A stretch of DNA of 49,305 bases, filler included, from Catajapyx aquilonaris (GCA_000934665.2; 2 parts of 2 records of this genome joined end to end with filler, not necessarily neighbours in it); one strand, 5' to 3'; positions 1 to 49,305 are shown, numbered from the whole stretch's first letter. Translations and numbers: made by a program. Notes: a model not told the origin generated them from the sequence alone.

Positions 1-110
1 GAAGTTTATTAATTCCTATTCTTTTACATTGTGACCAACCAAGCTCATCATTTTCTTCGACTTATAGAGAACTTCGACTTAGGGAAGTTCGACTTATAGA
101 AGTTTTACTG
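1..110. mobile_element. End of a non-autonomous DNA element (terminus CAGTAAAACTTCTATAAGTCG, pogo/Tigger-like)
   Basis: Near-identical sequence recurs at 32180-32290 and inverted at 32490-32590; related termini at 33960-34576 and 39880. Confidence 0.7.
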
Positions 111-1535
111 CAACCAAAAGTCAAATGTTCACCCTACATGTTTCTAGAAAAACCGAAATTTGGAACATATGGTTGAATTCTGTCAAGGTCTCAGTGACAT
201 TTTAAAACCCCGCTAGTGTCAATATAGGTCACGAGCAAGGACGAGGTAAAAAATGAGGACTCTTCCATTTTGATGCTTACATTAACCCGATTATTTCAGT
301 AACTGTGCATCCCACATACATGAAAAAGTTGGCTTTCAATAAATTCTAAACGGTATGCATAATCCGGTGATAACAGACAAAAAATATCCGATTTAAATTA
401 TTACGTGCCATGTTGGCAAGTCAAAGTTCGTGACCCTTGACACGAGCCTATAGTAGACTTGAAATTTCCGAACAATTTTGAAGTAATCAATAAATGGCAA
501 CAGACGTCAAAACAAGTAATTTGTAAAAAGAAATGAGTGTCCAAGTCCATGCGTTCACTTTCTATGCGGGTTCAAGGAAAACTGCAGGTATGTTACAGTT
601 TTTGCACGATTGCATAGTAATTTCATGAGGGATCACTTGGGAACTTTCAGATATTGTTCAGGGGGGCCAATTGAACATATATCCCAAATTTCGTTTAGTA
701 ACTCTAAATGTCCAGGTAATATGCTGTTTGCACTGGACTATTGACAGTCCCGCCTCGGTCCGGCCGCCCAGCCGCGCGCGCGCGCAGCGCTGCGCCATAA
801 TCGCCTCCCCGCGGCTGCTATTCATGACATCGTCATTGTAAAAACTATTTATTAAAAGTGAAAGTGTGCTCTATAACTTCTGTTTGAAACATTTTCCGAT
901 CCCACCCCTAAAGGTAGCAGAAACGGACATCACATTGTCAACAGCCTGTTTCACGAAAGCTAACTTGCATACTATACGGACCATATTTAAATAAATACAC
1001 GCGATACCGCCAACGTACTGGTACCACAAGAGACAACACTTTATTGGGAACACTTTGCAACAAGTCCCGCAACAATATCTTACTTGAGTACCCAGCACGG
1101 GTCAAAAATAGGAACGAATGCATAAATCAAAAATGGCGGAATTTAAACCAAGATGGCGGCGTTTCCCCATCCGGTAGAGAGTGGGACTCAACGGATTCGT
1201 GTTCAGCACCATCAAATCCATATGTACACCGGTTTTCAGCTTTCTACCTTGTTTGTCATTCGAACAGTGTTTTTGGGAATAATTCTACTGTACTATAAGT
1301 GAGTAAGTGTCAAGATAGTGATGGCCATGGCAGGAAAACAATAGTGTCTCTACCGTAGGGACCAAAGTGAGGACCCCATCGGTATTAGGAAGGTAGGCCT
1401 AACTGATGTGAGATAAAGCCACTCAAAAGCCTGTACATGTTGTAAGGAAATATAACTGATTAGTTTATTTTGCAAGTATTCGTCGCATACAAGAATAGGC
1501 TTTGGCGGTTACACACAATAAGATAGGCCTATGGA

Positions 1536-1811
1536 GGCGGCATGGTGGTCTAGCGGTTACGCCGCTGGCCAGCCAAGCGGGAGGCCGGGGTTCAAATCCC
1601 GTCCCCGTCACCTCTGCTTGGCCGGGTCTTTTTCCGCTTTTCACCCGACATGCCGGAGCAGAATTGCACTCCCTTCTCTGCTCGGGGCCAGGAGAAAAGG
1701 CCTGGTGTTAAAAGAATGTCAGAAATGGCTATCGCACGGCGCCCTCCCTTGGGAACTTCCCCTTCCCCCCTAAGAGGGCCACGAGCTCTATCACGGGGTA
1801 ACAAAAAAAAA
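1536..1811 (+). mobile_element. tRNA-derived SINE (family A)
   Basis: A box TGGTCTAGCGG, B box GGTTCAAATCC, A-tail, 16-bp TSD AAGATAGGCCTATGGA at 1520-1535 and 1812-1827. Confidence 0.9.
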
Positions 1812-1966
1812 AAGATAGGCCTATGGATTTGCTATTGCTGCGTATTTCCTCCTAAATCGTTGCTGTCATTTCTCTCCAAGAATAACTCTCGTGATCATGA
1901 TACTTATAGGGTTTTGTATGTCCTCGTGTAACAGATTCCCCGCTCAACCTCTCCGATGGAGATGTA

Positions 1967-2075
1967 CTTTTGGCCACTTTATCCTGGTCGTGAAGCAACC
2001 CTTCACGCACACACACTTCCATAAGTGGGGCCTGTGCTAAGGGTTGCTTCCAGACCAGGATAAAGTGGCCAAAAG
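1967..2075. repeat. Small foldback/MITE-like hairpin
   Basis: Inverted arms CTTTTGGCCACTTTATCCTGGTC...GAAGCAACCCTT and AAGGGTTGCTTC...GACCAGGATAAAGTGGCCAAAAG. Confidence 0.7.
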
Positions 2076-2107
2076 AATTTGAGCCCCATAGTAAGGCATG
2101 AGACGGG

Positions 2108-3364
2108 GGTGGTTTTCAAACTGGGGTACTCGAACCCTTGGGGGTACGCGAACACAATTTTCGGGGTAATCGAAAGATTTTGGGCAATGGCGTCCGCTTT
2201 CTATGCTTTGTAAGAACCATTATCCTGATTCGCGATATAATACTTATGGGACCAGGATGATAAGGATTAATGGAACCGCGGAAATTATCGGCGGTGTGAC
2301 TAGAAATGAAGAAATTACTTCTAGTTCTACGTAGGGTCAAATGTGTAGCACCGTGTAACTTCAAAGTAGATGCGTCTCCCAGCAGGTGGAAAACAACTTA
2401 CTCCCATTCTAGTGTATCAGTCATCAGTGTACGGAACCTTGTTCAGTTGTGGCCTGAATGTTGTTCGCAGTGTAGTAGTGGTGGAAGTTTTTCGATTCAT
2501 GAGTTATGTGACTGCTAGGGTAATAATTGAATCAGTTGCTACGAAAAGGACCTAAGTGCTGTAAAGCAATTTCGACCCATTTCTGAGAAAAACACAAAAA
2601 AGTTGTCCTGCTAATTCCCATTATTTTTTCCTATTATTATTTTAGTGAAGATTTATCTTACGCAGAAGAGGAATTTAACTGATGCTGTTTTCATTAAGCA
2701 CGGGCGTTTGAAACTCAAGAAGCGACATGATAGTGTTAACTCAAAAAATTTAAATTTCGACGTAACTGCAGAGGGGCCAGTGGAGGACAGTGTTCAATGG
2801 CAACATACTAGTATTGGAGTACATGAATCAATTGGCGCAACAGTATATCATTTTCCCCAGATGGACAATATATTGGACATGTCAGTCAATTGGATCAGAA
2901 ATCCATTCGAGATTTCTTTATCACTTTTGCACATGTCAGTGCAGGATCGGAAATGATCGTCGAAATTTACACGAATGGAAGTTTGTTTGAATTTATGCCA
3001 AAAACACTTGTGATTTTTGGGCTGAAAAATTGAAGACTATCCAGCCTAGCAACCTGTGCTCTGAAGTATTTAATACCATGACTGTGTACTACTACCTATT
3101 TATGTGAAGCAAGTTTTTAGGCATTAACGTCCATGAAAACTAAATTAGATCATCGACTCTGTGATGAGAAAGATCTCAGGCTTAAATTGACGCCACTTGT
3201 CCCAAATATTGTGTGAAAGAAGGAAAACTTGCTCATCACACTAAGTGGTAAGTGCCCGCAATTATTATTGTTAGGTAACATGATCGGAGTGGGGTGTACA
3301 AACTGTCTTGACATAATTATTTGAGAAGGGGTATACGCGACAAGAAAAAGTTTGGGAAGCACTG
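2108..3364 (+). mobile_element. Decayed hAT (Buster/Charlie-like) DNA transposon
   Basis: hAT-like termini (GTGGTTTTCAAACTGGGGTAC...AAGTTTGGGAAGCACTG). Stop-riddled transposase C-terminal motifs: WIRNPF (~2890) and TTYLCEASF*ALTSMKTKL..RL...DLRLKL (~3085-3190). Confidence 0.75.
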
Positions 3365-4338
3365 ATCTAAGGTTCACACCAATTAAGCAGTGCGTGAGAG
3401 TTGAACTGCCAACCATGAGATGGCATGGCAAGAACAGCTTAAAAGTCATTGGCGCCTTTTTCATACGAACAAATGAGCGAGAAAAATGCAAGCCATCATA
3501 TGATTGACGTAGGCGCTGGGGCACGACTATGCTCGGCAATCATATGATTGACGTCGCCCTCAACAGGTTAAGAGTCATCAAGAACTGGTTTCCTCTATCA
3601 CTAGGATAACCGTCCATCTGATCTTTGGTTTTGCAGGAATCCATTTTAATATCACAGGTCTATAGCAGGGGGGAAGAGACAGAAAGAATTTAACATGAAG
3701 GTTGCGCCTACCCTCTCTGACAGACGCAGCTCTACCAGCACCATGGAAGTAGCATAGGGGTACAGTATAATAGTCGAGAATCAAACCGAACGAACCTTTC
3801 ACTAACCTTTCTTCCATTTTGCAGAAAAGAGTCCCAGAACACAGCGGTTGTCATAAGCAAGCACACGACACTACTTGATTTCTGGAAGACCATCACAGCA
3901 ACAATATCTGACAGTCCAATATTCCGAGGAACAGAACTAGATTTTTAGAAGTGACTGATGACAGAGGCAACAGGTGAGGTCGCAATAAGAATATTGCAGT
4001 ATACAATATTGTCGAGTCTGACCAATTATTTCCCAGGAAATTGTCCTTCCCTACATCTCACCTTTTCAATTCCTGACTACAAATGACTGGCTTCGTTACC
4101 AGCAAAATTAATTTTTTCCATATGAGGAAGGTCAAATTGGTGAAAAATTGGCGCAGTGGTACGTTTGAGGAAGTAAAGTCATGAAATCCTGAAGTCTTCA
4201 TTTTATTGCGAGGTTTTGAATCCCTCAGATATCTTTGATGCTCCAGTCTTGTGAATGTGAGATTCCTCTTCGGTTATGCTCAGCACATAAAATTCAGTGT
4301 ACACAAGTCGACGACCAGTGGCTAGTAAGCCTGGCCTC

Positions 4339-7300
4339 CTATATCGGGCAAGAGATATCCGACAAAGCGAGATTATTGTGCTTAGCCTTACCAAATCTAG
4401 ACTTCAATGCAGAGCAGTAGAATTTGCTGAAAGGTGATTTGGTCATGAATCAACCGTAGGTATGTTTAAATAATAATAATGAGTTGGAGGTGACTCATTA
4501 CCTTTCTCCCTTGTCACTGAAGATGCTGAGGGTTTCTATGGGCGTGAACCCATGAAAATTAACAGTGGCAGTCACTGGTTTGGTGTAGTCCAACATTGAG
4601 CACACGCTGATCCCCACGTAGGAGTCGGTGTTCAAGTATCTGGGCGAAACATGAAAAGCCAATAATTTAATGCATAAATATTATGACCTGTGCTTATTGT
4701 CATTATTGTTGGTGATAATAATACTAGGATTCAAAATTAATGTTACTGAAGAGTTGTAAGTAATTCCAGGGTAGTCACTCCGTCGGTAAGTTCAAGCTTG
4801 CTGATCGTAATTCTCTTACTATGTTTCGCAGTAATCAGGAACTGTGTACCTGCAATATATATATTTTTTGCACTCATACATACTTTTCCTAAACAATGCA
4901 AGCACTGACCAAATAACGGTCGCTTGGCTCGAGTGATCAAGTACTGCGTTCCTCTACCAGGGTAATCGAAAGATTTATATCCCATGACACCGCATCCGTT
5001 CGGTTCGCACGTAAAGTGCTTTCCAGCCTGGTAATCCTTGAAAGTCGACTTTACTGGTGCTGGAAACGACTTGAACTCGCAATCTTTGGTGTGCAAGCTG
5101 GCATCGAAGTATGTCACGCTCATTCCGTGATTGCAGAATAAATCACCTACAATGATCAATATGAAATAAACACCTTATGTGTGCATTGGGTTTGAAACAC
5201 GCTGTATATAATATTTTAAATTTGTAATATCACCCTTCACTTCTTTGCAAAATGGCTGACTCGACCCGCCATTTGGATAGAAGTCAATGTGTCCCAGACG
5301 CTTAGAACAGCTCAGCTGATTGAAGGCGACGAACCCAGAGTTGGTGTGGACAATGTCCACCTTCCTGGCCTGTGACGGGTTCAGGTGGTACCCGGCACCT
5401 ACTTTGTTCAGGTAGCAAAACATCGGGCCTGCTGGGTCCAGACCTGCACGTGAAGTATACGTGTACTTGTCAGTGCATTTCGCACAATCATTATCATAAT
5501 AATTATTCGGCAAGAACTACACGAACGATTTTTCCAACGTTTTACCTGTTATACGTCCAAGCGTGAGATTGAAGCCAGTTCTCAGAAACTCCCCAGCATA
5601 TCCTGCGATTTGAGCCCCAGTACTGAATCCCACGATGTGAAAGTCATCAATATCAGCTCCCATGGACACCATGTTTCTTATCACCACTGCAGTCAATCTG
5701 CCGACAACCTCCGCGTTCAGACCGACCTCGACGTAGTTGATGTTTGCATACTCATTCCAGTCTATCATCACAGTGTTGACACACGGAAGCTGAAGGAAAG
5801 TGCATCTGCATTAGTGAACCACATTGATGGACATTTCATTTGATGAATATTCGCTCAGCCAGACATACTTTCATAAGCAGTGACTTTTCGATGTTCGACA
5901 TTCGATTCTCTTCCAATGTGTTTTGATATCCGTAGGCAAGAAAAATGGTCCGACAGGTGCGATTAAAACGGCTGGTTCGTACTGTCTCCTCGTCATTGTA
6001 CATCAGTCTCTCTGATTCCTCGGGATTGGCTGTCGTCCTCAACCAAAACTTTGTCGTGTTGGCGTAAGCATTCGTAGGAAGCTTCACAGCGTAGGTAGTA
6101 GGAGTCTTGTTAAAGCAGCCGATAAGATCTGGGGGGGGGAAATGGTAATGGTCGGTGTCGTTAGAAAATATTATTCAGACTCAGACTTGAACCAAAATGC
6201 ATTTTGCATGTCAGGAGTTCTGTGTCTGATTAAGAGGAACTCACCGTAGCATATGTTATCACGGCTAAACAATCTCTTTCCAGGAACAAGGCCAATGAAT
6301 TGCGCAACCGATCTTAATATTCCTGTGATGGGCGTGATGCTTTTGATTTTGGACATCAGACGACCGGTCAAGTGTTGTGGCTTTGGAGCAGGTGTGGGTC
6401 CCACTGGAGGCTTTGGCGTCACAGGAGCAGGAGGAGGAGGAGGACCGTCGCCGTCCCAAATTTCCTCTATTTCGTCTGGTTCCGGTTCCCCGTATTCTTG
6501 CCAGTCGCCACCGCCACCTCCATCGTCCCAGTCGTCATCAGGATCCGGCTGCCAGTCGTCATCTTGTTGCTGCCAGTCGCCAGCTTGTTGCTTCAAGTCG
6601 CCACCTTGTTGCTTCAAGCCTCCACCTGGCTGCGGCAAGTTGCCACCTTGTTGCTGCAAGTTGCCACCTTTTCGCTTCAAGTCGCCACCTGGTTGCTGCC
6701 AGTTGCCACCTTTTTGCTGCAAGTTGCCACCTGGTTGCTGCAAGTTGCCACCTGGTTGCTGCCAGTTGCCACCTGGTTGCTGCAAGTTGCCACCTGGTTG
6801 CTGCAAGTTGCCACCTGGTTGCTGCAAGTTGCCACCTGTTTGCTGCCAGTTGCTACCTTGTTGCTGCCAGTCGCCCCCTGGTTTCTGCCAGTCGCCCCCT
6901 TGTTGCTGCCAGTTGCCACCTTGTTGCTGCCAGTTGCCACCTTGTTGCTGCCAGTTGCCACCTCCCTGCTCAGGATACTTCCAGTTATTACCATATTGGT
7001 TCTCCTGTTGTTATTGCATTACATAAGACCCCCCCCGTGACTATAATACTGGTTGTAACCACTCGCCTGCTGCTGGTTTGATCCTCCGGAATACTGGTTG
7101 TAACCACCTCCATATTGCTGCTGTTGGTATGCCTGCCCCCCGTAGCCATTCTGCTGTTCATACTGACCCTTCACATTTGTGGAACCTAGAACTAATCACA
7201 TATCTCGTTGCAACAGGCGCAGGTGCAAGTGCCACATCGAGTATCTTATGGGGATCTATGTAAAGGACGCCATCTGGACATTCGCTCATAAATTGTATAT

Positions 7301-7398
7301 CTCTCCACACCGCCAAACAAAATTCATGTCTTTCAAAAGTAACTCACTGCTCTCCCCGATAATAATAGGAGAACAAAATGGATTTCTACGTAATGCAT
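4339..7398 (-). CDS. Secreted pancreatic-lipase-family protein, paralog 1, with Gly/Gln-rich repeat N-terminal extension (5' exon structure uncertain)
   Basis: Exons: putative signal exon 7398-7348; repeat exon ~7010-6245; 6128-5869; 5789-5546 (GFSTG); 5443-5234 (LDPAGP, GHIDFYPNGG); 5146-4910 (CNH); 4849-4747; 4639-4502; 4426-4339 (TAG). Downstream GT-AG introns keep frame and match the paralogs. Confidence 0.8.
6547..6963 (-). repeat. 21-bp coding minisatellite, about 19-20 units encoding GG[ND][WL]QQ[PQ] heptads
   Basis: Plus-strand unit approximately GCAAGTTGCCACCTGGTTGCT; in frame with the lipase ICY-G splice donor at 6245. Confidence 0.9.
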
Positions 7399-7679
7399 TC
7401 TTAATTTTTTTGTGTGGGATGGAGGAAGTCATGAACTTATGCAGCTGTTTTCTCATAGGCAAAAAGCATCGGAACTAATTTTGCTGTTACATATACAACA
7501 ACTTTTTTCGTGGGAGTTGAACCACATTACATGAGAAGAATAGCTAAACTCAATAATTGTTGGCCTTTATTATTTGAATTGCAAATATCTGGCCTTGAAA
7601 AAGTCACAATATATTTCGCTAGTTGCACATGTGGCAAAGGGTGGCAACGCTTCAAATGGCGCATTATGGATGCTCACAA

Positions 7680-7893
7680 ACGCGGCGTTCCAAGTTCAGG
7701 GGTGACTCTTTGATATGTGACATGATATCGTCCAATAGCAGTTATTTTTTGGTAGCTTGTTGTACCTCAAATCATATGCCCCATTCTATAACAAACTATT
7801 GTAGAATGGGGCACATGGTTAGGGGAACAACAGGCTACAAAAAATAACTGCTATCGGGCGATATCAGTGATCCCCGAACCTGCAGCACCCTGT
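7680..7893. mobile_element. Palindromic MITE (Tc1-like end CACCCTGTA)
   Basis: Inverted arms ~7724-7787 and ~7802-7866. Confidence 0.6.
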
Positions 7894-9523
7894 ACACGTG
7901 TCACTAAGCATTGGTTTCATTGAACAATGTGTGAGTCAAACCTTCCCTCCCCAATATGAAGCAATCCTGCCAACGGAATTTGATGATGATGAAGATAATG
8001 ATATGTACGGATTAACGTGTCATTAAAATTAAAATTCGGGAAGGTTCCTAGCACCTTTTTGGTCATTCCAAAGGAGAACAAATTGCTAACTGTCCACTGT
8101 CGAGACCGACTTTTAGAAACTCAGAGAATAATAGGAAAAGCTGAGTTTAATTTTTTTTCTGATATTACTAGAGACAACTAAAACTATTGTCAAAAAATAT
8201 AGCACACGTCCTGGACGGTGTAATACCCTTCAATCAATTATGTCATTTCATGAGTTATAGCGTCACATTAGGACCTCATCCCTCATGTACAGAGTGAGTC
8301 AAAGTTATCCAGCGGTCAGTGAAAGTCCGATATGCAAGAGTGGCAAATGTCATTAAGCATAATCATTAACAATGATGGACTGTTGGTTTAGCTTTAGAAA
8401 CACTCTTACACTATTACAGATAAGGCTACAATCATATTCAGAGTCATAAATTACGTTCAGCGGTTGGTTTCCGGTTGCTGTCTCTGCAATTTTCGCCCTG
8501 CACATTTTAAAATTACTGCGTTAGGCCAATCTAGCTGGACAGCCTCGAGTTATGACTCACTTTATATAAGTTATCACAATTGATCAATCACATTGTGACC
8601 CCCCTCCCACCTGACCCCTACAAGAGTGACGTCCTCTATGGAAGACCCCTTAATAATTATACTTGCGCAGGAAGACGGCTACAGCTGTCTTGAAGTCAGT
8701 CATACCCAAGCAATCCACTTATTGGAAGCCAGGTCGGCTTACATACTGTATGTTGCATTACACGTGTACTACGCAGTCCTCACTTGACGCTTTTTACGCA
8801 TTCTCCGATCAATATTTTTGCCATTATATTTGAAACAATAAACTGGCGATAACTGATATATTCTTATGAAGTACATGCCGTCTCAGGATTAGAATCCCAT
8901 ATACAGAGGGAATTACTCTTCCAAAAAAAGAGAGTAAGACTTCTACACGGACTTTTGTCGCATTATTGCGTCACTAAATTGAAGACATTGAAAAGAAATT
9001 AATAAAGCAGACTACAGAAAAAATTATCAACACACTTCCAATCAATTCAAATGCCCTTCTGCACCTTCAGTTGCAAAAAATTACCTTCAAATTCATGAAC
9101 AATAAATATTTTATGAAGCTGTACACAGAGCATTCAGTTTTTTTGTTTCATTCAAAAATGAGGCGATAATAGGGTGCAGAGCTCGGTTCATCTGCATCAT
9201 TGTTTAGGGAAGATTGGAGTATGCTTTTATTACTGGCACAACAAAGCACTGTAGGTATATCACTTTATTTGATAAGCTATTCCGTACGTTACGTCAGAGT
9301 TTTCTTATGGCTTTCAGGTTTTTGCTGAAACAATATTTGTTCAAAACAGGTCAGTCAGAACTCCTGGTCAATCACCTGCTGTGGAATATTCGTCTCATCC
9401 TGCATTTTAGACTTGTAACTTAATATAGGACAACAAATTATCCTGGCGAGAGAATGACCTGGAACTGTGGCTCATCCTGTATTGAAATCCACATTCGATT
9501 TTTTTTTTAATTGGCCTACATAT

Positions 9524-11753
9524 TTAACATTGAGTGTCCTGCAGGACAACGGTTTCGGAGGTGCCCAGTTGTAGGCCTACGGGAATCAGTCCACTAGAAC
9601 TGAAGTAGCATGTCCTGAAAAATTATATGGACTTAGAGTTAGCCTGCAACTCTCTCGACGGCGACATACAAATACCTCTGGTCCATGTCATTGACGACTG
9701 CTAATTTTCTTACTCTTCCTGGAACATCAAACTGCAGGGTGGTGGTTAAAGGTTTGGAGAAATTGAACATCGAGCATGTGCTGATGCTCACAAACTTGTA
9801 ATCGCCCACAATTCTGCGGAGAAAATTAATATCGTTACCATGAAATCCTAGTCGCCTGCACTTAGCATAACTGCTGGTATAACTTACAAGCCGGACGACA
9901 TCGGGCTGGTAGTTGTTGTCCCGTCAGTGAGTACTATGCTTATCTTATTGGATACGAAATCAACAGCAATTTGGAACAAAAACTGAGAACCTGAGGAGGA
10001 AAAACACACTCATATGAAAATATGGTAAAAGATCGAAAATTTAATCCCATAAGAGATATATCAATCTTAAAATTTTGACAGTAAAACCTGAAATACTGTG
10101 GCATACCATAAAATGGATCCTGATTGAGAGTCATCAAGAACTGCTTTCCTCTACCACCAGGATAATCGACTGAATTAAATCCCATAACACTGCACCCCAA
10201 CTCGCAATTGAAGTACATTCCGGCTAAAAATTGGCTGTAAGGTGCATCACATTTGGATAAAGTTCCATCAAGTCGTGCTGGAAATGACTTGAATTGACAA
10301 CCTTCCGCGTTGATACTGGAGTTGAAGTAAGTCACACTGATACCGTGGTTGCAAAACGGATCATCTGCAATAAAAAAATAATCAGTGGAACCTCGCAACA
10401 ACATAAAGGATTGCTTGGCCTTACCGTACTTGTCTTTGCAGTACGGTTGGGCCATGCCTCCATTCGGGAAGAAGTCAACGTGACCCAGGCAGTCTATGCA
10501 ACTCAGCTGGTTGAAAACGAGGAACCCAGAGTTGGTGTGAATTATGTCAACCCACAAGGCATGGGACGTGTTCAAGTGATACCCAGCAGCCAGAAAGTTC
10601 TGGTAGCAAAACATAGGACCTGCAGGGTCCAGACCTATACGCAATAATTAATAACAACATGTATAGTTGTCCTACAGGGTGGTACACTCCCTAAGTTGAA
10701 ATCTCCAACAATTGGTATGACAGAGTGAAATATTTGCATTTTAAACACACCTGTTATCCTCCCCAAGGTGAGATTCCAAGCTGTTTTGAGATACTGTCCA
10801 GCAAATCCCGCGATTTGGGCTCCGGTACTAAATCCTATCACATGCACGGAGAGGATGTCAATTTCCAGAATCACCATGTTGTATAAGAGGACAGCTGTGC
10901 GTCTCCCAACACCCTCTGCGTTGATTGCGACTTCGACGTAATTTACATTTGCAAACTCATTCCAGTCCACAAAGATTACATTTGCACATGACAGCTGAAA
11001 AGTCAACATCTGCACTACATGTTTGGCAATATGATTAAGCATTAAATTAAAACAGCAACCCTTACTTTCTGAAGTATAGTATTTTTAACGGCAATCAGAC
11101 TGTTGTCATTGAGTGTGTTTCGATACCCATAAATGAGAAAGAATGTCTTCCAGGTTGCGTTGAAGCTGCTCTTTCGTATTGAGTCAACATCATCGAACAA
11201 CAGTTCCTCCATCCTGTTAACATCTGACGTAGTGGTCAAGAAGAATTTGGTAGTATTTGGCGAAGGAAGTCTCACCGCGTAACTCTTCGGGGTTTTGTAA
11301 AAGCAGCCGATATGATCTGCAAGGCAACGTCGGCATAATTATAAGGAAATATTGTACGGAGATCGTTTTGCATTGCAACAGAACCTGCAGATCTTCATAG
11401 GTGACCTATATATGGAAGTATTGTTGTCAAAATAAAATAATGGTTCAATCACTCTTACCATAGCAGACAGATGCCTCGACAAACTTGCTCACGTCAAAAA
11501 CGAACGCCAGCAAATCTATGATTTGCTCTATGATGTCATAATATGCGGGGAGGATGGGGTTCAGACCACTGGAAGACATGATATCATCGATCTCGGAATC
11601 CAGGATGTTCACCTGCCCGAGCGTAAAGGTGCACTGCCTTGCTACGACTTGGTTAAAAGTTAATGATCATTAGCAGAGCTATAGCTCCTTCAATCAGCAT
11701 AACAAAGTATTACACTCACTCAGGAATAAAGTGGCTATCTGCAAAAGTGTCAT
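9524..11753 (-). CDS. Secreted pancreatic-lipase-family protein, paralog 2
   Basis: 9 exons: 11753-11720, 11647-11459, 11316-11066, 10994-10751 (GFSTG), 10634-10425 ([16 protein letters not shown]), 10364-10107 (CNH), 9990-9888, 9813-9676, 9614-9524. Hydrophobic N-terminus MTLLQIATLFLIVA; VCYDHIGCF motif. Confidence 0.9.
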
Positions 11754-13596
11754 ATCTAGTGTAGGTCAATAATTATAGCACCTTTGCAGACTGATCTGTA
11801 CTCGCACACGCTGCAACTGTGAATAGCATGCACTGTAAGTAGTAATGTAAGCTGTCTGGTTGTGCTTGTTTACAGACCTCCCAATGAAATATTCAATCAG
11901 ATAGGTGAGCAGATTCTGCAATCAAAGAACACCTGAAGGGTGGGGGAAAAATACCCTCCTTGCGCAAGACGGCCATATCAAGATTTTTAAAAGATCTTTT
12001 AAAGAATCTTTTGAAATGCAAGTATTTAATACTGCAAATTTCAAAAGTTGTAAAATAAAATACAGGGAATCTAGGGATCACGAAACACTCAGTGTGAGCC
12101 AATAATATCAGAGAGGTTGCAAACCACGTCTCTTCGAAATACGAAACATACAGTAGACCTACTACTACCTTACCCAAAGCATCCCACATTACAGTAATAT
12201 GCAAACTGGATAAGAAGGACAAGTTGGCTACAGGGAAGTGCACCTAATGTAATATTGAAGTAACCCGCTTTTAATGGGGCAATGCATGTGTATACACATG
12301 TACTACATACGAAACTACCTAGCATGTGGTGCAGCAGCAGAAACAGTCTACAAAAGTGTTATCCTCACTTCCTAATTAAAATGTATAAAACTATAATGTA
12401 TAAAACTAACATCCGCAAATATATAATCTAATATTTATATAGCAATAACTGATAACACAGTGTTTTTTCACTAAACATCTTAGTGGTCGGGTTTTATGAA
12501 ACTTGAGTTGTTTTGACATGGAACATACACTTTAAAGTTTCAACCATCAAAACATTTCGGCGTAATAAAATTCTACGTCACTGTGCTACTCCAGCAAGTT
12601 GATGACCTACAGACCTATACAATATATGTAAAGTGGCACCATATCCACATGTCTTGCAATGTCACCTTTCAATGACTTCATTGAGTAACAAATTGGCCCT
12701 AATTACTGCATGCAACAGAGTGTATTTTATTGGCATTATTTTCATTCGGTGCATAGTGTTTGCAGAGAGCCACACACCTGAAATCACAAGCCACACACCT
12801 GAAATCACAAGCCATACCCAACCACATGGCGATTTTGACCCAAATAATATTGGCAACCATTATTCGGAATGTTATTGTAAACAGCTTACTCCGGCTTATT
12901 AGAGCCATTCACTGCAGGATACAGCTGCGGCACAACAGTCATTTTGCATGCAGGACTCAAATGCAGCGAATTTGACTTCAACACAGTCGAATTTTTCCAG
13001 CTGAAGTAATGTAGGAGACACGATGTGAGATTAAGGTACGTCAAAATCTGGTAATGCTGAACAGTGCATAGTGATCAGATAGGACCCAGTTTGATATCAT
13101 GACTATCTCTACAGCAATTTTATGCATAATGGCATAATAAAGCCCAATGATAGGCTACCTACAGTTAGTCGAAAGTTAGGAAAGCCCACCAGAGGTATCA
13201 TAATTATGCAGGTGCCAGTGTAATCATGTAATGTCTTTCATGTTAACCTTTGGCACATACCCGTTATTCTTATGACACAATAATATTCTTGCGACAAATT
13301 TCGCACATACACGCATATTCCACCAGAAGATATGCCAATAGAATGCCCCAATTATATGCCGGATGATTTTATCGTGCTTATTGAGAAGTCCGATTAATTA
13401 AACCTGATAAAAGTCCAAACATTCTGGTTGGAATTACAATCCATGAATGAGCCATATGCTTCCTTTTGTTTCATATTCTCAACAAAGGAAGGCCTTCGAC
13501 TGAAGCTGACAAATCGCTGAACCTGTCACTGACAAAGGTCTGTTGTTTTGGACAGCCCCCAGCAAATATTCCACTCGGCACCAGCAACACTGCGCA

Positions 13597-15854
13597 ATGT
13601 GCCAGGCGAAATGGGCCATTTTTATCCAGCTGTTTTTCATGGGTAGGTTTACCAAACTCTTTTTTTCAGTTGTACGCTATATTTTCCACATTGATTTCCT
13701 GTTTCAATCCTTACCATGAAGCGACCGGAATAAGTCTACAGCAGCAGATAGTTCCGTCTGATTTGGTGTCACCTGTCCCAGAGTCTGTTGTGGGAGACGC
13801 CATTTCAGTTGTGATGGGCTGCATGGAACAGTTGCCAAAAGTGATAGGAAAGGACACGTTGCCTTATTACCGGGACATTATAAGGCAGATCAACGATACT
13901 CTTCAGTGGGCAGTCCGTATTGAACTAGTGCTGAATGATCGAGTGTGTTATGGTCAGTGTTGCCTTGAAAAGGTTTTCAGCTCTACGTGAATAATCGCGT
14001 TTGATTTCAGATGAACTAGGATGTTTCAACAAGAGCCTCTCAAAATATCTGGTCTACCTCCCTTCAAACAACACTGAAACCAAATTCTTCCTGGTGACTT
14101 CATCCAATCCCGATAAAATGACCAAGTTGTCGTACACAGACAGAAACACAATCAAGAAGAGCGATTTCGCATCCAGGAAATGCAAGACTGTCGTTTTAGT
14201 GTACGGATACCGCGAAACCCTTGAGACGGCCCAGTGGATGAGAGGCGTTAGAAAAGCTCTTTTTAGAAGGGTATGTAAACATTGAGACGAATACAATCAC
14301 GCAATCCTAAGATTTAGAATATATTGAATATGGATTAAAGTCACAAGCTGGCTATTATATTTTGCTTCCAGGAGAAATGTGTCAACGTGATAATAGTGGA
14401 CTGGAACAGATTTCGGGATCTGAACTATTTGAAGGTGGCAGTCAACGCAGAGCTGGTGGGTCGCCGATTAGCCAGACTCATAAAGCTGTTGGTGGACTCC
14501 AAGGGCGCAAAAGCATCAGACTTTCACTTAATAGGCTTCAGTCTAGGGGCACATATAGCAGGGCTTGCAGGAAACTACGCCAGAGAAACGTTTGGTCTAC
14601 TCATCGGCCGCATATCTGGTATCGGTTGATTCGGCTTGCAATGTGCACAGCATTTTGCAAATGCTTATTTAATTCTTCTCCATAGCTTTAGATCCAGCTG
14701 CACCGGGATTTTGCTTCTTGGAAGTACTGGGACCAGGAGACCGTCTGAACAAAAACAGTGCCAAATTTGTGGATGTGATACACACCAATTCGGGAAGGTT
14801 GATTAAAAATCAAATGAGCTGCGAGATCCTCCTCGGACACGTGGACTTCTTCCCAAACGGTGGACAAGTCCAGCCGTTCTGCGATAAAAATGCGACTGGT
14901 AATAACAAATTGCGAAAAACATATTTGGCTGTTATTTTATATTATTTTTGCATCCAATACTTCCAGACGAAAATTTTGCTTGCAACCATGGAATGAGCAC
15001 AGTCTACTACATATATAGCATAAATAGCACCGACAATGATTGCAAGTTCAAGTCATACCCGGCCAGGTACAACAGTGTGTTCAAGAAGTATCTGGACGGA
15101 AACAACTTCACATGCACCATAAACGGAAGCTATCAGTGCAGCGAGATGGGATACAACTCCATCAAATATCCTGATGGAACTGGGAAGCAGTATCTCCTCA
15201 CCTTAGCCAGCAGTCCATTTGTCGGTCAGAAGCACGTTTATTTATTCAACGAAAAAGTTATAGCCGATTAATTACACATCGTTCTTATTCTCCTGTCAGG
15301 TTCGCAATTTCACTTTGATTTTACGCTCGACCAGTCGCTTCCCCAGAGAATTATTACCTTTCTGAGCGGGGTTTTTTCATCGCAGCTGATGGATTTATTT
15401 GGGCAAGTCATGCGTCACATTTTCATGTGCTAGTACACGTGATAGGACTGGACACCTCCCAGTATAAGTAATTAATAAGTTTTCCTTCCTTGCAGAAAGC
15501 CTGGTAAAAGTAGTTTGGTTGCAGTGACTGAATGCGTTGACACGTATTCCCAAGGTGAGAAGGTAGCCAAAGCGGTGTCCGAAATTGAAGGAATTAAGAA
15601 TCTAACAATGACCGACCAATCGGGACAAATGTAAGTTGAACATTCAAAGTTATGGAATGGAAACTCAACGTATAAGAAACGCCACCAAATTCTTTGTACA
15701 TTGCAGAATATACTTTTGTAACTCTACTGACGAGGATGGTGCCAGCAACAGTGTCAAACAGGTGGACAATATAAACGTTACCCCCAGTAACCGACCATGT
15801 GGAGAGAAGGAACCCGAAAAGCATAAAAGCTGGTTCAGAAAAATATTCGGCTGA
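13597..15854 (+). CDS. Secreted pancreatic-lipase-family protein, paralog 3
   Basis: 9 exons: 13597-13642, 13722-13952, 14011-14270, 14372-14618 (GFSLG), 14686-14898 ([16 protein letters not shown]), 14967-15224 (CNH), 15300-15402 (GC donor), 15496-15630, 15707-15854. AATAAA at 15861. Confidence 0.9.
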
Positions 15855-16039
15855 GAATTTAATAAAATTAAAATGAAATACATCACAACAATGTTATAGA
15901 AAAGTGTTTTTTTCACTGATTTACAGCCACATGTAATCGATTATTGACTTAATTCTAGTCAAGAGGTGAAAGAAAGACTAATGCTCCAGTTTTGTATGGA
16001 TGTGATCAAACTATACAGTAATTAAAAGCCAGTCATTCC

Positions 16040-16170
16040 CATTCCCTGCAGAAAGCCTGAATTAAATAATACGTTTTGTTGCCAGTGACTGAATACACAA
16101 GGTGAGAATAAAGTAGCCAAAGAGGCGACCGACATTCAAGGAGACTATAACAATGTCAGACCCAAGCAAG
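16040..16170 (+). pseudogene. Degenerate orphan copy of lipase-3 exon 8
   Basis: TGCAGAAAGCCTG...CAGTGACTGAAT...CAAGGTGAGAA..GTAGCCAAAG matches 15491-15620 with indels and stops. Confidence 0.7.
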
Positions 16171-16436
16171 GTCAAGGGCACCATAAACACCCGCCATGTG
16201 GAAATTGCACCAGCAGCTAGGCCAGATGTGATTGGTGACAATGGGCCAGAACACAAAATGCCACTTGCATCAGGCTCATTGTCAATGTTCATCGTCATGA
16301 ACAACTACAAGATGATGAGCAGCAGGCATGTGTGACAGGTACTCCATGCACTGCATCAGGATTTCAGTCGCATATATCCCACACTTGGGTGGGAATACAC
16401 TTGAGTACAGCACTCACAGAATTTGTGGTGGTGACG

Positions 16437-18816
16437 ATGAAAGGATTTATATTTCTCTGTCACTTTCGTAAGCTTTACTAATATTATCATTTTGTGCAGC
16501 TTTTGTTTTAAATACCAAACAGTTATTCGAGCATTTCTTGTTTATTACAATAAGTCACTCTGTGCGCAATGAGTCAACAATTGGACCTTATACCAAGTTG
16601 GATTTCGGACAAATTTCTGCCAGACATTTCGACACTGCTAACTGGAATGCTGGGCCAGTTTCCTGCCACCCTTCCGAACACCACTCTGCCATTTTACGCA
16701 ACTATTTTGCGACAGTTCATCGGCGCCTTAAGAGATGCAACTACTGATGCAAGTCTAATGCTGGCAGACAAAAAATGCTACCGTACGTATTTGTCATATA
16801 TATTTAATGATTATATTTATCAAAACAAGGGTTTCGTCAATGTCAGCAAGATATTTCAAGTTCAGAAAGAACTGTAAAACAACTCCTGTGCAATATGCTT
16901 ATGTTTCAATGATGAGTTCACACGGATTATAAAATCGCGAATGTATATCCACATTACAGCTATGGTTGGCTGCTTCGAGAAAACATTGTCGAGCTACTTG
17001 ATTGGTGTTCCTTCAAATGAATATAAAACCAGGTTTCTCCTAAGCACTTCATCCGATCCTGATGCTACAGAAGAACTAGTGCACACTGACAATAAGACTG
17101 TACAAAACTGCACACTTCTGCCAAATTGCACAACTTTCTTCCTCATATACGGATTTCAGGAGGCTGCAACTTCACCATGGATAGGCGACATGAGGACTAC
17201 GATTTTTAATAAGGTATCACTCGAGCAATATTCCTGGCATCCTGGTACATTTTATTATTTCATAATTATACAACGTGGTACATTGTACAATATGATTATG
17301 CATTTCAGAATCCCTGTGCTAATGTAATAATAGTGGACTGGAACAGTGAGAAAAACCCAAATTACGTTCGCCTGGTCATCAGAGCAGAGCTCAGTGGTCG
17401 CAGGACTGCAGTAATTATGGCATTACTGGCCGAGTTAAAGGGGGCCAACAGTACACAGTTTCATGTCATAGGATTCAGTCTGGGAGCACAGATTGCCGGG
17501 TATGCTGGGAAATACTTGAAGGAGCGGTTTGGCAACACCATTGGTCGCATATCTGGTATTTATACAATATCGTGGCATAAAGGAAACCCTCTGTACACAC
17601 TTTTACAGCCTTATGTAACACAAAGTATTTTATTACACCGGATAGCACTGGATCCAGCTGCTCCAGGATTCTGCACCTTGCCGGAGACATCGGCTGGTTA
17701 TCACTTGCAAAAAGAATTTGCAGACGTGGTAGATGTGATCCACACTAATTCTGGAAGGTTGGTCAGAAATCAAATGAGCTGTATGGATCCCCTGGGACAC
17801 GTCGATTTCTATCCTAATGGCGGCCAGGCCCAACCATACTGCACACCAGAAATACTGAAAGGTATAATTCAAGAGTAGGCTACTTATAATTGAGTTAATA
17901 TTGGCCACGTAATGATGCACAAAAAAAAATTTACAGTTATGCCTCACTGCAGTCATACGATGGCCCATATTTACTACATGTACAGCATTAGCAGCACGAC
18001 CCAAGACTGCAGGTTTAAATCGTTTCCTGCAAAGAATAAAGCTACTTTCAGCGACTTCACAGAAGGAAAGTACTTCACATGCACATCAGGAAAACACGGA
18101 TGCAGCGAAATGGGTTACAATTCCATCAACTACACTGGCACTGGAAAGCAATACCTAGTCCCCTGGAAGGATATTCCATACATTGGTATAATATAACAAG
18201 CACTTAGATGTGATTCTCACCTCTGAGAGTTGAATCCGCAAACTTCACTCTATACTTCAGGTTCGCAATTTCTCTTCGAATTGACGTCGGAGGGACCTGA
18301 GAGAAAAGTTCCAATTCAGCTAATCAATGGCAACGTTGCATCGAGCATCATGAATTTAACTCTGCAAGTTTTGTTATATGTTAACAGCAAGTTGTTAGAA
18401 TTATTTCCATTACACATTTTTTCAGAGGGGTTGATGGTTCCGACCATTTGGTCGCCGCCAGCAAGTGCGTGGACTTGGATTTTACTGCTGGGAGTATTAC
18501 AGCATTCATCAAATCGCATGCAGGTCTTAAAAGATTGGCTGTAACTGACCAAGAGGATAATGGGCCGTAAGTTATATTGCCATTTTGTTTTATGCATGCA
18601 AATGTGCATTAATTGGTTGTTTCATTGCCCAAGTTACGATATGTCTTTGCAGAAGCGGAAACAGGTGTTAAAAAAGAAGCAACCTGCTTCCCTTGTGCAG
18701 TATTATTATAATTACGAACTACTTTTCATTACAGACTTTACTACTGCAATGGGACAAACGTGAGACGCAACAGAAATGGCAACTCTACACTGCAACTCAC
18801 CAGCAGTAAATGTTAG
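16437..18816 (+). CDS. Secreted pancreatic-lipase-family protein, paralog 4
   Basis: 9 exons: 16437-~16467, 16555-16782, 16960-17213, 17309-17555 (GFSLG), 17646-17861 (LDPAAP, GHVDFYPNGG), 17937-18185 (CSH), 18261-18363 (GC donor), 18426-18566, 18735-18816. Confidence 0.88.
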
Positions 18817-19561
18817 AGTAAGAATCACTAAATCAAGATTCGATACATTATTAGCCATATAATGGGGAAAAGTAAAACGAAATTGTTCTTATTTTTTAAA
18901 AATAATTTAAAGATATGGGCATAATATACGAATCATATGTAATACCATATAATTGTCGTCGACACGAATACGAACTTAATAAAACATTAATTAAAGTAAT
19001 GTGCTGGTCCCCTGCTGTACATTTAATGGCATTTGTGACTTATACAATGATCGTGCTTGTGACACACATGCCGTCTGGAATCAAATAATAGAAGAAAATG
19101 TGGCCGTAAAGCATATGACATGGTTATGTCAGCCACATAACTATTGATGCCAGATTTCAAGCAGTTGTTCTCCAAAAAGGAAAAAAAAAAATGGGGGCTG
19201 TTAGATTACAATGCAAGAAAATTACTGTACGGCACACAACCTGCTGAAACAATAGATGAAATATATTATCCAGCACAATATTGTCCCCCAGAAGAAATTA
19301 TATCATTGTCATCTCTGCTTGTTGCCATTTGTGTCGGTGGAACAAATGGTTCAAAATAGCTTTTATCCGCTCCCCTATCGGTCCTAATTATATTTGTGAT
19401 TTTTCATCATATTTATTTTAATATTTTTGTAGACCGCGAATAAGTCCCTTTTATTTTTATAAGAAGCGCACAACTGTATTAAAATCATATTCACTAGAGA
19501 GAAGAAAAAAAAACGTCGCTTCGTTCGAATTTTTCTTGTCAAATATTAATATTTGAACTTA

Positions 19562-19580
19562 CCGCCACGTGTGACGTCAT
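19562..19580. promoter_or_regulatory. Adjacent E-box (CACGTG) and CRE (TGACGTCA) ~200 bp upstream of Nup35
   Basis: CCGCCACGTGTGACGTCAT in AT-rich upstream sequence; motif match only. Confidence 0.35.
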
Positions 19581-19782
19581 AGCACCAACATGGTGAATAT
19601 CACAAAATTTCGCATTTTTTTCCTCCCTTAAATTAATTCATATTAATTTATTTAAATCATTTTAAAGCCATAAACTATTTGGTAATTAACTAGCCTCTGG
19701 CGGAGGTGTCGCCGCCTGGTGTCACACATTTTATTGTTTGAAATACTTTCCTTCTTGTCCGTTGCCGACTTTTTTCCTCCTA

Positions 19783-20893
19783 ATGGAGCCAATGAGCCTA
19801 GGTTCGCCCGTGGGCGGCCCCGGGGCGGCAGGGGCATCCCCGATGCAGCAGCAGCAGCCCCAGCAGCAGCCCCAGCCGCAGCAGTACCTCCCTCCCTACC
19901 TGATGGGAGAGACCTCGCCCACCGCTGGCTCTCCGCAGACCACGGTTGGGTTCACAAATTAATTAATAATTAATAATTAACACTAATTGTACCAATTCCC
20001 AGGCAAGTCCTCGTGGCTTCCATATGAGTCCCAGCAAAGACCAGGCGTCGTCCCAGACGTACTTGCTCCTCCGCACTCCCAGGCAGTCCGTTGGGCAGTC
20101 TCCGAGGGTTGCGTCCATCGGCGAGAAGCACCATCACCACCACCACCACGGAGGGCCTCCCACCAAGTCGCTCTTCCAGGGAGGCAGGCCCTCGCCTATC
20201 ACGCCCATGTCCGCACCTGCCACGCCCTCCTTCTACTCTCCTGGCCCGCCCATGCCGCCCATGGACACCACCACTTTGGACTCATCCCGCGCTGAAGGGA
20301 CCACCACCGCATGGGTCACCGTCTTCGGGTTCCCGCCCAGCGCTGCCTCGTTTGTGCTCCAGCAGTTTAGCGGGTACGGAACCGTGGTGGAGCGTCGACC
20401 GGGGGCAACCCCTGGGTCCAACTGGATGCATCTCAGATACGCAACGCCGCTGCAGGCACACCGGGCGTTGTCGAAGAACGGGAGGATCTTCGGCGGGTCT
20501 GTCATGGTCGGAGTTGTGCCGTACCATCCGCAGGTTCGTGCGCATTGTATCCGTAGCCTGCTGTCAATAATTTAATCCTTTCCACAGGGTGCACCGGATG
20601 ACTCGCAGAAGGAGAACGTGTTTCCATCGTGGAGTAGGATCGAGTCCCCGATAGATTCAACCACTCTTTTGGACGAGGGAAGCCCGCTGACTGGCATGAG
20701 GCCACTGACTCAAGCTTATGAAGTATCGCGGGCAGAGCATGAGGTACATATTCCCTGGTCACTTTGGACCTTCAATTTGCCATCTTTGTACTTAATATTG
20801 TTTTAATCATTACAGGTTGTTCAAAAGTCGCAGACTCCGCGCAAGAGCACGAGTGTCGTGTCCAAAGCCATGGAGTATGTGTTTGGGTGGTGA
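19783..20893 (+). CDS. NUP35: Nucleoporin Nup35/Nup53
   Basis: Exons 19783-19944, 20003-20533, 20588-20743, 20816-20893. MEPMSLGSP start, YLPPYLMG motif, PPTKSL, RRM WVTVFGFPP...NWMHLRY...ALSKNG..FG..MVGV, C-terminal SKAMEYVFGW. Confidence 0.95.
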
Positions 20894-21351
20894 CCAAGGC
20901 ACGTTGCGATTTTATGGAATTTTGTATGACTGAAATCATTAAAGGTTGACCTTCCAGTTGTTTCCATGCGTCTTTTCATTCCGGACCTTATCATTTTGCA
21001 AGAATTCCAGCAACTTTGGAAGAACCAATAAACTTGATGGAATGCCTTCATTTTGACCCATGGCATGAACACTAATTATGTCATTTGACCTTTAGCCGAC
21101 ACTTGGCAATTTGTTAGGGATATGGCCACATTTGCATATTAGCTGCTTAATCAGCAATCGCTGAGTAATGTTTGGGGAGAAACGCGATTGTTACTTTCAC
21201 ACCAAACAATTGGGATTCATTGCTCATGTAAACGCAGCCTAAAGTGAGTGCAACACACTTGTTACCGAGCATTGCCATTGACGTACAAACAAATTATGAT
21301 GACACCTAGCAACAGAAATATTCCAATAAAAGGTTAATCTGGTTACAGAAA

Positions 21352-22390
21352 ATGGATCGCAAGCTGACGGTACGTATGCGTACATGAGCAAACGTGTTCT
21401 CAATCTTGCGTGAATACTTGTGTTTCTTTCAGTTAAGCCCTGGAGGCTTCCACTTGAGTCCAACTGAACCAGACCCGAGTCCATCCCGGACATACATAAC
21501 CTTCGACACCCCAAGACCAACTGATGGCCAGTCATCCCACGTGACGTACATGGGAGGAAGGTTCCATCGCTGCCGTGGCAAACCCCCAATCAAGTCCCTC
21601 TTCCCAAACGAGTCCTCGCCGACCACTCCTTACACTCCTTACTACGCTCCTGGAACACCTTCCATTCAGGGGCTACCTCTGGACCCAACCGTCCTGGATT
21701 CATCCTGCTCTCCAAGGCTTCCTTCTACGTGGGTGACGGTGTTCGGTTTTCCACCCGGCGGCTTGAAGTTTGTGCTCCATGAGTTTGAAGGGTGTGGTAG
21801 CATGATGGAGTATCGAACCGGCGCTGCACCGAGAGCCAACTGGATGCACCTGAGATACGCAACACCTGAGCAGGCCTGCCGAGCACTGTCCAAGAATGCC
21901 AAGGTCTTGGGTGGGTCCATGATGGTCGGGGTTATGCCATACTATCCAGAGGTACGCACATCATTTTAGTTGTCTGTCGAGTATAATGCATCGATTTCAT
22001 CTGCAGGGTCCACCAAATGATTCCCAGAAGGTGAATCTGTTTCCATCGTTGGATGGAAACAAATCCCATTTCCATCCATCCCTCTTTCGTGAAGGAGGCC
22101 CATTGGCTAGACTGAGGCCATTGATGCAATCGCAGGAGGCGGCGCCTGCCAAAAGCGAGGTGCAGTACATGGGGGATGTTCTTTCTTGTTTCGTTTTAAC
22201 ATTACAGAGGAACCCAGGGATAATTTTTTTGCATTACTTCCACTGCTCTCAAAGGGGATTCCATAACCTTCATTTACAGGTTTTTCTTATCAATTTCTTA
22301 TCGAATCAGCAGGTTACTCAGAAGGTACTGCCTCCGCAGAGGAGCACGAGTATCATATCCAAAGCCATGGACTACGTGTTTCAGAGGTGA
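21352..22390 (+). CDS. Diverged tandem Nup35 paralog (N-terminally truncated; start uncertain)
   Basis: Exons 21352-21369 (MDRKLT), 21433-21951, 22007-22159, 22313-22390. Same intron positions and phases as Nup35; RRM intact; ends SKAMDYVFQR; no stops. Confidence 0.8.
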
Positions 22391-22921
22391 CTTGCGCATG
22401 TTGTGATTTTGTGTAATCATTCTTGACCGAATTAAAATTTCACCTTCCAGTTCTTGCGTTATTTTCTGATTAGCAAGATTGGTTCCAGTACGAGGGCATG
22501 CCAATTGCTGCTGTCAGAGAAGATTTTGAATGTCATGCTGACAAAACATGTTGACTATTTTCACGTGACGGCATAAAATACATCAGATACATAATGTTTT
22601 TCCCCCATCACCTTAACTGTATTAAATTAATGAGTTGCACAAACGAATCGGGAAATAATACAGCCTCCACTACAATACCAACTTCTGCATCACAAATGCA
22701 GAACAACCGCAAATACACAAAATCCACATGAACACATTATTCAAAAAACAACATCAACTCGGGGACAACCATAAGTTTTGAAACAAACCCCGATAAGTCC
22801 ATTTCTGTTATGGTCTAACGCTTTTTTTATATTTTATTTCTGATGCTGGATGATACAAGAGTCATGATTGTGTGTGTAAGGGGCAAATGTAAGGGAGACT
22901 TAATTCTTAGAAACCATTATT

Positions 22922-23802
22922 TTACTTGGGATCATCGAGAGAGGCAGCCCCAAGGTCGGTCATCCTTGGGAATCGGACCTTCTTACGCTCTAGCTCGTCC
23001 TGTGCCCAGAGGATAAGTTTCAACAAGGTGGCCAATCTTGGGCTTGTCGCTTCATCCTGATTCTCCTGCCTCAAAATTGCAGCGTTCAGCTCCGAGGCCA
23101 CCTTCTGGCGATGCGACGGGTGCAGCAGGTCGGCAAACGGGGATGACTCCGGCTCATCAAAAGCAAGCAGAGCCAAAGTGCGTTCCAGTTCACGAAGTAC
23201 CTGATGGTACATTGCAATTAGTACCGTTGCGCTTTCATTACTTGAATAATTCCAGCATTACTTTAGGATTCTCCTCCCCCCTCTCGCTGAGATGGTCCTG
23301 TGCGAAGGCAAGTGCCGCGTCCAGATTCCGCTGTCGAATCAGTTCAATCAGATGTTGCTGCTGTAGGTGGAAGAAGAGGTAGCGGTCTTGATCCAGCAGC
23401 TCCGGATGCAAGCGGTTAACAAGCGCAGTGGCTTCGGTGATCCGGCCGTTCTGCACAGCCTCCCGGATTCTGATGCGCTCCTCCAGCGACTCAAGAGCAA
23501 CGGACGCACGTGCGCCACACTCTGCCTCAAACTTCTCCGCCGCTTCCTTGAATCCCTCTGTCGAATAACATCAAAGGTAATTACATCTTCCTCTGTGCTC
23601 CACGTTCTTTTTATCTGACCCTCTGAACAGTACCTGTGACCAGATAGTCCATAATGAGCTTGTTCATGTCCGCTCTTTGGACCTGCAGCGATTCCAGCCT
23701 CTCCTGCCACCTCTCCTTGGACGCCTCATCCCCTCCAGACGCCGACCCTGGTCCGGACCCCGCACCGGACCCGCCAGACCCACTCTTCTCCACGAAACTC
23801 AT
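22922..23802 (-). CDS. GID8: Glucose-induced degradation protein 8 homolog (TWA1; LisH-CTLH-CRA)
   Basis: Exons 23802-23634, 23557-23262, 23200-22922. [22 protein letters not shown] (LisH), [15 protein letters not shown] (CTLH), [11 protein letters not shown]...[13 protein letters not shown] (CRA). Confidence 0.95.
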
Positions 23803-23934
23803 CGCCAAACACAAATAATACCCAATAAATTATTGTCAATCACCCTCCCGAAAGAATTCTTCAAGAACGAGCCGACATCTTGGAACACATTCGGGGTGTG
23901 ACTGGTTTGCACATTCAACGCTCACACACAACAG

Positions 23935-24372
23935 ACGCATGCGCACCATTTGTGTGCAGACCGGTGAAGGCGCATGCGTATGTCAAGCGCATTATTGAAT
24001 GTGTAAACCAGTGTCATGTACGTGCCGGCGCATGCGTATTACAAAACGCATTGAATGTTCAAACCAGTACTGGCAGGCGCACGCGTATTGTGAAGCAGAT
24101 TGAATGTTCAAACCAGTATCACGTACTGGCAGGCGCATGCGTATTGTGAAGCAGATTGAATGTGTAAATCAGCATATGTACGTGCAGGCGCATGCGCAGT
24201 TGTGTAGCTGATTGAATGTGCAAACCAGTTTCATGTACGTGCAGGCGCATGCGTATTATCAAGCGCATTATTGAATGTGCAAAGCAGAATCATGTACGTG
24301 CAGGCGCATGCGTATTGTGAAGCACATTGAATGTGCAAATCAGTATCATGTATGTGCAGGCGCATGCGCACA
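23935..24372. repeat. ~56-bp tandem minisatellite (about 7 units) with GCGCATGCG core, upstream of GID8
   Basis: Unit approximately GGCGCATGCGTATTGTGAAGCAGATTGAATGTGCAAACCAGTATCATGTACGTGCA, starting near 23969, 24027, 24076, 24132, 24187, 24244, 24303 and 24359. Confidence 0.9.
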
Positions 24373-24587
24373 TCCTAACCGGTGTGACGTCGGCCATGTT
24401 GGATTAGTGTATGCGGCCATTTTGTATCCGTGGCAGTGGACCAGTCTGGAAGAGGGGGGTGTGGGCAGGCAGAGAGACCTCCAGTGAGAGAGGGTGTGTG
24501 TGTGTTGAGAAGAGTGGGAGGCGAGGGTTGGAGAGAACGGGTGGGGCGTGTGTGTGTGTGTGTGTGGTGGAGAGATAGAAGAAGAAG

Positions 24588-24687
24588 NNNNNNNNNNNNN
24601 NNNNNNNNNNNNNNNNNNNNNNNNNNNNNNNTTAATTAATTAANNNNNNNNNNNNNNNNNNNNNNNNNNNNNNNNNNNNNNNNNNNN
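24588..24687. other. Artificial contig-joining spacer
   Basis: 44 N + TTAATTAATTAA (stops in all six frames) + 44 N = exactly 100 bp. Confidence 0.93.
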
Positions 24688-26382
24688 GCCGGGGTTAATT
24701 AGTCACACTGCAACTTCCAGCAGGGAAATAAACACGGGAAATGGTTACTTTGTGCAAAGTGCGAGCTCCGCAAATCCGTCGATGTTTGGTGGGTTACCAA
24801 CTTTTCTCGACCTTCTCCACTCTCCTGACGGCGGCCAACAATCTGGCCCTCCCCTCCACATCAATTTGGAACCGAAAAAAAGCCCGGTGTGGCTTACTTA
24901 CTCGAGATATTGTTGCGGAAATAACCCGCTCAGCATGCCGCCATTGCTGGTTCTGCCCAACCAACATGGCCGCCGCGAAAAAAAAGGTAAACAAATACGT
25001 CACGGCTAAAAGGTCCATAGGCAGGGAGATTGGGAAGGAGAGACTCCCGGGGTGGTGGACAAGGGGAGCGGTTGTGCTCGTCCCTTGCGGAATCGGGGTA
25101 GTATGTTGGGCACCCCTTTCTCACGGTGAATAAGTTGACGAAGGAAACTGTACTTTGAATGGAATAAGATTTATGTGAGAGTACACCCTGGTGTTTATTT
25201 AAAAATCCTGTTCCATTACGTTTGACCCTGCTGTCGAAGAACAGAAGGTTACACCCATCTTATCCCGTGTTCCGAGTGGAATTAGGTTATTTCCTCTCTC
25301 CAGCTGTTGCACCTAGGCTTGAGGAGTTGAGGTACCATTTGCGATCATAAACAGAATTTTGGGTTTTTTTTTGGAGTTATGCGCGTTTTCATTCTGGGTG
25401 CTTCACTTCTTTTAGTACGTCTGGTAGATGGAAAGCAGGAAATTGAGCCTTTCTGTACAGTACCCTGCATTAACCCAGTTATGCCGGGAAAAAGCTGAAG
25501 CAAATCAGCAATATTTGAGCAAGTTTGAACTTGCATCGTTAGCTGGGACTCTTCTGAAACCCCCGTGACTACTGCCATTCCAGCTCTTTAGCAGCAGAAG
25601 AACCAGCGCAAAAAAAAAATTAAAATATAACAACTGTGCAGGTGTCCACTATAGGGGACACTCGGCATATTGTGTTAATGGTTATGCACGGACATCGTCA
25701 CCTGGCGGAAATAAGCGGCGGCGGCTGCGTCCAAAATACTGAGACAATTCAAGATATCGCGACGGATTCAAACGCTTGTTAGTGTGTTACAAAGAGGGAT
25801 CATAGATATATCTGTGGGATGGATTATAAGGCCATTGCGATTCCTATCAATGCACTGAGGTTGTGAACCAGTTATTACACGGACCACGTGTATTGTAATT
25901 TCGGAAAGTCTATAGTTTATCCGCACCTAGCGACGCGACAGGATTGGCAGGGCGTCGTGTGCTCCAAACATGTTGGCTACGCGTCGCAAACAACCGGTTG
26001 CCGGGAGAGCATAACAAAGGGCGTCTTCTTACCCCTGCCACGCGAACCGTTCAGACGAGTGCTAGGACCACAGTATTAATGAAGGAGGTGGGAAATATGA
26101 AAGCCACGATGGTTGCTGCAGTCCGTTAACCCAAAGAACGATATGATGTCACACCAGCCGTGTTTTCTGAGCGTGTGCAGTAGTATGCCTGCAGAGTGAG
26201 TCGTGGGCATGATTGGAGGGGAGAGCCGGGTGGTGGCGGGCGGAACTTGGCGTCATGTAGTTCGTTGGTTTAACGGACGGTGTGACGGTGTACTTCGCGC
26301 GTGGCAAAGCCACAATAACGTTCGTTGGCCTGCGGCGCCACAAGACGGACAGTAAATGTTGCGGATACAGAAACCCACAATA

Positions 26383-26549
26383 CTGCCGTCAGATGTAAGA
26401 AGACCGTAACTCGAAAACCACTACGGGCGAAAGTCGCATGCACGCCCTGCACTAATCCCCTCTGAGCCAGGGTGGATAAGTGCACGGCATGCATGCGACT
26501 TTCGCCCTTACTAGTTTTTGAGTTACGGTCTTCTTACAACTGACGGCAG
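26383..26549. repeat. Long imperfect palindrome (MITE-like)
   Basis: CTGCCGTCAGATGTAAGAAGACCGTAACTC...GAGTTACGGTCTTCTTACAACTGACGGCAG; the flanking segment 26300-26370 recurs inverted at ~33200-33270. Confidence 0.7.
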
Positions 26550-26646
26550 AATAAGCGCCCAGCTCCGCTATCGCTCCGCAAAAACTAAAAATATCACGCA
26601 CGGGCGACGTACCGTGCCTGGCAGGGCCACAACAATGTGCAGTACT

Positions 26647-26877
26647 TTTTATAATTGATATTAAGGAGGTTGGCCCAGCATTGCCTTTCAACCTCCAAGG
26701 ATAGGGAAGGAAGGAAGCGGCTGTGGCCTATTATACGGAAGCGACCCCGGAATTATCCTAGAAAGACCGTGGAAAACCACAGAAAACCACGGTCAGGGTT
26801 ACCGGCCCCGGGATTCGAACCCAGGACCTCCCGATTAGCAGTCGGACGCCCTATCCACTATGCCAACCTGCTTCGGT
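26647..26877 (-). mobile_element. tRNA-derived SINE (family B)
   Basis: Minus-strand head TGGCATAGTGG...GGTTCGAATCCC; 13-bp TSD AATGTGCAGTACT at 26634-26646 and 26878-26890; copies at 38042 and 47788. Confidence 0.9.
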
Positions 26878-27157
26878 AATGTGCAGTACTGTTGCGGTAA
26901 CAAAAAGCCATACAGCAACACCAAGACACAGGGCTATTCCATCCACTTAATCACCTCAAAATCCCGAATTGAATCCCCGAAAGCCCGACAAGAAGAATAA
27001 AGCGCAGTTCCATGTAACCATGCAGCAGTATCAATAGGCACCCGATTGTTTGCGACGCAACGTTGCCAACCGTCGGGAGGCCCCCCCGCCCGCCTAACAC
27101 CGACCGTGTTGTTATGGTGCGGATAAACAATAGTTTATCCGTTATTTCATGTTAATG

Positions 27158-28015
27158 TGCGGCTGTATATGGGACTTATTGGAGTGCGTGTAAAGAGCAT
27201 CACTCTTCTCTCATCATTTCGCTTTTTAATTCAGAAGTTATCTACACGGAAGGGGTAGGATCTGCTGGGCTTGACAAGAAATGTCATCCATTGCCAATCA
27301 TTAGTCATCTGGACTGGAGTCATACGGGAGTCTCTCGAATGGCAGTTGTCGCCTATACCCAATCTTTTGCACCACCCTATATGACTTGCTTCGTTTTACT
27401 ACAGTCAGAGATGGGCAGTATTTAAATACAGAAGTATTTAAATACATATCGTAAATACTTTCCCTAACTTTTTTATTGCGCAGCAATAAAAAATTTAACT
27501 GGAAAGACTAACTTTTGATTTTATTTGTCATTCTGTTATTATTATTAACTTACCCTTTTCCTGAAGTTGACGTCTTGATAACATACTGATAGCTAATTAT
27601 AGAATGGATATAAAAGTAGAAATCTGCTATGTTTTCTTATTTTTATCCAAAGAATGGTGGTAAGAAATTAGTTGCACATTAACAAAAAAAAAGTATTTGC
27701 AATGAATATACAAAAGTATGTAAATACTTTTGATGTATTTAGTATCTAATTACTTTCTTATGTAGTATTTAGCATTAATTACATTTTTATGCAGTAGTTA
27801 GTATTTAGCATTTAATTGCATTTTATGCAGTAGTTAGTATTTAGCATTTAATTACATTTTATGCAGTAGTTAATATTTAGCATTTAATTACATTCAAGTA
27901 TTTAGTGCCCATCACTGACTACAGTGTATTAAAAACTCCTGAATTTAACAGTGAAATGATAAGAGAAGAGTGATGCTGTTTACGCACACTTCCAAAAGTC
28001 CCCTATACAGCGCAC
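27158..28015. mobile_element. MITE with ~80-bp inverted ends hosting a hAT MITE
   Basis: 27158-27240 is the imperfect reverse complement of 27930-28015. Confidence 0.65.
27406..27917. mobile_element. hAT-type MITE with internal ~37-bp tandem repeats
   Basis: TIRs CAGAGATGGGCA and TGCCCATCACTG; 8-bp TSD ACTACAGT at 27398-27405 and 27918-27925. Confidence 0.88.
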
Positions 28016-28244
28016 ATTTAATAACAGGAGACAATTCATTCATTCATTCATTACACTCACGGCATATTCCCAAGATGGGGTTATCAGCGATGACCAGGAA
28101 CAATCCACTTGACCATCTCAAACACACGAACAAGGGACAATAATATTACTAATAACATCATCTGGTCCGTGTAATAAACTGATTCACAACTTCAGTGCAT
28201 TGAGAGGAATCTCAATGGTTTTATAATAATCCATCCCATAGATA

Positions 28245-31010
28245 ACAACAACAACAACACCATCACGACATTTCCCTATAAGGGGTAGTCAGCGATGACG
28301 GGAGCCACAAGGTAACCCAAAATATTAACTAAATTAAAAATGGTAAAAATCCGTCTATAAACCACCCATATAACCCCCCCCCCCTGCCCATCTCAGACAG
28401 CAAACTCTCAATATTATANCCCCCCCCCCCCCCCCGGAAGAAGAATCAGCAACTGTTAAATTCCTCCAAGTGACTATAATATTCTCCTCCAAACGACCAG
28501 AACACCCACAGGCCATCGAGAAGAACCAGCATACAGAAATCCATACCCGAACTCTAAGCGCTGTGCAGGACAGAGAGAGAGCCAGACACCCTTGCAAGCA
28601 TGACTACCGGTGTGCAAGAGATATTTGCCAAACTTGTACAGTTCTGCACAGCACCCAGAGCCCGAGCATGAACCTCCACACGCTGACTCCTCCCACCAAC
28701 CTGCAAACATTCTATAGCCATTCGGAAAAATTCAATGGACACTGCCATTCCTCACAAACCCGCGAATATTCTACCCATTAATTAACCTACGCCATTTACA
28801 CCTATCCAAACAAACAACCTTAAAGGGAAGGTCACGGGGTGATAATGTCGGATCTTGATGAAATTGGACATGCTAATACAGGACAATATATGATGCCCAA
28901 AAATGAAATATTTCGTGCTGACGTCCATATTTGCAAAAGTTATGACGTCTTAAAGTTCCAAAAATAATACATTTTCATACTCCATGGGATTACATTAGCG
29001 ACCACATATAATGACATTGTAGTGTGTAATCAGTTTCTAGACCTTTTCTCATCGGAAAAAAGTCCTACAGAACTGCTCTGGCCGTCCGTCCGTCCGTCCG
29101 TCTGTGGACAGGTATAAAGGCCTAAACCATAAGAGATAGCGACAAACGGTTTTCATATTCGGATTGAGAGTGACCAAAATAGGTTTCATGGTCAACTTCT
29201 GGTGACCCGCCACTTACGGTCTTCCGGGTTCACTCTATCCGCACATGTCTATACTTTAGTGAATGGTTCATACAGAAACACATATTGCAATGTGCACAAC
29301 AAAAGAAGCTCATCTCATAACGAGAAAAGGTCTAGAAACTGATTACACACTTCAATGTCATTATATGTGGTCGCTAATGTAATCCCATGGAGTATGAAAA
29401 TGTATTATTTTTGGAACTTTAAGACGTCATAACTTTTGCAACTATGGACGTCAGCACGAAATATTTCATTTTTGGGCATCATATATTGTCCTGTATTAGC
29501 ACGTCCAATTTCATCAAGATCCGACATTATCACCCCGTGACCTTCCCTTATTAGCTTCAGCCACGTCCATGGTCCTATTGACACATGAACGTCTAGGCTT
29601 AACACTAGCAACACCCTTAAGACACTTGCCCACCTGGTCCAACCATGTCTTCCTAGGCCTACCCTTGCCCCTCTTACCAACTACTCCACCCAAATAAACC
29701 TTCTTCACAATCTCCTCCTCCTTCAACCTCTCCACATGGCCAAACCACCTTAGAGTAGACTTACACACCTTATCTTTAACAGTCTCCTTAAAATTACACC
29801 TCTGCAAAATCTCCTCATTCCTCATCCTATCCAACTTGGTAACCCCACAAACAGCCCGGAGATAACGCATCTCTGTAGCCAACACCATACTCTTATGCCT
29901 ATCTGACCAAACCCACGCTTCACTACCATACATAAGTGAAGGAACAATAATGTGAGAATAGACAGACAACCTACAGGCAGAAGATAAGTCCTTATTTCTA
30001 GAAAACTTACTTGTGGCACCTGTCACTTTCAACCCAGAACTAACTCTCCTATCAATCTCCCCATCCATTCTACCATTACTCTCAAGGACACTACCCAGGT
30101 ATACAAACTGGTTGACCTGCTCAACCAGTTTTCCTCGTACCTGCAACATACAAGGAGAAACCTGCTGTCTTCTCTCAAATACCAATCCCTTAGTCTTATC
30201 TACATTAATCCTCATACCCCTCTTTTCACAAACATTATCTAACTTGCATAGGATCAACTGTAAATCAGCCTCACTCTCCGCCAGAAGGGCAGAATCATCT
30301 GCATACAGCAAGTGACTAACTAACTCATCACCAAACTGCACTCCTACACCTTCAACCATAGCTTCCCTTACACATGCATCTAATTAAGTACAAGTTAAAT
30401 AACCAGGGAGACATGACACAACCCTGCTTAACCCCAACACTAATGTTAAACCAGTCAGAGAAACCCCCACTAGCTCTAACACAAGCTCTACTCTCTTCAT
30501 ACAATGACTTTACAGCCTCCAACAGGCGACCCTTCACTCCATAGAGACTCAGAACTTCCCACAAACCTTCCCTATACTCACTGTGTCATAATTATGCTTT
30601 CTCTAAGTCTACAAAGGCAACATAAACCTTCTTGTTTACAGCTAAATACTTTTCTATCACGAGTCTCATACAGAATATCTGATCTACGCAACTCTTACCC
30701 GACATAAACCCACTCTGAATATTCAGTATTCTCTGACTTGAGGGGTGAGGGTGAGGGGTAGGCGGGGATGATGTAGTTACTTTTTTGACTAATTTATGTA
30801 GGGTTTCTTTTGATAATGGTGTGGTTCCTAGGGATTTGGAGGGATGCTATTATAGTACCTCTGTATAAGGGTAAGGGAGATGTGTGTGATTGCAAGAATT
30901 ATCGTGGCATTAGTTTGTTAAGTGTACCAGGGAAAGTGTATGCTAAGGTTTTGATAGAAAGAGTTAGGAGGGTCACGAGTCAGAGAATACTGAATATTCA
31001 GAGTGGGTTT
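28245..31010 (-). mobile_element. 5'-truncated, 5'-inverted RTE-clade LINE
   Basis: RT motifs GVKQGCVMSPWLFN, LLYADD, LRWFGHVERL, GRPRKTW on minus. The upstream RT part (YRGISLLSVPGKVY) lies on plus at ~30810-31010. (TTG)n tail; 12-bp TSD ATCCCATAGATA at 28233-28244 and 31011-31022. Confidence 0.9.
28824..29548. mobile_element. Foldback element with ~230-bp inverted arms inserted in the RTE ORF end
   Basis: 28824-29050 is the reverse complement of 29322-29548. The RTE reading MDVAEA-KVVCLDRCKWRRLING* is restored on removal. The centre has (GTCC)n. Confidence 0.85.
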
Positions 31011-31078
31011 ATCCCATAGATACATATGATATATCTATGATCCATCTTTGTAGCAAGCGTTTGAATCCACCGCGATGT

Positions 31079-31537
31079 TACAAACTGATTTTAAAAGCTT
31101 AACTATGGCTTGGAAGCATATCTTACGTACGGTCTACCCCTCTACCTACAGCGTATGATGATAAATCTGAGAAATTGTTCTAAATATCTCCCCATAAAGT
31201 CAGGAATATCAATACAATTGGTTAGCGAAGAAAATTGTGATTGGTGCAACTTGGGAATCCCCCTAACACCACGCCACTTAATATTTGAATGCCCCATATT
31301 TACCACGCCTCGAAGAATTTATCTTGGTACTTTATCTGTCATCCGTTTAGAACATATGCCTTTTGTTTTTCATAATCTAACAAAACAGCAAATTTTCCTA
31401 CTGTACTCGTTTTTCCTAAATGTTTGCAAGCGCATCCAGTTGTGTGTGAGTGTAAATAGCGGTTGTGTCCCCCTAAAAATGACCTAAAGGTCAGAGCATG
31501 GGGTATGTAATAAATGTAACAAATAAATAAAAATAAA
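31079..31537 (+). mobile_element. 5'-truncated LINE 3' end with CCHC zinc finger
   Basis: CDWCNLGIPLTPRHLIFECP; (TAAA)n-like tail; 17-bp TSD TGAATCCACCGCGATGT at 31062-31078 and 31538-31554. Confidence 0.88.
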
Positions 31538-31651
31538 TGAATCCACCGCGATGTCTTGAGCGGTCTCATGAGCAGTCTTGAGCTGTCCAAGTATTTTGGA
31601 CGCAGCCTCCGCGACTTATGTCCGCCAGGTGGCGATGTCTGTGCATAGCCA

Positions 31652-31992
31652 TCAACGAGATAGAATAGGGTAGAGGCCGTAAAGGTCACGTGATCTTTGG
31701 CGTCCATGCCACTTCACGGCAAGAACATGCGCTCATTTGAAATTGCCGTATTTCTAACCCTGTTCTCCTCTGTCTACACTCCTGCCTCCTGGCGGGGGGT
31801 GGGAATAAATAAAAACGTCCCCAGACAGGATTTTCTTCCTATAGTCTCGCCAGGAGGCAGGAGAGGAGAACAGGGTTAGCGATACTACAATTTCAAAGTT
31901 CTTGCCGTGAAGTGGCATGGCCGCCCGATGGCCGCCATTTTGCTTCAAAGATGTCCGACCTTTACGGCCTCTACCCTATTCTATCTCGTTGA
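31652..31992. mobile_element. MITE with perfect ~36-bp TIRs
   Basis: TCAACGAGATAGAATAGGGTAGAGGCCGTAAAGGTC and its reverse complement, flanked by duplicated TAGCCA; further internal inverted symmetry. Confidence 0.88.
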
Positions 31993-32015
31993 TAGCCATT
32001 AATGCAGGGTAGTGT

Positions 32016-32743
32016 ACATGTGGCCTACTCTCGACCTTTCGGCTGGGAAATTAGGAAATTTTCCGTACTCGCCAACATGAACATCGACTTAGCGAGGCTG
32101 AAAATGCATTGATATCCCATCGTAAGGCCCTGCCAGCACTTCGAGTTATGGAGAACTTCGAGTTATAGAAATTCGAGTTAGGGAAGTTTATTTCATATTA
32201 TTTTACATTGTGACCAACCAAGCTCATAATATTTTATTCGACTTATAGAAAACTTCGACTTAGGGAAGTTCGACTTATAGAAGTTTTACTATTGTACAGT
32301 ATGATGTTTGTTGGTAATATGTGTCAGTAAAGAACAGGTAGTCTAGCAGTTGTGTTCATACTTCATAGAAAGCAGTTTCTGCAAACACTCCATAGTCTTT
32401 TTACTCTGACTACCGAGTAATAAAATAATAACTATGTGAATGGAAACTGACGATTTATTATGAAGTTCATCATGTTCTGATTCATACTAAGTAAAAGTCG
32501 AACTTCCCTAAGTCGAAGTTCTCTATATAAGTCGAAGATAATGATGAGCTTGGTTGGTCACAATGTAAAATAATATGAAATAAACTTCCCTAACTCGAAT
32601 ATATTTCTATAACTCGAAATGCAGGCAGGGCCTTACGATGGGATATCAATGCATTTTCAGTCTCCCTAAGTCGAAGTTCATGTTGGCGAGTACGGAAAAT
32701 TTTCTCATTTCCCAGCCGAAGGGTCGAGAGTAGGCCACATGTA
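32016..32743. repeat. Inverted pair of pogo-like element halves around a ~200-bp spacer
   Basis: 32016-32290 is approximately the reverse complement of 32490-32743. Confidence 0.8.
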
Positions 32744-32934
32744 TACAGAAAGGCCCAATTTCCTGATCTCCGTCAACCAGACGTACCGAAAGAAGTGTTT
32801 GACTCGATTGTGACAATATATTGAACTAGCGCAACCGTAGCCAAAATTTGGCAAACCCTGCAATGAGGAAGACAATGGTAATGAAAAAATTGAATGAGAG
32901 GGCTCGCTACGGGTGCGCTAGTGTGGATATAGTT

Positions 32935-33085
32935 TCGATGGGTTCTCTCCGTGTTCGCGTGGGTTTTCTCGGGGGTTCTCCCGTTTCCTCTCACAATCAA
33001 AATCCATCACAGCAAAGGCAATGATTAAAGTCGGTCAATTAAAAGATGATCCCCTAAAAAGCTCAAGGAGGCTTATCACGGGGTA
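32935..33085 (+). mobile_element. Headless SINE with conserved core and shared 3' tail
   Basis: Core CTCCGTGTTCGCGTGG..CTCGGGGGTTCTCCCGTTTCCT also at ~35378-35418; tail CCCCTAA...TCACGGGGTA. Confidence 0.65.
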
Positions 33086-33971
33086 TCCATTATCTCCACT
33101 GTCATCTGTTGTGGCCCCGCCAGGCAGTGTTCGTCGCCCTGCAGGATATTTTTAGGTAATGCGGAGAGGAAGCGGAGCTGGGCGATTATTGTGGGTTTCG
33201 TATCCGCAACATTTACAGTACTGTCCGTCTTGTGGCGGCGGAGCCAACGGACGTTATTGTGGCTTTGCCAACCTCCAATCCCCTGCTGATCCCACCGCTG
33301 GTATCTTGTTTGCTTGCTCCGGGAGGTTCATGCTACGCCGCCAAATAAGTCGCAATGGTTTACTCTAAGCTAAGCTATCCGCTGAAAATGATAATAAGTT
33401 GCTAGATCCGGATCCAAGATGGCGGCATAGTTAGAAAGTGGGGCTGAAAGTAGCAGCATATATGACAGCTTTCTGAATATTCCGAGGCTCAGATTGAATC
33501 AGTTGGCAAACCTGTATTGGCGGGAAATGAAATAGGTGGCGGTTAGGACTTTTGGCGGGAAGGGAAAGCGGCGGCCTGATGAATTAGTGCCGTAATGACC
33601 GAAAGGTGGCAGCACTCCCTTGGCCGCCGCCAAAGGCCGCCAAGGGAGTGCTGCCACCTTTTTCGTCACGGCACTACTTCTTCGGGCAGCAACATCTGGC
33701 GTTCCAGACAAGGCTATTATTATGGGGAATCCTTGAATCTAAGAGTAGGCAAATGCCCATAACGGAGATTTTTTTTTACAACAAAACAACGAGGAACATT
33801 GTAAGTGTGATAGTGACAGTTATTTTTAAGTTATGAACACCTTTCGTCGCTGGATATAAAGGTCTCAGGCTTCCTTATAGAGTTATGTGCTTAAAAAATT
33901 CCAAACTTCTCTAACTCGAATCTTCTATAACTCGAAGTTTTTTTTCCGGTCCCATGAAGATTCGACTTATA

Positions 33972-34563
33972 CCGTATTACCTCTCATATTGCGGCACACC
34001 GGTATAAAACGAGGTCGACCAGCATGCCGGTATAACCCGGGGCGGGGGTGGCCGGCATGCCGCAATAACCGAGGTAGATTTCCGTCATTTTGATCCTTGC
34101 CAAATTTTTTGGAATGCTTCTGGTGCCATACTAAAATAATGTTAGGCCTACAATGAAAATGGGGGAGTGTACAGGCTGTGAGAATATGTCAGTTCTGTTG
34201 CACAGCGCATTAAAAAATGTAGAGTGTATGACCAATCCCATCGTCAGCTAGCTTTGACAGGGGAACCCCCTGCTCTAACATACTGTTTAAATAGAGATCA
34301 TTGCCAAACACTGCAATTGAAAACAATATATGATATTCGGGTACCCTGTTTGGAAAATGTGCCTTTTCGATAGCCTTTACGTGAATTTCGATTTTCAGGC
34401 AAATGTCAAGTTCAGAAAGGAAAATGGAACATGTGAAATCCTCGCCTTATACCGGCATACCTCGCCCTATACCGGCATGCCGGTATAACCACCAGATCGT
34501 GCATTTCTAAAAACTGGTCGACCTCGGCTACACCGGCATGCCGCTTTATGTGAGGTAATACGG
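33972..34563. mobile_element. Tc1/mariner-type MITE nested in the terminus of a pogo-like element
   Basis: TIRs CCGTATTACCTC and GAGGTAATACGG; TA duplicated at 33970-33971 and 34564-34565; host terminus CGACTTATA|GACGTTTTACT rejoins across it. Confidence 0.85.
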
Positions 34564-34734
34564 TAGACGTTTTACTATAAGCTTACAGGTACTATTTTAT
34601 GGGCTTTCCAATCTCTGTGAATATGCAGTTTCTTGGCACCACTCTCTTATTTCAAACAAGCATTACCTATTCCGAGTAGCATTTTCCATAGAGCTCACGG
34701 GTACTGTATCTTCAACAGACCATTAGAAACCTAG

Positions 34735-35067
34735 GGAGATGAAGTGGCGTCGCGGTAACGCATGCGCCCACGGATATGAAGGTCCCGGGTTCAATCCCCA
34801 CCCGGGGTTCCCACCTTTATCCGTGCAGAGTTGGGCCATCTCTGGCTTCATTTCGGGTGGAAATTTCCTAAAGACTAATCCACCCGGGGAGTTCACAAAA
34901 TGACCAATTAACGACAGCGCACATGCACTTTGCACATCCCCTCCTACCAACCCTTGGAGTAATTCATAAGATTCTCTTAACACGCTCCAAAAACAAATAC
35001 CAATGGTGGTAATCCACCACCCCCTATAGACCTAACAGGTCATCACGGGGTAAATTTAAAAAAAAAA
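34735..35067 (+). mobile_element. tRNA-derived SINE (family C)
   Basis: A box GTGGCGTCGCGG, B box GGTTCAATCCC, tail CCCCTATAGACCTAACAGGTCATCACGGGG..TA plus A-run. Confidence 0.75.
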
Positions 35068-35299
35068 CAGACCCACCGATTTCGTAATCACCATCTTATT
35101 CAACAGCCGTCTAATTCACCCATGGTTATACTCGCATCTAAAATACTGTAGGATCAGTGTGTCCCAGTGTCAGGGTCAAAGTAAAAGTGTTTGTGAGATA
35201 TAGCACACTGAAAGGCTAAATAAGGCCACCATCAGGTATCGTCATTAAGCGTACTCTGCCTGCAACCCTTCCAGAACGAGTTGACAGGTTTTCAAAACT

Positions 35300-35500
35300 G
35301 GGTTCCACCTCTGAGGTCCCATGTTCGATCCCTGGGTCGCATCCAGGATTCTCATGTCGAAAGAGTTTTGAGGCTTTCTCCGTGTTCGCGTGGATATCTC
35401 GGGGTTCTCCCGTTTCCTGCCACATTCCAAAGATCTCTCTTCCCTTCTCACCCCATCCTATGCCAGATAGCCTTAGTTGCTTTGGCTCACACAATCAATC
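35300..35500 (+). mobile_element. SINE fragment with B box and conserved core
   Basis: GTTCGATCCC followed by the core shared with 32945-32990. Confidence 0.55.
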
Positions 35501-35525
35501 AGCCAAACCAACCAAAACTGGGTAA

Positions 35526-36078
35526 AGGTGCGTTTACATGTGAGCGATTTGATCGCGCGATGTCATCGCCGAGCCAGGGAGCATATACTACATAAGAGGC
35601 GCAAACTTCTGTCGGCGCCTTTGATGTTCGCGTCTCTCTGTTTGGGGCCGTTGCTAAGGCTGGCGGCCATTTTGAAGTGTGGGCAACGCCAACGAGGTAT
35701 AAATAGGGCACATACAAAAATAGGGTCCGCCATCTTTGATGGTTTTGGCGGCCATGGCAACTACACGGCAAGAACACGCGCGAATCAAAGATGGCGGACC
35801 CTATTTTTGCCTGTACCCAATTTATACCTCGTTGGCGTTGCCCACACTTCAAAATGGCCGCCAGCCTTGGCAACGCCCCAAACAGAGAGACGCGGAAATC
35901 GAATGTTTGCGCCTCTTATGTAGTATATGTTCCCTGGCCGAGCGACGAATCTAATTGCTTGGGGCGAAAATCGATTGTTATATAATATATTATGTGATTG
36001 TTACTTTCTCCCCAAACAATAATTGTTTGGGACGAAAGTAACAATCATGGTAACAATCGATCACAAGTAAACGCACCA
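35526..36078. mobile_element. PIF/Harbinger-type MITE with long internal palindrome
   Basis: TIRs GGTGCGTTTAC and GTAAACGCACC, TAA flanks; 35565-35948 largely self-complementary; related remnant at 21168-21240. Confidence 0.8.
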
Positions 36079-36687
36079 TAACTCTTTTGGTGGATACGAT
36101 CTGTAAAATTCCCGCATTGTATCATTTCCTTTTTGCAATTTTTACATGTACATATTCGATATGCAGTAGGCTATAATTTTGTTGTTGGACATCTGCCAAC
36201 AGGACACCTGCAATAGTGGATGGTGGGGAGGAAGGTTATACTATATTAATGTTACTTCAATCAGATTGAAGTAGCCTATATAAGTTATAGAAGTAACAAT
36301 CAGGATCGCATTCATAATTATGAGACTCCGTGAAAATTACATGAATAAGGTCCTGATTGAATGAAGTTGCTTTTCCTGAAATAGGTGACCGGTCGACAAA
36401 CTTTCCAGCTTGCTCTCAGTATAAAATTACGTACTGTATGTATACATGCAGGACGTTACTGAACAACTCTGATGCCTTTCGTTTGAGTTTGGGCCTGCAG
36501 TGAGGGGAAAGTGGTCTACAATAACTGCCGACAATGATTTTTGGTTAACAATAAAATAGGCCTACATGGTTCATGGTGTGACCTACCTCATTGCAAAAAA
36601 ATTTAAAATACTTCATTTTATTACATTAAGAATTTAAAATATTATCAACTTGTGACGATACTGACGAACCTCCAACTCCAGGCTTAA

Positions 36688-49305: not shown

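What the first reader, a model, noticed from the sequence alone, without database searches (positions are those of the whole stretch)
6245..7185. Lipase fused to a gluten/prion-like Gly-Gln-Trp heptad-repeat domain with acidic and proline-rich linkers
Seen: the exon that ends in the lipase ICY-G donor also encodes about 19-20 GG[ND][WL]QQ[PQ] heptads, then an Asp/Trp-rich acidic block (DDDWQPDPDDDWDD..EPEPDEIEEIWD) and a Pro-rich stalk (PPPPPAPVTPKPP). Further upstream is G/Q/Y-rich sequence (QQNGYGGQAYQQQQYGGGYNQY). The three paralogs have only a short pro-region here. Inference: a secreted enzyme carrying an aromatic sticker-and-spacer disordered domain that could drive condensation, transglutaminase cross-linking or tethering in a secretion such as glue, silk, egg coat, saliva or venom. 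I do not know this architecture from the pancreatic lipase family.
Basis: partly seen in the sequence, partly recalled or inferred. Interest (0 to 1): 0.8.

Follow-up and report, generated by a model that had tools for sequence, protein, structure and literature searches.

The report
Secreted lipase with Gly-Gln repeat front
An arthropod fat-splitting enzyme gene, transcribed and apparently intact, has gained a long floppy glycine- and glutamine-rich repeat ahead of the enzyme, an unusual add-on found in only two recently duplicated, fast-changing copies, whose job is still unknown.

Summary
The architecture is real. A ten-exon minus-strand gene (8703-4339, 720 aa) encodes a signal peptide, a Gln/Gly/Tyr segment, 19 heptads, an acidic block, a Pro stalk, a basic helix and a pancreatic-type lipase with intact Ser-Asp-His. 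Spliced contigs from one public run support 8 of 9 introns. They join the signal exon to the first heptad, and the Pro stalk to the lipase. The 477 bases in between are not bridged. A frameshift and a stop upstream of the array lie in a 101-nt GC-AG intron that looks born from former repeat-coding DNA. One sister copy elsewhere in the genome has 13 heptads, only 3 with Trp, and no acidic block. This weakens the aromatic-sticker idea. The other 39 lipase loci examined have no array. The two copies diverge fast from the lid onward yet stay open. No lipase with such an array turned up in protein or paper searches (weak negatives), but other arthropod lipases and vertebrate CEL carry different repeat tails. 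Best reading: a minisatellite-expanded disordered pro-domain acting as spacer or tether, possibly clipped at a Lys-Arg site. Glue or condensate roles are untested.

The parts
8667..8703 (-). Exon 1 coding part: start codon and first half of the signal peptide
   Evidence: ATG at 8703; RNA joint 7191/8667 in run X5; 36 of 37 bases identical in the sister copy
7192..8666 (-). Intron 1, GC-AG, 1475 nt, phase 1
7067..7191 (-). Exon 2: end of signal peptide and Gln/Gly/Tyr-rich segment
   Evidence: covered by X5 record 27 with no difference; 125 of 125 bases identical in the sister
6966..7066 (-). Intron 2, GC-AG, 101 nt, phase 0; holds a G-run frameshift and an in-frame TAA; looks like former repeat-coding sequence
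   Evidence: skip seen in one X5 contig (depth 4.5, 31 letters on the short side), absent from DNA runs X1-X3; shares an exact 18-mer with exon 2
6564..6962 (-). 19 tandem 21-nt units coding Gly-Gly-(Asn/Asp)-(Trp/Leu)-Gln-Gln-(Pro/Gln) heptads
   Evidence: DNA contigs match 6326-6664 with no difference; first 31 nt in spliced RNA, 6458-6855 without RNA cover
6444..6563 (-). Acidic Asp/Glu/Trp block, net charge -19, built partly from decayed heptads; absent from the sister copy
6372..6443 (-). Pro-rich stalk
   Evidence: on X5 record 26, which splices to the lipase
6245..6371 (-). Basic amphipathic helix ending in Gly-Lys-Arg (possible convertase site), then the CY motif that opens the lipase domain
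   Evidence: hydrophobic moment up to 2.05, net +6; the only helix in the low-confidence model; similar helices precede CY in paralogs and mite lipases
4910..6128 (-). Exons 4-7 (6128-5869, 5789-5546, 5443-5234, 5146-4910): PF00151 lipase catalytic domain; Ser codon 5624-5622 in GFSTG, Asp in DPAG, His in CNH; long beta9 loop, short lid
   Evidence: Pfam Lipase on each exon, E 1.7e-4 to 2.7e-15; PLRP2, LPL and pancreatic lipase in PDB, E 1e-10 to 1e-8; RNA joints
4339..4909 (-). Exons 8-10 (4849-4747, 4639-4502, 4426-4339): C-terminal domain of about 109 aa, rapidly diverging
   Evidence: RNA record 25 matches with no difference; no Pfam match for exons 8 and 9; divergence

Best explanation
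The gene makes a secreted precursor: signal peptide, about 270 residues of pro-region, then a short-lid neutral lipase with an intact triad. Shown: the gene structure, transcription, the triad, and the repeat in the lipase frame. Inferred: (1) the enzyme prefers phospholipid or galactolipid and is weak on triglyceride (20-residue beta9 loop, 10-residue lid). (2) The family's small pro-region was inflated by slippage of a 21-nt exonic minisatellite in the ancestor of two young paralogs. (3) The array works as a flexible polar spacer, solubility tag or loose tether whose length and make-up matter more than its exact letters. (4) It is probably released in the secretory path or outside the cell at the Lys-Arg site just before the lipase domain. 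The fast divergence of the two enzymes suggests a specialised exocrine product (reproductive, salivary or defensive) rather than a housekeeping lipase.
For: Open 720-aa frame with 8 of 9 introns seen as RNA joints. The array is open only in the lipase frame in the window copy. The sister's exon 3 differs by 213 nt, a whole number of codons. FoldIndex is negative over all four low-complexity segments; AlphaFold pLDDT 41, no fold (two-row alignment, weak). The pair nests beside window paralog 2 (98/94) among lipases with short pro-regions. 10 of 16 homolog rows with a full N-terminus have a dibasic or RxxR site within 16 residues of CY (rows include near-duplicates). Heptad changes look unconstrained at residue level. 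Lid and loop thresholds: PMC7240578, passages read. Exons 8-10 differ at 70 of 329 bases against 23 of 242 in introns 7-9, p = 1.4e-4.
Against: No RNA contig bridges 6458-6934, and 6458-6855 has no RNA cover. The frame must stay open between signal peptide and enzyme anyway, so an open array is no proof that it is useful. The three window paralogs lack a clear convertase site (only Lys-Lys in one), so cleavage is not a fixed trait of this clade. Overall dN/dS of 1.56 is not significantly above 1 (p = 0.12); only the lid-to-end part is (p = 0.024). No tissue, protein or activity data exist.
Confidence: 0.5

Rival explanations
1. One reading: the repeat is a structural scaffold. Gln, Tyr and Trp residues drive condensation or are cross-linked (transglutaminase, dityrosine), fixing the lipase in a glue, spermatophore, egg coat or prey-directed secretion.
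For: 56 Gln, 13 Trp, 7 Tyr and 11 Lys in the pro-region; signal peptide; young duplicates with fast amino-acid change. Lipases and transglutaminase-linked plug proteins both occur in insect ejaculates (PMC2785885, passages read). Likeness to glutenin, resilin and prion repeats is recalled, not tested.
Against: The sister has 3 Trp in the pro-region and no acidic block. Heptad substitutions are neutral-like. A possible cleavage site would part scaffold and enzyme. No tissue is known.
Confidence: 0.22
2. The array is a tolerated passenger: a minisatellite that grew in a pro-peptide which is discarded, with no function beyond keeping the frame.
For: 12 nonsynonymous to 3 synonymous distinct changes against 46:14 possible. 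Copy number 19 against 13 and wholesale loss of the acidic block between copies about 6.5% apart at silent sites. Part of the same low-complexity tract has already decayed into an intron. Other arthropod lipases carry unrelated low-complexity tails.
Against: Both transcribed copies keep 200-270 residues of pro-region. Exon 2 is identical between copies (125 of 125), while the enzyme's later exons diverge; gene conversion could also explain that.
Confidence: 0.15
3. Most of the array is removed by splicing inside exon 3. Each Pro-Gly junction offers CAG|GT, so a skip between units would keep the frame and yield a lipase with only a few heptads.
For: No RNA cover at 6458-6855 although DNA contigs cover it; this gene uses weak and GC splice sites.
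Against: No such joint was listed. The RNA contig on the 3' side begins at 6457, which is not behind an AG. RNA depth falls from 35 to 4.5 towards the 5' end, and contigs break in repeats.
Confidence: 0.07
4. The acidic block is a built-in stabiliser of the enzyme, as the disordered acidic domain of GPIHBP1 is for lipoprotein lipase; the heptads are its leash.
For: Same enzyme family as LPL; net -19 disordered block; GPIHBP1 precedent in PMC4755760 (abstract read).
Against: The sister lacks the block although its C-terminal domain is more basic (14 basic, 6 acidic, against 11 and 9).
Confidence: 0.04
5. Pseudogene or assembly artefact: the stop and frameshift upstream of the array close the gene.
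For: Read-through of exon 2 hits a stop; the G-run length varies between copies. The intron-2 joint rests on one contig of depth 4.5.
Against: The skip has GC-AG ends kept in both copies and restores the frame exactly. About 95 amino-acid-changing differences between the copies with no stop, where 5.5 are expected, P about 0.004. Both copies' letters appear in RNA.
Confidence: 0.02

Closest known systems
Arthropod neutral (pancreatic-type) lipases, Pfam PF00151; e.g. XP_071444045.1 (Hetaerina), XP_059472437.1 (Neocloeon), XP_064476995.1 (Ornithodoros)
   Same: Catalytic domain, triad, CY..GC opening motif, short pro-region with a basic end, long beta9 loop with short lid.
   Different: Only 29-36% identical over the domain. 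None of 51 hits of 300 aa or more has over 17 Gly+Gln in 60 residues; this protein has 39.
Pancreatic lipase-related protein 2 (PDB 2pvs, 1bu8, 1gpl)
   Same: Best solved matches for exon 6, E about 1e-10.
   Different: No repeat pro-domain; a PLAT-type C-terminal domain was not shown here.
Mammalian carboxyl ester lipase (CEL) with its 11-residue VNTR tail
   Same: Secreted lipase carrying an exonic minisatellite of variable copy number (1-39 units), of uncertain function, proposed to aid stability or secretion (PMC3227413, passages read).
   Different: Another enzyme family; the tail is C-terminal, Pro/Thr-rich and O-glycosylated, not N-terminal Gly/Gln.
Mite, tick and ostracod lipases with low-complexity appendages (CAG2100125.1, RWS25932.1, KAG0411174.1, CAG0921498.1)
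   Same: Same family with short tandem repeats or poly-Gln/His next to the lipase domain.
   Different: Different residues, far shorter, unrelated in origin; these are predicted models.
Glutamine-rich repeat regions such as Drosophila Argonaute-2 GRR; glutenin, resilin and prion repeats
   Same: Gly/Gln tandem repeats with copy-number change (PMC4978909 and PMC10114355 seen as search listings only; the others recalled).
   Different: No homology shown. The only long-protein match to the array was a convergent archaeal repeat protein.
Intron gain by intronization or tandem genomic duplication
   Same: Intron 2 duplicates 18 nt of the upstream exon, reads as repeat-like code, holds a stop and has CAG|G at both ends, as in the routes reviewed in PMC3443670 (passages read).
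   Different: GC donor; born inside a low-complexity tract; no outgroup species was available to date it.

Membership tests
Pancreatic/neutral lipase family (PF00151) | Profile match across the catalytic domain | tested here: met
   Four consecutive exons match profile positions 28-97, 100-177, 176-243, 261-335; three of the four pass the curated cut-off alone
Pancreatic/neutral lipase family (PF00151) | Ser-Asp-His triad with G-x-S-x-G elbow | tested here: met
   GFSTG at 435, DPAG at 465, CNH at 537 of the model; also in the sister
Pancreatic/neutral lipase family (PF00151) | Signal peptide | tested here: inconclusive
   Hydrophobic 21-residue N-terminus, mean hydropathy 0.79, RNA-joined exons; judged by eye, no SignalP available
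Pancreatic/neutral lipase family (PF00151) | C-terminal PLAT/beta-sandwich domain | tested here: inconclusive
   About 109 aa in the right place; BLAST aligns through it to two mayfly isoforms, but no Pfam or phmmer support
Pancreatic/neutral lipase family (PF00151) | Lipolytic activity | not testable with these tools
   needs expressed protein
Triglyceride-active insect neutral lipases | beta9 loop over 15 residues | tested here: met
   20 residues His-to-His, counted by eye; rule from PMC7240578
Triglyceride-active insect neutral lipases | Lid of at least 18 residues | tested here: not met
   10 residues Cys-to-Cys, counted by eye
Aromatic sticker-and-spacer (prion-like) condensate domains | Disordered, polar, low-complexity composition | tested here: met
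   FoldIndex -0.17 to -0.84; pLDDT 41
Aromatic sticker-and-spacer (prion-like) condensate domains | Regular aromatic stickers kept by selection | tested here: not met
   Trp in 9 of 19 heptads here, 3 of 13 in the sister; changes neutral-like
Aromatic sticker-and-spacer (prion-like) condensate domains | Phase separation or fibril formation | not testable with these tools
   bench test; PLAAC not available
Transglutaminase-cross-linked structural proteins (plug, glue) | Gln donors and Lys acceptors; co-secretion with a transglutaminase; isopeptide links | not testable with these tools
   56 Gln and 11 Lys present; tissue unknown
Introns gained from exonic sequence | Intron absent from paralogs and resembling the flanking coding sequence | tested here: met
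   18-mer shared with exon 2 (300 shuffles: mean 6.9, max 12); Gly/Gln/Tyr/Asn/Trp share 0.66, 0 of 2000 shuffles reach it; three paralogs read open through this region (their exon bounds are predicted). The heptad-like unit at its 3' end alone is weak (73 and 117 of 2000 shuffles)
Introns gained from exonic sequence | Outgroup species with the stretch still exonic | not testable with these tools
   no related genome is held

The most novel reading that the evidence does not exclude
A lineage-specific two-in-one secretion protein: a Gly/Gln elastomer-like block that sets or is cross-linked into a matrix (spermatophore stalk, egg coat, glue or prey-directed secretion) and carries or releases a membrane-active lipase. 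It was born recently by minisatellite growth in a pro-peptide, is diversifying under positive selection, and has spawned a new GC-AG intron from its own repeat.
Probability: 0.2. Interest if true: 0.78.

Novelty: new variant of a known kind. Interest (0 to 1): 0.52.

Why it matters
It is a datable case of a structural-protein-like repeat arising inside an enzyme's pro-peptide. Two young copies differ in array length, Trp content and an acidic block, and short-pro-region paralogs sit next door, so they form a natural comparison set. If the repeat sets or cross-links, it would be a new route to enzyme-loaded secretions in a poorly studied arthropod lineage. The same locus offers a clear candidate for intron birth from low-complexity coding DNA. 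If the array is only a discarded spacer, it is a curiosity comparable to the CEL tail.

Tried and rejected
Word-indexed protein search with the 81-aa elbow exon: 41 candidates, none scored; uninformative. ESM Atlas with exon 3: no usable hit; shows neither novelty nor absence. No run was listed as RNA; X5 was taken as RNA only because its contigs skip GT-AG and GC-AG introns. Lack of RNA cover at 6458-6855 is not treated as evidence of absence. Six other low-complexity hits in the own genome: two loci were read and are unrelated repeats; three further loci were not read. Allele rather than paralog for the sister copy: judged unlikely because the flanks differ on both sides, exons 8-10 differ by 21%, and letters of both copies appear in a second sample; a very divergent haplotype is not excluded. 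Contig depth was not used as copy number. Polarising changes with paralog 2 gave 9 against 8, with 56 of 73 sites unresolved. The GID8 tree places the host outside winged insects and malacostracans but in no supported group. A Gly-Lys-Arg amidated antimicrobial peptide reading of the basic helix was considered (motif recalled); similar helices precede the CY motif in paralogs and mite lipases, so it was not pursued. Paper searches found no description of this architecture; the library lacks most subscription papers and no supplements were read. Earlier-finding look-ups by sequence, place and words were empty. No complex prediction was run.

Full report
Observation. The minus strand carries a 21-nt tandem array at 6548-6963 (19.8 copies, 87% match). 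It codes 19 heptads (6962-6564), then an acidic block, a Pro stalk, a basic segment and the CY motif with a GT donor at 6245, in one stop-free frame. Downstream exons match Pfam Lipase PF00151 in order and solved PLRP2, LPL and pancreatic lipases. The triad is intact.

In the DNA, the Gln/Gly/Tyr stretch near 7185-7070 is in another frame from the array and runs into a stop; the array's own frame has a TAA at its head. Five public runs hold the locus; four were laid on 3800-9500. Run X5 has no library label, but its contigs skip introns exactly, so it is taken as RNA. It shows 8 of the 9 modelled introns; intron 4 was not listed and is predicted from GT-AG and frame. Two joints settle the problem. 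One joins an upstream exon at 8667 to 7191 (GC-AG, 1475 nt), which supplies a start codon and a hydrophobic signal peptide. The other skips 101 nt from 7066 to 6966 (GC-AG), removing both the frameshift and the stop and landing in the heptad frame. This second joint rests on one contig of depth 4.5 with 31 letters on the short side, and is absent from the three DNA runs. Those 31 letters cannot be assigned to one of the two gene copies from the tables. Another contig runs from 6457 through the Pro stalk into the lipase exon and is specific to the window copy. The ten exons give an open frame of 720 residues. The 477 bases 6458-6934 are not bridged by any listed RNA contig, and 6458-6855 has no RNA cover, so one transcript carrying the whole array is inferred, not shown.

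A sister gene. The genome holds a second copy on contig C1424, 88-91% identical over most of about 5.5 kb, with different flanks on both sides. It has the same exon structure and GC-AG introns and encodes 649 residues with 13 heptads, 3 of them with Trp, and no acidic block. Letters of both copies occur in X5, which comes from another sample than the DNA runs. It is most likely a young paralog; a divergent haplotype is not excluded. A scan of the fetched DNA gave 43 lipase hit rows, 41 distinct after removing two duplicates, with 5 kb of upstream DNA for 34 of them. Only these two carry the array. The family count is a lower bound. In a tree of the elbow exon (82 columns, poorly resolved overall) the pair is sister to window paralog 2 with 98/94 support. 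That paralog and the two others in the window have about 60 residues of pro-region. The array is therefore a derived, recent gain.

Is the array under selection? The frame is open and the copies differ by whole codons, but that is required anyway between a signal peptide and an enzyme. Distinct changes among 32 heptads are 12 nonsynonymous, 3 synonymous and 0 stops, against 46, 14 and 3 possible: no sign of residue-level constraint. Trp and the acidic block, the basis of the sticker idea, are largely missing from the sister (13 against 3 Trp in the pro-region). All four low-complexity segments score as disordered; AlphaFold on a two-row alignment gave pLDDT 41 with a single helix in the basic segment, which is weak evidence. 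That segment ends in Gly-Lys-Arg. Ten of 16 homolog rows with a full N-terminus have a dibasic or RxxR site at the same place, so release of the pro-region is plausible; convertase specificity is recalled knowledge.

The enzyme. The beta9 loop is 20 residues and the lid 10. By the rule quoted in PMC7240578 (passages read: loop over 15, lid at least 18 for triglyceride activity) this predicts weak triglyceride activity, as in many insect neutral lipases. Between the copies dN/dS is 0.74 up to the lid, 2.9 from the lid to the end of the catalytic domain, and 2.0 in the C-terminal domain. Lid-to-end N against S gives p = 0.024; the whole enzyme gives p = 0.12; exons 8-10 differ more than their introns (70 of 329 against 23 of 242, p = 1.4e-4) (regions chosen after seeing the alignment, no correction for multiple tests). 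About 95 amino-acid-changing differences arose with no stop where 5.5 are expected (P about 0.004). Both copies thus look functional and fast-evolving, a pattern that fits specialised secretions but names none.

A by-product: intron 2 looks new. It shares an exact 18-mer with exon 2 (300 shuffles: mean 6.9, maximum 12). Read in the frames of its flanking exons it is 66% Gly/Gln/Tyr/Asn/Trp; none of 2000 shuffles reached that, and the gene's other introns score at most 0.39 in any frame. A heptad-like unit at its 3' end is only weakly significant. The paralogs read open through the matching region. This fits intronization or gain by tandem duplication as reviewed in PMC3443670 (passages read). 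No outgroup could be checked.

Host. GID8 in the window is at most about 73% identical to its best matches, which are arthropod proteins, and falls outside winged insects and malacostracans, in no supported group. Guesses about silk, venom or spermatophores therefore have no organism-level support.

Comparison with what is known. The 150 best of 821 library hits are ordinary arthropod and mollusc pancreatic-type lipases where named. Among the 51 of at least 300 residues, none exceeds 17 Gly+Gln in 60 residues, against 39 here. Several have other low-complexity tails, such as Thr/Glu/Ser heptads in a mite model and poly-Gln/His in an ostracod. A search of long proteins with exon 3 scored 8000 candidates and returned one convergent archaeal repeat protein, no lipase. 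Paper searches showed no such architecture; these are weak negatives. The closest working analogue is mammalian carboxyl ester lipase, whose exonic 11-residue VNTR varies from 1 to 39 units and has no settled function (PMC3227413, passages read). GPIHBP1's acidic domain stabilising LPL (PMC4755760, abstract only) and transglutaminase-set mating plugs (PMC2785885, passages) are analogies, not tests. Likeness to glutenin, resilin and prion repeats is recalled.

Verdict. It is a member of the neutral lipase family with an unusual, recently gained repeat pro-domain: a new variant of a known kind. The most likely role is a disordered spacer or tether, possibly cleaved (0.5); a cross-linked or condensing scaffold remains open (about 0.2). 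Interest 0.52.

Noticed in passing
window 6966-7066 (-): GC-AG intron that appears to have arisen from repeat-coding DNA. An internal GT donor about 57 nt from its 3' end would be in frame only with a longer G-run, as a DNA contig with four more G suggests for the sister copy; possibly an older donor.
   Followed up: partly
window 7192-8666 and 6966-7066 (-): Two of the gene's nine introns use GC donors, both kept in the sister copy; GC donors are recalled to be about 1% of introns.
   Followed up: partly
window 4339-5146 against G000:C1424:39760-40572: Exons from the lid onward diverge faster than their introns between the two copies, suggesting diversifying selection after duplication.
   Followed up: yes
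G000 contigs C1424, C3226, C367, C1159 and others: Large expansion of neutral lipases: at least 41 loci, eight on C1424, with varied elbow motifs and several near-identical pairs.
   Followed up: partly
window 19780-20900 and about 21390-22400 (+): Two tandem Nup35/Nup53-like genes; the second is more diverged and may be decaying.
   Followed up: no
window 22925-23720 (-): GID8 homolog on a long branch, used for host placement.
   Followed up: partly
window 43057-44546 (+) and 29514-30383 (-): Gag-like and integrase-like frames of a probable LTR retroelement (weak PNMA match; class judged by eye), and a non-LTR reverse transcriptase fragment.
   Followed up: no
L013:1227-2019 (G000:C7339) and L012:1488-1766 (G000:C6451): Other 21-nt coding-like arrays: an Ala/Gly/Glu/Ser/Gln/Pro heptad run at the end of an open frame, and a Pro-Gly-Thr-Gly-Trp-Asn-Gln heptad run; unrelated to the lipase array.
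   Followed up: no
window 7800-7870: Short high-copy repeat inside intron 1 (summed contig depth in the thousands), absent or different in the sister copy.
   Followed up: no
window 23964-24368: 56-nt tandem repeat, 7.3 copies, next to the scaffold gap.
   Followed up: no
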